Assembly (NCBI GenBank): GCA_016187335.1
Contig: JACPJW010000001.1
Span: forward strand, 512,001-576,000
Length of the DNA stretch: 64,000 bases
Direction of reading: 5' to 3'
Origin: Candidatus Aenigmatarchaeota archaeon
Lineage (GTDB): Archaea > Aenigmatarchaeota > Aenigmatarchaeia > GW2011-AR5
Below, piece by piece: positions 1-64,000 of this stretch. Numbering within the stretch: the stretch's first letter is position 1; the number at the start of each line of letters is the position of its first letter. The notes beneath the pieces were generated by a model. The model ran no database searches and was not told the DNA's origin. It saw only the letters and a program-made list of their open reading frames with translations. The position numbers and the translations under genes were made by a program.

Positions 1-1
1 A

Positions 2-475
2 ATAAAGGAGATTACCATACCCGGGCATCCCCAGATATATTCATTCAGCAACGACTTGCGCGAGGTTCTGAAAGTCCCTGTCAGCGGCAAGGCTGACATG
101 CAGATTTTGTTTCTGCAAAGCAGTTCAATAGACATAGTTTTCAACGGGACAAGCACGCAAGACAACGCTTACTTCAGGGTGGTTCTCATAGATATGATAA
201 CGAAGATGCAGGCATATGCTTCAAATGAAGGGAAGCAGCTGACGTTCAGGTCGTATTATTTTGTTGACAGCAAATGGTACAATTCCACGAACGGGGAAAT
301 AGAAAAGCCTGGGCTGGGCACAGCCATCTGGCTCAAGGGTCCCGAAACAGGGGCCGAGGAAACCTCTGTAAGAGCTGATGAAAGCATAATCACGGTGCAG
401 GGCACTTCTTACAAGAACCTTACGCTTGCAGGCGACCGTCTCGTTCTTGTTGTTTTTGGGATAGACAGAATATGA
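2..475 (+). CDS. Hypothetical protein, 5' end truncated by the window
   Basis: Frame is open from base 2 (IKEITIPGHPQ...) through the 56..475 ORF; no recognisable family. Confidence 0.7.
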   Translation: MKEITIPGHPQIYSFSNDLREVLKVPVSGKADMQILFLQSSSIDIVFNGTSTQDNAYFRVVLIDMITKMQAYASNEGKQLTFRSYYFVDSKWYNSTNGEIEKPGLGTAIWLKGPETGAEETSVRADESIITVQGTSYKNLTLAGDRLVLVVFGIDRI

Positions 476-1857
476 TTAAAGGAAAAAGGACGATGGAATT
501 AAGAAACATAAGCACGAAGAACGAAAAGCGCTCTGCATTGGAAATTATTTACGAGAATAAATTCATTGCGGCAATTTTTCTTTTCAGCACCCTGTTCTTT
601 TTGTGGCAGCATTCCACGGGATTTTCATGGGATTTTTCTGCTTACATTCTTAACGCAAAGTATCTGGCTGGTTCGGGTTTTTATTATGAATGGGCAAGGC
701 AGCCTTTGCCTTCGTTGCTGATGCTGCCGTTTTCATTTTTTGGCTGGCTCCTTGCGGAATATGCCTACATTATTTTTGTTTCTTTGCTCCATCTGTTTTC
801 TTCTCTGAAGTTCGCCGAAAAATTCGGCGTTGACAGGACTTTGTTTTATGTTTTTTCAATGAACGCTTACGTCCTTGTATTCGGGCAGAAGCTCGGCAGT
901 GAGCTGCTTTCCCTGGCGATGCTGCAGCTCTTCATGGCTTATATTTACGAAAAGAGGACGGGTATATTTGCAGCACTTTCTTTTCTTGCGCGATACAGCA
1001 ACCTTAATTTTCTGGTTTTCATTTTTCTTCAAAGAAATGCGAAGAAAATAATAATTTCCTTTTTCCTGGCCCTGTTTGTCATATCGCCGTGGCTTTATTT
1101 CAACTACGCAAGAACAGGAAATCCGCTGACAAGCGTCAGGGATTCATACCTGCTTAACATTGTTTTCAGGAACCTGGATAACTACGTAAATTCCTTCAGC
1201 CTTTTTGATTTGCTGCTTGCGCTGAACCTGCTGCTTCCTATCATGCTTTTTGGATTGCTTTCTGAAAGGGGCGAAAAATACCACGTTGTGCTCGCTTTTC
1301 TCGCGCTTTCGGTTATATCGTACTTTTTTATACCGTTCAAGGAAGAAAGATACCTGTTTCCGATAACGCTGCCGGCTGCCTTTTTTGCCGCAAAGGGAGC
1401 GGAGAATCTTGATAAGCGTAAAATTATGCTCGTGTTTATTATTTTTTCCCTGGCGCTTTTGTTCTTTCTGCTTCCATTAGCAAGGAACGAGCCGCCTTAT
1501 CTTTACCAGTCAGTAAAATCTGATTGCATGGCCCGGTCAAACGCATGGGTAGCGCTGAATTATTACGGCGTCCCGAGCGAGCCTTACCCTGAGCAGAAGG
1601 ATTTTGCCGCCGCGCTGGAAGAAGGCTACAGGATTATTCTGTTCAAGGGCACAAAATTTCCGGTTTACGTAAATAATGAGACGTTCCTTGGACAATTTCC
1701 CGTCATGGAAGAAAACGACGGGGTTGTCGTTTACGGCGATTCCGGCAGATGCAAGAAGCCGGCAAGGTATGAGATGCTGTTTTTTGACAGGATAAGAAAA
1801 AAGATTGAAGAAGGCGACGTTGTCTGCGATTTCTTCTCATGCCGCTATTTGAAGTAA
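472..1857 (+). CDS. Multi-pass membrane glycosyltransferase-like protein (GT-C fold, PMT/ArnT-like)
   Basis: About 10 TM helices, acidic first loop (WDFSAY), ARY..L and KEERYLFP motifs typical of GT-C proteins. Confidence 0.6.
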   Translation: MIKGKRTMELRNISTKNEKRSALEIIYENKFIAAIFLFSTLFFLWQHSTGFSWDFSAYILNAKYLAGSGFYYEWARQPLPSLLMLPFSFFGWLLAEYAYIIFVSLLHLFSSLKFAEKFGVDRTLFYVFSMNAYVLVFGQKLGSELLSLAMLQLFMAYIYEKRTGIFAALSFLARYSNLNFLVFIFLQRNAKKIIISFFLALFVISPWLYFNYARTGNPLTSVRDSYLLNIVFRNLDNYVNSFSLFDLLLALNLLLPIMLFGLLSERGEKYHVVLAFLALSVISYFFIPFKEERYLFPITLPAAFFAAKGAENLDKRKIMLVFIIFSLALLFFLLPLARNEPPYLYQSVKSDCMARSNAWVALNYYGVPSEPYPEQKDFAAALEEGYRIILFKGTKFPVYVNNETFLGQFPVMEENDGVVVYGDSGRCKKPARYEMLFFDRIRKKIEEGDVVCDFFSCRYLK

Positions 1858-1864
1858 GAATTTG

Positions 1865-2158
1865 TCAATATCCCAGTTCTCTCAAAATTTTTCCTGCAGC
1901 TTCATCAGACGTGAACCCATGTGAATTTTCAATCAGCCTGCCGTTTGACCCTTCATAAGTGATAGAAAAGCCATCATAGATTCGCTCTATGGTAACTTCT
2001 TCTTCAGGCTTCCCGTCCCTATTTCTCGTAAACGTAGTCCCCAGCCTGTTCTCTCTTCCCGGAACCCGTTTCTCAGCAAGTGAACTTCCAAGTTTCCCAG
2101 CGGCGTTTTTACCACCTTTCTCCAAAATCGTTTTGATTGAACTTTTTGAAAAGTTCAC
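1865..2158 (-). CDS. Hypothetical protein, start uncertain (GTG 2158 or TTG further in)
   Basis: Non-overlapping part of the 1865..2323 ORF; the first ~55 aa of the called ORF overlap the upstream gene and are probably spurious. Confidence 0.45.
   Translation of the reverse strand: MNFSKSSIKTILEKGGKNAAGKLGSSLAEKRVPGRENRLGTTFTRNRDGKPEEEVTIERIYDGFSITYEGSNGRLIENSHGFTSDEAAGKILRELGY
2130..2157 (-). repeat. Type A hairpin module
   Basis: Minus strand TGAACTTTT-C-AAAAAGTTCA followed by ATCAAAAC; matches copies at 10953, 13031 and 42897-42925. Confidence 0.8.
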
Positions 2159-2172
2159 CTGATTAATGGCAA

Positions 2173-2814
2173 TCAGCAGAGTCTTTCGTAACTGGAGCAC
2201 AATATCTGCTGGACTTTTTCCCTTGTCTGCAGGCCTTCGTATTTCGTTCCGTTTATTACTATGGCAGGCGTGGCGTTGACCTGGTAGTTTGCCATGAGAA
2301 GCCTTATGATAGGCTCCTCCCACTCCCTGTTGAAGGCAAATACGCTTATGCTTTCGTTTGAGCGGTAAACAAGGTAGTCAAGGACCCTTCCCTGTTCCCT
2401 CGATATTTCCGATTCATCAAAGAAAAATATGACGCGGGGGGTTGTTATGTTGCACTGCTCTTCCTGGACTTCCGAGAAGAACCAGTACCTCATCAGCGAT
2501 ATTACGTACTGTTTCTGCAGCGTTTTCGCTTCTTCCTTGGGGATGTCGCCGATGTCAAATTTCCTCCCCAGATCGACCTTTCTTTTTATGACGTCCGGCA
2601 GCCTGTAGCCTATGTAGTCGCAGGCATTCGTGTTTTTTATCAGCGACAATTCCAGTTCAAGGCTCTGGAAATCAAGGAGGTCATTCTGCAAAGTCCTCTG
2701 TATTTCCTCTGTTCTTGAGGCTGTTATTTTTGAGCCTATGAAAAGCCCCGAGACGAAAACCAGCGAAGTTATCAGGAACGCAATAAGGTATTTCTTATCC
2801 ATGTTAAAAATCAC
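2173..2814 (-). CDS. N-terminally anchored protein with C-terminal thioredoxin-like fold, no CxxC
   Basis: TM helix at N-terminus; C-terminal YQVNATPAIVINGTKYEG resembles the cis-Pro region of thioredoxin folds. Confidence 0.5.
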   Translation of the reverse strand: MIFNMDKKYLIAFLITSLVFVSGLFIGSKITASRTEEIQRTLQNDLLDFQSLELELSLIKNTNACDYIGYRLPDVIKRKVDLGRKFDIGDIPKEEAKTLQKQYVISLMRYWFFSEVQEEQCNITTPRVIFFFDESEISREQGRVLDYLVYRSNESISVFAFNREWEEPIIRLLMANYQVNATPAIVINGTKYEGLQTREKVQQILCSSYERLC

Positions 2815-2832
2815 TCCATGATTTTTACACCT

Positions 2833-2851
2833 CAGAAACCTTCGGTTTCTG
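2833..2851. repeat. Single type C-like hairpin
   Basis: CAGAAACC-TTC-GGTTTCTG; covarying twin CAGAAAGC-TGC-GCTTTCTG at 32750-32768. Confidence 0.65.
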
Positions 2852-2907
2852 CAGGTATCAGCACCACATCATATTACAGTTAATTTAGGCAGTCCGATAC
2901 CTCCATC

Positions 2908-4107
2908 TTACCACTTCTTTTTTGTTCTCAGCATCTCCTGCGTGAAAGCCGCTATCCAGAGGAAAAGGTTTATGAAAGGGTAAACAATCATGTAGAGGGC
3001 GTATTCAAAGGGGCTTATTTTTTCCTTTATCTGACGCTCGCTGACTTTCAGTATGAGAAGGAACGTTGCAAACAGCGTCACAACGAAAAATGTGAAGGGA
3101 TTTATAAAATTGAAACTGGCCGTGCCGAAAAAATACAGGAAGTCGTAGCCGACAAGCTTTATATCAATGATATTTTTAGCCAAGGCAAGCAGGAAATCGT
3201 AGATTCCGAGCACGAGAAACGGGCTTGTGACAGCCAGAAGTATGTACTGTATGGGGAGTATGAAAATCCCAAGGTCACCATGCTTTTTTGAGAAGAACAT
3301 GTGCGAATATTTTTTTGTGTTGTAAATGTGCCCGCGATACCATCGCATGCGCTGGTCAAAAAGGTCGTGCATTGTTTTTGGCACCACGGTATAGGCGTAA
3401 TCCTCTGCCGTATTTTCTATCCTGTAGCCGTTGTCTTTCAGGCGAAGCCCTATCTCAAGGTCCTCCGTCAGGTTGTCCTCGTCAAAGCCCCCCAGTTTCT
3501 TCACTATTTCCGTTTTATAAAGCGCAAATCCCGGGGTGTAATACAATGAATTCAAAAAGCTCATCAGCTTTCGCGTGAAGGAAGCTATCATATACTCAAT
3601 TTTCTGGATTCTTTCCACAAAGTTGCGGGGTTCCACAGGCTTTATGACTGCTATGACAGCCGCGGCATCACTGGAAAAATAAGCCATCATGTTTCTCAAT
3701 GCGTTTTTTGACAGGGACGTGTCGGCATCAATAAAACCGAAGAATTTGCTGTTCACTGTTGAAAGGCCGGTATTGAGCGCGGCTGCCTTCCCCCGGTTTT
3801 CCTTTCTTATGTACCTTATGAAAGAATATTTTCTTGACAGTCTTTTGCCTGCTTCAGCTGTACTGTCCGTAGAGCCGTCGTCCACGATTATTATTTTCAG
3901 GCCCGGATAGTCCTGGCCTATCAGGGATTCCACGCAGTTTTCCAGATGATGCTCTTCGTTGTGGGCAGGTATGATCACTGACAATGAAGGCAGTTTTTTT
4001 AGGGATTTTCTTTTCGTTTCCTTGTTTCCAAGGAAAACCAGAAGCCAGAAAACCGACACGAAAAGCGACACGTAAACTGTTGTGTAGAAAAGTATGTCGT
4101 CAATCAT
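2908..4107 (-). CDS. Processive family 2 glycosyltransferase (PgaC/cellulose synthase-like)
   Basis: IPAHNEE, VDDGSTD, DADT, TED and QRMRW (QxxRW) motifs plus C-terminal TM helices. Confidence 0.9.
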   Translation of the reverse strand: MIDDILFYTTVYVSLFVSVFWLLVFLGNKETKRKSLKKLPSLSVIIPAHNEEHHLENCVESLIGQDYPGLKIIIVDDGSTDSTAEAGKRLSRKYSFIRYIRKENRGKAAALNTGLSTVNSKFFGFIDADTSLSKNALRNMMAYFSSDAAAVIAVIKPVEPRNFVERIQKIEYMIASFTRKLMSFLNSLYYTPGFALYKTEIVKKLGGFDEDNLTEDLEIGLRLKDNGYRIENTAEDYAYTVVPKTMHDLFDQRMRWYRGHIYNTKKYSHMFFSKKHGDLGIFILPIQYILLAVTSPFLVLGIYDFLLALAKNIIDIKLVGYDFLYFFGTASFNFINPFTFFVVTLFATFLLILKVSERQIKEKISPFEYALYMIVYPFINLFLWIAAFTQEMLRTKKKW

Positions 4108-5085
4108 CTAGCGGACCTCTTTCTTTGTGACTTCTCTTAAAACGACGGTAGCGTAGCTGCCTGGCGGCAGGGTAAAGTTTAGCAACGCTTTGTTGCCATT
4201 AATCGTATATTTTAAATAAGTTTTAATAAATGCCTTTCTTTCGCCGCCGGAGCACGACAGCCTGAGCTTGCTGACCATGAAATCCTTCGGGCTGATTTTT
4301 TCCCTTTTCATTATTTCGGAGGACTTTCCAGGCTTCTTTGTATTGCAGCCAATCAGCGGTATGAAGCCGCTGAAGTACTTCCCTTTCCTCACATAGCCAG
4401 CCAGCGTTTCATTGAAAATCCACGACTGGTAGGCGTTTACAAAGAACTTTAGGATTTCTTTTTTAACGTGGAATATTTCCTTGTAGTCTTTGCCATAAGA
4501 CTTGTTTATCAATTGCAAAGCTTTGTCAAACTTTCTTTTGACGATAAGCCGCCCTATGGCATGGTTATTGCCGCCGGCTCCGAAACGCTGCGGCCCGAAA
4601 TAATTAGGAAAGCCCCTTTTGTTTATTTCTGCAATGACTTTTTGCAATTTCTTTGCATTACATCCGTGCAGGGTTATTATAAATTCGTTGCCGATAAGGT
4701 TTCCTTTTGACAGCATTTTGTCGGAGGTTCCCGCCTTAACCAGTTCAATGCCGTTTTCTTTGAAGTCGCTCCCCCCTTCCATTGTTATGTGCTGTTCCGT
4801 TACGGCTTTCTTGTCTTTGAGGCCGGCAAAGCCTATTTTGCCTGCGCCGAACCTTTTCCTCAGCAATGCCAGGGCTTCGTGCGTCGTCATGTTCCTTTTT
4901 CTCAGCAGGAAAAGGTCGTACTTTCCTTCTTTCCTGCTGACACCGCCTGCCGTCCTGTACTTTGCAAAGTACTTCCTGTGGATGGTTTCCTTTACAATAA
5001 AATCTTCGGGCGATTTTATTTTTCCACCCGTTCCTGCTGACCTCGTCCAGTAAGGAAGCATGAGAATACTTCGGGCGCAGTTCAT
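4108..5085 (-). CDS. truD: tRNA pseudouridine(13) synthase TruD (start probably ATG 5061)
   Basis: FAGLKDKKAVTEQ catalytic motif, PNYFGPQRFG, F.LPPGSYAT. Confidence 0.92.
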   Translation of the reverse strand: MNCARSILMLPYWTRSAGTGGKIKSPEDFIVKETIHRKYFAKYRTAGGVSRKEGKYDLFLLRKRNMTTHEALALLRKRFGAGKIGFAGLKDKKAVTEQHITMEGGSDFKENGIELVKAGTSDKMLSKGNLIGNEFIITLHGCNAKKLQKVIAEINKRGFPNYFGPQRFGAGGNNHAIGRLIVKRKFDKALQLINKSYGKDYKEIFHVKKEILKFFVNAYQSWIFNETLAGYVRKGKYFSGFIPLIGCNTKKPGKSSEIMKREKISPKDFMVSKLRLSCSGGERKAFIKTYLKYTINGNKALLNFTLPPGSYATVVLREVTKKEVR

Positions 5086-5426
5086 TTAAGCAGCGGCAGC
5101 GAGCCCGTGACCCTGTTTATTACGCCGTCTTCGTGCGGGCCGATGCCCAGAGCGGTTATCGTTCCGGGCTTCGTTTCCGTAAGGCCCGCATCAGAAATTA
5201 GTGCATGAGGTATCCTGAGATGCTCGCATTTTTCCTTCAGCAGCAGCAGCTCTTTAAGGTCTTTTGCCTTTAGTATGACTTTCTTTTCTCCTTCTTTGTT
5301 CCATAATCCGATTATCTTTTTGTCGGAGCGCTTGTACGCCTCCAGCGATGCGTGGGCGCATTGCGCGGCTGTTTTTCCTTTGCTCAGCTTCAGGTCAGCT
5401 CTTACAACAATAACCTGCTTGTACAT
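5082..5426 (-). CDS. pth2: Peptidyl-tRNA hydrolase Pth2
   Basis: KQVIVVRADLKLSKGKTAAQCAHA, DAGLTE..PGT.T.LGIGP. Confidence 0.96.
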   Translation of the reverse strand: MYKQVIVVRADLKLSKGKTAAQCAHASLEAYKRSDKKIIGLWNKEGEKKVILKAKDLKELLLLKEKCEHLRIPHALISDAGLTETKPGTITALGIGPHEDGVINRVTGSLPLLK

Positions 5427-5451
5427 GGCTAATTAATGTATAAGCTGGTTT

Positions 5452-6039
5452 TTAGCTTTTGGCTGCCGCGGCCAGAATCCTCTGGACAGCTGATATGTTC
5501 GTCAGAACAGCGAGGAGAATGATTGCGTACGACAAATAAAGCGTGCTGAAATGCGCGGCCACTATGCCGGCAAACAGCAGAATAAGCCGCTCGGCCCTCT
5601 CAAGAAAACCTCCCTTTATTTCAGCAATTTCTTTCTCCTTTGCCGCGGCCTTCGCGTAAGTAGTCATCATGCTTCCGAAAAAGTAAATGAACAGCCAGAA
5701 ATATGAAGGAAAAAGCAAGCCCGGGATGTTTACGAACAGGAGCCCGATGATAATTATTCCTTCAACGTACCTGTCAATGATTGTATCCAGGTAAGCTCCC
5801 AGTTTTGTGACGTTGCCCGTGACCCGCGCCACGCTTCCGTCAATAAGGTCTATGAACGATGCGATAATGAAAAATGCCGCTGAAAGAAGGAACTGTTCCC
5901 TGACTAGGAAATAAAGCGCCGCAAAGGTCGGCAGCAGCGTGAGCAAAGTCCACTGGTTCGGGCTCAATCCCAAACGGCTGAATATTATGCCGACCTTTAC
6001 GCTGAGTTTGTTGAACCTTTCCCTTTGTCTGTACAGCAT
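5452..6039 (-). CDS. CDP-alcohol phosphatidyltransferase, probable archaetidylinositol-phosphate synthase
   Basis: DxxDGxxAR...GxxxDxxxD signature; directly downstream of ino1. Confidence 0.88.
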   Translation of the reverse strand: MLYRQRERFNKLSVKVGIIFSRLGLSPNQWTLLTLLPTFAALYFLVREQFLLSAAFFIIASFIDLIDGSVARVTGNVTKLGAYLDTIIDRYVEGIIIIGLLFVNIPGLLFPSYFWLFIYFFGSMMTTYAKAAAKEKEIAEIKGGFLERAERLILLFAGIVAAHFSTLYLSYAIILLAVLTNISAVQRILAAAAKS

Positions 6040-6111
6040 ATAACATGCTCCTTTTGATTCTTCAATGCACAGGAAGCGTGTAACGAATCCATGTCCATTG
6101 AATCTCGAGAA

Positions 6112-7212
6112 TTACCTTTCCCTTGAACCCTTGATGAATTCTTCCACCATTATGCGCGCCACGTCGTCAGGAAACTGCTGCGGCGGGCTTTTCATTGTGT
6201 AGGCAGAAATGGAATGCAGCGGCCCGCTTATGCCGCGGTCCAAAGCAATCTTGCAGCATCTTACGGCGTCTATAGCGGAGCCGGCTGAATTCGGCGAATC
6301 CTCAACAAGCAGTCTTAGTTCCAGTTCTACGGGCACCCCGCCGAATTTGCTGCCTTCTATCCTGAGGAAGCATATCTTCCTGTCGTTAAGCCAGGGAACG
6401 TAGTCGCTGGGGCCGATGTGTATGTTTTCTTGAGCAAGCTTATGCGGAAGAATAGATTGCACTGCCTGCGTCTTGCTTATCTTTTTTGAAGCAAGCCTGT
6501 CGCGGGCGAGCATGTTGAGAAAATCCGTGTTCCCGCCCACGTTCAGCTGGTACATCCTTTCTATCTTGACGCCCCTGTCTGCAAAAAGCTTGGCGAGCGT
6601 GCGATGAACGATTGTGGCTCCCACCTGTGATTTTATGTCGTCCCCTATAACAGGCAGCTTTGCGTCGGAGAATTTTTTCTGCCATTCGGGGCTTGACGCA
6701 ATGAAGACAGGCATGCAGTTGACCAGGGCAGTCTTGGCTTCCAGGCATGCATTGGCATAGTATTTCGCAGCCTCCTCGCTCCCCACGGGCAGGTAATTTA
6801 TCAGCATGTCAGCCTTTTTTTCCTTCAACACATCCGCCACGTCAGCGGCCGCTTCCATGCCGACTTTGAACGTGCTGCTTTCCGGGTAGTCCTTCATATG
6901 CGAAGCAACGCCGTCAAGAACAGGAGCCTTCATTACTTCTACGCTGAGGTTCGGCACGTCGCGCTGGAAAACATAGGTGCAGTTGGGCTTTGCAAATATC
7001 GCTTCACTGAGGTCTTTTCCTACCTTCCGCGCATCTATGTCAAACGCGGCAACAGGTTCTATGTCAGAAATCCTGTACCCTCCAAGGACATTGTGCATGA
7101 GCCCGGGCACGGCATCGTCATTGCTCGCTATGTCCTTGTAGTAAAATATGCCCTGGACAAGCGATGACGCGCAGTTCCCGACGCCTGCAATAGCGATCCT
7201 TATTTTCGGCAT
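6112..7212 (-). CDS. ino1: myo-inositol-1-phosphate synthase
   Basis: [41 protein letters not shown] motifs. Confidence 0.96.
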
Positions 7213-7216
7213 AGTG

Positions 7217-7260
7217 TATTTTACGTATGTAAAATATATATACTTTACATTGGTAAAATA
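7217..7260. promoter_or_regulatory. Two 20-bp palindromic operators in the ino1/padR divergent promoter
   Basis: TATTTTAC-GTAT-GTAAAATA (7217-7236) and TACTTTAC-ATTG-GTAAAATA (7241-7260). Confidence 0.65.
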
Positions 7261-7288
7261 TTAAAACCGCTGCGCTGAATGATTAATA

Positions 7289-7651
7289 ATGACAAGGCAC
7301 GGAAAGAGCACCGGAAAGGGATTTTACGGTCCTGATGCTTCCGACACGCCTGAAATGCGGCGCCTGAAGAGAATGCTTACCACGGAATCCCTGTGGCTTT
7401 GGATATTAATTTTGCTGTCAAGGAAACCGAGGCATGCTTACGTTCTAAGAAACGAAATAAGAGATGAATTCGGGTTCATGCCGGGCAACGTGACATGCTA
7501 TAAAGTTCTTTATTTTCTCAAAAGAGGAAACTACGTAGGCATTAAAGAAGAAGGGAGAAAGAAAATATATTACATAACAGAAAAAGGCAGGAAAGAGCTG
7601 TCAAAAGCAAAGAAATTTCTGGAAGAAACTTCCGAAGAATTATTTGACTGA
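7289..7651 (+). CDS. PadR-family winged-helix transcriptional regulator
   Basis: ILILLSRKPRHAY..., Y..L..L...GY, RKKIYYITEKGRKEL. Confidence 0.88.
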   Translation: MTRHGKSTGKGFYGPDASDTPEMRRLKRMLTTESLWLWILILLSRKPRHAYVLRNEIRDEFGFMPGNVTCYKVLYFLKRGNYVGIKEEGRKKIYYITEKGRKELSKAKKFLEETSEELFD

Positions 7652-7665
7652 ATAAGAGGATTATA

Positions 7666-8154
7666 ATGGTATTCGGGATATCGGCGCTTGTGAGCCTTGT
7701 AAACGCATACGGATATCCCGCCATATTCGTTGTCGGCTTTCTGAGCAGCTTCACGTTGTTCATCCCTTCGCCGGCTTTTTTTGTCGTCTTCCTTTTTGGC
7801 GCCACGCTCAACCCTGTTGCCCTGGGCGTTATTGCAGGCGCTGGAGCGGCGCTGGGTGAAACGACGGGATATATAGCCGGTTACGGCATCAGCAAACTGG
7901 CGAAAAATCAGAGGAAAAAGCTGGCTGAAATACGGAAGCTGATCCACAAATACAGCCCCGAAGTTGTCATATTCCTTTTTGCCGCCACGCCGCTGCCCTT
8001 TGATTTTGTCGGCATATTCTGCGGCACGATAAATTTTGACAGGAAGAAGTTTTTTGTTGCCACGCTCCTTGGAAAGATTGTCAAATTCATTTTCATTGCT
8101 TATGCCGGCTTCTACGGGCTTCACTGGGTCCTGAACTACGCCGGGCCTGACTAA
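7666..8154 (+). CDS. DedA/VTT (SNARE-associated) membrane protein
   Basis: FTLFIPSP, GAALGETTGY.AG, FAATPLPFD..GI..G, LLGKIVK. Confidence 0.85.
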   Translation: MVFGISALVSLVNAYGYPAIFVVGFLSSFTLFIPSPAFFVVFLFGATLNPVALGVIAGAGAALGETTGYIAGYGISKLAKNQRKKLAEIRKLIHKYSPEVVIFLFAATPLPFDFVGIFCGTINFDRKKFFVATLLGKIVKFIFIAYAGFYGLHWVLNYAGPD

Positions 8155-8226
8155 TTATCCTCTTCTTTTCTCAGCTTCGTCTATCGATTATTCTTTCAAT
8201 CGATACATTCCTTTTCTGTTTATGAT

Positions 8227-8304
8227 AATATTTTTCTTTCCGTTAACGCTTTCTAATATTTTCTTTTCCGCGAACGCTTTTCTTTTCAAAAGAAAAGGGT
8301 TCTA
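8227..8304 (-). repeat. Type B hairpin module starting at the carS stop codon, with a tandem duplicate of its right arm
   Basis: TAGAAC-C-CTTTTCT-loop-AGAAAAG-C-GTTC-GCGGAAAA, then a second AAAGCGTTAACGGAAAGAAAAATATTA. Confidence 0.8.
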
Positions 8305-8817
8305 CCACGGGTGCTTTTTCAGCTTCAGTATGTAGGCTACGTTGTTGGTTGCCCAATGCACGACAGGCGTCATGATAAAGAGGAGAATAATCATGCTTAT
8401 TTCAGGCCTGTAAGCCGGCGAAGAAATAATCAAAGCCGCTATAAGGAATGTAAGCTGGTCAAACAGCGGAAAGTGCTGTCCCCTGGGTATCCCGAATCTC
8501 CTTTTTATGAAAGACCCCCCCACATCCCCGATAAGTGCGCCTGCGCTTAATAACAGAACCAGAGTTAAATTCAGTTTCACGAGATTAAGGTTTGCCGGCA
8601 GGTAATCCTGTGCGTATATCTGCGCCAGTCCGAACAAGGTCCCTATCGCGATGCCGCCGAACGTGCCTTCCCACGTCTTTCCGTCGCCCAAAAGCCTGTT
8701 TTTGCCCAGCCTCCTGCCGAAGTCCAGCGGCCTCTTGCCCTTGAGGAGAACCGGCGAGGCATTGGCTATGTAGGCAGGAGCTATGAACCACAAGGACTGC
8801 AAAATAAGCGAGAACAT
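8302..8817 (-). CDS. carS: CDP-archaeol synthase CarS (DUF46)
   Basis: PAYIANASPV, PLDFG, LGDGKTWEG, GD..GSFIKRR..I.RG, DQL.F, LKLKKHPW. Confidence 0.93.
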   Translation of the reverse strand: MFSLILQSLWFIAPAYIANASPVLLKGKRPLDFGRRLGKNRLLGDGKTWEGTFGGIAIGTLFGLAQIYAQDYLPANLNLVKLNLTLVLLLSAGALIGDVGGSFIKRRFGIPRGQHFPLFDQLTFLIAALIISSPAYRPEISMIILLFIMTPVVHWATNNVAYILKLKKHPW

Positions 8818-8869
8818 TTGTTAAACTATATCCGATGTTATTAAAATGCTTTGCCCGAAAGGAATAACC

Positions 8870-10057
8870 ATGAGAATAGCGATGTTCACAGATTCTTACA
8901 GTCCCCAGATAAACGGCCTTGTGACGTCTATAGATGCTTTTTTGAAGCAATTGAGGAAAAAAGGGCATGACGTCCACGTCTTCGCGCCGCGCGTGCCCGG
9001 TTACCATGATAAGGACAGGAGAATACACCGCTCCGCTTCCTTCGAGTTCGCGCCGTACAAGGAGTACAGGATAGCCGTGCCCGCCGCCATAAAGGGCAGT
9101 TTCGATATCGTCCATGTCCACAGCCCGTTTTCCATGGGGTTTTCCGGCATTGCTTATGCAAGAAAAAACAGAATCCCGGTTATCGGGACGTTTCATACGC
9201 TGTTCCCTGAATACGGGCATTATCTCATAAAATCAGAGAAGCTGCTGCGCCTTTTCAGGGGCGCCTACAGAAAAATAAGCTGGTCGTACCTGCGGTGGTT
9301 CTACAGCAAATGCGATTACATCACCGTGCCTTCCGGGCATGTAAAGAAACAGATGATAAAGCACGGGATAAAAAGGCCTGTATACGTCATTCCAACGGGC
9401 ATAGAAGTGAAAAGCCTGGGGAAAGGCAGGAAATCGCTGCGCAGGAAGCACGGCTTTGCCGGCGAGAAAATAATACTGCACGTAGGGCGTCTGACTAGGG
9501 AAAAAAACATCCTTTTCATCTTGCGCTCGCTGGAAAAACTGCTCAGAAAAGAAAACGCCGTCTTTGTCATCACTTCAGACGGGCCTTACAGGAGTGAGCT
9601 GGAAAGAGAAGCAGTGAAGCTGGGGCTGCAGAAGAAAGTGAAGTTCACGGGTTATGTGGACAGCGAACGCCTTGGGGAATTGTACGCCATAGCCGATGTT
9701 TTTGTCATCGCGTCAAAAACGGAGACGCAGGGCATAGTCCTTATAGAAGCCGTTGCGAATAAGCTGCCGATAGTCGCGCTGAACGCCCCGGTTACAGGCG
9801 ATTTCCTGAAAGAAAACGAATACGGAATTGTCGCCAACAGCAAAAATTTCGCCGGCAGGGTCTCCGCTGTCCTGAAAAGCGGAAGGAAAGCAGAGGAAAG
9901 CGTCAAGAACGCCCCTGTTGTGCTGGAAAAATACAGCGCTGAAAGCTGCGCTGATGAGATGCTGAAGTTATACGAAAAAGCAGCCGGAAAAATGACCTCT
10001 TCAGCGGTTAATCATAGTCGGGATAGCCCTGCTTCAGTGCGCCGCCCTTCAGCATGA
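8870..10057 (+). CDS. Family 4 (GT-B) glycosyltransferase
   Basis: MRIAMFTDSYSPQINGLVTS, HVHSPF, GRLTREKN, ETQGIVLIEA. Confidence 0.92.
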   Translation: MRIAMFTDSYSPQINGLVTSIDAFLKQLRKKGHDVHVFAPRVPGYHDKDRRIHRSASFEFAPYKEYRIAVPAAIKGSFDIVHVHSPFSMGFSGIAYARKNRIPVIGTFHTLFPEYGHYLIKSEKLLRLFRGAYRKISWSYLRWFYSKCDYITVPSGHVKKQMIKHGIKRPVYVIPTGIEVKSLGKGRKSLRRKHGFAGEKIILHVGRLTREKNILFILRSLEKLLRKENAVFVITSDGPYRSELEREAVKLGLQKKVKFTGYVDSERLGELYAIADVFVIASKTETQGIVLIEAVANKLPIVALNAPVTGDFLKENEYGIVANSKNFAGRVSAVLKSGRKAEESVKNAPVVLEKYSAESCADEMLKLYEKAAGKMTSSAVNHSRDSPASVRRPSA

Positions 10058-10718
10058 AAGCGGCCGAGGCTTTTATGTAGAAACTTACAATGCCCAGCCA
10101 TCCCATCTTTCCTATTCTTCTTGAAGAGGTGCGCACCTTTATGTCGTGGAAAAAGACGAAGCGCCTGTGCTTGTGCATCCTTTTCGCCAGCTCGTGGTCC
10201 TCGTTTGTTTTGAGAGCGGGATTGAAGCCGCCTACGGCGTGGAAGTGCTCTTTCCTGTAAATGAAGCAGCTGCCGGCTGTCATCGGCATCCCTGCTTTTG
10301 TCAGAAGGCGCGGTATGTAATTTATCCAGTCATAGATTTTTCTTGTGTACGGCCCGCCGTCGTAGCATTCCAGGACGCATACGCCGCCGCCAATGTCCCT
10401 GCTGGAAAATTTTTTCTCTATCTTGTCCAGAAAGTTTTTGTCAAAGCGCACATCGGCATCGGCAAAGATAAGTATGCCGCCTTGTGCGCATTCCGCTCCG
10501 GTGTTGCGGGCAAGGCCGATGCCTTTCCTTGGTTCCTGGACAAGCAATCCGTGCTTTTCAGCTATCCTGTGAGTTCCGTCTTTGCTCAGGGTGTCAACAA
10601 CTATTATTTCGTAATCGCTGCGCCGCTGGTTCTTTATGGATTTTATACATTCCTCTAAATAGCTCTCTTCGTTCCGCGTAGGGATGATGAACGAAAATTT
10701 CGGTTTCATGTTTTTCAT
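10008..10718 (-). CDS. Family 2 glycosyltransferase (true start 10718 or 10709; the called extension runs through the tRNA)
   Basis: IIPTRNEE, VVDTLSKDGT, ARNTGA, FADAD, NED motifs. Confidence 0.9.
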   Translation of the reverse strand: MKNMKPKFSFIIPTRNEESYLEECIKSIKNQRRSDYEIIVVDTLSKDGTHRIAEKHGLLVQEPRKGIGLARNTGAECAQGGILIFADADVRFDKNFLDKIEKKFSSRDIGGGVCVLECYDGGPYTRKIYDWINYIPRLLTKAGMPMTAGSCFIYRKEHFHAVGGFNPALKTNEDHELAKRMHKHRRFVFFHDIKVRTSSRRIGKMGWLGIVSFYIKASAAFMLKGGALKQGYPDYD

Positions 10719-10720
10719 AG

Positions 10721-10887
10721 TGCCCCCAGCGGGATTCGAACCCACGTCACGAGCTTGTTGCTTTTCCGTAGACGCTTTTGCGAAAGCAAAAGGGTCTCCG
10801 CAAGCTCGCATTCTCTTCGGATAAATTGTTATCCGAGACCTCGGAAATCTCTGATTTCCGCAGATGTCCAGGCTAAACTATAGGGGC
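10721..10887 (-). tRNA. tRNA-Arg(GCG) with two insertions: D-loop (~10815-10865, 51 nt) and canonical 37/38 intron (10756-10797, 42 nt); CCA not encoded
   Basis: Removing both inserts gives GCCCCTA TA GTTT AGCCTGGACA GAAT G CGAGC TTGCGGA GCTCG TGAC GTGGG TTCGAAT CCCGC TGGGGGC A, a complete cloverleaf. The 37/38 intron has central helix TTGC/GCAA with 3-nt bulges GGA and CAA. Confidence 0.92.
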
Positions 10888-10952
10888 AAAATTTAATATT
10901 TAATGCATCTCAAAACAACCTTTTAAATCATTTATGTGCAATTAGCGTAGTG

Positions 10953-10981
10953 GAAACTTTTCAGAAAAGTTTCATCAAAAC
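10953..10981 (+). repeat. Type A hairpin module nested in an ATTTATGT/ACATAAAT stem
   Basis: GAAACTTTT-CAG-AAAAGTTTC-ATCAAAAC. Confidence 0.8.
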
Positions 10982-11002
10982 GACATAAATGAGGTTATGA
11001 TT

Positions 11003-11161
11003 ATGAAGTGCATATCGTGCCACAAGAATCTTTTGTCTGAAGACGATTTCACGAAATTCAGCTGCCCATCGTGCGGCGGCGAAGAAATCTTAAGGTGCGC
11101 AAACTGCCGCGTGAAAGGCGTCCTGTATCAATGCACAAAGTGCGACTTTGAGGGGCCTTAG
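11003..11161 (+). CDS. Small zinc-ribbon protein (DUF1610/HVO_2753 family), 52 aa, below ORF-track cutoff
   Basis: MKCISC...FSCPSCG...RCANCR...YQCTKCDFEGP; four CxxC motifs; conserved position upstream of EF-1beta. Confidence 0.92.
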   Translation: MKCISCHKNLLSEDDFTKFSCPSCGGEEILRCANCRVKGVLYQCTKCDFEGP

Positions 11162-11191
11162 AAAAGCAGAAAGCCTTGGCAGATGATAATC

Positions 11192-11464
11192 ATGGGAAAC
11201 GTAGCTGTCACATTGAAGATAATGCCCGAATCGCCTGAGGTTGACATGGCTGGGCTCAGGAAAAAGATAGAACAGCTGTTTGAGGAGTTCCACGAGGCAA
11301 AGCTTCAGCAAATCAGCGAAATGCCCATAGGCTTCGGGCTGGCGGCGCTGCAGGTTTTGCTCGTTCTGCCGGACACGGCAGGCGGATCTGACGCTATAGA
11401 AAAGGCGATATCAGCAATAGAAGGCGTCGCTTCAGTTGAAAGCGAAGGCGTTACGCTTATCTAG
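11192..11464 (+). CDS. ef1b: Translation elongation factor 1-beta
   Basis: MGNVAVTLKIMPESPEVD...PIGFGLAAL. Confidence 0.95.
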   Translation: MGNVAVTLKIMPESPEVDMAGLRKKIEQLFEEFHEAKLQQISEMPIGFGLAALQVLLVLPDTAGGSDAIEKAISAIEGVASVESEGVTLI

Positions 11465-11512
11465 TTCACTGAATCTACTTTAAATTATTATTGAGCATAT
11501 TATCCCTTATTC

Positions 11513-11953
11513 ATGAGATATGACTTTACTCTGGATGATGGAGAAACCGTCAGCGTTGATACAAGAGAATTAAGTTACGGAGCAATTTGGAATGCGCTGC
11601 GGCTGAAAGGCAGGGAAAGAGAAGCAGCAAACAGAGTTATTGATTTGTACAATAGGGAGCCGCCGCGCCATCAAGCAGACCATTATAGGACTAGGATGGA
11701 GATAGAAAGAGCCGCGCAAAACAATAAGCTTGTAAGGAAATTGATTCATTGCAGAATTCTTGAGCTTCATTTCAAGTGGTGGCGACATCTGGTTACAAGA
11801 AGAGAAGAAAGAGGCGGAATTAGAATTGGTCCGGGACATGCAAGGCATCTCCAGGCACCGTACAGGTTGGATGTTTGGAAACTTCACACACTGGATCCGG
11901 ACTACGAACCTGAATACGAGGAATCTGAGCACGAGCCTGCACATACATACTAA
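11513..11953 (+). CDS. Orphan hypothetical protein (AT-richer than flanks)
   Basis: 146-aa ORF filling the ef1b-fen gap; no family recognised. Confidence 0.65.
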   Translation: MRYDFTLDDGETVSVDTRELSYGAIWNALRLKGREREAANRVIDLYNREPPRHQADHYRTRMEIERAAQNNKLVRKLIHCRILELHFKWWRHLVTRREERGGIRIGPGHARHLQAPYRLDVWKLHTLDPDYEPEYEESEHEPAHTY

Positions 11954-12007
11954 GCATTATAAATCTTCTTCTGCAATTTTATTGTAGTTTTCCGCTCTGG
12001 TGAAAAG

Positions 12008-13024
12008 ATGGGAATACAGATGACAAGCCTCGTCGAGGGCGAGGAAGCAACTATAGAGCAGTTCTTTGACAAGAAAATAGCCGTGGACGCTTACAACTGG
12101 ATTTACCAGTTTCTGAGCATTATCAGGCAGCCCGACGGCGAGCCCCTGAAGGACAGCAGGGGCAGGATTACTTCCCATCTGTCCGGACTGTTTTACAGGA
12201 CGATGAAGCTGATGGAAGCCGGCATAAAGCCCATATACGTTTTTGACGGCAAGCCTCCTGAGTTTAAGCGGGCTACGGCAGACCAGCGCCGTGACGTGCG
12301 GGCGGAAGCAGCGCGCGAATGGGAAGAGGCGCTGAAAAGAAAGGATTACGAGGCGGCGAGAAAATACGCGCAGCGCGCTGTCACCATAACCGGCGAAATC
12401 GTGGAGCAGTCAAAACGGCTTCTGGAGGCGATGGGCCTGCCGGCAGTGCAGGCGCCCAGCGAGGGGGAAGCTCTGTGCTCGCTTATGTGCAGGCGCAGCG
12501 ATGTGTACGCCGTCGCGACGCAGGACTACGATTCCCTGCTGTTCGGCGCAACTCGCCTTGTCCGCAACCTGTCAATTACAGGAAAGAAAAAGCGCGGCTC
12601 GGAATACATAACAATAAACCCGGAAATGCTCGTCCTGAATAAGGTGCTGGAGCAGTTGGAAATCACACAGGACCAGCTTATATTATTAGGCATCCTTATT
12701 GGCACGGACTACAACCCGGGCGGCGTTCCCGGCTACGGACCGAAAAAAGCACTGGAGCTTGTCAGGGAAAAGAAAACGCTGCATGCCGTGAAGGAAAGCG
12801 TCATCTGGGATTTTGACGTCGACATGGAGGATATCTTCGCTTTTTTCAAGAAGCCAGAGGATGCTGACTACGACATAACCTTCGGCAAACTCAGCGAGGA
12901 AAAAATCGTAAAGATGCTCTGCGACGAGCACGACTTCAGCGAGGAAAGAATCGTAAACGCCTTGAAGAAGTACAAAGAATCAAAAGGCGAAGGCCAGCGC
13001 TCGCTGGGCGGTTGGGTGAAATAG
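12008..13024 (+). CDS. fen: Flap endonuclease 1
   Basis: AVDAYNWIYQFLSIIRQPDG, APSEGEA, QDYDSLLFGA, GTDYNPGG, C-terminal PIP box QRSLGGW. Confidence 0.97.
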   Translation: MGIQMTSLVEGEEATIEQFFDKKIAVDAYNWIYQFLSIIRQPDGEPLKDSRGRITSHLSGLFYRTMKLMEAGIKPIYVFDGKPPEFKRATADQRRDVRAEAAREWEEALKRKDYEAARKYAQRAVTITGEIVEQSKRLLEAMGLPAVQAPSEGEALCSLMCRRSDVYAVATQDYDSLLFGATRLVRNLSITGKKKRGSEYITINPEMLVLNKVLEQLEITQDQLILLGILIGTDYNPGGVPGYGPKKALELVREKKTLHAVKESVIWDFDVDMEDIFAFFKKPEDADYDITFGKLSEEKIVKMLCDEHDFSEERIVNALKKYKESKGEGQRSLGGWVK

Positions 13025-13140
13025 ACCCTTTCAAACTTTTAGAAAAAGTTTGATTAAAACGGAAAGAGAAAGCGTCTGCGGAAATCTGCAAAGAGCAAAG
13101 CTCTTTGAGATGCCAGGAAGCTTTGCTTTCTGAGCAAGAA
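13022..13140 (+). repeat. Composite element: type A module inside a type B stem, followed by a type C double hairpin
   Basis: TAGAC-C-CTTTC[AAACTTTTAGAAAAAGTTTGATTAAAAC GGAAAGA]GAAAG-C-GTCTG-CGGAAA, then CAAAGAGC-AAA-GCTCTTTG AGATGC CAGGAAGC-TTT-GCTTTCTG. Confidence 0.85.
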
Positions 13141-13170
13141 GCATATTAAAAATTTAGAAATTTGCGAGAA

Positions 13171-13503
13171 TCAGACCGGGCAGCCGCATCCTCTCAGGCA
13201 GGCATCTTGCAATTCAGCGCCTGTAACGCCAGGGTATTTTTGCCCGCATATAACATCTAACCTTGTTGTTTCTCCGGGAGCTTTGTAATCCTTGACCTCT
13301 ACGTCATCTATCTTGGTTCTATCGCAGCTGTAAGCGCTCCTCAATGTCTGGCAGCCTTTTCCATAAGCCTGCTCCATCTGGATTGTTCCTGCGCCTGCGC
13401 CGAACTGGCTGCTGAACAAAGCCGCCGCCACAACAAGAACGAGCACGGCTATGGCCACGATGACTATGACATTGATAGGAAGTTCCAGCCCTTTTGAAGC
13501 CAT
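13171..13503 (-). CDS. Pilin-like protein with class III signal peptide
   Basis: MASKG|LELPINVIVIVAIAVLVLVV; Cys-rich C-terminus ending CGC. Confidence 0.8.
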   Translation of the reverse strand: MASKGLELPINVIVIVAIAVLVLVVAAALFSSQFGAGAGTIQMEQAYGKGCQTLRSAYSCDRTKIDDVEVKDYKAPGETTRLDVICGQKYPGVTGAELQDACLRGCGCPV

Positions 13504-13578
13504 GAAATCACTCTAATCTTAATTGCGTGAGGCTGTATATAAAGTTTGGTCGTCTGACGGGAAAGAAAAGTGGCATAA

Positions 13579-13905
13579 TTATTTATTTTCCGCCTTCGGC
13601 AAGGGCTGCGGGCAGAAAAGGCTGCAGCAGGTCTGGACGCACTCTTTGCCTCCCTGGGTTTTGCATTTTTCATAGTTAAGCTTGGTGCATAGCCTGACAA
13701 GCTCGGTTTCAGCGCCTTTGGTGCATTCTATGTCGTTGTTCACGTGCTTGATGCACAGGTCCCTCTGCTTGTTGAGGTCGTCGATGCTGCTTTCCGCCGG
13801 CCGGAAATTGGCATTGAAAAAGTAAAGAAGCACTGTCAGCACAAGAACTGATAGCGTAAGGACAACAATCGTTTCCAGGGTCAGCGAAACGCCTTTCCTT
13901 CGCAT
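13579..13905 (-). CDS. Pilin-like protein with class III signal peptide
   Basis: MRRKG|VSLTLETIVVLTLSVLVL; Cys-rich. Confidence 0.78.
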   Translation of the reverse strand: MRRKGVSLTLETIVVLTLSVLVLTVLLYFFNANFRPAESSIDDLNKQRDLCIKHVNNDIECTKGAETELVRLCTKLNYEKCKTQGGKECVQTCCSLFCPQPLPKAENK

Positions 13906-14028
13906 GATTATTATTTTGGTTTCCGATATATAAACAAAATCCACCATCTAAAAAATCACAAAACTCATAAATGCGGCAGAATCGGGCTTGCCTTTACTTT
14001 AACTTCTGCTTTGAGATTTATTGCTTGC

Positions 14029-15960
14029 TCATTCAGGCTCCGAGGTTTTTTCGCCGCAGACGTAATCGCCGATTTTTTCTCCTAAAGGCATTTTTCTCGC
14101 TGCGCCGCTCAGGGACGCGCCGCCCGCTCTGCACACGCTTTCATCCATTCCCGGAATATCAGCATTTCCGCACGTGTAAAGGCATCCCTGGTAGCATACA
14201 AGGTCCGCGGTGCTGCCTTTGTCCCAGTGGTAGAACCTGTACTGCAGGACGCGCACGGCGTTGCTGACGCCTTCCGTATAAGCTGGATGCACCCTCGTGC
14301 AGTCTATCGCAGGCAGATAATCTTCAGCGTTGAATTCCAGCGTGAACGGCCTTCTTAAAAATTCTTTTTTCGCTTCGTCAAAATAGTAATAGTTCCCGCC
14401 GGAGAAGGCCGCAATTGCCGAAGGCGGCTTGACATTCGGGGAGCCTGTGGTAGGTTCTGAAGAGCATGTTTTTTGCGTTGATGCGCCGCAGTCGTCCGTA
14501 TAGAGAACGCATGGGTTCACCGTGCCTTTGTCTATGGCATCGCTTGCATCACGCATCTCAAAATGAAGGTGCGGTCCCGTTCCTTCCCCGGTGCTCCCGG
14601 TCTTCGCTATTTCTTCGCCGGCAGTTACTTTTTCTTTTCTTTTGAATACCAAGTCGTTGTTTATGCTGCTCAGGTGCATGTACCACGTATAATAAGTCTC
14701 TCCGCCGAAGTCATGCCTTATCCTCATGCATACGCCGCCGCCTCCGCATGCATTGGGATTTATGTTGACGAAATCCACGGTGCCGTCAGCCGCGGCGTAT
14801 ACAGGTTCGCCCGTGTTCGCGCCTATGTCAATGCCGCCGTGAAAGTCCTGATTCCCGTTAAGTGTCCTGGTGCCAAAGCAGCTTGTAATCGCGTGGCTTT
14901 TTGTCGGCCATTTGAGAAATCCGGAGCTTGCAGAACCGCCTTCTGTTATCTTCACGTTCGCGTCGTAGTGCAGGTAAAGGCCTGCTCCTGCCGGCAGGAC
15001 GCCGCTTTCCGTCGGGACAATCAATTCCGGCCTTGTCCTGTAGTTCACGTTGATGACGGCTTTCTCAAGGTTGCCGGGATTTCTCAGCAGCAGTATATCG
15101 AGCAGCCCGTCCTTGTTGCTGTTGGTGAATTTTTTCAGATAATCGTCAGCGCTTTGTGTTGCTGCAATTCCAACGAAACGCGGAGCCCAGTCGTCCTGAT
15201 ACCTGAATTCATGCCTGTAAAGCTCGTTGCTGCCTGAGGACAGCTTCTCCGTGAAGCTGACGGAAAGTCCCAGAAGCAGTTTGGTTATCGCCTCCGCTGA
15301 AAGCCGCATCCTCTTGAATTCCGTTTCAACGAGGAACTTGTTTTCCAGCGGCCCGTAGGTGCACACAGCATTTTCGCAGCTGCCGGCGGATACGATGACG
15401 TCATGTTTCATCAGACCTTCAATGCCCTTGTCCGTTGCGGTTATTTTTGGATTCACGTTCTTTATTTCAATCGTCAGGCCGTTTGCCTCAAATTTTCGGA
15501 AATTTCCAAGCGAAATCATCTTTGCTTTCAGATAGCTGCTAAGCTGTTCATCATCCGGAATGCACGTCATCGGGTTGCCGCTGCCGTACAAACCCTTGGG
15601 CAAAAGTGATTCGTACAATTCCTGGCCTGACGACGCTGCAGTGCTTTTTTCTATTGCAGCATCCGTCTGCAGCCAGTACTTCTCCTTGAACCCTGCGGGC
15701 CTTCCGCCCTGAAGCCCGCAGCCTATCGCTTCGTCGCCTGTCTGGAAAACGCTTTGTATGGTTGAGACGGTCCAGGTGTTTCTCAGTGATTTCTGCAGAA
15801 GCGTGAACGTGTCGGATGTTTTTATTATCTGCAAAGAATCAAGGACCATTTTTTCCTGGCGCGCGCTGCCTGCTATTGCGTCCTCGTTCACTACAAACGT
15901 TAGAACAAGGACTATTCCGGTCATTATAATCAGCCCGTAAGTCATTGCAGCGCCTTTCAC
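14029..15960 (-). CDS. Large pilin-like protein containing an M23 (LytM/lysostaphin-type) metallopeptidase domain
   Basis: MKG|AAM + hydrophobic helix. M23 domain ~14500-14910: WP....ITSCFG, HGGID, VYAAADGTV, YMHL, TGSTGEGTGPHLHFE. Confidence 0.9.
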   Translation of the reverse strand: MKGAAMTYGLIIMTGIVLVLTFVVNEDAIAGSARQEKMVLDSLQIIKTSDTFTLLQKSLRNTWTVSTIQSVFQTGDEAIGCGLQGGRPAGFKEKYWLQTDAAIEKSTAASSGQELYESLLPKGLYGSGNPMTCIPDDEQLSSYLKAKMISLGNFRKFEANGLTIEIKNVNPKITATDKGIEGLMKHDVIVSAGSCENAVCTYGPLENKFLVETEFKRMRLSAEAITKLLLGLSVSFTEKLSSGSNELYRHEFRYQDDWAPRFVGIAATQSADDYLKKFTNSNKDGLLDILLLRNPGNLEKAVINVNYRTRPELIVPTESGVLPAGAGLYLHYDANVKITEGGSASSGFLKWPTKSHAITSCFGTRTLNGNQDFHGGIDIGANTGEPVYAAADGTVDFVNINPNACGGGGVCMRIRHDFGGETYYTWYMHLSSINNDLVFKRKEKVTAGEEIAKTGSTGEGTGPHLHFEMRDASDAIDKGTVNPCVLYTDDCGASTQKTCSSEPTTGSPNVKPPSAIAAFSGGNYYYFDEAKKEFLRRPFTLEFNAEDYLPAIDCTRVHPAYTEGVSNAVRVLQYRFYHWDKGSTADLVCYQGCLYTCGNADIPGMDESVCRAGGASLSGAARKMPLGEKIGDYVCGEKTSEPE

Positions 15961-17294
15961 TATTTGTCACCAACAGTCACTATGATTTTAGGAACATCTT
16001 TCGCTGTTTTCTCGCCGAAATTGCATTCCTCGCCTGTCGGTTCAATCGGCGGCGAGGTTTTTACCTTTCTCAAATCAGCTGTCACGCAGCACTGGTATGT
16101 GTTGCCTCTGGAAGCAGGGCAGTCTTTTGATATCTCGTGGTCTTTCACGCCGATAGATTCGCACTTCTGCACGTCAAGGCAGAATCCGCTCTTGCCTGTG
16201 GTTGTCGTGCATTTTATTGTCTGCGTCACGCAGCACAGATTTGCCGCGTCATTGCAAAAGCCGCGCGCAAGTTCGCCGCTGCACAAAGATTGCTTTGTTT
16301 TGGGGTCAGTGATTTTAGGGTCAACGCAGTAAAAAACCGGCGCGCCTTCCTTTGTTCTGTAAAGCAGCGGCACTTCAGCGGAGACAAGCGCTCCCAGTTC
16401 GGCAATGCCGACTTTGTCAGCAGGCGCGCAGCATGTTGTCGCGTCAAATGAAAAGGTTTTCCCGCCGCCCGGCAAGGGCACATTAACAACAGGCAGTTTT
16501 TCCGGCACGGTAATCCTTTTGCCCTTGCATTCGTTGGAGCCTTGCGGTATTTCTATCCTTCCTTCGCTGCAGAAATAATCGCACACACCAAGATCATTCG
16601 CGCCGCATCTTGCGACTGAAGGCTTGTCCGGCGGCGGGTTGTTGTAATCGCCGTTTTCTTTCACATCTTCCTTGCAGCACGCGGTGTTCAGATTGACAAG
16701 GCTTTTTTTCGTGTCAAGGAAATTGAACAAAGGGCATTTGCCTTCTGCTGAAATTTCAATTCTTCCGACGCCGCAGGGCGCTGCCGGCGTGGGATTGTTT
16801 ATCGGGTCAAGCTGCGGCGTTGAGCAGAATCCCTCGTCTTTCGCGCCGCATCGCCTTCCGTTCTTGTCAAGCTCGTATGTTACGGCTTCCCCGGAAATTA
16901 TTTTTACATTGTAATATTCTAAAGGCAGACCACTCAGATAATTCCTTATCGCGTAGTCAAGCTTGTCCCTGTCGCTTGCAGGCATTTTTCCTGTAATTGC
17001 TGACTGCAAAGCTATTTCAGCAATTGTCCGCTCGTCAGGCTTCAGCAGCATCATGATGTGCGCAATGGAATAAGGGTCCTTTGAAAGAAGGATAATTTCA
17101 TAGCTCCGCGACGACCTCGGGTCCGCGCCTGCTATCGCAAGGATAGTTTTCATGACAAGGGTTAATATGATCATAATGATTCCTATGAAAACAATAAGCA
17201 GTACGCCGACAGGCTCTATCTGCCCCTTGAAGGATTTCCGGATTTTCCCTGTTTTGTTTTTCCCTGATTTATAGTGATTTTTCATAAACATCAC
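15960..17294 (-). CDS. Class III signal peptide protein with Cys-rich repeats
   Basis: FKG|QIEPVGVLLIVFIG; repeated CG...G.C...C..GRIEI....C...CC units. Confidence 0.75.
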   Translation of the reverse strand: MMFMKNHYKSGKNKTGKIRKSFKGQIEPVGVLLIVFIGIIMIILTLVMKTILAIAGADPRSSRSYEIILLSKDPYSIAHIMMLLKPDERTIAEIALQSAITGKMPASDRDKLDYAIRNYLSGLPLEYYNVKIISGEAVTYELDKNGRRCGAKDEGFCSTPQLDPINNPTPAAPCGVGRIEISAEGKCPLFNFLDTKKSLVNLNTACCKEDVKENGDYNNPPPDKPSVARCGANDLGVCDYFCSEGRIEIPQGSNECKGKRITVPEKLPVVNVPLPGGGKTFSFDATTCCAPADKVGIAELGALVSAEVPLLYRTKEGAPVFYCVDPKITDPKTKQSLCSGELARGFCNDAANLCCVTQTIKCTTTTGKSGFCLDVQKCESIGVKDHEISKDCPASRGNTYQCCVTADLRKVKTSPPIEPTGEECNFGEKTAKDVPKIIVTVGDK

Positions 17295-17300
17295 GAAATT

Positions 17301-18185
17301 TTAGCCGGCACTGCCCGATGTTCCCGGCGGGGCTTCGTTCTTTTCTATGCATAATAACACCGAGCCGACTTCATCGCTCACACCTGCTATCGCATCTTTG
17401 ACTAGGTTCCCACACTCCGCATTTGCTCCGGGCTTTATGGGATAAGCAGCCAGAATTAATTCCTTTTCACTCTTGTCAAGGCCGCCGGAAAAGGAATAAG
17501 AAACAGGCACGCCCTTGTAAAACCTGCATTCGCTGAAAGGCAGGCTCGGATGCTTTAAGCACAGCATATTATTGCCGTTGTCGTAAGTTAGGACGAAGTA
17601 GCACGTAACAGATTTTTCCGGCTGGGGGTCGCCGGATAAATATGCATCCGACCGCGGGGTTTTGCAGTTTAACTTTTCTATTTTTTTCAAAACCTGCGCC
17701 CTTTCAACGATGCACTGGACATCGCTCAGCGTGTCTTCATAAATCCTCAGGGTGAGCCTTGCAGGCTTCTCGTCAACGCTCACCGGAAATGTGGCTGTGT
17801 ATTCGTAGAGAAATCCAAGCCCGAGCCTGTTTATCGCACCTCTGAGCAGGGTTGTTTTTGGCTTGAATCCAAAACTCCATTCTTTGCCGTCGCTTTCTAT
17901 TTCCGCGCCATAGGCAAGGCTGCAGTGACGGACGAAAGGCTCTTCCAATTTCCCGTTGACATTGTCCAGCTCTGCTGACGAGAAAACAGACTTTGAAGCT
18001 GTCAGCGGCGATACGAAAAGGTTTTCAGATATTTCCACCGCAGCTCTGGGCGCCTGTTTTGAATATATGGTGGGCTCAAACGGGAACATAAGGAAAAACA
18101 CAATGGCTATTATCGCTATTTCGAATATCACGAAAATTACCCAGAAGAACGTGTTTATCTGCAATGATACTTCTTCTTCTGCCAT
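17301..18185 (-). CDS. Minor pilin-like membrane-anchored protein without a basic leader
   Basis: N-terminal hydrophobic helix, several Cys, operonic with pilin-like genes. Confidence 0.6.
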   Translation of the reverse strand: MAEEEVSLQINTFFWVIFVIFEIAIIAIVFFLMFPFEPTIYSKQAPRAAVEISENLFVSPLTASKSVFSSAELDNVNGKLEEPFVRHCSLAYGAEIESDGKEWSFGFKPKTTLLRGAINRLGLGFLYEYTATFPVSVDEKPARLTLRIYEDTLSDVQCIVERAQVLKKIEKLNCKTPRSDAYLSGDPQPEKSVTCYFVLTYDNGNNMLCLKHPSLPFSECRFYKGVPVSYSFSGGLDKSEKELILAAYPIKPGANAECGNLVKDAIAGVSDEVGSVLLCIEKNEAPPGTSGSAG

Positions 18186-18186
18186 A

Positions 18187-18681
18187 CTATCCCCTTATAC
18201 AGTCGTTGACCGGCTCAAAAATGTTTATTGCGCTTTTGGTTTTGACAAAGCAAAATGTCTTCCTCATGTTTTCTGAACATTCAAAATTTATTTTTTTTAT
18301 TTTCATACCTGTCTGCAAAATGTCCGATTTGTACTGCCGGCCCTCAGATTCGTACAAAACGTACATCTGGTTTATTTCTATCCTGCACTTTCCCTGCACT
18401 GTGCGGAACATGGCGTGTGTTGTCTCCGGAGCGGATTGCAGGATGTTTATTATGCTTGCGAGCTGCTCCGCCTGCGTGAATGAAGCCCTTTCCACAGCGA
18501 TTTTTGTCGCATTTTTCCACATGCTGAACCCGAAAAAGAAAAGAAGCAGGACGATTACCAGGAAAGGCACAAAGCCGTATTCCTGGCCTTTCCTGCGGCA
18601 AAATTTTTTTTCCCCTGCGTGGTTTTTCTTTTTAATCAGAAACACAAAATCCCCTTTTAGTTTTAGCCGGGCCATTTCCAT
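18187..18681 (-). CDS. Pilin-like protein with class III signal peptide (start probably GTG 18645)
   Basis: RRKG|QEYGFVPFLVIVLLLFFF. Confidence 0.72.
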   Translation of the reverse strand: MEMARLKLKGDFVFLIKKKNHAGEKKFCRRKGQEYGFVPFLVIVLLLFFFGFSMWKNATKIAVERASFTQAEQLASIINILQSAPETTHAMFRTVQGKCRIEINQMYVLYESEGRQYKSDILQTGMKIKKINFECSENMRKTFCFVKTKSAINIFEPVNDCIRG

Positions 18682-20276
18682 TCAAAGCCTAATATTTCTT
18701 TCACTGAAGACGGGCTGAAAGGCGTTTTCGTTATGGGCTTTACATGTATTGTGTTCTTGTCAAGGAATTCCGTGTTGTCAACAACGACTGTCAGGTCAAG
18801 CTCCCATGAAATGTCATTATAGAACCAGGACCTCCACTGCTCCCTGTAGGCGTTTTTCGTCCAGCAAAAGCCTTCCGGAGGGTCTTGTATCGTTATCTGC
18901 AGGCATTTCCCTGTCGGCGCATCATCCGGTTTTACGTCGTTTTTTCCGGCAGGGCCGAGGCCTTCAACGCACTGGTAATGCGTGCCAACCTCCTGAACCT
19001 TTTTTCCGCTATCGTCAACGAAAACGTTGTATATCGGGTATTTGAGCCAGCGCTCGCATTTGTCGGGGCCCGAGCCTTTGAGCGCGCTGCAGTCTTTTTT
19101 TTCTATCAGTATCGTTTTGTCAATATTGCATGGAGATGCAATATAGAAATCCGATGTCTTCACGCCTGCAAATGCGGTGACTATAAGGCCTGAAAATTCG
19201 CGCAGGCCCCTGTAAGCTATATTGGTTACCGCCGCTCCGAATATAGCATCTATAAAAGGTATTTTTCCCAAATATTTGAAAATGAATTTCAGAAATCCCG
19301 CGCTCTTGAGGACAACTTTTCCTACAATTGTTTTTTCAAGAACCGTCCCAAGGGCAGCTATTCCGCCTGCTTTTACAATAGCCACACCAACTGCTGCAGT
19401 ACCCGCTGTTGTAGCGACAAGAAATCCGGCTGTCTGAAGTTTTCTTGCGTCAGAAGCGACATAATTCAGGTGCACGTACTGTATGTCACCGCACGCGGAG
19501 CTCAGCGGTATGCGCGTTACGGCTTCCGGTGTTTTCAGGCAGAGCGACCTCACGCCGCACGGCCTGTATTTAATGAAAGACTTCTGCTCATTGCTCATGC
19601 TCAGGTCAAGGCGGAAAACATCCGGCTGGCCTAATGGGTTATGATAAATCCATTCCCCCGCGTTACCTTTCTTGTACTCAACCTTGCCTATGGTCGGCAG
19701 GACCGGCTTTGCCTCCGATGTCGGCATGATGTTGACGTAATCGCTGAGCATTATGTTCGGAATCACGACAGATATTTTTTCCCTTTGAAGCTGTAGTTTT
19801 CCTTCGGCAATACTTTTCAGGACAGTTTCGTACCTGCTGTTCTGCCCTGCGTAAAGCTGCCTTTCAAAATTGGTTGCGTCCTTCAGGCCCTCTGAATCGG
19901 CGGTAAACGGTGCGAAGACCCTATGGCCGATAGAATTGCCCTGGTAAACCTCCCATCCCAGGCCTTCGCCTATAGGGAACGCCTCGTAGTAAAGAAGGAA
20001 ATCAGGGTCGCCAAGACCTTTTATCCTGTAAGCTGCTAGGGCATTTACAACAATTATTTTCGCAGGCCTTACCTGCGGGAATGAAAATCCCTCAAGCTCA
20101 GCCCTCTCTTTTATGCAAGCCTCGTGAATTTTTGAGCGCAGCAGCTCCGTGTTCAGCCTTGCGACCTGTTCGTTGGAAGGTATGGTTGACAGGAAGTAAA
20201 GAAAAGCGCCTGCCATTATGGCTATCAGAATCATCTGCATTACAAGATATACCGGTTCTGAAAACCCCTTTGTCAT
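18663..20276 (-). CDS. Large class III signal peptide protein with an internal Gly/Ala-rich hydrophobic segment
   Basis: MTKG|FSEPVYLVMQMILIAIM; internal TAGFLVATTAGTAAVGVAIVKAGGIAALG...FSGLIVTAFAGV. Confidence 0.72.
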   Translation of the reverse strand: MTKGFSEPVYLVMQMILIAIMAGAFLYFLSTIPSNEQVARLNTELLRSKIHEACIKERAELEGFSFPQVRPAKIIVVNALAAYRIKGLGDPDFLLYYEAFPIGEGLGWEVYQGNSIGHRVFAPFTADSEGLKDATNFERQLYAGQNSRYETVLKSIAEGKLQLQREKISVVIPNIMLSDYVNIMPTSEAKPVLPTIGKVEYKKGNAGEWIYHNPLGQPDVFRLDLSMSNEQKSFIKYRPCGVRSLCLKTPEAVTRIPLSSACGDIQYVHLNYVASDARKLQTAGFLVATTAGTAAVGVAIVKAGGIAALGTVLEKTIVGKVVLKSAGFLKFIFKYLGKIPFIDAIFGAAVTNIAYRGLREFSGLIVTAFAGVKTSDFYIASPCNIDKTILIEKKDCSALKGSGPDKCERWLKYPIYNVFVDDSGKKVQEVGTHYQCVEGLGPAGKNDVKPDDAPTGKCLQITIQDPPEGFCWTKNAYREQWRSWFYNDISWELDLTVVVDNTEFLDKNTIHVKPITKTPFSPSSVKEILGFEWKWPG

Positions 20277-20294
20277 TTTCCGCCCTCTTGGATT

Positions 20295-20435
20295 TTACCT
20301 GTTCGGGAAAACAAGATTCAGCATGCTGTCTATGCCTGTCTTGAAAGTCGGGACAGCCTTCCCCAGAATCAAAATCGTGGCAAGCAATATTACCAGAAAT
20401 ATTATTATGCTGACTACGACGTGCTCAAGGCGCAT
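20295..20435 (-). CDS. 46-aa single-helix membrane micro-protein (not in ORF track)
   Basis: MRLEHVVVSIIIFLVILLATILILGKAVPTFKTGIDSMLNLVFPNR. Confidence 0.7.
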   Translation of the reverse strand: MRLEHVVVSIIIFLVILLATILILGKAVPTFKTGIDSMLNLVFPNR

Positions 20436-20521
20436 GATTACATATCCGTCCAGCGATTAAAATAGTTTCTGGAATTGCTGTAAAAATAATCTTTATTACT
20501 TGCAGAAAAGAAAGATTCATC

Positions 20522-20671
20522 ATGGGCATTATTGAACGCCCGATGGACTATTTTCTTGGGATAGCACTTATGGCTCTTGTCCTCGGCGTGGGGTTCTTTT
20601 TCCTGCTTTCCAACAAGGATACGGTAATCAGGATAATATCAATAATTTCCGGCTCCCTGGGGTTCGGGTAG
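20522..20671 (+). CDS. 49-aa single-helix membrane micro-protein (not in ORF track)
   Basis: MGIIERPMDYFLGIALMALVLGVGFFFLLSNKDTVIRIISIISGSLGFG. Confidence 0.65.
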   Translation: MGIIERPMDYFLGIALMALVLGVGFFFLLSNKDTVIRIISIISGSLGFG

Positions 20672-20686
20672 TCATGCAGAATCAGT

Positions 20687-21298
20687 TCAGCCGCTGCATT
20701 TCATGACCCTGCCTGTCATGAAAAACGACCTCATTATGATCCAGCCGCAGGAATCCGTGAACTCTTTAAGCGTCACTCCTTTCTTCGCAAGCGCATCGCA
20801 GCCTTTGTCGGGGTTTATGAACCCGAAAACGAATGTTTCCTCGTCTTTCAGGCCTATGGAATTGAGGTCCTCTTCCTTTGCCGGGGGCGCAGTGAACCTT
20901 CTTGATGTTATAGTCTTTGTATTCGTATCCGGGGATATCTCAATAGTATATTCTCCTGTTTCCTGATTGCCGCCTATGTAGCCGGCAACAACAACTCCCT
21001 TCATCAGGAAAAACATGTTCGCCTTCACCTTTTCTTTGTATTCAAACCCTACGTTGTCAAGAATGATTTTCTTCTCGTCGGAGCAGACCTTAACCTTTTT
21101 TGCAAGGTCTTCAGGCCTGTCGGTGATTTGTATTTCCTTGTCAACGCCTGCAAATTTTATGTTTTTTGCCGTGTTGCTTGAAGTCAGCAGGACGTGGTAA
21201 ATTATCAGCAGGACAATTACCATTACTATTACTTTCAAAGCGTAATCAAAGGCGACCATGATATTAACTGTGCTTTCTGTATAATAAGTTTTCCTCAA
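20687..21298 (-). CDS. Membrane-anchored pilin-cluster protein
   Basis: Hydrophobic helix ALKVIVMVIVLLIIYHVLL near the N-terminus; stop overlaps neighbour. Confidence 0.65.
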   Translation of the reverse strand: MRKTYYTESTVNIMVAFDYALKVIVMVIVLLIIYHVLLTSSNTAKNIKFAGVDKEIQITDRPEDLAKKVKVCSDEKKIILDNVGFEYKEKVKANMFFLMKGVVVAGYIGGNQETGEYTIEISPDTNTKTITSRRFTAPPAKEEDLNSIGLKDEETFVFGFINPDKGCDALAKKGVTLKEFTDSCGWIIMRSFFMTGRVMKCSG

Positions 21299-22299
21299 AT
21301 CCCGCTTTCAGCGCTTTCTATGCAATCGTCCGCTGAATAATCCCCAGGCTTTACCTCTATGAACATCGGGCCGTAAAAATCGGTTTTATCTGGTATGAAA
21401 TTGCAGTCGTAAGCGTCGGAAACCTTGCCGCAGAAGCCGATGACAAATTTTTCCTTCAGCCGGGGGTCAATTTCCTTTTTCTCCGGAGCGAACAGGGGCT
21501 GGAGCTTTTCGGAAGTGTCTATAAGAAATACAGGCTTCGCTTTTGAGCACACATCCTTGTTCCTGAATTCCAGCAGCTTCATTGTCAGCGAGGAACCGCA
21601 CACGCTGACGGATTTATCGCACAATTTCTTGTCATCACCTTCACATTCCGTGAACTTTAATATTTTCCTTTCCGGGACAGAGGCCCCGTAGCACTGGACC
21701 TGCGCTGCTACTGTGCATTTTGCATCTGAAGCCGGAATACCCGCAAGAATTTCCGCCACGGTAATGCTTCCCACAAGTGACTGGTCTATTATTGAAATGT
21801 CGTAATCGTTTATCACAATCCTCTGGTCCTTGAGAAGATAGCCGTGATAAATTTTATCGTCTTTGAATATTGTCGGCGGCTCCGTGGAAGTTATTGTGTA
21901 TTCAATGCCTTCTTCTGCATTGAACGTTTTGTCGTCGCCTGATTTCAGGACGAGCGAGGATTTTTTCAAGTCCAGCGATTTTTTATCCTTGTAGCTCAGG
22001 ACAGGCATCACTGTGATTTCCCTGTGCGGATTCCTGTCGTCCCTGAACTTCACGCCAAGGTCTTTTATGGTGACTTCGTATTTGTAAATTCCGCCGCTTT
22101 TTGTGCATGTTATCGTTGCATCGGATTTCAGCGTCGCCGTTATTAGCTCGTTTATTTTCTGTATTTCAGGTTTCTGCTTTTCCAGAACAGACGCGAATTC
22201 CTTTGACTCTTTTGTTCCGACAACCGCAACAAGAATGATTACCGACAGGCTGACGACGGCAACTGTCATGCCGAGGCCTGCCCTCATGCCTATGTCCAT
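21295..22299 (-). CDS. Pilin-like protein, probable class III signal peptide
   Basis: MRAG|LGMTVAVVSLSVIILVAVV; paired Cys in the C-terminal half. Confidence 0.65.
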   Translation of the reverse strand: MDIGMRAGLGMTVAVVSLSVIILVAVVGTKESKEFASVLEKQKPEIQKINELITATLKSDATITCTKSGGIYKYEVTIKDLGVKFRDDRNPHREITVMPVLSYKDKKSLDLKKSSLVLKSGDDKTFNAEEGIEYTITSTEPPTIFKDDKIYHGYLLKDQRIVINDYDISIIDQSLVGSITVAEILAGIPASDAKCTVAAQVQCYGASVPERKILKFTECEGDDKKLCDKSVSVCGSSLTMKLLEFRNKDVCSKAKPVFLIDTSEKLQPLFAPEKKEIDPRLKEKFVIGFCGKVSDAYDCNFIPDKTDFYGPMFIEVKPGDYSADDCIESAESGI

Positions 22300-22303
22300 A
22301 GTA

Positions 22304-22474
22304 TCACGCCGCCACAGGGCCGCCGCTTGTGTACCTTATAGCTTCGTTTATTGCAGTCACTATAAATTTTCCGAACCCCGGCAAAAGGTTAGTGTTCAGA
22401 AGCGCGATAGCAACAAGGCCGAATGCAAGGGCTACCAACAGAGCAGTCATAAGGTCAAAGCCGGAATCGCTCAT
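22304..22474 (-). CDS. 56-aa membrane micro-protein (not in ORF track)
   Basis: GGTGA SD then MSDSGFDLMTALLVALAFGLVAIALLNTNLLPGFGKFIVTAINEAIRYTSGGPVAA. Confidence 0.75.
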   Translation of the reverse strand: MSDSGFDLMTALLVALAFGLVAIALLNTNLLPGFGKFIVTAINEAIRYTSGGPVAA

Positions 22475-22478
22475 AAAC

Positions 22479-22619
22479 TCACCCGAAGACAGGCTTGAGT
22501 GCGGGTATTATGTCAAAGACGCCTTCCTTTTGGCTGGCAAAAATCAAAATTACAATCACAGCGGCGACAATAGTAAGTATCTGCCATATATACTGCATTA
22601 TAAGCCGCTTTTGTAGCAT
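22479..22619 (-). CDS. 46-aa membrane micro-protein (not in ORF track)
   Basis: MLQKRLIMQYIWQILTIVAAVIVILIFASQKEGVFDIIPALKPVFG; its stop overlaps the SD of the next gene. Confidence 0.7.
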   Translation of the reverse strand: MLQKRLIMQYIWQILTIVAAVIVILIFASQKEGVFDIIPALKPVFG

Positions 22620-22656
22620 ATTTCCTATATTGCTCCGGTATTTATAATAAATTCCG

Positions 22657-24609
22657 CTACCCGGTTATCACCACGAGCGGCGCGAATATCTGCAGCGTCA
22701 CGAAAAGCGATATCACGAAAACCAGGAACGATACCCACATGATATGGCCGCGGTTGTAGTCACGCCCAATGGGGTCCTGGCCGCTTTCTATGCCGTTTAT
22801 GAATGACGAAAGTATGAAGGACGTTTCCAGCAGGTATATGCCTACGATGAGGATGAACTCAAAAGGCGTTATATTTATCTGGCTGAACTGGCTGAGCAGG
22901 TTGGGCCCGAGCGTTGGCGATATGCCCTGAAGCCTGGTCTGCAGCTGGTTCAGTATCTGGATTATAATCATCGCCATCGTGACAATGACGCCGGAAATGA
23001 ACGGCGAGAGGAAGTACGCCTGGAATTTCAATGAGCTCACTGTCTCGTTGAAGGATTCCCGGACCTCTTCCTGCGTCTGGTGTATTCCCTTGAGGTAAGC
23101 AGAAATAGAAAGCATCGCCGCGGAAACCGTCTGCACGCCCCTTTTTGCTGACTCAACCGCGACGCGCATGACTGTTTTTATCATCTTGGAAGGATAGTAG
23201 CGCGTCGCGCCGTATTCCTTGTCGAAGAACGAATCGGAAAATGTCATGCCGAGGTTTTTCATGTTCTTCAGCGCATGGATGAACAGCTGCTTTATCGTGA
23301 GGTTCTCCATTTTCTTTACTGACCGCTCCAGGGACACTTCCAAAGGAACTCCCACGGATATATGGTTTCCTATCTGGAACAAAGCTTCAGAGAATTCCTG
23401 CTCTATTGCCCTGGTCTCGTTCCTTATTTTTATGCGGATTTTTGAAAGAAGTATGTAGTAGACAGCGAACCCAAGGAAAAGCCCGCCAAGGAGCAGAACG
23501 GGCGAGAGGACGCTTGCCGTGCCCTCGACAACGTACACGGCAAAGCCAAGGTAGCTGATGACAAAGACAACCAGCAGCGCCACGGGCCACGCAGGGAAAT
23601 AATTGTTGCCATGAAGGCGGAACTTGCCTTTAGGCGGGGCCTCGGGGTTCTCGGAAATGTCTATCTTGCTGAACGTTGCGGGTCTTGTTTCAAGTATGCT
23701 GTTTATCACGAAAATAAGGATTAGCGGCAGTATTATGTCGTAGCCTATGAAAAGAAATATAGACTTGACGCCGAGGAATATGGATATTATCGGGAAAAGC
23801 ACGAGTCCGAGGATAGGCAGGATAATGCCCAGGGCATGGACAACCATCACGGGCATCTTCAGATTCTGGTTGAAGTGGCGCGCGTTCTCCCTGTTGCCGT
23901 TCAGTATGACGTTGATGGCCTCGTCAAGCATTATCAGCCTTCTCTCGCCCGGCTGCTCTAGGGAAGCTATCAGTATTTCCAGGGATTCAACGAATTCCCT
24001 GTTGTTCTCCCACTTCTTGGCGTAGTCAAGCAGCGCGTCCTGTATGTTGAGGTAGTTTCCGATTTCTACGTCCCATAGCAGCTTTCTTATTTCGTAAGAA
24101 AGGCTGCCGGTAAGGTTTTCAGAGGCGAATTTCACAGCGCCCTCAAGGTTGGGCGTGTTTCTCATGTGCATGGACATGTAAAGGATGAACGAAACGATTT
24201 CGGAGCCTGCGTCGATTTCGTATACCTTTTTCAGGTGGAATGGATAGTTGTACAGGTAGTAAACCAGGAGCATCGTCAGAAAAAGGATTATCATGCCGAT
24301 GCCGAAAGACAGCCCGTGGTACCCAGCAATATCAAGCCCGAAAACATTGACAGTGAGCAGCGCCAGCACGATAACAGAAACAAACAGCCCGATGCCCATG
24401 GGCATTGACGAAACGTCGTCCGGCGTCACCTTGAGATGGGAAAAATCAATGGCCTTTTGCAGTTTTTCGCGCGTTTTCTTGTCCGGAGAAATTTTCAGCG
24501 TTTTGCCGAAAAACCTGCATATCTTCTCGTAGAAAGTCCGCGGCAATGACGCTATTCTTTCTTCCTCGCGGAATATCCTGTACTGCCGCGACACGGGAAT
24601 GTCAGGCAT
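22657..24609 (-). CDS. Type II secretion system F-family / TadC (ArlJ-like) membrane platform protein
   Basis: Two T2SSF-like repeats (PNLEGA..FAS; GNHISVGVPLEVSL) with multiple TM helices. Confidence 0.82.
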   Translation of the reverse strand: MPDIPVSRQYRIFREEERIASLPRTFYEKICRFFGKTLKISPDKKTREKLQKAIDFSHLKVTPDDVSSMPMGIGLFVSVIVLALLTVNVFGLDIAGYHGLSFGIGMIILFLTMLLVYYLYNYPFHLKKVYEIDAGSEIVSFILYMSMHMRNTPNLEGAVKFASENLTGSLSYEIRKLLWDVEIGNYLNIQDALLDYAKKWENNREFVESLEILIASLEQPGERRLIMLDEAINVILNGNRENARHFNQNLKMPVMVVHALGIILPILGLVLFPIISIFLGVKSIFLFIGYDIILPLILIFVINSILETRPATFSKIDISENPEAPPKGKFRLHGNNYFPAWPVALLVVFVISYLGFAVYVVEGTASVLSPVLLLGGLFLGFAVYYILLSKIRIKIRNETRAIEQEFSEALFQIGNHISVGVPLEVSLERSVKKMENLTIKQLFIHALKNMKNLGMTFSDSFFDKEYGATRYYPSKMIKTVMRVAVESAKRGVQTVSAAMLSISAYLKGIHQTQEEVRESFNETVSSLKFQAYFLSPFISGVIVTMAMIIIQILNQLQTRLQGISPTLGPNLLSQFSQINITPFEFILIVGIYLLETSFILSSFINGIESGQDPIGRDYNRGHIMWVSFLVFVISLFVTLQIFAPLVVITG

Positions 24610-24684
24610 GATTATAATTGTTAAGGGCTATTAAAATAAAACGGAAGAAAGTAATTTTTTAACGTTTCACATGTTCAGTATTTC

Positions 24685-25275
24685 ATGAAAATCATCCTCG
24701 CGACGGCATCGCCTTACCGCAAGCGCGCGTTCGCCGCGCTTGGAATTCCTTTCACGGCCGAAGGAAGCGGTGTCGAAGAAGACTTTGAAGGCAGGCCCGG
24801 GAACCCCGAAGAGCTTGTTCTTGTCCTGGCAAAGAAAAAGGCAGAAGCTGTTGCCAAAAATCACAGGGAAGGGATAGTCATAGGTTTTGATTCCGTCGGC
24901 TTGTTCGAAGGAGCGGTTCTCGAAAAGCCGGAATCTGAAGAGGAGCTTTTTGAGCGTCTGAAAGACCTTTCAGGAAAAAGCCACGAGTTCATAACAGGCG
25001 TCCACATGATAAACGTTTCTTCGGGCAGATTTTTGTCAAAGGCCGTGAAGACAAAGGCTTTCTTCAGGGTTCTGAAAGACGAAGAAATAAAAAAATACAT
25101 CAGCGAAGACCCTGACTACGGCACCTTTGCCGTTGGCTACGACCCGTGGAACCACATAAGCTCCAGCTTCGCTGAGCGCATTGAAGGCAGCTATCACAAT
25201 CTCATAAGCGGGGTGCCGTTGGAAGCGATAGTGGAAATGCTTTATGAAATGGGATTCAGGTTAACCAAGAATTAA
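24685..25275 (+). CDS. maf: Maf-family nucleoside triphosphate pyrophosphatase
   Basis: IILATASPYRK, KKAEAV, IVIGFDSV, LEKP, IEGSYHNLISGVP. Confidence 0.88.
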   Translation: MKIILATASPYRKRAFAALGIPFTAEGSGVEEDFEGRPGNPEELVLVLAKKKAEAVAKNHREGIVIGFDSVGLFEGAVLEKPESEEELFERLKDLSGKSHEFITGVHMINVSSGRFLSKAVKTKAFFRVLKDEEIKKYISEDPDYGTFAVGYDPWNHISSSFAERIEGSYHNLISGVPLEAIVEMLYEMGFRLTKN

Positions 25276-25652
25276 AGATGGGGCAAATAAGGGAGGTCCA
25301 TAATTGCCCTGTTAGATTCACATAAAGAGTCGAATCTGTCTAGGAACCCGCGATTTTCAGCTACCACTCGGGCAGTCTGCCTGTCGCACCAATTAGATAA
25401 TGTTTTATAAAAAACTCTTTCATCGTAGCCATGTTCTATAACAGACTCTTCCAAACGCCTTTTTAATTTGAACTGCTTTCGAATCACGTATAATGAATAA
25501 GCACATCCAGCAAGAATAACAGTAGCGCTAATTAAATTTCTGTATTGAAGAGAAGCAGCAAGGGCGCCTGCACTGAGGAGGAAAAAAGTCTCTCCTACAG
25601 GTGCTGCCCTGTAAAAATCTATTACGCCTTTGATTCTCACTCGTTCAAGCAT
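25272..25652 (-). CDS. Orphan 2-TM membrane protein (AT-rich)
   Basis: 126-aa ORF with two hydrophobic helices. Confidence 0.6.
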   Translation of the reverse strand: MLERVRIKGVIDFYRAAPVGETFFLLSAGALAASLQYRNLISATVILAGCAYSLYVIRKQFKLKRRLEESVIEHGYDERVFYKTLSNWCDRQTARVVAENRGFLDRFDSLCESNRAIMDLPYLPHL

Positions 25653-25681
25653 GATTCATTAAAACAGATAAGTTATTTAAA

Positions 25682-27901
25682 TCAAAACCTGTTCTTGAGC
25701 CAGCCCTGCCATTTCTCATAAATCAGAGCGCTGTCCAGTTCGCCTGTTTCCTCTTTTACTTCGCTGCTGATTATGTGGAACATTGAGTTGCTCTCGATGA
25801 CCGTAGGCGCTTCCAGGACCTCAGGGCCTTTTGCTTTTGAATAATCCGTGAGCGTCTTCAGTATGTTCGCGCGCAGCTGGATGTTGCTCCAGATGGAGTC
25901 CCAGTTTCCTTTCCACTCGCGGACGCGCGACGCTATGTCATTTAGAACAACGCTTTCGCCTGTCAGCAGCGTTGATGTGGGCTTCAGCACATCGTCTTTG
26001 GCAGAATACTCCAGCAGGTTGACGAATCCTCCTTCATCCGCAGGGTCGCTTTTCCAGTGCTTTCTCACTTCCGTAAGCTCAACAACCCTGCGGAACGCGT
26101 GCAGGCCGTCGGGCGACCTCAGCATGTTGGCAATGACGATGAGGTCAGTCGCCTTGAAGCTTGTAGGCGGCACGCCCAGGTCGTTAACAACCCTGTCGAA
26201 GACGCCGTAGGCGGATTCGCCATGGATAGTGCCGGCAACTACGTTTGCCAAAGCGCCGATTCTCATTGCTTCGTATAATGCCAGCGCTTCGCGCGAGCGG
26301 ACCTCGCCGACGATGAGCGCGGAATCGCCCAAGCGCAGCGCGGTACGCAGCGCTTCTTCTGCCGGCAATTCCGTTTCCACGCGCGTGATGACAGAACGGG
26401 ATTTCAGCCGCTCGATATTGTATTCAAGTGCGCGCATCTGCTCAACAGGGAGCTCCAAGGTGTCTTCAACCGTGACAATCCTGATCTTCGGCATTATCTG
26501 GACCATGCATGCGCCCAGAAAACTGCTTTTTCCGCTGCTGCGCGTGCCTGCAATCAGCATCGTCCTCGCGCCGTCAATCAGGAACCACAAAAGTCCCGCG
26601 GAGAAAGGGTCAATCATCTTGTTTTGAATGAATAATGGAAATGTCCACGGCTTGTCCCTGTGGCGTCGCAGCGCGAAGCCCAGGCCGTCAGGCGACAGCG
26701 AACGCGTTATAGCCGCGACCCTTGCGCGTCCGCCCGGTACGCTGAGTTCCGTGTCAAGAACGGGATTCGCCTCGTCCAAAGGCCGTCCGGAAAGCAGGCG
26801 GAAGCGCGTTGCCCATGACTCGGCGTCCTCCATGCTGGGAACGATGTTCGTCTCGCACTCCTCGTAAACGCCGTGAAAAACATATATGGGCGAATAGCCC
26901 ACGGGCGAATTCACGGAAATGTCCTGGATGTTCTCGTCCTCAAGGATAAGCTCTATGGTCCCCAATCCCGCCGTGTACCTTGTCAGTATGTCGGCAAGTT
27001 CCTGCAGCCTTTTTTCGGAAATTTCTATTTTATTTACCTTTGACAGATCGCGGAGCATGTCCAGCCCTATCCTGAATAAATTCTCTCTCAGCCTGTGGGG
27101 ATCCTGCAGTTCAACCTCTCTCGGCTCGTGCCTGCCTATGTATCGCCGTGCATTGTCCAGCAATGTATACTCTTCCTCGGCCAGTCGGAATTCCGGCGGA
27201 ATGAGATGGTAAAGTTTGCGCGTTTTTCCATGCATCTGGTATATCTCGACAATGCTGTCGCCGACAGCATAGCGCTCAACCAGTTCGGCGTCAGCAGGCG
27301 GCAGCGTCATGTAGTGCGTATACATGAAGTTCGGCCGCACGGTGGGGTGGAAAAACTTTCTGTACAATGAGCGGTTCTTGTGTTCCGCTAAGTGCGGCTT
27401 CGCTTTCTGGATCAGCAGGCAGCTGTCCAGCAGTTTCTCTATGGGAAGCAGTGCGCTGTTAAGGTAGTGCTGCAGGCAGCTGCGCTTCAGGTCGTCGTAT
27501 TCCCGCTGCGCCCTCACGCTTGTGTGCCTGATCTCCCTCAGCAGTTGCTTGTAGGCTTCTATGGGGTCGTAGCGCATCTCGGCAACAAATTTCTGCAGGA
27601 ACTCGTAGCGCGGCGCCGCGTCGTCCTCGCACCCCCGTATGACGACGTTCTTGATGCTTATTACTTCCTTCATGGTGCGTTCCAGCGCCAGGGCAATTTC
27701 CAGCAGCATCTTGGATTCGCTGAAGTCGTATTCATGCTCCCGCGTGTCCGCAAGAACAATCCTGACTGATTTTTTTATCTCCATGAGCTTGTCTATTGTC
27801 GCGGCCATCCATACCGGATAGTCCTCTATGCTGGCGCCGTAAACGCTCTTCAGGACGTTCATCCTTATGCGCTGGTTCTCCTCGTCATATTCATACGCCA
27901 T
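25682..27901 (-). CDS. Type II/IV secretion system ATPase (TadA/CpaF/ArlI-like) with long N-terminal extension
   Basis: Walker A AGTRSSGKS, TVEDTLEL, ALRLGDSALIVGEVR, GTIHG. Confidence 0.93.
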   Translation of the reverse strand: MAYEYDEENQRIRMNVLKSVYGASIEDYPVWMAATIDKLMEIKKSVRIVLADTREHEYDFSESKMLLEIALALERTMKEVISIKNVVIRGCEDDAAPRYEFLQKFVAEMRYDPIEAYKQLLREIRHTSVRAQREYDDLKRSCLQHYLNSALLPIEKLLDSCLLIQKAKPHLAEHKNRSLYRKFFHPTVRPNFMYTHYMTLPPADAELVERYAVGDSIVEIYQMHGKTRKLYHLIPPEFRLAEEEYTLLDNARRYIGRHEPREVELQDPHRLRENLFRIGLDMLRDLSKVNKIEISEKRLQELADILTRYTAGLGTIELILEDENIQDISVNSPVGYSPIYVFHGVYEECETNIVPSMEDAESWATRFRLLSGRPLDEANPVLDTELSVPGGRARVAAITRSLSPDGLGFALRRHRDKPWTFPLFIQNKMIDPFSAGLLWFLIDGARTMLIAGTRSSGKSSFLGACMVQIMPKIRIVTVEDTLELPVEQMRALEYNIERLKSRSVITRVETELPAEEALRTALRLGDSALIVGEVRSREALALYEAMRIGALANVVAGTIHGESAYGVFDRVVNDLGVPPTSFKATDLIVIANMLRSPDGLHAFRRVVELTEVRKHWKSDPADEGGFVNLLEYSAKDDVLKPTSTLLTGESVVLNDIASRVREWKGNWDSIWSNIQLRANILKTLTDYSKAKGPEVLEAPTVIESNSMFHIISSEVKEETGELDSALIYEKWQGWLKNRF

Positions 27902-27995
27902 ATGCTATAATTCTGGCCTTCGCACTATAAATTTTTCCTTCTTGGCATTAACCTTAATATACAGGGCAAAACAACAATAATTCGTAGGAGATATT

Positions 27996-28361
27996 ATGCC
28001 CAAAGAAGACATCACGCGCGTCTATTCCATCCTGCAGGAACTGGTCAGGCGCAGCACCGAGATGAACACAAGGATGCGCATGCTTGAGCAGCGCCTTGAC
28101 GGCGTCGAGTCGCGTCTGGCGTCCGTGGAGTCATCAACCATGGAAAGGACAAAGAAAACAAATACGAAGTACGTGGAGATAGATGTAACTCTAAGAAATT
28201 TAAACGACGAGATACTAAGAATAAAAAACAACCTCGAGAAAATCAACCGGCAGGTAGGCAAGTTTGCGCGCAAAAGGGATGTCCGCGAGATTGAAAAGAT
28301 GATGGAGCTCCTCGGTCCTTCCAGGTATAAGCTGCCCGTTGAGGAAGAGGTTGAAAGCTGA
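27996..28361 (+). CDS. Coiled-coil hypothetical protein
   Basis: Heptad-rich 121-aa ORF divergent from the ATPase. Confidence 0.7.
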   Translation: MPKEDITRVYSILQELVRRSTEMNTRMRMLEQRLDGVESRLASVESSTMERTKKTNTKYVEIDVTLRNLNDEILRIKNNLEKINRQVGKFARKRDVREIEKMMELLGPSRYKLPVEEEVES

Positions 28362-28556
28362 ATTCCAATGCGGAAACCAGCGCTATATATAAATATAGTG
28401 AATGACATAATATTTCATACAAAATTGATGTCATTCACATATAGCACTGACAAACTATTATGTATAATAACTTTTGTCAGATGCTATAGCAGGAAAATCA
28501 AATAAGTTAAGGCAGAATATTGTCCCTGACATTCCGCTTTGGTACGAGTTGATAAA

Positions 28557-29219
28557 ATGCTGTTTTTCGGAAAAAAGAAGCAGGAAGAAAAGCTTATCCC
28601 GCCCGCAGAAGTGGAGCGGATGGCAAAAATGGGCCTGAGCGACAAGGACATAATCAAGTACCTGAAGGCGCAGGGCTATTCCTATCCGGAAATTGAGAAA
28701 GCCATGATGGCTGCAGTCAAGAAAGGGGCGACGGAAGAGCCGCAGCAATCGCAATTGCAGGCGCCTGTCCAGAAAGAAGCGGCAAAGGCGCCCGACCTGC
28801 CCGACCTGCCCGAGATAAGCAGCGAGCCCACTTTTGAAGAGGAGCTTGGCATGGGCGCCGAGCCCGAGATGGACATCAACCCGGAAGTCATTGTCGAGGA
28901 GCTCGTTGAAGGCGTTGTGAATGAGAAATGGCAGAAATTCGAGGAAAGGATGAACCGCACAGAAGACGAGCTGAACAAGCTTCACGCGGATTTGCAGCAG
29001 TCCCTGAGCAGGCTGGAATCCATAAAGCACGAGCCCCACGGCAAGGAAAGCGATGCCAAAATTCAGGAGTTGTCCGAGCAATTAGAAGAATTACAGGCGC
29101 GCGTCGGCGGCCTTGAAAAGGCCTTCAAGCAGTTCCTGCCCGCGCTGACGAAGAACATAGAATCGCTGTCGAACATGATTCACGAGATGAAGGAAAAGCG
29201 CGGCGTTGTGGAAGCTTGA
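28557..29219 (+). CDS. Protein with N-terminal helical domain, acidic linker and C-terminal coiled coil
   Basis: PPAEVERM...GLSDKDII.YL..QGY, then long heptad repeats. Confidence 0.72.
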   Translation: MLFFGKKKQEEKLIPPAEVERMAKMGLSDKDIIKYLKAQGYSYPEIEKAMMAAVKKGATEEPQQSQLQAPVQKEAAKAPDLPDLPEISSEPTFEEELGMGAEPEMDINPEVIVEELVEGVVNEKWQKFEERMNRTEDELNKLHADLQQSLSRLESIKHEPHGKESDAKIQELSEQLEELQARVGGLEKAFKQFLPALTKNIESLSNMIHEMKEKRGVVEA

Positions 29220-29256
29220 CCAAAAAATGAGACGTAGTTTTTAGCGGGTTTTTGAT

Positions 29257-29475
29257 ATGATGAAATTGAACAAGGAAACAACGCTTGCGTCAACGCTGTT
29301 TTTCCTGGGCGTTTCGGCATTGAGCCTTTTCCTGCTTTCCGTTTACCAGAGCCTGACGTTTCCTTTCGGCAACGAAACCGTCACGGGATTCCTCTCCGTG
29401 CTTTACATAGCATCCACGCTGCTGACTGGCGTGTTTTCACTGCTCGCTTTCTGGCATCATGTCAAGAGGAAGTAA
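29257..29475 (+). CDS. Small 2-TM membrane protein
   Basis: 72 aa, two hydrophobic helices. Confidence 0.65.
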   Translation: MMKLNKETTLASTLFFLGVSALSLFLLSVYQSLTFPFGNETVTGFLSVLYIASTLLTGVFSLLAFWHHVKRK

Positions 29476-29478
29476 GCC

Positions 29479-30372
29479 CTATTTTTTCACGCACAGTTCA
29501 TTGCTGTTTTCTTTATTCTCTGGTTTGCAATCAAGGTTGCACGCGTCTTCTTTGCAGGCTCGCTCGTTCATGAAGACAAACCATTCAGGGTTGTAGATAT
29601 TGTAGTAGTCTCCGCAACTTTTTACGTTGGAGCAAGGGACGCACTTTCCAAGCTCAGGAACGACATAGTATGCAATGCCTATTCCTGCAAGAACGACAAT
29701 TATTGCAGGACCTAACCTTTCTTCTCCCAATTGCTTCGATATGTAGCCTGATGATGCAAGCACTGCAAACTGAGGAAATCCGTTAAAGCCCAGAAAGTAG
29801 CATTTGTCCGGGGATTCCCTGTTTGACTGCTCACAGTTTTTTCTTGTTGTCAGGAAAGACGCGCACGTAACGGGTTCTTTAGGAGTGAAAGGTTTTGACT
29901 GGCTCTGTGCAGCAGCCCCTGTTATCATGTCGCTGACGTCGCTGTAAGCAACAAGGTCGTTTTCAACCGCATACTGGGCTGTCAGCATGTTGGACTTTGC
30001 AACCAGCGGCTCGCCCAGTTCTTCTGAAGCGACCGCCCCCAAATCTTCTCCCGCTTCGCATTTATCTGCAATGTAGTTTTCCCAAAGGCCTGTTTTTTCG
30101 TTTACACCGCCGCAGACCCTTACCGGGTTTTGTGCTGTGTAGCAGATGCAGTAAGGAACAGAAATCCCTCTGTACACAGCGTCTGTGCAGCTCTCTGAAG
30201 TAAGCATGTAGACTTCATTGTCGTACGCTCCTCTGTCGCATATGCCGTTTTCGTAGCCTATCAGGTTACATTCGCCCGTGCACGAGGCATCGGCTTCCTC
30301 CAGAAGAGCAGCAAATGAAACAGAAGAAAGGATGATTGTAGAAGCCAGAAAAAGAGCGAGGAATTTGCGCAT
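29479..30372 (-). CDS. Secreted/surface Cys-rich protein
   Basis: Signal peptide MRKFLALFLASTIILSSVSFA, many Cys, internal TM-like segment. Confidence 0.7.
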   Translation of the reverse strand: MRKFLALFLASTIILSSVSFAALLEEADASCTGECNLIGYENGICDRGAYDNEVYMLTSESCTDAVYRGISVPYCICYTAQNPVRVCGGVNEKTGLWENYIADKCEAGEDLGAVASEELGEPLVAKSNMLTAQYAVENDLVAYSDVSDMITGAAAQSQSKPFTPKEPVTCASFLTTRKNCEQSNRESPDKCYFLGFNGFPQFAVLASSGYISKQLGEERLGPAIIVVLAGIGIAYYVVPELGKCVPCSNVKSCGDYYNIYNPEWFVFMNERACKEDACNLDCKPENKENSNELCVKK

Positions 30373-30407
30373 GAGTATAATTGCCGCGTCAAATATAAAT
30401 TATAATT

Positions 30408-30878
30408 TCATCCCTTCATCAAAAAGGTTATAGAAGCGCCGATGATGAGGATTACAAGGACAATGCTCCATGTGACGTCAGTGACGCGGATGCCGAAAGC
30501 CGTCCCGGCCGCGACGAAAAACACTATGATGCCCACAGCTACCAAGGCGTACTTCACGCCCCCGCCGCTCATCATCTTGGATACATCACCGCCTGTCATC
30601 GCCAGAAAAAGTATGATTACAAGAAGCCCTGCCAGGACAACCGTGCCGAAGCCGAAAAGCGTTGTGAAGAAGATTGCTATTGCCGGGCCGCCGAACCCGA
30701 CAATGAAGAATGCCAGCACAAGCGATATGGAGCCGATTATTTTCTTGTCCTCACCGAGGACTTTCGTTTTCAGCAGCGCCGCGAAGGTTACGGCAAGAAT
30801 GAACAGGAACGGCAGGAAAAAGCCGAAGAAGCCCATGGCTTCCAGGTTCGTGACAAGGATTTCAAACGGGTTCGCCAT
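30408..30878 (-). CDS. Polytopic membrane protein, paralog 1 of a tandem family
   Basis: FFLPFLFILAVTFAALLKTKVLG..K...SISLVLAFF motif. Confidence 0.78.
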   Translation of the reverse strand: MANPFEILVTNLEAMGFFGFFLPFLFILAVTFAALLKTKVLGEDKKIIGSISLVLAFFIVGFGGPAIAIFFTTLFGFGTVVLAGLLVIILFLAMTGGDVSKMMSGGGVKYALVAVGIIVFFVAAGTAFGIRVTDVTWSIVLVILIIGASITFLMKG

Positions 30879-30956
30879 GATTACCAGTTATTCTTTATCT
30901 GTCGTCCATGCTTAAATTGTTTTGCGGTAACGCACCAAAAATTTCCAAGAAAGAAA

Positions 30957-31469
30957 TTATCCGCCGGCTGCTTTTGGCGCCGGTTTTTCGCCCTCGTCCT
31001 TCCCGCTCATCACGAAGTGCGCCGCTACGAGGACGATGACAACGGCGAAAATCAGGGTTGCCGTGTCGCCGCTGAGCGTGATGCCGAGGAACCCGCCGCC
31101 GGCTGAAGCAAGGAACAGGACAACGGCTATGATTACAACAACAGCTAATGCCCATTCATTCTTGGCCCAGTAGTCTGTTATGTTTCTGCCCAGCATCGCG
31201 CCAAAGAGCAGGACAACTAAAATTCCCGCCAGGAAAACGGATGTCCCGCCGAACAGGTTGATGAAGAAAGCCGCGAGCTGCGGCCCGCCGACAGCAGTAA
31301 CGAAGAATGCAATGACAAAAGCCAGGGCCGCAGATACCTTGTCGTTCTTCTTTTCCCCGAATATGTTTAATTTGATTAACAAGCCGTAAACTATGGCGAA
31401 CGTGAATATCCATGGAAGTATGAATCCGTAGAACTCGGGTCCTAACAACTGGGGAATCTCAACAGCCAC
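30957..31469 (-). CDS. Polytopic membrane protein, paralog 2
   Basis: FILPWIFTFAIVYGLLIKLNIFG...KVSAALAFVIAFF. Confidence 0.78.
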   Translation of the reverse strand: MAVEIPQLLGPEFYGFILPWIFTFAIVYGLLIKLNIFGEKKNDKVSAALAFVIAFFVTAVGGPQLAAFFINLFGGTSVFLAGILVVLLFGAMLGRNITDYWAKNEWALAVVVIIAVVLFLASAGGGFLGITLSGDTATLIFAVVIVLVAAHFVMSGKDEGEKPAPKAAGG

Positions 31470-31602
31470 TTGTAATCACTTGTTATTTTATTGTTGCACT
31501 GGTTTTTATACGTTAGCATGCTTTGTTTTTCAGTCAGGGCAATTACAGCAGAATCACTGCGGACAGGGAGCGAAGCCCGTTAATCCGTCTTGATAGTATC
31601 TG

Positions 31603-32064
31603 CTATTTTGCGGGCTGCTGGTAAGCTACAATAAATACGAGGAGGGCAACCGCAATCCCCAGTATCCACAAAACGTTTGAGGAGCTCAGACCTTCCACTG
31701 GTATGTTTATCCTGTCCCAGAAAGCGCCTAGAAGTATGAGCCCTATGGCAAGCAAGGCAACAGGCGGGAACGCGTCAAAGTGCTCGCCTTCTTTCTTCGG
31801 CTTGAAGACTTCCTTCACAAAAACGAGGAAAAACAATATAACAAGCGGTATCACGAGTATCGGCAGTATGTTAAAAAGCCCTGTCCGGAAAGGCTCAAAG
31901 GACGCGGCGAAAATCCCGAAGACTAAAGCTATTGCCGCGTTGACGTTCTTAGGGAAGCCGAACATCTTTGCGTAAGAAAGAAGCCCGAAGACAATGGCGA
32001 ACACGAAAAGGAACGCGCCCAGGAACGGCAACAGGGCGGGGTCAACAGCAAATTCTACGGCCAT
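31603..32064 (-). CDS. Polytopic membrane protein, paralog 3
   Basis: FLFVFAIVFGLLSYAKMFGFPKNVNAAIALVFGIF. Confidence 0.75.
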   Translation of the reverse strand: MAVEFAVDPALLPFLGAFLFVFAIVFGLLSYAKMFGFPKNVNAAIALVFGIFAASFEPFRTGLFNILPILVIPLVILFFLVFVKEVFKPKKEGEHFDAFPPVALLAIGLILLGAFWDRINIPVEGLSSSNVLWILGIAVALLVFIVAYQQPAK

Positions 32065-32076
32065 TTTATCACGGTT

Positions 32077-32712
32077 TTAAAATCCCGGCAGGCGGCTTCC
32101 TCTTTGCCATTTTCTCATGACATTCAGCTGGGTTTCTATCTCATGCATCTCAGCCTTCAGCGTTGCGCGCTGTTGCCTCAGCTCTGATAATCTCGTCTCC
32201 ATCTTGCCTTTTTCTGCATGTCCGATTTCATCGTCAACAGCTCTCATCATCGCATTTATCCTGTCCTTTTCAATCAAAAGGTCCCGCCTGGGCATGTTTT
32301 CATAATGTGCAAGGCCGGCAGCGCCGGGAGCGCCGCCGCCCGGAGCAGCTGCAGTCCCGCCGCTTCTCCTGCCTGTAAAGTGCTCTATGAAGAAATACAG
32401 CAGGCCCATTATGAATATCAAAAAGAGGAAATAAGGTCCTGCTATCAAGGCGAAGTTCCTGTAGTAGCCGCCGGCTATGATGAACAAATACATGCCGATG
32501 CCAAGAAGAAGCCTTAGCCGGGCAAATATGCCTTCCGGCGGAAATAACCTGCCTACAGTTATGTAGATAACGACTATGATGAAAATGCTCGGAACGATAA
32601 GGAACATTATCAAGTCGTTTATTATGTTTCCCGTGAACGGCGAGCCAGGGTATTCTGTAAATTGCAATATATCCCGGAACAGCATGCCGCCGATGTCGTC
32701 TTCAAATGCCAT
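32077..32712 (-). CDS. Membrane protein with C-terminal coiled coil, divergent paralog 4
   Basis: Three TM helices, Gly/Ala linker, coiled coil. Confidence 0.65.
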   Translation of the reverse strand: MAFEDDIGGMLFRDILQFTEYPGSPFTGNIINDLIMFLIVPSIFIIVVIYITVGRLFPPEGIFARLRLLLGIGMYLFIIAGGYYRNFALIAGPYFLFLIFIMGLLYFFIEHFTGRRSGGTAAAPGGGAPGAAGLAHYENMPRRDLLIEKDRINAMMRAVDDEIGHAEKGKMETRLSELRQQRATLKAEMHEIETQLNVMRKWQRGSRLPGF

Positions 32713-32749
32713 GAGTAAATATTACAGCTTTGTTTAATAAAAAGGTTTT

Positions 32750-32768
32750 CAGAAAGCTGCGCTTTCTG
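32750..32768. repeat. Single type C-like hairpin
   Basis: CAGAAAGC-TGC-GCTTTCTG just past the stop of 32774..33709. Confidence 0.6.
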
Positions 32769-32773
32769 CAGAA

Positions 32774-33709
32774 CTAGTTCATGTCAGGATTGAACTGATT
32801 CATTTTCCATGGATTCATGACAGCAACGCCTTGTTCGAGTTCTCTTGGTATTCTGTAGTCCTCTTTTTCCAATTTAACGAGCTCTGCAAGCGGTATCAGG
32901 TATTCGGGATTTCCGGTATGAAGTGCACGATATCCTAAAAGCATTTTTCCACCCGCATTCGCACCTACTTCTGTTTTTGCCCCTCTTTTAACATCAAGCT
33001 CTGAGTGTCCGCCACCTTCGTGTGCAATTACAGCGGCTGCTATGTAGGGTTTCAATTCTTTGTCAAACAATACTGTGTTTTTTACTCTTTCTCCTTTTCT
33101 AACCTTGACATTGACGCCTGAAATTCTGAAGCCATCATGGCCCGGCTTTTCTCCGAGCCCTTCAGTGAAGTATGAATTGTCAACAGGATAAACTTCTATG
33201 CCTTCTCCTCTTAGAACGCCGCACAAGTCTTCAAGCAATGCCCTGCCGCCGTCGTTTTTGCCGTGTTCTCTGTAAAGCTTTTCTCTGTATTCTTTCCCAC
33301 CCCTTTCTGTTTGTTCCAGTATTGAATAGTAACTCTGTCTTACATCGTGGTCGTCAAACCTAGGCTTGTAGCCCTCGGATAATATATAGTTAAGCATATT
33401 CTGAGCTTCCGGATTGTATGTTTCCATCAGGTGCGTAACCATTTTCCCAGGCGGCGGCTTTATCTTTTCAGGCTCTGCTTTCTCACGGTGCCTTTCTGTC
33501 ATTCTTTTGTTGTACTCTGCTTCGCTTATAGTAACGCCTAATCTCGCGCGGTCCAGCGTATCGTAGAACCAGTGTACCAGTCCTGTGGGCAGAGGAACTT
33601 TACCTGGCAGCCCCTTTTCATGTCTTTCTTTTGTGACGTATGGATATTCACTCCAAGGATTAATTCCTAAAACCTGTCCAAATGCTGGTTTTATGTCTGA
33701 GAAAGCCAT
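32774..33709 (-). CDS. Hypothetical protein with HExxxH zincin-like motif
   Basis: AAVIAHEGGGH...KTEVGAN. Confidence 0.55.
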   Translation of the reverse strand: MAFSDIKPAFGQVLGINPWSEYPYVTKERHEKGLPGKVPLPTGLVHWFYDTLDRARLGVTISEAEYNKRMTERHREKAEPEKIKPPPGKMVTHLMETYNPEAQNMLNYILSEGYKPRFDDHDVRQSYYSILEQTERGGKEYREKLYREHGKNDGGRALLEDLCGVLRGEGIEVYPVDNSYFTEGLGEKPGHDGFRISGVNVKVRKGERVKNTVLFDKELKPYIAAAVIAHEGGGHSELDVKRGAKTEVGANAGGKMLLGYRALHTGNPEYLIPLAELVKLEKEDYRIPRELEQGVAVMNPWKMNQFNPDMN

Positions 33710-33790
33710 AATATCACTACATACTTATACTACAAGGTAGTATATAAAGATTTCGCTACCTGAAAGTAGTGATATTTTGAACCAAGCTTG

Positions 33791-34399
33791 CTAATTAAGC
33801 CGTCTTTGGCGGAATACATCATTGTCGTGCAAGTGGTTGTAAGCCTCAGCCATTCTGGGCGGTATGCCAGGCAAGTTGTCCCTTCCGCCTATTAGAGGTA
33901 TGAAAGCTTTCGGCCCGTTATAACTGAATGCCCCGCCGTCTTCTATGTTGAAGAAGCCTATTGGCGCATAATTTCCACTGTCTACCAGCTTGAAGCCGTA
34001 TGAGGTAGGCCTGACTTTTACATTTATCATCTCATTATCTCCGCCCCCCTGCGCCCGCGCAGTCCGGAAGGCGTGGACATTCCTTGTCGTCACGTTGCGC
34101 CAGAAATCCACCATATCGTAGGCGGTCTTGTCGTCAACCTTGTAAAGAAGATGAGCAGGAAACTGCGAAGGGGCAAAATCGCCGAAGCTGCTTTGTATCC
34201 TGCCTACAGCGCCTAGAAGATAACTTCTGTAGTCCGATAAACTAGCGCCGTCATGGCCTTTCGGAGTCATGTACCCCGGTAGTATTCTTTGCATAGCCAT
34301 ATGGGCGTAGCGGTCAATGCTGTCGCCATCCGAGCCGAATCTCATGCTGCCGGAGCCTGAATTCATTGTTGCACTTGACGAACAAAACGGGCATGCCAT
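33791..34399 (-). CDS. Hypothetical protein with N-terminal CPFC
   Basis: SD-like GGTAGTGA precedes ATG 34399 (MACPFC). Confidence 0.6.
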   Translation of the reverse strand: MACPFCSSSATMNSGSGSMRFGSDGDSIDRYAHMAMQRILPGYMTPKGHDGASLSDYRSYLLGAVGRIQSSFGDFAPSQFPAHLLYKVDDKTAYDMVDFWRNVTTRNVHAFRTARAQGGGDNEMINVKVRPTSYGFKLVDSGNYAPIGFFNIEDGGAFSYNGPKAFIPLIGGRDNLPGIPPRMAEAYNHLHDNDVFRQRRLN

Positions 34400-34458
34400 A
34401 TCTATCACTACCAAGAATTTTTTCAAAATTCTTTCTAGACCATCTTATTTTCCTCCGG

Positions 34459-34638
34459 TCATACAAGCAGGGCGTCCTTGACTCTTTCAATTATGTCCTG
34501 CTTGACGACCTTGGGGATTTCGAGGCGCTTGTAGAATTTGCCGCCGATGACGTGGCTGAACTCCTCGTAATAGTTGCCTTTCTCGTCCACTACAAAGATG
34601 CGGCCGTAGTCATCTTCTATCCTTCTGATGGGCTTCAT
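34459..34638 (-). CDS. 59-aa small protein (not in ORF track)
   Basis: GAGGTG SD then MKPIRRIEDDYGRIFVVDEKGNYYEEFSHVIGGKFYKRLEIPKVVKQDIIERVKDALLV; host-like codon usage. Confidence 0.75.
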   Translation of the reverse strand: MKPIRRIEDDYGRIFVVDEKGNYYEEFSHVIGGKFYKRLEIPKVVKQDIIERVKDALLV

Positions 34639-34656
34639 TTTCTACACCTCGTCCTC

Positions 34657-34742
34657 TTGATGAGCAATTGTGCTCCGCTTGTGGGCATGCGCGCATATAG
34701 CGCGTCGGAACATGGTTCCGTTCGCCCACGGAGCGCTCTCAA
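34657..34742 (-). ncRNA. Putative structured RNA leader (three-way junction) upstream of the 59-aa gene
   Basis: GCTCC-GTGGGC/GCCCAC-GGAGC helix enclosing CGGAAC-CAT-GTTCCG and CGCGC-TATAT-GCGCG. Confidence 0.45.
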
Positions 34743-34914
34743 TTTGACACGGCCATATTTTAATGATTTCTCGCCCGCAGAAGATAGGTTGGCTATGCTT
34801 GGAAGCAGAAAATACAACCAGAAAGCATAGTAAGAGTAAGAGAACTTTTAAGAGAAACTTACTTCTTAGAAATAAGTAAGAAATTATAAAAGGGAGTAAA
34901 CTAAATGAATTTGG

Positions 34915-35139
34915 GTGGTTGCCGTGGAAGAAGTGAAAATATCAAGCAAAGGTCAGATAGTGATTCCAAAATATATCCGGGATGCTTTAGGGGTGAAAGA
35001 AGGATCTGTTTTGCTTGTCAACCTGCTTGAGAACCGGCTGATAATAATACCAAAACCCGAAGACCCTGTCCGGGGCCTGGAAAGGGCGGGCGGTGAGATG
35101 GGAATGAAAAACATCCGCCGCGAAATAAAGGGAGAGTGA
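34915..35139 (+). CDS. vapB: AbrB/MazE-type antitoxin (VapB)
   Basis: VKISSKGQIVIPKYIRDALGVKEG; 4-nt overlap with PIN gene. Confidence 0.88.
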   Translation: MVAVEEVKISSKGQIVIPKYIRDALGVKEGSVLLVNLLENRLIIIPKPEDPVRGLERAGGEMGMKNIRREIKGE

Positions 35140-35549
35140 GTGCGTTCATGCCTGGAAAAGCCTATTTCGACACCTTCGTTTTCATGGACCTGCTTGCCGG
35201 CGGGGAATATGCTGAAAAGGCCAAAAAGTATTTGCAGGAAAAAGGCGTCGTTTCGTCAATACTGCTGACGGAAATCGGCTTCCACGTATCCCGCAGGAAG
35301 CGGAGCCGGGCTGACGAAATTCTTTTTTACATCCAGTCGCTGCCGAACATCGAGGTTGTCCCTGTCACAACAGAGGTCGCCATGCTTGCGGGAAAGCTGC
35401 GCGCGAAGTACAGGAAGAAGATAAAGAAGCAGCTCACCTATTTTGACAGCATCCATCTGGCGACAGCAATCAATCAGAAATGCACCCGGTTTATTACGGG
35501 CGACAGGGGATTTGAGGAAATCAAAGAAATCCCGGTGGAGGTTTATTGA
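35136..35549 (+). CDS. vapC: PIN-domain toxin (VapC)
   Basis: YFDTFVF, ILLTE, FDSIHLATA, ITGDRGF. Confidence 0.88.
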   Translation: MSAFMPGKAYFDTFVFMDLLAGGEYAEKAKKYLQEKGVVSSILLTEIGFHVSRRKRSRADEILFYIQSLPNIEVVPVTTEVAMLAGKLRAKYRKKIKKQLTYFDSIHLATAINQKCTRFITGDRGFEEIKEIPVEVY

Positions 35550-35786
35550 TTATTCAAAATCTTCCGGATAATAAATACTACCGGTTACTCGGACTTTCTC
35601 TATAGAAAATACTTGTGATGAAAAACTTGAAAAACGGCCTCTAGTATATGAATTACAACCTCCAGTATATGAATTTCCAGATGGAACAAAAACAGTCCTT
35701 CCTCTTATTTCTGCGCGAACTCCCCGACCGGATGCGCTGAAAAGAACGTTCCCGTTTAAGCAAATGATTATCCTTGTGGAGATTTA

Positions 35787-36476
35787 CTAACGAATTGGGT
35801 GAAGAATAGTACCCTCAATGTCGTAATTCCTCAGTGAAAATGTCCGTGTATGTGTAGATGAACTCTCTCCTCTTTTATTATACCATACAGTCGCGACTTC
35901 GCCCCTGACTTCTGCGCAAACACCACTCCCTGAACTGTTTATAACCTGTTGTCCTGTGTTGGTATCATAGACAGCTATGGTGCCCCATCGGTTTAGATCT
36001 CGGCTATTTGCTGCTATTTCTTCTCGCCTATGTCTTCTTTCTTCAAGTCCTGCCCTCAATCTTTCAGTAGTTCTCTCATATTCAGGATTCATTAGTTCCG
36101 CATCAGCAGCTGGATTTCTCCTGTTTTGAGGTTCACGAACAGAACTAACTTTAGAACCCAAACCGGACACGCCAAATAAAAATAATAAACTACCAAGAAA
36201 TGATACAAGCCCTGAACCACCCGATTCTTCGCTTGGCATATAATCTGCTTGACTAGGTTGCTGATACACAGGCGTTCCGGGTCGTTTTTGCACGTAGGAG
36301 TCTAGGTCAAATAAAGCGCGGTAAAGACGCCATGCCACGTCTGTGTTCCCTTTTCTGTATGCGCTTAAAATTGCTTCTTTCCTTCGGTCGAAATCTGCTC
36401 TTCCTAATCTGACCCTAAGCTCCTTGCTATGTATGTCCAGCCAATAGTCGAAATTAATCGCGGGAGAATTCGCCAT
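35787..36476 (-). CDS. Orphan protein with a central TM helix (AT-rich)
   Basis: 229-aa ORF. Confidence 0.6.
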   Translation of the reverse strand: MANSPAINFDYWLDIHSKELRVRLGRADFDRRKEAILSAYRKGNTDVAWRLYRALFDLDSYVQKRPGTPVYQQPSQADYMPSEESGGSGLVSFLGSLLFLFGVSGLGSKVSSVREPQNRRNPAADAELMNPEYERTTERLRAGLEERRHRREEIAANSRDLNRWGTIAVYDTNTGQQVINSSGSGVCAEVRGEVATVWYNKRGESSSTHTRTFSLRNYDIEGTILHPIR

Positions 36477-36563
36477 AATAATTAGAAAACAGAAACGTAT
36501 TTTAACGTATCGGTTTGAGTAGACGATATTGCCGTTGAGGTTTTACTGAGATAAAATCTAATT

Positions 36564-36962
36564 CTAAACAAATCCGGCGTGCACTGGTTGCTCAATCCTT
36601 TTGACTTGTGACATAAAGAAGTCCAGTCCTGCATAGCTCCTGTCTATCGAATTTCCGACTCTTCTGAGAGATTCATAAATTGCATGCATTGTTCCATAGT
36701 CAGGACGTAAGAATCTGTAACCGGAAATTTCGCCGCCTTCTCTTTCCATGTTTACAAAAATCCCTAAAGGATGCAATACAGGATAAACACTGTGAGAAGC
36801 GCAAACAACCATTTCTTCACGGAGAATTCCGTTTCCGTTAGTAACTTCTACCCTTATTATCAGGGTTTGAAAAGCACCAGCCCTCAAAGGAGATGAGTAA
36901 TTTTTACCATAAATAAGATTTCTCATTGACAACACCATAAATTTATAAATATTTACTACCAC
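36564..36962 (-). CDS. Orphan hypothetical protein (AT-rich; start uncertain)
   Basis: 132-aa ORF. Confidence 0.55.
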   Translation of the reverse strand: MVVNIYKFMVLSMRNLIYGKNYSSPLRAGAFQTLIIRVEVTNGNGILREEMVVCASHSVYPVLHPLGIFVNMEREGGEISGYRFLRPDYGTMHAIYESLRRVGNSIDRSYAGLDFFMSQVKRIEQPVHAGFV

Positions 36963-37101
36963 ATAGTAACTATTTAAGCATTTCTCTTGAGAGCATCGTT
37001 ATTAAACTACATTAAAATTCGTCTTGAAAAAGATTAAAATCGCGTGTGGTAACCATCCCACGGCTGAATTTCTTTTTATTTTCTGCCGCAAATGTTATGT
37101 C

Positions 37102-38460
37102 ATGGAAATTTCTTCTTACAGTAGCGAAATCCAAAAAGCCCTGACGAAAGCCGGCGCGCGCATAGGCGACAGAGTCAGGGTTGAAAAAACCGAAGATTTT
37201 TTTGAAGGCATGCTCATGCCAAAGTCGCAGGGCGCCGACAATACGCTAATCATAAAGCTGGACAACGGCTACAACGTCGGCGTGGCTTTTGATAAAGGGA
37301 CGCAGATCAAGAAAGTCGCTGTTAAGGAAAAAGAATCAAAAAAGCAGTTACACATTGGAAAGCAGAAAGAAGACAAAGGCAAGCCCACCGTTGCTATTCT
37401 CACGATGGGTGGAACGGTGGCTTCCCGCATAGATTACAAGACAGGCGCCGTAACACCCTTGGAAACGCCGGAAGAAATGCTCATAGCAGTTCCTGAATTG
37501 TCTGATATCGCCAATTTCAGGACGCGCGCCGTCTTTCAGATGCTTTCCGAAAACATAGAGCCGGAGCACTGGGTCGTGCTTTCAGAAAAGATAGCTGATG
37601 AAATAGAAACAGGCGTTGACGGCATCATCGTCACGCACGGCACTGACACGATGCACTACACATCAGCCGCGCTCTCACTGATGCTGCAAAACCTTCCGAT
37701 ACCTGTTCTGCTGGTCGGCTCGCAAAGAAGCAGCGACAGGGGCAGCAGCGATGCTTCATTCAATTTGATATGCGCCGCGCAGTTTATTGCAAAGTCAGAT
37801 TTTTCGGGCGTCGCGATATGCATGCACGGCTCGAGCAGCGACGATTTCTGCCACATCCACCAGGGAACCCACGTGAAGAAAACACATACGTCACGGCGCG
37901 ACGCTTTCAGGAGCATTGATGTCCCGCCTTATGCGAAGGTCTATCCTAACGGTACAGTAGAATTCCTGCGCACCGATTACCAGAAAAAGGACAAGTCAAG
38001 AAAACTGGATTTGGCCGCAAGATTCGACAGGCACGTTGCTTTGGTAAAAATGCATCCGGCTTTTGATTACAGGTTGCTTGATTTTCTTGAAAAAAACGGT
38101 TTCAGGGGAATTGTTCTGGAGGGAAGTGGTTTAGGCCACGCGCCTATTGAGGTTCTGGATGAATACACAAAGCACCACGCAGAATTGCTGAAAACGATAC
38201 ATCGCATGAGCAGGAGCGGCATAATAATCGCGATGACATCCCAGTGCACCTATGGCAAGGTTAATCTTAACGTTTATTCTCCGGGCCGCATCCTGCAGGA
38301 AGCCGGAGTAATTCCTGTTGCCATGACGCCTGAAACAGCCTTGGTGAAATTAGGCTGGTCGCTTGGCCACACGCGCGACAGCGAGAAAGCGAAAGGACTG
38401 CTGCTGAAAGACGTGGCCGGAGAAATCCTGGAGCGCATTGATTTTGAAGCTTTTGAATAA
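37102..38460 (+). CDS. gatD: Glutamyl-tRNA(Gln) amidotransferase subunit D
   Basis: IIKLDNGYNVG, GGTVASRIDYKTGAV, HGTDTMHYT, SQRSSDRGSSD, HTSRRDAF. Confidence 0.96.
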   Translation: MEISSYSSEIQKALTKAGARIGDRVRVEKTEDFFEGMLMPKSQGADNTLIIKLDNGYNVGVAFDKGTQIKKVAVKEKESKKQLHIGKQKEDKGKPTVAILTMGGTVASRIDYKTGAVTPLETPEEMLIAVPELSDIANFRTRAVFQMLSENIEPEHWVVLSEKIADEIETGVDGIIVTHGTDTMHYTSAALSLMLQNLPIPVLLVGSQRSSDRGSSDASFNLICAAQFIAKSDFSGVAICMHGSSSDDFCHIHQGTHVKKTHTSRRDAFRSIDVPPYAKVYPNGTVEFLRTDYQKKDKSRKLDLAARFDRHVALVKMHPAFDYRLLDFLEKNGFRGIVLEGSGLGHAPIEVLDEYTKHHAELLKTIHRMSRSGIIIAMTSQCTYGKVNLNVYSPGRILQEAGVIPVAMTPETALVKLGWSLGHTRDSEKAKGLLLKDVAGEILERIDFEAFE

Positions 38461-38526
38461 GAAAAAACGCCTTTGCTTTCTGCCTTAGCAATATAAGTTT
38501 TCAAAAACAACTCGTTGTTGATTGTT

Positions 38527-40332
38527 ATGCCCGATTATTCAAAGCTTGGTCTTCGGGTTGGCCTGGAAATCCACCAGCAGCTTGCGACAAAACACAAGCT
38601 TTTCTGCAAATGCCCGATAAAGAAAGAAGAGGAATTTCCCTTGGAAATCCGCAGGAAGCTGCGTGCGGTGCCTTCGGAGCTGGGAGAATACGACCCCGCT
38701 GCTTTGTACGAATACCTGCGCAACCGCACATTCGTTTACAAATGGAACCGGGAAAGCAGTTGCCTGATTGAACTGGACGAGCAGCCGCCGCTCTCTATAA
38801 ACGAAGAAGCCCTGCACCTCACGCTGCAGATATGCAAGCTGTTGAATTGTGAGGTCCTTGATGAATTGCATGTGATGAGAAAAACAGTCATTGATGGCTC
38901 GTCGGTGAGCGGCTTCCAGAGGACGGTTCTTGTCGGCATTGACGGCTATGTGGAAACATCTTTTGGGAAAATCGGAATATCCCGCATCTCTTTGGAAGAA
39001 GATTCTGCGCCCGTTGTTGCCCGCAGGGATGATGTTGTCGAATACCGCTTGGACCGCTTGGGCGTGCCCTTGGTGGAAATAGCGACAACGCCTGACATAC
39101 ACACGCCGGAGCAGGCGCGCGAGGTTGCCGAGAGCATCGGCAGCATTCTCAGAAGCACAAAAGTCATGCGCGGCATCGGCAGCATCAGGCAGGACATCAA
39201 CATATCAGTTGCGGGCGGAGCCCGAATAGAAGTGAAGGGATTCCAGGAGCTTGAGAAAATAGAAAAGCTTGTTGAGAACGAAGTAGAGCGGCAATTATCG
39301 CTGCTGGAAATAAAAAAGGAGTTGGAAAGGCGCGGCTTAAGAAAGCTGGAAAGCAAGCCTGTGGATGTTACAGCATTTTTTGCAAAGACAAGAAACAATT
39401 TTCTGCGAAGAATGCTCAACGAAGGCGCGCGCATTTTTGCCTTGGTCCTGCCGGCTTTCGCCGGCCTGCTTGCGAAGCAGTGCGGTGACCGCACCTTTGG
39501 AAAAGAGCTGTCCGCTTATGCCGAAGCTTACGGTTCTGGCATCATCCACAGCGACGAACAGCATGATGAGTTGGAAAACGAGTTTGTTCTTCTGAAAAAA
39601 CAGCTGAAATCAGACGAGCGCGATGTGATTTTGATTTCCGCTGGCAGAAATCCCGAGAAAGCACTGGCAGCCGTGGCAGAGCGCGCAAATTCATGCTTGC
39701 TTGGCGTTCCTGAAGAAACAAGGATTGCAGACGGCGCCGGGTCAAAATACACGCGGCCGCTGCCGGGCGCCGAGAGGATGTATCCGGAATCCGACATACC
39801 GGCGATAGCAGTGAGCAATGAACTGCTTGAGGCCATAAAAATACCAAAAACGCTGGCTGAAAAACAGCAGGAGCTTGAGAAGGAACTGCCCAAGGAAATT
39901 GCAGAGCAGCTTGTCCGCTCAAAATATTACGGGCTGTACGGAGAACTGAAAAATAAATTCAAAATAGATGCCGTGACAATTGCCTCCGTTTTTACAAACA
40001 CGCTGACGGACCTGAGAAGGCGCGGGCTTGACGTTGAAAAATTAAGCGGTGATGATTTTGAAAGAGTTTTCGCGCTCGTTGCTGACGGCAGGATTGCGAA
40101 GAAAAGCATTGCAGCGATTTTAGAGGAGCTTTGCAAGGGTGCTGTTTTGGAAAAAGCAGCCGAGAAATACTATCTTGTCACCGACAAATACCTGAAGGAA
40201 ATTATCCGTTCCGTCCTGAAAGAAAAGCCAAACCTCGCCGAAAGCGCATACATGGGCTTGATTATGCAGCGTGTCGCCGGCAGGGCCGAAGGCAGCAAGA
40301 TTGTGAAAATCCTGCGCGAGGAGATGAAATAA
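38527..40332 (+). CDS. gatE: Glutamyl-tRNA(Gln) amidotransferase subunit E
   Basis: GLEIHQQL, MRKTVIDGS..SGFQRT, LDRLGVPLVEIAT, RPLPGAERMYPESD. Confidence 0.96.
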   Translation: MPDYSKLGLRVGLEIHQQLATKHKLFCKCPIKKEEEFPLEIRRKLRAVPSELGEYDPAALYEYLRNRTFVYKWNRESSCLIELDEQPPLSINEEALHLTLQICKLLNCEVLDELHVMRKTVIDGSSVSGFQRTVLVGIDGYVETSFGKIGISRISLEEDSAPVVARRDDVVEYRLDRLGVPLVEIATTPDIHTPEQAREVAESIGSILRSTKVMRGIGSIRQDINISVAGGARIEVKGFQELEKIEKLVENEVERQLSLLEIKKELERRGLRKLESKPVDVTAFFAKTRNNFLRRMLNEGARIFALVLPAFAGLLAKQCGDRTFGKELSAYAEAYGSGIIHSDEQHDELENEFVLLKKQLKSDERDVILISAGRNPEKALAAVAERANSCLLGVPEETRIADGAGSKYTRPLPGAERMYPESDIPAIAVSNELLEAIKIPKTLAEKQQELEKELPKEIAEQLVRSKYYGLYGELKNKFKIDAVTIASVFTNTLTDLRRRGLDVEKLSGDDFERVFALVADGRIAKKSIAAILEELCKGAVLEKAAEKYYLVTDKYLKEIIRSVLKEKPNLAESAYMGLIMQRVAGRAEGSKIVKILREEMK

Positions 40333-40389
40333 TTACGCCCGCCTTACGCCGCTGTAACGTATAAATACCGCTTTTCACAAGGATTTAAT

Positions 40390-40779
40390 ATGGCGTTTTT
40401 CGGCATTGAGCTTACGGTGGCAGGCATCGTTACGCTGCTGCTGAAAGCAATTATCGCGTTCCTTGTCATAACGCTGGCCGACAAAATAATAGGGCACGAA
40501 TTCAACCCGGGCCACACGGCAATCATTGCTTTGCTTGCTCTTTTCGCGACGCCGATTGTGACGAGCCTTTTTGAGCAATATTATAGTGTCAGCATTCCTT
40601 TCCTCGGGCTGGCTGTGTCGCTGGTTGTCTGGGTCATCAGCGGCGAAATCCTGCTGGGAGAAGGAAACTGGGAAGAAAAGCTGAAGGTGATTGTCGTTGC
40701 CTATGTCGCGTTCACCCTGATTTCCTTCGGCCTTGAGGCGCCGCTGCAGAACTTCGTGACGACATACGTGGGCGGATAA
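40390..40779 (+). CDS. 4-TM membrane protein
   Basis: 129 aa, four hydrophobic helices. Confidence 0.7.
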   Translation: MAFFGIELTVAGIVTLLLKAIIAFLVITLADKIIGHEFNPGHTAIIALLALFATPIVTSLFEQYYSVSIPFLGLAVSLVVWVISGEILLGEGNWEEKLKVIVVAYVAFTLISFGLEAPLQNFVTTYVGG

Positions 40780-40781
40780 AC

Positions 40782-41162
40782 TTATTCTCCTGCTTTACCG
40801 TTCCTGTTGGCGTCAGGAACCTGCAATTTTGTCCCTGCAGGAAGAATAGTGTCTTGCGGCACTTGTGGCATGTCTATGCTTGGATTTAGTTCTCTTATCG
40901 CAGCTTCGTAAGCGAAAGGACTAGAGCCTTCGCCTTCTGCGAGTTTCCGGGAAATTTCGCTGATACTGGCATCCTGCGGAACCACATAAACCGAGGCAGG
41001 AGAACTAATTATTCTTCTGTATTCAGAAACATTGTCAACAGCGATTTTCCCGCCGGCAACAGTAGCAACAGCTGCAAGCATCCATACTGCTGCTTTTCTC
41101 AAGTTAATTCCTGCTCTTTTTCCGGTGATTGAATAATCGGGAACGCCTATTTCACTTGACAT
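40782..41162 (-). CDS. Membrane-anchored LysM-like domain protein
   Basis: TM helix, then YVVPQDASISEISRKL...AIRELNP...ILPAGTKLQVP, matching the LysM pattern. Confidence 0.62.
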   Translation of the reverse strand: MSSEIGVPDYSITGKRAGINLRKAAVWMLAAVATVAGGKIAVDNVSEYRRIISSPASVYVVPQDASISEISRKLAEGEGSSPFAYEAAIRELNPSIDMPQVPQDTILPAGTKLQVPDANRNGKAGE

Positions 41163-41214
41163 ATACCACTATACAGTAACACTTCTTTAAAAAGCTTTCG
41201 GTGGTAAGCAGGTT

Positions 41215-41598
41215 TCATGCCCGCGCCGGCTTGTAATCCAGTACAAGCCTTCTTGACCCTCTCATGATTTCGTTCGTTATCCCCCTTACTTCCGTTTCGT
41301 CCGCGGAAGGGTAAAGTATGTGGACGATCTCATGTATGCGGGTCTTCATCTTGTCGTAATAATCAAGCCCTTTCCTCAGCCATATCTTCGCCCTGTTTGT
41401 CATCCCGAGGACGATATGGTAAGGACCGTCGGGCATGTACCAGGGTTCTATTTCCTCTATGGGAATGAACCTGCCGTTGATCATGACGCCGCCCGGGACG
41501 TAATCAAAGTCCTTGAACTCCCGTCTTGCGTACTGCAGTAATTCATTGTTTTTTCCCGTTTCTCTCTGGTAAATTCTCAGGTCCCGCGGGTCTAGCAT
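41215..41598 (-). CDS. Small HExxH zincin-like protein
   Basis: TRIHEIVHILYP..DETEVR. Confidence 0.6.
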   Translation of the reverse strand: MLDPRDLRIYQRETGKNNELLQYARREFKDFDYVPGGVMINGRFIPIEEIEPWYMPDGPYHIVLGMTNRAKIWLRKGLDYYDKMKTRIHEIVHILYPSADETEVRGITNEIMRGSRRLVLDYKPARA

Positions 41599-41622
41599 AG
41601 AAATAATTGTGCCAAAGAACTT

Positions 41623-42309
41623 TTATGGCTTGTCTGCAAGCCCTGTTTCGTTTATCTGCAGGAAACCGCTGCGCGTCTTTTCGTCCCAGTGCCTTTCTGC
41701 TTCTTTCACAACGATTCTTTTTTTGTAAAGCGGGCAAATGAGCACCAGTGTATCCATTTCTCCGCCCTCCCCCATGACGTGGATGCCGTGCTTTCTGTTC
41801 AGCGCCACCAGTTCATCCACGCATTTTTCGTCTATGATCCTACCCAGCCATTTGTCATCCAGAGGCGGCGCAGCGACGGCTACAACCATGATGGTAAAGC
41901 CGTCCCTGAGCATGCCCCTCAGAACTTCTTCAGGATCCTTGCCCCAGAAAGGCGCGATGCTGGCTAATCCTAAATCAAAGCATATCGCATCTATGCGCGT
42001 TTTCTGGTAGTTGCTGGCGATAGCTCCTGTAGTGATGCCGTCTATATGCGGTTTCAGCGAGGCAAGAACGTTTTTTATGTCCTTTAGTTCTTCTTCCTTG
42101 ACACCTTTCGTTTTTCTTTTGACCAAAGGAAGCCCTATGTTTTCGGCTATCTTGTCGACTAAGTGTATGTTAGGTATGTGGAACATGTAGCTTTCAGGGT
42201 TCTCGGATTCCAAGGATACCAAGTATTTTATTTCATGTCCCTGATTCTTTGCAAGGTACATCGCATAGAGCGAGTCCTTGCCGCCGGATATGAGAGATGC
42301 TAGGCGCAT
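41623..42309 (-). CDS. dph6: Diphthine--ammonia ligase (PP-loop ATPase, Dph6/MJ0570 family)
   Basis: SLISGGKDSLYA, SYMFH, GAIASNYQK, GEGGEMDTLV. Confidence 0.9.
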   Translation of the reverse strand: MRLASLISGGKDSLYAMYLAKNQGHEIKYLVSLESENPESYMFHIPNIHLVDKIAENIGLPLVKRKTKGVKEEELKDIKNVLASLKPHIDGITTGAIASNYQKTRIDAICFDLGLASIAPFWGKDPEEVLRGMLRDGFTIMVVAVAAPPLDDKWLGRIIDEKCVDELVALNRKHGIHVMGEGGEMDTLVLICPLYKKRIVVKEAERHWDEKTRSGFLQINETGLADKP

Positions 42310-42344
42310 GTTAGAAATGAAGGAGAAAACTTTTTATGCGGGTT

Positions 42345-42743
42345 TCATTCCCCGGTAACCGTCACGACTACGCTTCTTTTCCTCGGCTCCACATCAAACT
42401 CCCATAAAATTATGCTCTGCCATGTCCCGAGAACTGCTTTGCCGTCGGCTATAGGAAACGTAACGTCGCTGCGCAGCATGGATGCGCGCAGGTGCGAGAA
42501 AGCATTGCTCGGGTGGTGGTAGATTTTATTTTCATCAATGAGCATGAACATCTTTTTGAAATCTTCCAGGAGCATCCTGTCCTTTTCGTTGAGAAGCAGC
42601 CCGGCGGTCGTAGCCGGCAGGAATACGTTGCATGTCCCCTCCCTGATGCGGCTTTTTGCTATAACCGACAGGACTTCCTTGGTTATATCAATGAAGCTGA
42701 TGCCTTCTTTGGTGCTGAATTCAAGAACACCTCGGTGAATCAT
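42345..42743 (-). CDS. yjbQ: YjbQ/UPF0047 family protein
   Basis: FIDIT, NAFSHLRASML, LGTWQSIILWEFD. Confidence 0.9.
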   Translation of the reverse strand: MIHRGVLEFSTKEGISFIDITKEVLSVIAKSRIREGTCNVFLPATTAGLLLNEKDRMLLEDFKKMFMLIDENKIYHHPSNAFSHLRASMLRSDVTFPIADGKAVLGTWQSIILWEFDVEPRKRSVVVTVTGE

Positions 42744-42763
42744 GCGTATCCTCTAAATAATAT

Positions 42764-42930
42764 TTTTGATGCAACTTTCTTTTGATCAAACTTTTCTGAA
42801 ATCTTCAGAGAACGAAGTTCTCTGAGATCCCGAAGAACTTTCGTTCTTTGAGGAAGTTTGAAAGTCGCTTTTCTTTCCGCAGGCGCTTTCTTCTGTTTTT
42901 GATAGAACTTTCTGAAAAGTTCTGGGACTA
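42764..42930 (-). repeat. Multiply nested hairpin element (A + B arm + A[A[C]])
   Basis: Minus strand AGAACTTTTCAGAAAGTTCT-ATCAAAAAC, AAAGCGCCTGCGGAAA, then GCGACTTTC[AAACTT{double hairpin}AAGTTTG-ATCAAAA]GAAAGTTGC-ATCAAAAAT. Confidence 0.85.
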
Positions 42931-42969
42931 TTTAAATACTATTTAAATAGTTTACGCCTTATTTAAATA
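42929..42969. promoter_or_regulatory. Three palindromic TATTTAAATA boxes upstream of tbp
   Basis: Copies at 42929-42938, 42940-42949 and 42960-42969. Confidence 0.55.
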
Positions 42970-42988
42970 CTCAGTCTGCTGGCTGTTT

Positions 42989-43546
42989 GTGGGTGTGATT
43001 TTTATCGCTGAGAAAATAAAAATAGAAAATGTCGTTGCTTCTACGGACATAAAAAAGATAATTTCCCTGGACAAGCTGCTGACTGTGCTGGAAGCAAGCG
43101 AATATGAACCGGAGCAGTTCCCGGGTCTTGTCTATCGCCTGGACGAGCCGCGCGTGGCAACACTGGTCTTCCGCAGCGGCAAAATCATATGCGTCGGCGC
43201 CCGGAGCACTTCCGACGCCAAAAGGGCATTGCAGAAAACAGTGCGCAACATAAAGAAAATCGGCATACGCGTGAACGAGAACGCGATAAAAGTAAAGATA
43301 GAAAATATAGTGGTTTCCGTCAACCTTGGCAAGGAGCTTAATCTGGACCAGCTGGCGTTCCGCCTGGAAGACAGCGAATATGAACCGGAGCAGTTCCCGG
43401 GGCTTGTTTATCGTATTTATGATCCTAAGGTCGCTTTCTTATTGTTTTCCTCAGGCCGCGTGGTATGCGCCGGAGCAAAATCGCTGGACGCAGTCAAGAA
43501 GGCAGTGAAGCGGCTGGAATCAAAGCTGAGAAGCTTGAACGTGTAA
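42989..43546 (+). CDS. tbp: TATA-box binding protein
   Basis: Two repeats IENVVAS...EYEPEQFPGLVYR...FRSGKIIC.GA. Confidence 0.97.
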   Translation: MGVIFIAEKIKIENVVASTDIKKIISLDKLLTVLEASEYEPEQFPGLVYRLDEPRVATLVFRSGKIICVGARSTSDAKRALQKTVRNIKKIGIRVNENAIKVKIENIVVSVNLGKELNLDQLAFRLEDSEYEPEQFPGLVYRIYDPKVAFLLFSSGRVVCAGAKSLDAVKKAVKRLESKLRSLNV

Positions 43547-43597
43547 GAAACAATTTTTTCTTGCAAGCTTTTTATCTTTTCAAACCAATAAAACAGT

Positions 43598-43912
43598 ATG
43601 AGCGATTCGTTCAGACATAATGGCAAGGTTCTTGGACATATTCATAGTTATACAGGAAACGGCACTAACCAGTTTGATTTGGTGATGGAAGGAATTGATG
43701 CATTAGAATATTTGTTTAGATTGGGAGAAAAAGAAATCCTACATATTGATGGCGGAATAGGCGAAGTACCTTACAGTTGGTTCAGAGAAAATATTCTGGG
43801 AAGAGCGCACAGAATATATCCTATCAGTCTGGGATACGTCAGGGACAGATTTGTCGGTCCAAGAGATGTTCCAATAAAAGACACAGAAACAGACTTTGCC
43901 ATTCCCGATTGA
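43598..43912 (+). CDS. Orphan hypothetical protein (AT-rich)
   Basis: 104-aa ORF between tbp and mcm. Confidence 0.6.
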   Translation: MSDSFRHNGKVLGHIHSYTGNGTNQFDLVMEGIDALEYLFRLGEKEILHIDGGIGEVPYSWFRENILGRAHRIYPISLGYVRDRFVGPRDVPIKDTETDFAIPD

Positions 43913-43980
43913 TTTTTCTCCACAGGAAACCTGCCATTAAAGGGGTTCCACCTTAAAAACATTCATGCTTTATTTCTATC

Positions 43981-46900
43981 ATGGACTACACGCAGCGCAT
44001 TGAAGAGTTCATCAGGGAGAAATACTACACTGAGCTGCTTACGGCTGTTAAGGAGGACGAGGCGCTCATAATTGATTTCGCCGAGCTGGACAGGTACGAG
44101 CCTGTTATTGCTGACCAGCTGCTGGAAGAGCCGGAGCAGCTGCTGAAGCAGTTCCACGAGGCTGTCAAGAACATAGAGGGCTCCCTGCTCAATGTAAGGA
44201 TAAGAAATCTGCCGGAGCGCCGCCAGATAAGGATAAGGAGCCTGCGCGCCAAGCACCTAGGCAGGCTGCTGATGATAGACACCATTATTAAATCCGCCAG
44301 CGAGGTGAAGCCGCAGGTCCAGGAAGCGATATTCCATTGCCCGGAATGCGGGACAAAGATACCTGTGCCGCAGGACAGCAACATTCTTGAAAAGCCTTAT
44401 CAGTGCGATTGCGGAAGGCGCGGCGACTTCGAGCTTGTTGCGAAGAAAATGATAGACATCCGCTGGCTCGGCGGCGTGGAGCCTTTTGAGCTCACGACAG
44501 GCGAGCGGCCGGGAGAAATTTCCGTTTTTCTCAAGGAAGACCTTACAACACCGAGGATGCAGAGAAAGACCGACCCCGGGAACCGCATAAAGGTTGTCGG
44601 GGTGCTCAAAGAGCTGCCGAAGCGCATCAGGGGGAAATTGAGCACGCGCATGGACATGTATCTGGAAGCCAACTACGTAGAGCCTTCTGAGATTGAATTC
44701 GAAGAGCTGGAAATAAGCGAACAGGACGAGCGCCTGATAAAAGAACTCGCTGCTGACCCCAACATCTATGAAAAATTAAAGGCGTCGGTTGCCCCCGGCA
44801 TCTACGGTTTCGACGAGATCAAGGAAGCGCTTGTCCTGCAGATGTTCGGCGGCAACAGGAAGGTTTTGCCCGACGGCATGATAATCCGCGGCAACATTCA
44901 TGTGCTTCTGACAGGCGATCCGGGAGTAGGAAAAACAGTCTTGCTGAAGCTTATTTCTTCAATAATGCCGCGGGGCCGTTACGTTTCCGGCAGCGGCGTA
45001 AGCGGAGCAGGGTTATGCACGACTTATGATACTCTGGTACAGTTGGAAAATGGAAGCATTATAAAAATCGGGGAGCTTGTTGAAAGATATAAAGACAAAA
45101 TGGAGCGAGTGGAAGAAGGAATTTACGCAGCGGAAGGCGGCAGTCTCAAGGTAATGGGACTGGAGCAGGATTCGCTGAAAATCAAGCCAATGAAAATCAC
45201 GCATTACTGGAAGCTGAAATCCCCCGAAAAGCTGCTGAGAATAAAGACAAGGTCTGGAAAGGAGATAAAAGTTACAAAAGACAATCCGATGCCTGTTATA
45301 AACAATGGACAGCTTATATGGGTAAAGGCATCGAACCTTGAGAAAGGGAATTATCTTGCTTGTCCTAGAATGTTGTCTTCACTTCCATCAAGTCCATCGC
45401 TACTAGAACAGATAGATGAGACAGCGAGACTAGTCAATTGCGGCGGTGCCGTTAATATTGTTCTTGACAAAATCCGTAAGGAGAAAACAATCAAGGAATT
45501 CATAACAGAAACAGGTGTTTCAAAGGGCGGCCTTTATTGGTTCTGGAAAACAGAGAATGCCGCTCCGACACTGCATACATTGAAAAAAATTACAGGCAAG
45601 TCCCAAATAAACTTGGAAGAAATACTGCCTGATGAGCTTATACTTACCCAGCACAGAGGGCACGAAATAAAAATTCCCCGCGATCTTAATGAGGAACTGA
45701 TGTACCTTTTCGGCTTGATCGCTGGGGATGGTGATATACAGGAAACAGACTACGGCGGCTATTCCTTAAGATTCCATTCAGCGGACAACGAACTCCTTGA
45801 AAAATTCTCTGATATTGCGAGAAACAAGCTTGCAATAGAGCCCGATTTTTACAAGCATCCGGAAAGGATTGCTTATTTGAGAATAAATTCCAAGATCTTA
45901 GGAAAAATTGCAGAGAATCTCGGGATGTGTTCAGGAGAAAAGTCAGGAAAAATTGAGGTTTCTTCTTATCTTTCATCGCTTCCAAACAACCTGGTATCAA
46001 GCTACCTGCAAGGCCTCTTTGATACTGACGGCTTTGCTTCCGAAAGAAAGGGCAGGGGATCCGAGTTTGTTGGATTTACAACATCCAGCAAGCGCTTTGC
46101 AACAGGAATTTCTATGCTACTTTTGCGGTTCGGCATAATATCAAAAATAAGAAGAAAAAAGCCTTCGGTTTCTGTAATAAAAGGAAGGGAAGTCGTATCA
46201 AAGGAAAAATATGAAATTGAAATAAAGGGACTGAAAAATCTCGTTAATTTCAGAGAATCTATAGGCTTTGGTTTGAGCAGGAAAAAAGAGAAGCTTGACA
46301 GAATTATACAAAAATTGCCGACAGAAAATACAAATATAGATTTGATCCCTTCTGCAGGCGAAGCAATTTACAGTGCAAGAACTTCTTTGGGAATGACAGC
46401 TGCAGACATTTACGGCTATAAAAATTATGCCTTTGAAAAGGAAAGAATAGCTCCTTCAAGAAACATGCTTGCAAAAATCGTTTCCAGGCTGAAAAGCAAG
46501 GGCGATAACAACTACGTCAAGACCCTTGAGAAACTTGCACTTTCCGATGTATTCTGGGATAAAGTTGAAGAAGTTGAGGAAGTAGATGGGGAGGAATTTG
46601 TTTATGATTTGACAGTGGAAGGAGAACACTCTTTTGTTGCAAATGGCATGATAATTCATAACACCGCAACTGTGGTCAAAAACGAGGCAATCGGCGGCTG
46701 GGTGCTTGAAGCCGGCGCGCTGATTTTGTGCAACAAAGGGCTGATTGCTATAGACGAGTTCGACAAGATGAACAGGGATGACCAGATAGCGATGCACGAA
46801 GCAACCTCGGCAGAGACGGTAAGCATCGCCAAGGCGAGCATTGTTGCCACCCTGCCTGCGCAGACCGCAGTGCTCGCCGGCGCAAATCCCAAGCTTGGGC

Positions 46901-47607
46901 GCTTTGTCATGGACATGCCTATCGCGCAGCAGCTCGACATACCGGAAACGCTGCTGTCCAGATTCGACCTGAAATTTGCATTGAAAGACAAGCCGGACCG
47001 GACGCAGGATGAAAAACTGGCGGAGCATATAATCATATCGCGCACAAGGCCGGAAATCATAGAGCCAATTGTGGACAGGAACCTTCTGAGAAAATACATC
47101 GCGTACGCCAAGCAGATAAACGATATAGAGCTTACGCCGGAATCCGCGGAAGTTCTGAAGAATTTTTATGTGGACATGAGGAACCAGTATGCCACGGGGG
47201 AGACATTCGTCGTCAGCATAACCCTTCGCCAGTATGAGGCGCTGATCCGGCTGGCGGAAGCATCGGCGAAAATACGGCTCAGCGGCAGGATAGAAATCCA
47301 GGACGCTGACAGGGCGATAAACCTGATGAAATATTCCCTTCAGCAATTAGGTTATGACGTCGAAACAGGCCGCTTTGATATTGACAAGCTGGAGAGCGGC
47401 ATGACCACGAGCCGCAGGAACAAGATTGTCATGATTCTCAATATCATAGAAAAGATGCAGATTGAGGAAGGGAAAGAAGTCGCCGTCGAGGACGTCAAGG
47501 CTGCTGCGGAGGAGCTGGGCCTCGGGAATATTGACGAAATAATCGACCACCTGAAACGCGATGGCTCTGTATTCGAGCCGCGCCCGGGTTTCATAAGGAA
47601 GATATAA
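43981..47607 (+). CDS. mcm: MCM replicative helicase with one intein
   Basis: Zn finger CPECG...CDCG, Walker A GDPGVGKT, IDEFDKM, SRFDL, LIRLAEASAK. Confidence 0.97.
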   Translation: MDYTQRIEEFIREKYYTELLTAVKEDEALIIDFAELDRYEPVIADQLLEEPEQLLKQFHEAVKNIEGSLLNVRIRNLPERRQIRIRSLRAKHLGRLLMIDTIIKSASEVKPQVQEAIFHCPECGTKIPVPQDSNILEKPYQCDCGRRGDFELVAKKMIDIRWLGGVEPFELTTGERPGEISVFLKEDLTTPRMQRKTDPGNRIKVVGVLKELPKRIRGKLSTRMDMYLEANYVEPSEIEFEELEISEQDERLIKELAADPNIYEKLKASVAPGIYGFDEIKEALVLQMFGGNRKVLPDGMIIRGNIHVLLTGDPGVGKTVLLKLISSIMPRGRYVSGSGVSGAGLCTTYDTLVQLENGSIIKIGELVERYKDKMERVEEGIYAAEGGSLKVMGLEQDSLKIKPMKITHYWKLKSPEKLLRIKTRSGKEIKVTKDNPMPVINNGQLIWVKASNLEKGNYLACPRMLSSLPSSPSLLEQIDETARLVNCGGAVNIVLDKIRKEKTIKEFITETGVSKGGLYWFWKTENAAPTLHTLKKITGKSQINLEEILPDELILTQHRGHEIKIPRDLNEELMYLFGLIAGDGDIQETDYGGYSLRFHSADNELLEKFSDIARNKLAIEPDFYKHPERIAYLRINSKILGKIAENLGMCSGEKSGKIEVSSYLSSLPNNLVSSYLQGLFDTDGFASERKGRGSEFVGFTTSSKRFATGISMLLLRFGIISKIRRKKPSVSVIKGREVVSKEKYEIEIKGLKNLVNFRESIGFGLSRKKEKLDRIIQKLPTENTNIDLIPSAGEAIYSARTSLGMTAADIYGYKNYAFEKERIAPSRNMLAKIVSRLKSKGDNNYVKTLEKLALSDVFWDKVEEVEEVDGEEFVYDLTVEGEHSFVANGMIIHNTATVVKNEAIGGWVLEAGALILCNKGLIAIDEFDKMNRDDQIAMHEATSAETVSIAKASIVATLPAQTAVLAGANPKLGRFVMDMPIAQQLDIPETLLSRFDLKFALKDKPDRTQDEKLAEHIIISRTRPEIIEPIVDRNLLRKYIAYAKQINDIELTPESAEVLKNFYVDMRNQYATGETFVVSITLRQYEALIRLAEASAKIRLSGRIEIQDADRAINLMKYSLQQLGYDVETGRFDIDKLESGMTTSRRNKIVMILNIIEKMQIEEGKEVAVEDVKAAAEELGLGNIDEIIDHLKRDGSVFEPRPGFIRKI
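45016..46662 (+). mobile_element. Intein with LAGLIDADG homing endonuclease (549 aa) in MCM
   Basis: Begins GL|CTTYDT, ends IIHN|TATVV; LFGLIAGDG and LQGLFDTDG motifs; AT-richer than the exteins. Confidence 0.95.
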
Positions 47608-47714
47608 ATTAAAACGGAAATGAATTTTCGGATACGTTTATAAAAATGAAGGTATGAAAAGAAAGAAGAAGGTTCACGTTTTAAAGAACTCAAATCCGGG
47701 ATTTCCGTTTTGAT
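47608..47714. repeat. 107-bp MITE-like element with 14-bp terminal inverted repeats
   Basis: ATTAAAACGGAAAT (47608-47621) / ATTTCCGTTTTGAT (47701-47714), one mismatch. Confidence 0.6.
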
Positions 47715-47728
47715 AAAAGGTGTTGTTC

Positions 47729-48463
47729 ATGGAGAAAAAGCGTCTTACCGCCGTGAAGGCAAGGATAAGCAGTATAACTTCAGGCAAGTACGTGGTCCGC
47801 GAGGGCTTCGAGCCCAATTACATCCTGTCAAAAAGAGGCGGGCTGCTGTCCAGGGTGCGCATAATGGCCACGGTTGTCGACAAGTTCGTTTCTGAGACAG
47901 GAAAGTTCGCTTCGCTGACTCTGGACGACGGAACGGACACGGTGAGGGCGAAGGTTTTCAACGCTTTGTCAATGCTGGACAACATTGCCGTGGGCGACAT
48001 TGTCGACGCTATCGGCAGGATACGCGAATACCAGGGCGAAATATACATTGCACCGGAAATTGTGACAAAGATTGACAACACGAACCACGAATTGCTGCGC
48101 GAGCTTGAATTGCGGATGCAGGACCGCGAGCATGAAAAGAAGCGTGAACTGATTTTAGAATACCAGAAGCAGTCTGCAGATGCTGAGGAGCTGAAAAAAT
48201 ACATGTTTGAGCGCTTCGGGATAGCTGCGGAAGAAACAGAAGCCGTGCTGCAGTCGGAAGAGAGCAAAGAGGAAAAGGTCATTGATGAGAAGTCAAAGAT
48301 ACTTGAGCTGATAACAACGATGGATACGGGACAGGGCTGCGACTACTCGGAGCTGCTCAATGCCTCGGGCATGAACGAGGAAATAATAGACAGCATTGTC
48401 AACGAGCTGCTTTCAGAAGGCATATGCTTTGAGCCGAAGCCCGGAAAGATAAAGAAGCTGTGA
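47729..48463 (+). CDS. OB-fold + winged-helix protein (RPA32/Rpa2-like)
   Basis: SRVRIMATVVDKF, TLDDGTDTVRAKVF, C-terminal LVNELLSEGICFEPKPGKIK. Confidence 0.8.
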   Translation: MEKKRLTAVKARISSITSGKYVVREGFEPNYILSKRGGLLSRVRIMATVVDKFVSETGKFASLTLDDGTDTVRAKVFNALSMLDNIAVGDIVDAIGRIREYQGEIYIAPEIVTKIDNTNHELLRELELRMQDREHEKKRELILEYQKQSADAEELKKYMFERFGIAAEETEAVLQSEESKEEKVIDEKSKILELITTMDTGQGCDYSELLNASGMNEEIIDSIVNELLSEGICFEPKPGKIKKL

Positions 48464-48505
48464 AATCTGAACTTTTCACCTATCTCCGAGATAACTCTGT
48501 TATTT

Positions 48506-49375
48506 TCACCTTCTTGTACTTGTTTTTACTTCCTTGTGCGTGAAAGAAAACGCGAGCAATCCAATGCCAAGAGCAGCGACTACGCCGCCGTACAGCATCA
48601 TTGTTCCGGTCAGCGACGAGACAATGTCCATTATGAACCCGGAAAATTCCGTCGCAGCGGAGCCGGCGACCATTTTTTCAACGGCGCTGTTGGTCAGGAG
48701 CGCAGCTATAATCACGGTAGCCCCGCTTATCAGCAGCGAAGAGCCGAGCCATTTCGACGCTGATTTCAGCGATTCTCTGGTAAGGAAGTACATGAGCGCC
48801 ATGCAAAGGAGCGAAATTATTGCAAGCACAATGGTAGCTGATCTGAACATGCTGACATATGCCCTTGCTTGGTCAACACTGTTCTTGTCCTTGAAAAACG
48901 TGTCCGCAAGATTGATTTTTTCCGGCAGCGTGACGTTCTTCTGCGCAAGTCCGGATTCGAGGAACTGTTCCGATGTCATGCCAGCAGGCCTGCAGTTGTC
49001 TTTCATCGGGTCTTGCCCGGGCACGCATATAGGATATTCGGAGATGCGCGAAGCCAGCAACGTCTTGACTAGTTTTGGATCTATTTCCAGCGTGAGATCC
49101 AGTTCATCCGTATCGGAGCGCATGTAAGCAAGGAGGTTTATGAGCATCCTGTCGATGTTTGATTTCATCTGCTCTTTGCTGAATAATTCCGGCGGGATGC
49201 CGGACTTGCCGAGCAGCTCCTGCATCATGTCGTAAATATCGTTTTTCTCCATTGCCTGCTGGTAAACGTCAGGATAAAGCATTGTGTTGGCGGCAAGCGC
49301 TGTTATCGCGAGCGGCAGTGAGACCGTCAGGATAACGGAAAGGAAAACAAGGGCGGCATTTCTTGCGATGCTCAT
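48506..49375 (-). CDS. Membrane protein with a large extracytoplasmic loop
   Basis: N-terminal TM, soluble domain, three C-terminal TM helices. Confidence 0.7.
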   Translation of the reverse strand: MSIARNAALVFLSVILTVSLPLAITALAANTMLYPDVYQQAMEKNDIYDMMQELLGKSGIPPELFSKEQMKSNIDRMLINLLAYMRSDTDELDLTLEIDPKLVKTLLASRISEYPICVPGQDPMKDNCRPAGMTSEQFLESGLAQKNVTLPEKINLADTFFKDKNSVDQARAYVSMFRSATIVLAIISLLCMALMYFLTRESLKSASKWLGSSLLISGATVIIAALLTNSAVEKMVAGSAATEFSGFIMDIVSSLTGTMMLYGGVVAALGIGLLAFSFTHKEVKTSTRR

Positions 49376-49405
49376 GGTAACTAATTGAAGGCGGCTAAAT
49401 AAATC

Positions 49406-49439
49406 TTTTATACAAGGAGAAGTATTCTCCGGTATAAAA
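49406..49439. repeat. Hairpin; uninterrupted version of the 56909-57025 element
   Basis: TTTTATACAAGGAGAAGTATTCTCCGGTATAAAA. Confidence 0.7.
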
Positions 49440-49494
49440 TCAATTACAATTGATTTTTATATGTTTTGGTTGCTTAGATAACATAGGTGTTTTT

Positions 49495-49671
49495 ATGGGG
49501 ATTTTGTCCGATGCCAGAGGAATAATCAGGATGTTCATAAGGCTGTCCCAGGAAGAATGGGACGAGCTCGACCACAAGCTGCTCAGGATCAGCGTTGCCG
49601 TTGTAAGCTTCGCGGTCGCGGCGCTGTTCTGGTTCTACGTTTTCCGGGCTTTTTCGCCGTTCAAGTTCTGA
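49495..49671 (+). CDS. 58-aa membrane protein
   Basis: AGGTG SD, MGILSDARG..., C-terminal TM helix. Confidence 0.65.
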   Translation: MGILSDARGIIRMFIRLSQEEWDELDHKLLRISVAVVSFAVAALFWFYVFRAFSPFKF

Positions 49672-49672
49672 T

Positions 49673-50047
49673 CTAGAGAGTGTCCTGAATAACTGAAGGA
49701 GCGGGGATCCGGGACATTGCTTCTGCAATTTCAGTTTGGCGCAATCTCCATCCGGCACCGAAGGCTCGTGCTGCTCTGGCAATCAAATAATTTACTCCGG
49801 TTGGAGTAGGAGCGCCCAAAAGGCGCTGAAGCTGGCTGTAAGCGTATCCTCGGCTTCTTGTGTATTCCGAGGGGTTAATCCAAACACCAGAAATAGGATA
49901 TTTATCAGCAGCAGTTTTTCCTGCATCACGAGCCTGAGTAATGAGTTCTCCGTAATCCAATGACTTTCTATATTCTGGATTGCCCCACCATTTATGCCAA
50001 ATATCTTCTAAAAAAGCAGTTCTCACTTCCATAAAAAGTTCGTTCAT
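49673..50047 (-). CDS. Orphan hypothetical protein (AT-rich)
   Basis: 124-aa ORF. Confidence 0.6.
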   Translation of the reverse strand: MNELFMEVRTAFLEDIWHKWWGNPEYRKSLDYGELITQARDAGKTAADKYPISGVWINPSEYTRSRGYAYSQLQRLLGAPTPTGVNYLIARAARAFGAGWRLRQTEIAEAMSRIPAPSVIQDTL

Positions 50048-50090
50048 ATTCTTTCAAGTTAAAGCTTCAATTTATTTAAGCCTATAGAAA

Positions 50091-50336
50091 TCAGCACTTC
50101 CACTCCACCAGTTCCAGCTTCTCCAGCATATCAAGGATAGCCCACGCCCATACCACGGCTTCGAAAGCCCTGACAAGGTCGCCTTTCTTTAGGAAGTATT
50201 CCGAATCAGAAATGTACGCTTCCATGTTCTTCAGGTGCTCTTTTGCTTTTTCATCCTTGGCAACAACGTTGTTTTTCTTTTCCTTTATCCGTGCAAGCCA
50301 TTTTTCCGTTTCCTCGCGCAGCTGCTGATCAATCAT
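50091..50336 (-). CDS. DUF357 family protein
   Basis: AYISDSEYFLKKGDLVRAFEAVVWAWAILD; usual neighbour of dph5. Confidence 0.85.
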   Translation of the reverse strand: MIDQQLREETEKWLARIKEKKNNVVAKDEKAKEHLKNMEAYISDSEYFLKKGDLVRAFEAVVWAWAILDMLEKLELVEWKC

Positions 50337-50923
50337 TTTCTCACCATCCTGCAGAAATAAGCCGTTTTCTCTTTCCTCATTTCCTCAAACCTGTCGTCCA
50401 TGAAGTCTTCTTTCACATCAACAACAAATGATTGCGAGAACGTTTCCATTATCTCATCTTTGCGCAGCTTTTGCGGGCCGATTACAGATTTTTCTCGCCA
50501 GCAGAAGCACTTCATGATGTAAAGTCCATTCTTTTTCATGACCCTTCGGAGCTCTCCAGCAAAGGCTTTCCTGTCTCCCGGGCTCACGTGATGGAAGCAT
50601 CCGCGGTCGTTGACAAAGCTGAATGAGGAATGCTTGAACGGCAATGCAAGAATATCACCCAAAACAAAACTTGCCTTGACACGATTTTTCTCGGCCTTTT
50701 CTTTAGCTTGTTTCAAAGCTGCGAGGGATATATCTATTCCAAAAGATGGAAATTCCCTTTTAGCAAGATAAGCGACGTCATTCCCCGTCCCGCAGCAAAT
50801 ATCGAGAAAACGCCCTTCCGGTATTTTTTCCAGCTGTTGCAGGTGCTGCGATACGCCTGTGTCCCACGGCGTATGGCCGTGCTTGTATGAAAGCTCCCAG
50901 TTTTCTCTGCTCATCATAACCAC
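50333..50923 (-). CDS. Class I SAM-dependent methyltransferase
   Basis: PWDTG, FLDICCGTG, GIDIS, DRGCFHH. Confidence 0.88.
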   Translation of the reverse strand: MVMMSRENWELSYKHGHTPWDTGVSQHLQQLEKIPEGRFLDICCGTGNDVAYLAKREFPSFGIDISLAALKQAKEKAEKNRVKASFVLGDILALPFKHSSFSFVNDRGCFHHVSPGDRKAFAGELRRVMKKNGLYIMKCFCWREKSVIGPQKLRKDEIMETFSQSFVVDVKEDFMDDRFEEMRKEKTAYFCRMVRK

Positions 50924-51639
50924 AACCCCAAAGCTTCTTCTTCCTTGAAATTCAGGGTGCCCGGAATGATTATGACCGCCGGCTTTTCTTCCATAAGCAA
51001 ATCGTCGGCATGCCCGTACCTGATTATCGGATTCTCGCTGCCTAACCTTGCCGCTGCGATTATTTTATCATCAAGCAAACCTTCCTTCCTTTTTTCTTCC
51101 ATGCTTTGCAAAAGTTCTACCCCTTCCTTAATCGTCATGCCGCCTTGTGCCGTGTCCAAGAGCACTAATGTGTGCAGACCTACTCTCTTGTTCTCAGTTA
51201 TAACGTCATAAGGCGATTCGGGGATGTAGTTTTTGTGCGGCTTCGCAAGCGTTGTTGTCCTGCCGAACTTGTACAATTGCAGTCCTGTTATGGCAATGGC
51301 CGTGTATATAGAAGAGGCGTGGATGACAATGCATTCTATCCACTGTTTTTTGCACTGGTAAAACAATTCAAAGTGCGTCGTTGCTGCGAGCGGGTCGCCG
51401 GGAATAAGCAGTGCGACATCTTTGTTTTTCGCTTCGTTAATCAGGAAATTGCTCTCCACTTTTTCCCTTTCAAGAACGGAAATCTTCTTGCCGATGGTTT
51501 TTTCAAGAGCAGCTGCACCGCCGTGCCATATTCCTGTATATTGCTCAAGGTAAACAGCGTCGCAGTTTTTCGCAGCGTCAACGCCTTTCAGAGAAATGTC
51601 CTTTTCATCCCATAAACCGATGCCGATAAGGTAAAGCAT
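50914..51639 (-). CDS. dph5: Diphthine synthase
   Basis: MLYLIGIGLWDEKDISLKG, GDPLAATTH, GLQLYKFGRTTT, GLHTLVLLD. Confidence 0.95.
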   Translation of the reverse strand: MLYLIGIGLWDEKDISLKGVDAAKNCDAVYLEQYTGIWHGGAAALEKTIGKKISVLEREKVESNFLINEAKNKDVALLIPGDPLAATTHFELFYQCKKQWIECIVIHASSIYTAIAITGLQLYKFGRTTTLAKPHKNYIPESPYDVITENKRVGLHTLVLLDTAQGGMTIKEGVELLQSMEEKRKEGLLDDKIIAAARLGSENPIIRYGHADDLLMEEKPAVIIIPGTLNFKEEEALGLWL

Positions 51640-51664
51640 AATGACCACTAAGCATGTTCAGAAA

Positions 51665-52462
51665 TCATGACATGAATTTTCTTCCCAGAACATTCTTTAT
51701 TATTTCCGCCGCGAGCCAGCCGCTTTTGCTTGTCAGGCGGTCGTCGGCTATTTCAACGATGTCCATAGAATCAGGGTTAATGTGTTTCAGGAATTCAAAG
51801 AATTCCTTAGGTTCCATTTTGCCTTCTGGAAAGCCGGTCTCAACGTAAGCGGGATTGAAAACATCCATGTCAACGGTAAGGTGTACAGGCCGCTCTATTT
51901 TCGCCTGTGATAACTGTTCCGGTGTTTTGACATCAAGAACGCTACCGGATTCGGCATTTTTTCTTTCCTCTTCCTCAAGAACCCGGACGCCTATCTGAAC
52001 CAGCTTTGCATTGCGCGATGCGTGGAACGCCCATGTGCCGTGGCTGAACTCGTTGCCCTTGTAATGGCTGAGCATGTCGCCGTGGCTGTCAAATTGTATT
52101 ATTGTCTTTGCTTTGAGTGCTTCCGCTATTGGCAGGGTTATGGAATGTTCGCCCCCGATGAAAACAGGAAAAACTTTGGCGTTTTGAATTTCTGCCACAG
52201 TGTCGCGGATGCGCTCGGCGGTTTTTTCGTAGCTGCCCTCAACAACATCCAGGTCTCCCAGATCACAGAACTTGTAATGGCTGAAAATATCCCTGCCGTT
52301 GTGGCTGCCGCTCATCAGCTTCAGGGCTTCCCTTACTATCACTGGCCCGAATCTTGCCGGCCTGGAAATGCTCGTTGACACGAAAGGAATGCCCAGAAAA
52401 ACGGCATCTGCTTCGGCCAGCGGATAATTATACTCAACAAAGGTGTTTGATGTGTAAAGCAT
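51665..52462 (-). CDS. speB: Agmatinase (arginase family)
   Basis: DLGD, GGEHSIT, DSHGD, DMD metal ligands. Confidence 0.8.
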   Translation of the reverse strand: MLYTSNTFVEYNYPLAEADAVFLGIPFVSTSISRPARFGPVIVREALKLMSGSHNGRDIFSHYKFCDLGDLDVVEGSYEKTAERIRDTVAEIQNAKVFPVFIGGEHSITLPIAEALKAKTIIQFDSHGDMLSHYKGNEFSHGTWAFHASRNAKLVQIGVRVLEEEERKNAESGSVLDVKTPEQLSQAKIERPVHLTVDMDVFNPAYVETGFPEGKMEPKEFFEFLKHINPDSMDIVEIADDRLTSKSGWLAAEIIKNVLGRKFMS

Positions 52463-52487
52463 TATCTTTCCTACGGAAACAATTCTT

Positions 52488-52745
52488 TTAAGGATTAGCC
52501 TTCATTTCTTTTTGCTTGCCTTCTTCCGACCTCTTGGAAAAATAAAATGGCAGCAGTATCAGTATGAGGACCCCGATGCCGATCAGGAAAAGGTTTCCTA
52601 CGCTGTCTATGGAATTGATAATACCCGGCGATATTCCTATGGCCGGAGCTGTAATGTAACCCTTCGCAAGAATTGTTACTATCTTCACGCCTGCGGCCAG
52701 GATTAGCAGGGATATTATGAGATTGGAAAGGTCTTTGGATTTCAT
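52488..52745 (-). CDS. Small 2-TM membrane protein
   Basis: MKSKDLSNLIISLLILAAG...; start chosen at ATG 52745. Confidence 0.6.
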   Translation of the reverse strand: MKSKDLSNLIISLLILAAGVKIVTILAKGYITAPAIGISPGIINSIDSVGNLFLIGIGVLILILLPFYFSKRSEEGKQKEMKANP

Positions 52746-52870
52746 GACTGATATTTTGTCGTCCTTGTTTAAAAGCATGATAAAAAACCAGACCGGAGGC
52801 GATAAAGAAATTAAAGCCAAGGGGAAAGTTCTGATTCATTGAATTGAACGCGAATCTACCTTCCATCTCG

Positions 52871-53536
52871 CTAATCCTCAAGGATGGATTTCTCGTATTT
52901 TTTAGTCAAAAGCTTTCTCATTTTCTTTGCCATTATTTTGCCGATGCCTTCCACCTGCTGCAGCTCTTCTTCTGTTGCTGTGAAAACCCTTTCCGGAGAG
53001 CCGAAATGCTTCAGCAGCCTTTTTGCAATGACACTGCTTACTTTCGGCAGCCCGCTTATGATGTATTCCTGCTGCTGGTTCGGAGAAAGGAACCTTCTTT
53101 TGTTGCGCAGCCTTATGCCGTTTCTCTTTTCATTCTGTTCGCGCTTTGCTATCGTGAAAAGCATCTCGGCGCTTTCCAGCTGCGACTTTGTCCAGAAAAC
53201 CGGCACGCCTAGGTCAACTGTTATGGATGCAAGCGCGCCGCGCACGGCATTAGGATGGATATTCCTGTTTTCCAGATCGATGTCGCCTTCTATGAGCAAT
53301 ATAGGCGTTTTGTACCTGTCCTTTAATTCTGTCAGCTGCGTGAACAGCCTGCCGTCAATCAGGCTTTGAAGAAAATCGCTGCCTGTCTTCCGCTCGCACG
53401 CCACATTCTTGCTTAAAACGTAATCCGCGGCATTGAGCTTTTTCTCCCGGACCTCGCAGCGGTTTTTCAGGATAGCAGTCACCTTCGTTTCCGCCTGGTG
53501 GTTGTCGGCGTATATCACAATTTTATTTTCTTTCAT
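52871..53536 (-). CDS. XPF/ERCC4 nuclease with HhH (C-terminal half of Hef)
   Basis: ADYVLS..VACERKTGSDF.QSLIDGRL, GLPKVSSVIAKRLL.HFGS, VEGIG. Confidence 0.92.
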   Translation of the reverse strand: MKENKIVIYADNHQAETKVTAILKNRCEVREKKLNAADYVLSKNVACERKTGSDFLQSLIDGRLFTQLTELKDRYKTPILLIEGDIDLENRNIHPNAVRGALASITVDLGVPVFWTKSQLESAEMLFTIAKREQNEKRNGIRLRNKRRFLSPNQQQEYIISGLPKVSSVIAKRLLKHFGSPERVFTATEEELQQVEGIGKIMAKKMRKLLTKKYEKSILED

Positions 53537-53540
53537 GGAA

Positions 53541-53969
53541 TCACTTCATAAAGTCTTTCAGGTTCTGCTTTGATATAAACTTATGGGCATTCTTCAGTAT
53601 GGTTTTTGAATTGTCAAAAGTGATGTGCTTCAGGGCATCTTCGAACAGAAGCCACTTGAATCCTTTATGCTCGTGTGATAACTTAACGTCACCGATTTCT
53701 GCCTTGGCAGCGTAGAAAACAACTTCCTTGCTTATTGTCTTTCCTTCATTCCTGTAGAAATAAGTTATCCTTTCCTTGAAGCTGGGAAGGATTTCTATGT
53801 CAAGGCCCGTCTCTTCCTTTGCTTCCCTTTTCACTGTTTCCTCGTCGTTCTCGCCTTTCTCCACGTGGCCCTTTACGAAATCCCAGTGGCCCGATTCGTA
53901 ATGCAGAAGCAGGTAAAGAATTTTTATTCCTTCTTTCCTGAATATCACAGCGCCGCGAGAACGTTCCAT
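53541..53969 (-). CDS. Nudix hydrolase (Ap4A hydrolase-like)
   Basis: GHWDFVKGHVEKGE...TVKREAKEETG, LSHEH. Confidence 0.92.
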   Translation of the reverse strand: MERSRGAVIFRKEGIKILYLLLHYESGHWDFVKGHVEKGENDEETVKREAKEETGLDIEILPSFKERITYFYRNEGKTISKEVVFYAAKAEIGDVKLSHEHKGFKWLLFEDALKHITFDNSKTILKNAHKFISKQNLKDFMK

Positions 53970-54029
53970 GAGGAAGAATTGGTGAGAAATGGTTAAATAT
54001 TATTTAGTATTCTATAAACATAGTTAGAT

Positions 54030-54944
54030 ATGAAAGGAATTTACCATCATTTACCAGACCCTAGAATAATAGAAGAAATAGCCGAGCTAAACAAAAATAA
54101 ATCAATTGAAAATCCAGATTTATTTTCTCCGAAATCAGATAGATATAAGATAGAAAGAGTGGTTCATAACACCTTGTTTGATTGGAATGATGAAAGAAAA
54201 CTATGGCTTGTCAAGAAGTCGGCTGGATTTGATGACATTGAAAATTATTTACATGCTTATGCAATACACAGAGCTAATAATCAGTTAAACGAAGCATGTA
54301 ATAAATTATGGCCATGCTTAGAATTCATAAATGCAATTTCTAAAAAGATATCACTTGAAACAAATTATCCAAGAATAGGATCGAAATTTCAAAGAGAATT
54401 CACAGCTGGAACTACGATTCCTAATTTATATTACTCTCATCTTTCGTCTCTTCTAGCTATTATGTCTACATTCGGATTTATTTCTATATATTTGAGACCA
54501 AATAGATTTTACAATTTAATAAGAACACCTGATGGTTGGAAATTATATGAACGTAAGAAATACATGAAAGAAATATGTTGTAAAAACACAAAAGGATGGC
54601 ATTATCAATTAATTGACTTATACGAATTTCTTATGAATAATTTAGAAGGTTTCCCACAAACTGACTTATCTAAATCAATACAATTATTAGATTACAGAAA
54701 TCAATCTCAGTATGATGTATTGGGAGGTGTTTCTGTAAGTGCTTCAATGGGATTTAACTTAGTTTTTCGTTATATGCCATTTATTTTCAATACATTGGCA
54801 ACTGCTTTTAGAATAATCAAAAAATCTCATTCTATAACAAATTATAGCGATTCGAGATTTGAAGAATTATGTGAAAAACTACCTCAATTATATGAGAACT
54901 ATTACAAAGAGTTTCCAAAGAATGATTATGATTTAGAAATTTAG
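54030..54944 (+). CDS. HEPN-like (UPF0332-type) protein, strongly AT-rich
   Basis: NLYYSHLSSLLAI, KGWH, YRNQSQYD follow the YY..H..R....Y pattern of HEPN domains. Confidence 0.5.
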   Translation: MKGIYHHLPDPRIIEEIAELNKNKSIENPDLFSPKSDRYKIERVVHNTLFDWNDERKLWLVKKSAGFDDIENYLHAYAIHRANNQLNEACNKLWPCLEFINAISKKISLETNYPRIGSKFQREFTAGTTIPNLYYSHLSSLLAIMSTFGFISIYLRPNRFYNLIRTPDGWKLYERKKYMKEICCKNTKGWHYQLIDLYEFLMNNLEGFPQTDLSKSIQLLDYRNQSQYDVLGGVSVSASMGFNLVFRYMPFIFNTLATAFRIIKKSHSITNYSDSRFEELCEKLPQLYENYYKEFPKNDYDLEI

Positions 54945-54950
54945 TTTCTG

Positions 54951-56480
54951 TTATTTCACGAAATCCTTCAGCGTTCCTTTCTTCTGCGTATGCTGCATCC
55001 CGTAAAGAATCCCGTGCATCTTCCTTTCCTTCTGGTGGCCGGACCAGTAATATGCCTCGTCCCTGCTGTCCTTTGTCATGAGCACGACAACCTTTCCCGG
55101 CTTCGTCCTTGCGGTGCGGCCGGCGCGCTGTATGCTTCTTACGGCCGACGGAATGGGCTCGTAGAAGACCACGGCAGATGTTTCTGCGATATCAAGCCCT
55201 TCCTCGCCTATCTGGGAAGCAATAAGAATGTTGTGGAATCCCATGCTGAATTCATTAAGAATCTGCAGCTGCTCTTTCTGGCTCATGCCTTTGCCTTTCT
55301 TCTTCGCCTGTCCGATGAACTCTACGGGGGCGGCTCCCTTTATATCTGATAAAGATTCTCTTATTCTTTCTATGGTATCGCGGAGCTGCGCAAATATTAT
55401 GATGCGCGCATCTTTGTCGTTAAGTTCTTCTGCAATGAAGCCGCGCAGCGCTGCAATCTTCGGATGCTCCTTGCCTTCGCTGAGCAGCTCATTAGTCAGG
55501 CGCATCGCGTTCCTGAAATCTGTGCTTGCCAGAAGCCTCTGCGACGCCTTGCTTTTTTCATTAAGCATCTTGTCGAAATACTTCTGCAGCGAATAGAGGC
55601 ACTGCGTTTCCAGCAGCATCAACGAATGGTCAGTCTTGATAACCTCGGCGATCACAGACATTGCCGCGTAGCCGAAGCCTGTTTTCCGCTTCGCCAGGTC
55701 GTTTTGCAGCTTCAGCAGATCCGACTTTGAAGGCCGCGGATAACTGATTATCTTCCATGAAAGCAGCTTGCTTATCCTTTCGCCGCGTATCCTCTCTAAA
55801 TAATTCCTTATCGTCTTCATTTCCGTTGGCAGCTCTACCTTTATCCAGTCCCTGCTCACCTGCTGCACATAAGGCTTTACGTCGCTGTCTTCCCTTGTGC
55901 GTATCTCAACGTTTTTTATGAACAGCCTGTTTTTTACCTCGTTTATCTTTTCCCTTCTTCCGCCCGGCGACGCTGTCAGCGCGAGGATTAAAGGACTTTT
56001 TGACTGCTCCACGTATTTCTTCGCAACAAAAGGGTAGGCGTAGTTGCCAACGGAGCGGTGCGCCTCGTCGAAGATGCATAGAATGAAGTCATCAAGCTTT
56101 ATGGAACGGTTCTTGAGGTCATTCTGTATCGTCTGGGGCGTCGAGAAAATTATGTCCGCGTCCCTGTAAAGGTAAACCCGGTTTTCAGGCATGTCCTCGC
56201 CGGTGATGACCTTCATTTTCAGGCCTGCCTTGAAATATTTTTCAAAATTCTTCTTGTGCTGGCTGACCAGTGGTCTTGTTGGGGCAAGGAAAAGAATTTT
56301 ACCGTTCCTGTCCTTGTCAAGCCTGTGCGCAGCAACGATTGCTGATATGTTTGTCTTGCCCAGGCCTGTGGGAAGCACGCATAGTGTGTTGCCGGTTAGA
56401 GCCGCTTTCGTTATTTTTTCCTGGTATTCGCGGTATTCTATTATACCTTCATTAAGCCAGGGGTTGGAGACAAAAGTCAT
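54951..56480 (-). CDS. hef: SF2 DEAH helicase, FANCM/Mph1-like (N-terminal half of Hef)
   Basis: LPTGLGKT, DEAHR..GNYAY, TASPG, IGEEGLDI, QRAGRTAR. Confidence 0.93.
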   Translation of the reverse strand: MTFVSNPWLNEGIIEYREYQEKITKAALTGNTLCVLPTGLGKTNISAIVAAHRLDKDRNGKILFLAPTRPLVSQHKKNFEKYFKAGLKMKVITGEDMPENRVYLYRDADIIFSTPQTIQNDLKNRSIKLDDFILCIFDEAHRSVGNYAYPFVAKKYVEQSKSPLILALTASPGGRREKINEVKNRLFIKNVEIRTREDSDVKPYVQQVSRDWIKVELPTEMKTIRNYLERIRGERISKLLSWKIISYPRPSKSDLLKLQNDLAKRKTGFGYAAMSVIAEVIKTDHSLMLLETQCLYSLQKYFDKMLNEKSKASQRLLASTDFRNAMRLTNELLSEGKEHPKIAALRGFIAEELNDKDARIIIFAQLRDTIERIRESLSDIKGAAPVEFIGQAKKKGKGMSQKEQLQILNEFSMGFHNILIASQIGEEGLDIAETSAVVFYEPIPSAVRSIQRAGRTARTKPGKVVVLMTKDSRDEAYYWSGHQKERKMHGILYGMQHTQKKGTLKDFVK

Positions 56481-56522
56481 AATGCACTATCAGTGAGAAT
56501 CAAATAAAAGCCTTCCATTCTG

Positions 56523-56813
56523 CTAAATTCCCATCATCGCTTTCAGTTCCTCCGAAGGCTGCCACGGAGGGTCAAATGTGAGGTCGACTTCCACAGCGGT
56601 CACGCCTTCAACGGCAGCGACCCTGGATTTCAGGTCGCTTATCAGTTCAGGCCCGTAAGGGCAGAAAGGGGTGGTTAATGTCATTTTTACGTAAACGCTG
56701 CCGTCTTTACGCAGCTGAAGGTCATAGATAAGACCTAAAGTCCATATATCTATTCCTATTTCCGGGTCAATGCATCCCTTTATCGCTTCTATGACCTGCT
56801 CTTTCTCGGGCAT
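56523..56813 (-). CDS. Metal-sulfur cluster assembly factor (DUF59/SufT)
   Basis: CIDPEIGIDIWTLGLIY, TLTTPFCP, FDPPW. Confidence 0.92.
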   Translation of the reverse strand: MPEKEQVIEAIKGCIDPEIGIDIWTLGLIYDLQLRKDGSVYVKMTLTTPFCPYGPELISDLKSRVAAVEGVTAVEVDLTFDPPWQPSEELKAMMGI

Positions 56814-56829
56814 GTTATCAATAATTGTT

Positions 56830-57095
56830 AGGACGGAAAGATATTAGAAAGTTTTTCGTTCTGAAACTCCGGCGGCAAAAACAGAACTTTCCATTTCCAG
56901 TTTACTTATTTATACAAGGAGAATACCACTGTTTTCAAACAGTGGTATTATAATAGTATTCTCCTGTACAATGAGAAGCTTTGCTTCTCATGTACGCATA
57001 AACCTTCGGTTTATGCTGTATAAAAGAATCCACTAATTGTATAGGTGGTATTTCACAGAAATACCACCATCTTTAGATGGTGGGTTCTTTTTATA
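56830..57095. repeat. Hairpin-dense intergenic region with nested inserts
   Basis: At least six hairpins, e.g. AATACCACTGTTT/AAACAGTGGTATT, GAGAAGC-TTT-GCTTCTC, GCATAAACC-TTC-GGTTTATGC, GGTGGTATTT-CACAG-AAATACCACC. Confidence 0.75.
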
Positions 57096-57117
57096 AGCCG
57101 TTTGACAAATTACAATT

Positions 57118-58473
57118 ATGCCCAGCATGGAAAAAATAAAATCCTCGGTTCTGGCAAAGATAAAGCCGGCAAAGGCAGAGGAGGAAAAAGTCCGCAGCTT
57201 TGTCACGCAGTTGATGAGGGTGGCGAAGACAATAAGCGGTCTTGACTGCGTTATCGTCGGCTCCATAGGCAAATCCACGTGGCTGCGCGGCGACCACGAC
57301 ATTGACTTGTTCATGATGTTTCCGAAGGACGTGCCCAGGAGCGATTTGGAGAAGAAAGGCCTGGAGTTCGGCAAAAGGATTATCAAGGAAATGAAAGGCC
57401 GCTTTGAAATAAAATATTCAGAGCACCCATACGTCCACGGATATGTAAAAGGCTTCATTATCGACGTTGTGCCCTGCTACAGAATAGTCAGGGGCGAGAA
57501 AATCATATCGGCCGTTGACCGCTCGCCGCTGCACCTTGAGCATATCCTCAGCAACCTGAAGCAGCATGATGACGTAAGGCTGCTGAAGCAGTTCTGCAAG
57601 GGCGCCGGGATTTACGGCTCTGACGTCGTGATGCAGGGCATTTCTGGCTATATCTGTGAATTGCTGGTTCTGAGGTACGGTTCCTTCGAAGCTACGCTGG
57701 GAGCCGCATCGGCATGGGAAGCAGGAATCGTCGTCTCGCTTGACAGCCGGATTCACGACAGAAAGCAGTTTTACAACCAGCCGCTGGTGCTTATAGACCC
57801 CATAGATTCCGGCAGGAACGTGGCTGCGAACCTGAGCCATGAGAATTTTGTCCGCTTCGTTCTGGCTGCAAAAAGATTTTTACAAAAGCCTTCCGAAATC
57901 TTTTTCTGGTATCAGGAACCGCATGCACTGTCAAAAAAGCAGCTGTCACTGCTCAAGGCAAGGGGCACTCATTTTGTTGCATTGCAGATGAAAAGGCCGG
58001 ATGTCGTTGACGACATACTTTACCCGCAGCTGCGCCGTTCCGTCAAGAGGATGGAAACGCTTCTGAAGCACAATGATTTCATTATGCTGCGGTCCTTTGA
58101 GCATGTCGGCAGGGAAATGTTCGTGGTTTTTGAGATGGTTTCAGGAACGCTGCCGAACGTCAAAAAGATGGTCGGCCCGCCGATGTTTTCCAGGAAGCAT
58201 TCCCGTGAATTTCTGGAAAAATACAAAAAAGCGGGTTATGGTCCTTACCTGGAAGGCGAATACTGGGTCATTGAGAAGAAGCGTGACTTTGTGACAGCTG
58301 AAGCGCTGCTGAAGCATTTCTGCAAGCAAAGAAATTTAGAAGCAGCGGGCATCCCTGACAACGTGGCGAAGGCGATGAAGAAATGCAGGGTTGTTGACGC
58401 ACTGGACGCCGCGAAGAAAAACAAGGGTCTTTCTTCTTTCCTTAACAGGAAGTATTTCGAAAGGCTGGGTTAA
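57118..58473 (+). CDS. cca: Archaeal class I CCA-adding enzyme
   Basis: GSIGKSTWLRGDHDIDLF, YSEHPYV, DVVPCY, AVDRSPLH, GISGYICELL. Confidence 0.95.
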   Translation: MPSMEKIKSSVLAKIKPAKAEEEKVRSFVTQLMRVAKTISGLDCVIVGSIGKSTWLRGDHDIDLFMMFPKDVPRSDLEKKGLEFGKRIIKEMKGRFEIKYSEHPYVHGYVKGFIIDVVPCYRIVRGEKIISAVDRSPLHLEHILSNLKQHDDVRLLKQFCKGAGIYGSDVVMQGISGYICELLVLRYGSFEATLGAASAWEAGIVVSLDSRIHDRKQFYNQPLVLIDPIDSGRNVAANLSHENFVRFVLAAKRFLQKPSEIFFWYQEPHALSKKQLSLLKARGTHFVALQMKRPDVVDDILYPQLRRSVKRMETLLKHNDFIMLRSFEHVGREMFVVFEMVSGTLPNVKKMVGPPMFSRKHSREFLEKYKKAGYGPYLEGEYWVIEKKRDFVTAEALLKHFCKQRNLEAAGIPDNVAKAMKKCRVVDALDAAKKNKGLSSFLNRKYFERLG

Positions 58474-58505
58474 AGAATTTTAAGAAGTTAAATAAAAGTA
58501 AATAA

Positions 58506-58805
58506 AGTGATAGTGATGCCCTCCCAATTTATAATGCGGATTCTGAAATCTCATTAGTCAGATTTTTCTATGGTAAGGTTTGTTCAAGGTATGATTTTAT
58601 TCTTGAGCATATTCGGAAGCATAAGATAAGCATAAGCCCTCTCGAATATCTCAAAATAGCGGATTATGCGGCTCACTATTGGTGGAATGGAGGAGTCAGA
58701 ACGGAAATTAATGGAAAGTGCTGGTTCGTCGTTTTTAGAGGTTCAATAGAGTATGATGGCAAAGAGTATTATATTGTGCGAAGTGTGCGCCGCACTCGAT
58801 GGTAA
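58506..58805 (+). pseudogene. AT-rich 99-codon open frame lacking an in-frame start; possible frameshifted orphan
   Basis: ATG at 58516 with a GTGA SD is out of frame with the long frame. Confidence 0.35.
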
Positions 58806-59141
58806 TTACTCAGCCGCGGCTTCCCTGTGAACCTTAGCCGATGTAGGGCATACAAGCAGCCAGTCGTCGCCGATTCCGGCAATATCGCCGTTCATCGCCA
58901 GGGCTGTTTTCTTTATCCTTTCAACCGCCCTTTTCAGTTCCTCCAGATCCTTGTCCCGCAGGTCCTTGATTTTCACAATCATTATGTAGCCCTCGCGGAG
59001 CTTTTTCTGGATTCTGTCAGAATCAGCGATGTTGCCGATGCGCTCTACCTGGACTATAATTTTCTTCTCGTCTTCCATCTCCGGCGATTGCTCCAGCTCG
59101 ACGTAATCCTCTTCGCCGCGGAACTTGTCGAATATTCCCAT
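58806..59141 (-). CDS. sepF: Cell division protein SepF
   Basis: KKLREGYIMIVKI..L...EELKRAVERIK.....MNGDIAGIGDDWLLVCP. Confidence 0.88.
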   Translation of the reverse strand: MGIFDKFRGEEDYVELEQSPEMEDEKKIIVQVERIGNIADSDRIQKKLREGYIMIVKIKDLRDKDLEELKRAVERIKKTALAMNGDIAGIGDDWLLVCPTSAKVHREAAAE

Positions 59142-59276
59142 GATGCCACCTTAATCAATGTGTATATAATCTCGCAGCCTGTATTTAAAATTTTTACGAG
59201 AAACAGCGCAAAGTATAAGTAATGGCTCCGTGATGGGAGGGTGATTTTGGCAGAACTAATTATTCATTTCTTGGAT

Positions 59277-59573
59277 TTAATCCGCCTTTTTCTTCAGGCT
59301 CTCGTTCATTATCTCCAGCATGGACACGATGTTCCATATATGCGTCCTTGTGTAAGTGGGGATGTTGGTGTCGTTGGAGACTTCGTCTAGAATGGATATG
59401 GCCGTATTGATTCTTACGTTGGGCTCCTGCTTCCCGTCGTTGAGGCTTTTCTTGGCTTCTGCAACCATGTTTCTTATGTTTCTCGGGACGCTCCTGTCGT
59501 TGTTTATCTCGTCGAGCAGCCTGTTTATCGGTTCCACGTCCATAATCATCGCCATCGTCGAAGCGTCTTTCAT
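59277..59573 (-). CDS. UPF0147 family protein
   Basis: DRSVPRNIR, AISILDEVSND.NIP.YTRTHIWNIVS.LE. Confidence 0.9.
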   Translation of the reverse strand: MKDASTMAMIMDVEPINRLLDEINNDRSVPRNIRNMVAEAKKSLNDGKQEPNVRINTAISILDEVSNDTNIPTYTRTHIWNIVSMLEIMNESLKKKAD

Positions 59574-59662
59574 GATTTTTCCGGTTGATTTTTATTCTTC
59601 AGAACTTGATTACCACGATATTTTTTAAACTTAGTCTCTGTTCAGATTCTCCGCCTTTGCAG

Positions 59663-59995
59663 TCATCCGCCCTGGTGCAGGGACTGGAATTTCTCCTGGC
59701 CCTCTTTCATCAGAGACTTCAGCCTGCTTTCCTGCTTTTCCAGAGACTTGATTTTCAGCTCCATTTCCTCTTTCTGCTCTTCCAGATCCTTCTTTACCTT
59801 TTCCTTGTCAGCCTTCACGAGAATGGGCCCCACGGACCTGTATATTTCTTCGCTGTCTTCCCTGCTTATTTCCTCCAGGGCCTTCTCAATCTCTTTTGTC
59901 TGTATGATAAGCGCCTGCTTCTGCATCATCACATTCTGCAGCTGCTGGTTCTGCATCTGCAGATGGCCTAAAAGCTCTTCGAGGTTTTCTGCCAT
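59663..59995 (-). CDS. pfdB: Prefoldin beta subunit
   Basis: QQLQNVMMQKQ, ALEEI, IYRSVGPILVK. Confidence 0.92.
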   Translation of the reverse strand: MAENLEELLGHLQMQNQQLQNVMMQKQALIIQTKEIEKALEEISREDSEEIYRSVGPILVKADKEKVKKDLEEQKEEMELKIKSLEKQESRLKSLMKEGQEKFQSLHQGG

Positions 59996-60108
59996 GTTAC
60001 CACTTTTATCAAATCATCAAACCGGAAGCGAATGTTAAAGTCCAGTTTCTTGGAATTAATTATATCATCACTTTTTCTTAATCCTGCTCTTCTTTACAAT
60101 CTTGTTTC

Positions 60109-60234
60109 TTACCGCGCCTTGACGCGCTTTTTGAAAACCGGCCGCGCTTTCACTATTATGCGGAACCCGCAGTAAGGGCATCTCACGCGGTCCTCCATCT
60201 CGAATTCTTTTCTGCACTTCATGCACACATACAT
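60109..60234 (-). CDS. rpo12: RNA polymerase subunit Rpo12 (RpoP), 41 aa, not in ORF track
   Basis: MYVCMKCRKEF...VRCPYCGFRIIVKARP...KRVKAR. Confidence 0.93.
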   Translation of the reverse strand: MYVCMKCRKEFEMEDRVRCPYCGFRIIVKARPVFKKRVKAR

Positions 60235-60245
60235 GAGCATCACCA

Positions 60246-60506
60246 TCAAACGATGAAAGCGAATCTGGGTTGTCGGTAAACTATCTGACCGCCATCGTCC
60301 TGCAGTTTGGCATAGATAACTCCTCTGTCAGGTTCGTAAGGTTTTCCTGTTAAAGCTTCCATAATTCCTTTTTGTAAACCTGTCCTTACCCCTTCATAAA
60401 TCGGGAATGCATTAATAGCATCTAGCCATGTCATAACCTTTGCATCTTTTCTTGGCATTTGTCCTTCGACGCCAAGAACCCACCCTAATTTTCTCATCTT
60501 GCTCAC
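60246..60506 (-). CDS. Orphan protein inserted between rpl37ae and rpo12
   Basis: 86 aa, AT-richer, overlaps both neighbours. Confidence 0.6.
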
Positions 60507-60685
60507 GCCTTGAATTCATAGCTTCCTGAAGCGAACTTCACGCCGCACTTCCTGCAGCGCCATATGCCTGCCGCAGCTCTTTTTACAGCAGTCCTCGAGC
60601 ACTTCGGGCACTTGTATCTTTTCTTGGCTTTCTGCTTCGCAGCGGCAGCAGCTTTCCTTATCCTTTTTCCGTATCCGACTGGCAC
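60503..60685 (-). CDS. rpl37ae: 50S ribosomal protein L37Ae (eL43), short N-terminus
   Basis: YG..IRK, YKCPKC...[22 protein letters not shown]. Confidence 0.92.
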
Positions 60686-60777
60686 AAAAACACCTTCATA
60701 TTTTTAGCAATAAGATTTCAATAGCAAACATTAAATACTGAGATAAAGCTTTTAAGTCTGGCTCCTTTACGGTAGCT

Positions 60778-61101
60778 GTGACGCAGGCAAGAAAAGTACA
60801 AAGTGTCAGGGATTTCATAGGATATTTAGGCAGGGCTGTCGGAATGCCGGTTTTTATTTACACACCTACTCATAATGGTGCAACAGCAGTTTTTCGCGAG
60901 AACTTGCCCATTTCAGGAATATTTGAAAGTTACCATGTCAGGACAGCGGATGAAGAAATCATAGGAAATTTGCTGATTATGGGTCCTGACGAAGATGGGA
61001 GAAGAAATATTTACTGCGTATTGGATTCTGCAAGGACTAGAAGGCATACCGAATTTGTCCACGGTATTTTGCTGCCCCAGAGGAAAGATGAACTTTTATA
61101 A
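60778..61101 (+). CDS. Orphan protein, paralog of 61142..61444
   Basis: FIGYLGRAVGMPVFIY...IIGNL...DGRRNI. Confidence 0.6.
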   Translation: MTQARKVQSVRDFIGYLGRAVGMPVFIYTPTHNGATAVFRENLPISGIFESYHVRTADEEIIGNLLIMGPDEDGRRNIYCVLDSARTRRHTEFVHGILLPQRKDELL

Positions 61102-61141
61102 ATGAAATAAGGCTTTTAAGTTTGCGTGGATTACACTTCTC

Positions 61142-61444
61142 ATGGACATTAGAGTAATAAATCCAGAAGTACGGAATCCAACGGAATTTTTGCCTTTCAT
61201 AGAAAGGTTAGTCGGGAAACCTGTTGCTATTTATCATCTGAACAAAGAACGGTATGGTGAAGAAGTTTCTCCGCAGGAACTATTGAATCTTCCTTCCCTT
61301 AGTAATGATTTTGGAGTGAGGGCTAGAGAAAAAAGCAAAGAAGTTTTAGGGAATTTGCGTTATGTAAAGCCGTCTGACGGCAGGAATGGTATTCTTCAGT
61401 ACAGAGGAAGATTTGGCGATATCGAAGCTGTCTGGCTTTCTTGA
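61142..61444 (+). CDS. Orphan protein, paralog of 60778..61101
   Basis: FLPFIERLVGKPVAIY...VLGNL...DGRNGI. Confidence 0.62.
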   Translation: MDIRVINPEVRNPTEFLPFIERLVGKPVAIYHLNKERYGEEVSPQELLNLPSLSNDFGVRAREKSKEVLGNLRYVKPSDGRNGILQYRGRFGDIEAVWLS

Positions 61445-61446
61445 CT

Positions 61447-63312
61447 TCACTTGAACCTGATAGTTTCCAGATTCTTCGGCGCCATGGTTTCCACCTTGAA
61501 TATCCTGTGCAGCGTTTTCGCAAGGTCAACGCAGTTCATGTTGTCGCCGTGGTTCGTCATTATCCTTTTCGGCCTTGCGCTGAGGTTGGACAGATAGGAC
61601 AACAGCTGCCTCTGGTCCGAGTGGCCGGATAAACCCTGCACGGTTGCTATTTCCATTTTCAGTTCAAGAGTTTTCCCGTTCTCCATCTGTATTTCGCGCC
61701 ATCCCTTCTGGATGCGCCGTCCCAGGGAGCCTTCTGCCTGGTAGCCCACGAACAGGAGGGTGTTCTTCGGGTCGCCGGCAAACTGCTGCAGGTACTCCAA
61801 AGCCGGCCCGCCCATCAGCATGCCCGAGGTTGCTATGACAACGCACGGCTCTTTCGTGTTGAATATCTCCTGCCTTTCCTTGGAAGAACCGATGCCGCGC
61901 AGCCGCGGGTCTATGAAAGGATTCTTTCCTTTGTGAAGGATTTTTGTCTGCATTGCGCGGGACATGAATTCCGGATAAGCTGTGTGGATCGCCGTCGCGT
62001 CCCACACCATGCCGTCCTGGTATATGGGCACGTCAATGTCCGTGTCAGCGAGGATTGCAACGACATCCTGCCCTCTTCCCACGGCAAAGCTGGGTATCAG
62101 GACCCTTCCGCCCCTCTCGATAGTTCTTTTCACCTCGTCAGCCAGGAACTGCTCCCCGTCCCTGTGGGAAGGCAGCGAATCCGAAGAGCCGCCGTAGGTG
62201 CTTTCTATTATCACAGCTTCAATTCTCTGGTAATCCGTCGATGCCCTTTCAAAAAGCTTTGTCGTCTCGTATTTTATGTCCGCAGTGTACAGCAAATTGA
62301 AAAGGCCCTCGCCGACGTGGATATGCACAGAGGAAGAGCCCATTAAATGACCGGCATTCTGCAGCGTTATTCTCATGTCCGGGGTTATGTCCGTCACTTC
62401 TCCGTATTCCAGCGGGACGCAGTGCTTCACCATGTCTTCTATGGCTTTTGAGGAATAAGGCGCTTTCTTATTCTCGCGCTGGCATATGCCGATGTAATCC
62501 AATTGCAGCAGGACAGAAAGGTCTCTTGTAGGACGGGTGCAGTACATCGGCCCTTTGTAGCCGTATTCGTACAGATATGGAACTAACCCGCAATGGTCGA
62601 GATGGGCGTGTGAAAGTATGACAGCGTCCAGGTCCTGTATGTGGAATTCCGGCGCGTCCAGATATGGGTACGGCTTTACGAAAGAAGAAACGGAAACGCC
62701 GCAATCCAGCAGGACCCTGCTCTCCGGCGTCTGCAATAACATGCAAGACCTGCCCACTTCGCGGAAAGATCCCAGGCACGTCAGCCGGACCCAGTCAACG
62801 TCGCCCCTTTCAGCGTATATCTTCTTTCCGATGTTGTTGAGGAATTTTTTCCTGTAGTCGACTTCCTCGTGAAGCATCTTCCTTACGCTTTTGACGAGAA
62901 CAGAATCTATAACGGGCGCCCTTTTTATGTCGGGAGTCCAGAAAGTTTTTTCCTTTATCGTGTTCAGCGTCTCGCCGTTCTTGCCTATTGCAAGCCCGGG
63001 CTTTTCTGCGTGTATGACAACCTTGGCGAATTCCGGCTCAAAATAAATGTCCTTTATTTCAGCTTCCTGAGGCACGGTTTTTCTTATGAATTCCTTGGTC
63101 TTTTCTTCTTCCACGAGTATTGAGGGGTCCGCCCTTACCTCTATCCTTTTCTTCACCCTGTTCACGATGCTTCTTATGAGCTCTGTGCACGTCCGGAAAA
63201 AATCCCTGTTCTTCGTGTAAAGGATTATTTCGCTGCCCTCGTAGACGGTGTCAGAAATCTCAGCTGATTTCGGTATGCTTTCCTTTATCTCTTCCATAAC
63301 GTCGCTGTTCAC
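61447..63312 (-). CDS. beta-CASP ribonuclease aCPSF1 (FttA) with KH domains
   Basis: KPGLAIGKNG, EVGRSC, LSHAHLDHCG, AGHLMGS, LSGHSD. Confidence 0.95.
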   Translation of the reverse strand: MNSDVMEEIKESIPKSAEISDTVYEGSEIILYTKNRDFFRTCTELIRSIVNRVKKRIEVRADPSILVEEEKTKEFIRKTVPQEAEIKDIYFEPEFAKVVIHAEKPGLAIGKNGETLNTIKEKTFWTPDIKRAPVIDSVLVKSVRKMLHEEVDYRKKFLNNIGKKIYAERGDVDWVRLTCLGSFREVGRSCMLLQTPESRVLLDCGVSVSSFVKPYPYLDAPEFHIQDLDAVILSHAHLDHCGLVPYLYEYGYKGPMYCTRPTRDLSVLLQLDYIGICQRENKKAPYSSKAIEDMVKHCVPLEYGEVTDITPDMRITLQNAGHLMGSSSVHIHVGEGLFNLLYTADIKYETTKLFERASTDYQRIEAVIIESTYGGSSDSLPSHRDGEQFLADEVKRTIERGGRVLIPSFAVGRGQDVVAILADTDIDVPIYQDGMVWDATAIHTAYPEFMSRAMQTKILHKGKNPFIDPRLRGIGSSKERQEIFNTKEPCVVIATSGMLMGGPALEYLQQFAGDPKNTLLFVGYQAEGSLGRRIQKGWREIQMENGKTLELKMEIATVQGLSGHSDQRQLLSYLSNLSARPKRIMTNHGDNMNCVDLAKTLHRIFKVETMAPKNLETIRFK

Positions 63313-63513
63313 TGTACCACCTGCTGGCTTGTCTTGTTAAAATTTCGGATTATTTTCTAATTAGATAGAGTTTTGCTAAAGCGTGTTTTGTGGACGCTTG
63401 AACAAATCTAAAGATTGAAGTTTTGGATCAATTGTTGTTGATTATTAAAAAATTATCAGGGATTTTCGGGTGAAATCTTTCAGGGCGGCAAAGTTAATTT
63501 CGCCACAAACCTC

Positions 63514-63601
63514 TTTTGATGCGCGAAGAACATATGTTCTTCGGCATTGCCAAAATGCCTTATGCATTTTGAGCAATTGAACTTTGGAGCAGCAAAGTTC
63601 A
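63514..63601 (-). repeat. Three-hairpin element beginning at the psmB stop codon and ending in ATCAAAA
   Basis: TGAACTTTG-CTGCTC-CAAAGTTCA, CAAAATGC-ATAAG-GCATTTTG, CGAAGAAC-ATAT-GTTCTTCG-CGC-ATCAAAA. Confidence 0.72.
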
Positions 63602-64000
63602 CTTCGCGATTTCCTTGACTTTCTCGGACTCGACGAACTTGAGGCCGTCCTTGTCAATGACGGCGACGTTGATTTCCCTGCCGCCGGAAAATATGTCGCG
63701 CTCCCTCGCCGCTCTTATTGAGCGTATTGCCAGTCGCACCCCTTCTTCGCGGCTCATGTTTTCCTTGTATCCTTCCTCAAGGACGCCGTAAGCGATAGGC
63801 GAGCCGCTGCCTGTTGATGTGTACTTGTCCTCTTCCACCCCGCCGACAGGGTCAATGCTGAACACATGGAAGCCTTCCTTGTCCGCGCCTCCGACTATCA
63901 GCATGGCCATGTAAGGGTAATAGCGCACGCTTTGCAGGACATTGGCCAGGAGCGTTGAAGCGGCTTTCACGGTTATGTCGTTGTTTCTCGTCAGCTTGTA
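63599..64000 (-). CDS. psmB: Proteasome beta subunit, 5' end outside the window
   Basis: VFSIDPVGG, TGSGSPIAYGVLE, A.ERDIFSGG; frame is open to the window edge. Confidence 0.93.
   Translation of the reverse strand, partial: YKLTRNNDITVKAASTLLANVLQSVRYYPYMAMLIVGGADKEGFHVFSIDPVGGVEEDKYTSTGSGSPIAYGVLEEGYKENMSREEGVRLAIRSIRAARERDIFSGGREINVAVIDKDGLKFVESEKVKEIAK

Follow-up and report, generated by a model that had tools for sequence, protein, structure and literature searches.

What would an M23 endopeptidase, an enzyme of the type that cuts the cross-links of bacterial walls, do on a protein with a pilin-type leader in an archaeon, and whose wall would it cut? This question is raised by a gene in the 64,000-nucleotide stretch of DNA (the window) that we analyzed from a Candidatus Aenigmatarchaeota archaeon. 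The gene lies on the minus strand at 14029..15960, runs from a GTG start (15958-15960) to a stop codon at 14029-14031 and encodes 643 amino acids; a first-pass annotation had placed a 643-aa reading frame at exactly these coordinates without giving a strand. The source genome is an Aenigmatarchaeota genome of about 1 Mb, 91% complete, from groundwater, and its DNA matches were to groundwater metagenomes of two studies, the first of which may have yielded this DNA; no RNA run was among the matches, which is uninformative in either direction. The organism had been described as a DPANN-like cell, and all named best matches of its FEN1 protein were indeed from Aenigmarchaeota/Aenigmatarchaeota.

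The product begins with a class III-type leader and a hydrophobic alpha1-N segment (15886..15960, minus strand), which were delimited by hydropathy and by the invariance of the KG motif. The leader reads M/V-K-G, with putative cleavage after G3, and is followed by a hydrophobic stretch of 22 residues (residues 4-25). This N-terminal segment is the sole stretch of the protein with a Kyte-Doolittle hydropathy above 1.6 and, together with the 16 Cys of the protein, is consistent with an extracellular location. K2 and G3 are invariant across 17 of 17 positional orthologues, which supports the GTG start, and most of the 131 representatives of the family show a K/R-G motif. The public gene call starts at M6 (638 aa) and therefore misses the leader. 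Additionally, the GTG start shares one base with the TAG stop of the upstream 444-aa gene, an overlap that suggests translational coupling of the two genes. The class III leader claimed in the first-pass annotation is upheld: a short basic leader ending in K-G stands at the very N-terminus, directly before the hydrophobic stretch. At E values up to 10, the Pfam class III and pilin models matched neither this leader nor those of the neighboring genes. They likewise missed the operon's small pilins, which are canonical by eye; therefore, these models may not cover the lineage. Profile-profile comparison placed the leader in register with those small pilins (probability 48%, E 1.8e-4). The residue at +5 is Tyr, and there is no Glu at this position.

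As a whole, the protein is a carrier built of three parts: a conserved N-module, which includes the leader, a swappable cassette and a conserved Cys-rich C-module. The N-module (residues 1-344; 14929..15960, minus strand) consists of an N-terminal helix of 73 residues, a beta-sheet and a helical insert. Its AF2 model (pLDDT 86.1, pTM 0.77) places the helix at residues 4-76 and the strands at residues 156-212. Among its non-coiled-coil VIA matches were weak ones to pilins and pseudopilins, namely GspK (Z 6.3, rmsd 2.7, 93 residues aligned), PilB (Z 5.8), EpsI/J (Z 5.4), TTHA1218 (Z 5.3) and PilX (Z 5.2), Z values that lie in the range of common arrangements. Foldseek returned no fold match for the N-module at E <= 0.001. 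The cassette (residues 345-490) is followed by a Ser/Thr/Pro-rich linker (residues 491-520; 14401..14490, minus strand), which was modeled with low confidence (pLDDT about 48-61). The C-module (residues 521-643; 14032..14400, minus strand) is kept in orthologues whether they have a cassette or lack one, and its conserved columns comprise YYY..DE and Cys residues. Searches of Pfam and the Atlas gave no match to it, and a related giant carrier has a Cys-rich tail with which it shares no homology. The related giant protein also has M23 matches to tape-measure PHROG families.

The carrier was detected in a narrow group of archaea. A word-indexed protein search found only the protein itself and no full-length or N-module relative, and a search of genome contigs for related loci with the single protein gave no match; relatives surfaced only through genome searches and an exhaustive profile search. 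Among 1.84 billion proteins, the N-module profile retrieved just 132 representative clusters, the few named ones of which were labeled 'archaeon' or Aenigmatarchaeota, and the carrier was detected solely in the order of the source genome.

The genomic setting of the carrier gene is that of a type IV pilus-like cluster, of which it is the last large gene. All of the cluster genes described here lie on the minus strand. An assembly ATPase of the T2SSE family (25682..27901; PF00437, E 1.4e-16) is parted from the rest by an oppositely oriented gene. It is followed by a polytopic platform protein of the T2SSF/TadC-like type (22657..24609; PF00482, E 4.3e-6), two overlapping genes whose products, 203 aa and 334 aa long, are hydrophobic at the N-terminus (20687..22299) and a 537-aa protein with a KG leader (18663..20276). 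A 294-aa N-terminally anchored protein (17301..18185) then opens a conserved trio that continues with the 444-aa protein, which is Cys-rich and has a KG leader (15960..17294, directly upstream of the carrier, synteny kept in relatives), and closes with the carrier itself. Immediately downstream lies a small pilin of 122 aa with an RRKG leader (13579..13947), and another of 110 aa with an ASKG leader (13171..13503) is the last gene of the cluster. The order 294-aa protein, 444-aa protein, carrier, pilin, pilin is kept across the family and the order. An A24 prepilin peptidase is encoded elsewhere in the genome (PF01478, 31.5 bits against a cut-off of 26.5; C2:106781-107086), so that the pilin-type leader is accompanied by an ATPase, a platform protein, two small pilins and a prepilin peptidase, which bears out its initial assignment. 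We also considered the M23 gene as part of a prophage or as an endolysin, and rejected this reading, as synteny of the slot holds across an order and fen lies beside it.

What the slot between the two conserved modules holds varies among relatives, and its recognizable contents in 100 family representatives were murein hydrolases only. M23 (41 representatives) and SLT (38) were the commonest cassettes, followed by Amidase_2 (5), Lysozyme_like (4), SLT_2 (3) and CHAP (2); Amidase_3, GH73, NlpC/P60, VanY and M15_4 were each found once. Some orthologues carry multi-enzyme combinations. On the carrier tree, at least 19 swaps or losses of M23 and at least 13 of SLT were counted. A search for orthologous 'pilins' without the M23 domain, which had been proposed at first pass, found several, including congeners of an M23-bearing species; cassette-less orthologues thus occur even within one genus, and they show that the carrier also has a function apart from the cutting of walls. 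That relatives have a different wall-cutting enzyme in this slot, or no enzyme at all, points to a surface device directed against bacteria.

Overall, we consider it probable that the protein is an extracellular, pilin-like carrier of an archaeal type IV pilus-like apparatus and that its cargo is an active M23 endopeptidase that cuts bacterial cross-links. We infer that the enzyme is delivered at the pilus tip, and we propose the following putative mechanism. The A24 prepilin peptidase would remove the short M-K-G leader, after which the long hydrophobic N-terminal helix would serve as a membrane anchor, and the ATPase and platform protein would incorporate the carrier. The carrier would probably be a low-abundance tip or minor subunit that enters with the two conserved upstream proteins, ahead of the small major-type pilins. 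With the N-module and the C-module on either side, the M23 cassette would then be presented outside the S-layer, where it may open the murein mesh of a bacterium that the archaeon is attached to, feeds on or competes with.

A different reading of the same leader, which we regard as unlikely, is that the protein is a surface-anchored scavenger and no pilus subunit. The leader would serve for export and anchoring, the M23 domain would trim muropeptides from bacterial debris, and amino acids and amino sugars would be taken up with no attack on a living host. Class III leaders are well established on archaeal surface proteins that are not pilins, such as GlcS and AraS of Sulfolobus with the Bas system, the evidence for a pilin fold in the carrier is weak, and scavenging would be expected from the reduced genome. 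Moreover, nutritional use of peptidoglycan by DPANN has already been proposed (PMC11537232). However, scavenging does not readily account for a gene position fixed across an order between conserved pilus-cluster proteins and small pilins, nor for the 73-residue alpha1-like helix. The cassettes also include lytic transglycosylases and multi-enzyme combinations, which are typical of wall-breaching proteins.

In the window, the slot is filled by an M23 (LytM-type) zinc endopeptidase cassette (14491..14928, minus strand), identified by Pfam, PDB and Foldseek matches. Peptidase_M23 (PF01551) matched residues 373-477 with an E value of 5.2e-25 (87.9 bits against a cut-off of 28.7), and the Pfam-based span of about 14491-14928 is close to the approximately 14500-14910 estimated earlier. 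With E values up to 0.1, PF01551 was the only Pfam domain in the carrier, and no recognized peptidoglycan-binding domain (LysM, PG_binding_1, SH3 etc.) was found. A LytM beta-sheet fold was predicted (AF2 pLDDT about 86-97), and Foldseek matched the cassette to DipM, LytM, EnpA and StM23 with a probability of 1.00 and target-normalized TM scores of 0.74-0.85. The zinc ligands, which the first-pass annotation had described as intact in HGGID (residues 374-378) and HLH (residues 464-466), were confirmed: H374, D378 and H466, together with the catalytic residues H464 and H429, the third catalytic His, in YMHLS, are all present and align with those of ShyA and StM23.

These residues bear on the suggestion that the M23 domain is a binding or adhesion module, comparable to the non-catalytic LytM domains of EnvC and NlpD, or that it cleaves a non-murein substrate in the manner of a LasA-type protease, for example, a Gly-rich protein in the envelope of an archaeal host. 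Such a role would be in keeping with the existence of cassette-less orthologues and with the NCBIfam matches, which included the activators EnvC, NlpD and ActS but were weaker for these than for MepM, ShyA and DipM. Among the 48 M23 domains of the family, 11 lack one or more catalytic residues, and therefore some of them may only bind. In contrast, the remaining 37 retain all five catalytic and ligand residues, as does the domain studied here; its PDB sequence matches include StM23, ShyA, LytM and lysostaphin, the best of them being active hydrolases, and the enzymes found beside M23 in the family's cassettes are catalytic murein glycosidases and amidases. We therefore hold a purely binding or non-murein function to be improbable.

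The phylogeny of the M23 domain had been put forward as a way to find a bacterial or CPR donor. A tree of 133 columns put 47 of the 48 family domains on one side of a branch (SH-aLRT 95), where they were joined by three bacterial rows: two BlaR1-like proteins and a protein of a Candidatus Azambacteria (CPR) bacterium. This tree points to no particular donor, and as it gives no rooted donor, we rejected any named source of the cassette. The GC and GC3 of the cassette are equal to those of the remainder of the carrier gene, and we rejected a recent foreign origin.

The target of the cassette is very probably bacterial peptidoglycan, and neither pseudomurein nor the producer's own wall. This conclusion rests in part on the genome, in which, at 91% completeness, no match to Mur_ligase_M or SLT was found. 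A glycosidase partner for the carrier was not found in the genome, which, like the lack of a recognized peptidoglycan-binding domain, counts against the reading that we prefer. In the first-pass annotation, a methanogen with pseudomurein (Methanobacteriales or Methanopyrales) had been named as one possible recipient of the wall hydrolase. Known DPANN hosts are archaea, as is well established, Methanobacteriales occur in groundwater, and the specificity of an M23 enzyme cannot be read from its sequence. Nevertheless, every recognizable cassette in the orthologues (SLT, Amidase_2/3, GH73, CHAP, NlpC/P60, VanY/M15) is murein-specific. SLT, GH73, Amidase_2/3 and VanY/M15 depend on MurNAc, on the MurNAc-L-Ala amide or on D-Ala-D-Ala, and pseudomurein contains none of these. 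Additionally, the peptidases known to cut pseudomurein (PeiW/PeiP) are cysteine enzymes of family C71 and not M23 enzymes. Pseudomurein is therefore a very improbable target. Weaker still, to the point that we set it aside, is a housekeeping role in which the producer opens its own envelope for the pilus, as VirB1, FlgJ and PrgK do in bacteria: SLT or M23 hydrolases are common in bacterial trans-envelope machines, but archaea of this group lack murein, close relatives lack the cassette, and the absence of Mur_ligase_M and SLT matches led us to reject own-wall remodeling.

The reading that we prefer, a pilus-associated carrier with a wall-cutting cargo, can be set beside several known systems. 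Among these are the modular type IV pilins of bacteria, exemplified by PilB and PilC of Streptococcus sanguinis, for which S74 and M26 peptidase modules are among those listed (Raynaud et al. 2021; PMC8179133). Like these pilins and the tip pseudopilin GspK, the carrier combines a class III-type leader and a long alpha1 with a module grafted on a pilin-like body, and its gene lies inside a pilus operon; for the modular pilins and the carrier alike, a tip location is presumed from the bulk. Unlike them, the carrier is archaeal, has Tyr rather than Glu at +5 and holds its cargo inserted between two conserved modules instead of appended. Murein hydrolase cargo is not mentioned for modular pilins in PMC8179133.

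A putative resemblance to wall-crossing machines of other kinds may also be noted. PrgK, TraG of pIP501 and CwlT, which are membrane-anchored multi-domain wall hydrolases of Gram-positive conjugation systems, and the tail or virion-associated lysins of phages, such as phi29 gp13 and the M23/SLT modules of tape-measure proteins, combine an anchor with SLT, M23, CHAP or amidase modules on machines that cross murein. The carrier may be likened to them in its N-terminal anchor and in wall-cutting modules tied to a machine. However, those hydrolases cut the wall of the producer or of the host for DNA transfer, whereas the producer of the carrier lacks murein and its machine is type IV pilus-like. 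The bindosome of Sulfolobus consists of sugar-binding proteins that have class III leaders and are assembled by BasEF/BasABC, which comprise a dedicated ATPase/platform pair and small pilin-like proteins. The carrier could be compared with it as a large class III-leader protein at the archaeal surface, but its cargo is a hydrolase and not a solute-binding protein.

Extracellular murein hydrolases are also encoded by DPANN archaea that lack murein, an observation that has been taken to indicate contact with bacteria (PMC8204110; PMC9723730, Vigneron et al. 2022; AR20, 2015). Similar to the large murein-like lytic transglycosylase proteins of Woesearchaeota and Pacearchaeota (fam00969), the orthologues of the carrier often have SLT. 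The protein studied here differs in belonging to the phylum Aenigmatarchaeota and in having M23 only, with no SLT in the carrier or the genome. A pilin leader, a position in a pilus operon and a conserved carrier are not described in those papers. Woldo and Danwoldo of Halogranum salarium are secreted archaeal peptidoglycan hydrolases that were bactericidal by experiment, and M23 homologues were reported in four Nanoarchaeia genomes (Strock et al. 2025; PMC12352652). The carrier shares with them an outward-directed archaeal M23 catalytic domain of bacterial type. However, Woldo and Danwoldo are diffusible, Tat/Sec-secreted proteins with PG_binding_1, whereas the carrier has a pilin-type leader and belongs to a pilus cluster. 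Modular archaeal peptidoglycan hydrolases were defined in that study by a catalytic domain plus a recognized wall-binding domain, and the carrier has only the first of these. Class III signals, pili and Aenigmatarchaeota are not mentioned in PMC12352652.

Peptidoglycan hydrolases of DPANN and other archaea that are aimed at bacteria were thus already published between 2015 and 2025, and the 'unusual host range' suggested by the first-pass annotation was overstated, as published proposals that DPANN wall hydrolases act on bacteria date back to 2015 (PMC8204110, PMC9723730, PMC12352652). The pilin-type carrier, the swapping of its cassettes and their occurrence in the Aenigmatarchaeota lineage are absent from the literature that could be searched.

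We know of no host for any member of the Aenigmatarchaeota, and to our knowledge all cultured DPANN-host pairs are archaeon-on-archaeon. A pilus-cluster protein whose only recognizable cargo is murein-specific offers a testable molecular handle on contact between archaea and bacteria, and it carries the concept of the 'modular pilin' over to archaea and to an enzymatic, wall-breaching cargo. The contents of the slot change even between congeners and could be used to mark host switching. We tentatively speculate that the tip subunit of a type IV pilus-like filament in one Aenigmatarchaeota order is a dedicated plug-and-play carrier of murein hydrolases with which these archaea breach living bacteria as cross-domain episymbionts or predators, and that the cassettes (M23, SLT, amidases, GH73, CHAP, VanY) track the wall chemistry of the bacterial host of each species. 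If the protein is only a scavenging enzyme, it would be one more case in the published trend of DPANN peptidoglycan hydrolases. Should these archaea indeed breach living bacteria in this way, the apparatus would be the first contact-dependent machine to be defined for an archaeal attack on a bacterium.

The gene at 14029-15960 (minus strand) encodes a 643-aa protein, here called the carrier, and its GTG start shares one base with the TAG codon that ends the gene before it (AAATAGTG). Its sole Pfam domain is Peptidase_M23 (residues 373-477, E 5.2e-25, 87.9 bits against a cut-off of 28.7), and NCBIfam gave partial matches to MepM, ShyA, DipM and Pgp3. The motifs HGGID (374-378), YMHLS (427-431) and HLHFE (464-468) place all three zinc ligands (H374, D378 and H466) and both catalytic histidines (H429 and H464) in the domain; the M23 reading frame with intact HxxxD and HxH sites, described in the first-pass annotation, was thus borne out. 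Sequence matches in the PDB included StM23, ShyA, LytM, lysostaphin and zoocin A, and in the AF2 model of the full-length carrier (mean pLDDT 83.9, pTM 0.72) the M23 domain superposed on DipM, LytM, EnpA and StM23 with target-normalised TM values of 0.74-0.85. All five key residues are kept in 37 of the 48 M23 domains of the carrier family.

The carrier begins with M/V-K-G and 22 hydrophobic residues, its only hydrophobic segment; it contains 16 cysteines and lacks N-X-S/T sequons. K2 and G3 are invariant among 17 positional orthologues, and K/R-G precedes the helix in most of 131 family representatives; these observations support the GTG start and agree with the leader that had been proposed from the sequence. 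The public gene call begins at an internal ATG (M6; 638 aa) and loses the K-G leader; the pilin-type signal would be missed by automated annotation. None of the leaders in the cluster was recognised by Pfam class III or pilin models, and profile-profile comparison gave a weak in-register alignment of the carrier's leader and helix to the small pilins of the operon (probability 48% and E 1.8e-4 over 28 columns).

The genome holding the window (1.01 Mb, two contigs, 91% complete), DNA of which was found in groundwater metagenomes from two studies, with no RNA among the runs listed, carries a run of minus-strand genes that ends in the carrier and these small pilins (122 aa with an RRKG leader and 110 aa with an ASKG leader). 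The run includes a T2SSE ATPase (25682-27901), a T2SSF platform (22657-24609) and, between platform and carrier, five proteins that each have a hydrophobic N-terminal helix and, in three cases, a K-G leader. An A24 prepilin peptidase gene lies elsewhere in the genome. For the adjoining FEN1 (12008-13024), all named best hits were "Candidatus Aenigmarchaeota/Aenigmatarchaeota archaeon" at 60-79% identity. Relatives keep the order 294-aa gene, 444-aa gene, carrier, pilin, pilin and, in some cases, fen. The 294-aa and 444-aa genes (15960-18185; the latter Cys-rich with a KG leader), which immediately precede the carrier gene, form a trio with it that is conserved across the order; 6 nt separate the two, and the second shares one base with the carrier gene. 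Neither product matched Pfam, and both may be partner subunits of the carrier.

In an AF2 model of the N-module (residues 1-340) alone (pLDDT 86.1, pTM 0.77), an N-terminal helix of 73 residues is followed by a sheet of four strands (156-212), a helical insert (215-293) and two further strands. Foldseek returned no match to this model, and an exhaustive VIA search gave middling scores only. The non-coiled-coil matches included GspK (Z 6.3, rmsd 2.7, 93 residues), the minor pilin PilB (Z 5.8), EpsI/J (Z 5.4), TTHA1218 (Z 5.3) and PilX (Z 5.2), all of these falling over model residues ~37-213. Since, as VIA itself notes, Z values of such size can reflect common arrangements, the evidence for a pilin fold is suggestive only. 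When leader, operon and prepilin peptidase are weighed together with the fold, the carrier is best read as a bulky pilin-like protein of the minor or tip type. Bindosome-like surface anchoring, in which the carrier would not be incorporated into a filament, is a serious rival. Pilus delivery of the M23 enzyme by such a pilin-like carrier is plausible but unproven.

A word-indexed protein search with the carrier returned only the carrier itself at full length; the remaining matches covered the M23 domain alone, the best of them (39-48% identity) coming from Paenibacillus and other bacteria. Positional orthologues (450-1600 aa), found through genome searches of relatives, have the N-module and a Cys-rich C-module (about 520-610) in common and vary in the middle. 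Typed by Pfam, the middles contained M23 only (loci L006, L007, L013), SLT only (L017, L019, L020; L014 weak), SLT and M23 (L009, L011, L012, L015), SLT, Amidase_3 and M23 (L023), GH73, M23 and Amidase_3 (L024), SLT and Amidase_2 with or without a weak M23 (L025, L026), or nothing matched at E ≤ 0.01 (L010, L018, L028 and the 1086-aa L022). An N-module profile run against 1.84 billion representatives gave 132 clusters; among the 100 of ≥350 aa, we counted M23 in 41, SLT in 38, Amidase_2 in 5, Lysozyme_like in 4, SLT_2 in 3, CHAP in 2, and Amidase_3, Glucosaminidase, NlpC/P60, VanY and Peptidase_M15_4 in 1 each, other matches being isolated and weak. The carrier occurs in 21 of 201 sampled genomes of the phylum, every one of which belongs to the window's order (14 of 15 in the window's family).

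The MurNAc-GlcNAc backbone is the substrate of lytic transglycosylases and GH73 enzymes, the MurNAc-L-Ala amide that of Amidase_2 and Amidase_3, and D-Ala-D-Ala that of VanY/M15; pseudomurein lacks the substrate features that these enzymes need. Because the co-occurring cassettes need features missing from pseudomurein, we conclude from domain co-occurrence that the carrier family is apparently aimed at bacterial peptidoglycan. Of the two targets first proposed, a bacterium or a pseudomurein methanogen, these murein-specific cassettes favor the former and speak against the latter. An own-wall role is unlikely, since Mur_ligase_M had no match in the window's genome (91% complete; nor had SLT), while control genomes, archaea included, gave Mur ligase matches, and therefore neither murein nor pseudomurein synthesis is indicated in the producer.

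Whether orthologous pilins lack the M23 domain, a check proposed in the first-pass annotation, was answered positively. Within one genus, the carrier of G017 is 618 aa with M23, compared with 449 aa in G193 and 462 aa in G157 (short carriers at L037:1541-2890 and L036:1519-2907, G017 carrier at L006:1378-3234). Alignments of the two short carriers to the G017 protein have their breakpoints precisely at its residues 340 and 502. The M23 cassette (~160 aa) is therefore cleanly present or absent among three congeneric species in the same syntenic slot; other orthologues have middles without a Pfam match. On a tree of 91 N-modules, with states set by our own M23 and SLT HMMs so that "none" may conceal other cargo, at least 19 changes of the M23 state and at least 13 of the SLT state are needed; when only well-supported branches are counted, each architecture class still requires 5-7. 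In the M23 tree (133 columns, unrooted, naming no donor), a branch with an SH-aLRT of 95 sets apart 47 of 48 family domains together with three bacterial sequences, and this clustering of the family domains fits few acquisitions with later loss and shuffling. In GC and GC3 the cassette agrees with the remaining carrier gene.

Murein hydrolases also occur on other proteins. A 1492-aa polytopic membrane protein without a Pfam match, encoded upstream of the window at a distance of about 42 kb (G000:C2:465709-470187; L041:5710-10188), has a 2013-aa orthologue (56% identity) in the congeneric G001 (L033:45-6086). The latter bears GH73 and M23 in an extra insert (residues ~1462-1923), and the window's M23 has its closest relative there (52-57% identity). 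At least two unrelated carriers therefore hold murein-hydrolase cassettes in this genus, and cassettes may move between them. The window's genome also encodes a 224-aa M23-like ORF with no signal and intact HLGID/HLH (L002:1381-2055; G000:C2:~120371-121045), adjoined by a 331-aa ORF, and a 370-aa M23-like ORF (L003:889-2001; G000:C2:~33340-34452) whose N-terminal RR motif looks Tat-like by eye and which is probably non-catalytic because its HxH reads VLH. In the relatives G028, G022 and G031, M23-bearing ORFs, some with SLT, lack the carrier N-module (L030:1805-4945, L031:864-2300, L016:1-2613, L032:1-2094); several murein-hydrolase genes thus lie outside the pilus cluster.

Predatory Woesearchaeota were proposed by Vigneron et al. 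2022 (PMC9723730). Killing of bacteria by archaeal M23 and GH73 hydrolases was shown by Strock et al. 2025 (PMC12352652), who found hydrolases to be prominent in Nanoarchaeota and M23 to be present in four Nanoarchaeia genomes; the delivery routes considered there are Sec/Tat signals and contractile injection systems only. Bacterial modular pilins, some with peptidase modules, were defined by Raynaud et al. 2021 (PMC8179133). In literature on DPANN or Aenigmarchaeota combined with pili, class III signals, peptidoglycan or transglycosylases, of which our coverage was incomplete, we found no description of a pilin-type carrier or of Aenigmatarchaeota hydrolases. Archaeal peptidoglycan hydrolases and modular pilins are known kinds; what is fresh here is a lineage-specific carrier and the turnover of its cassettes.
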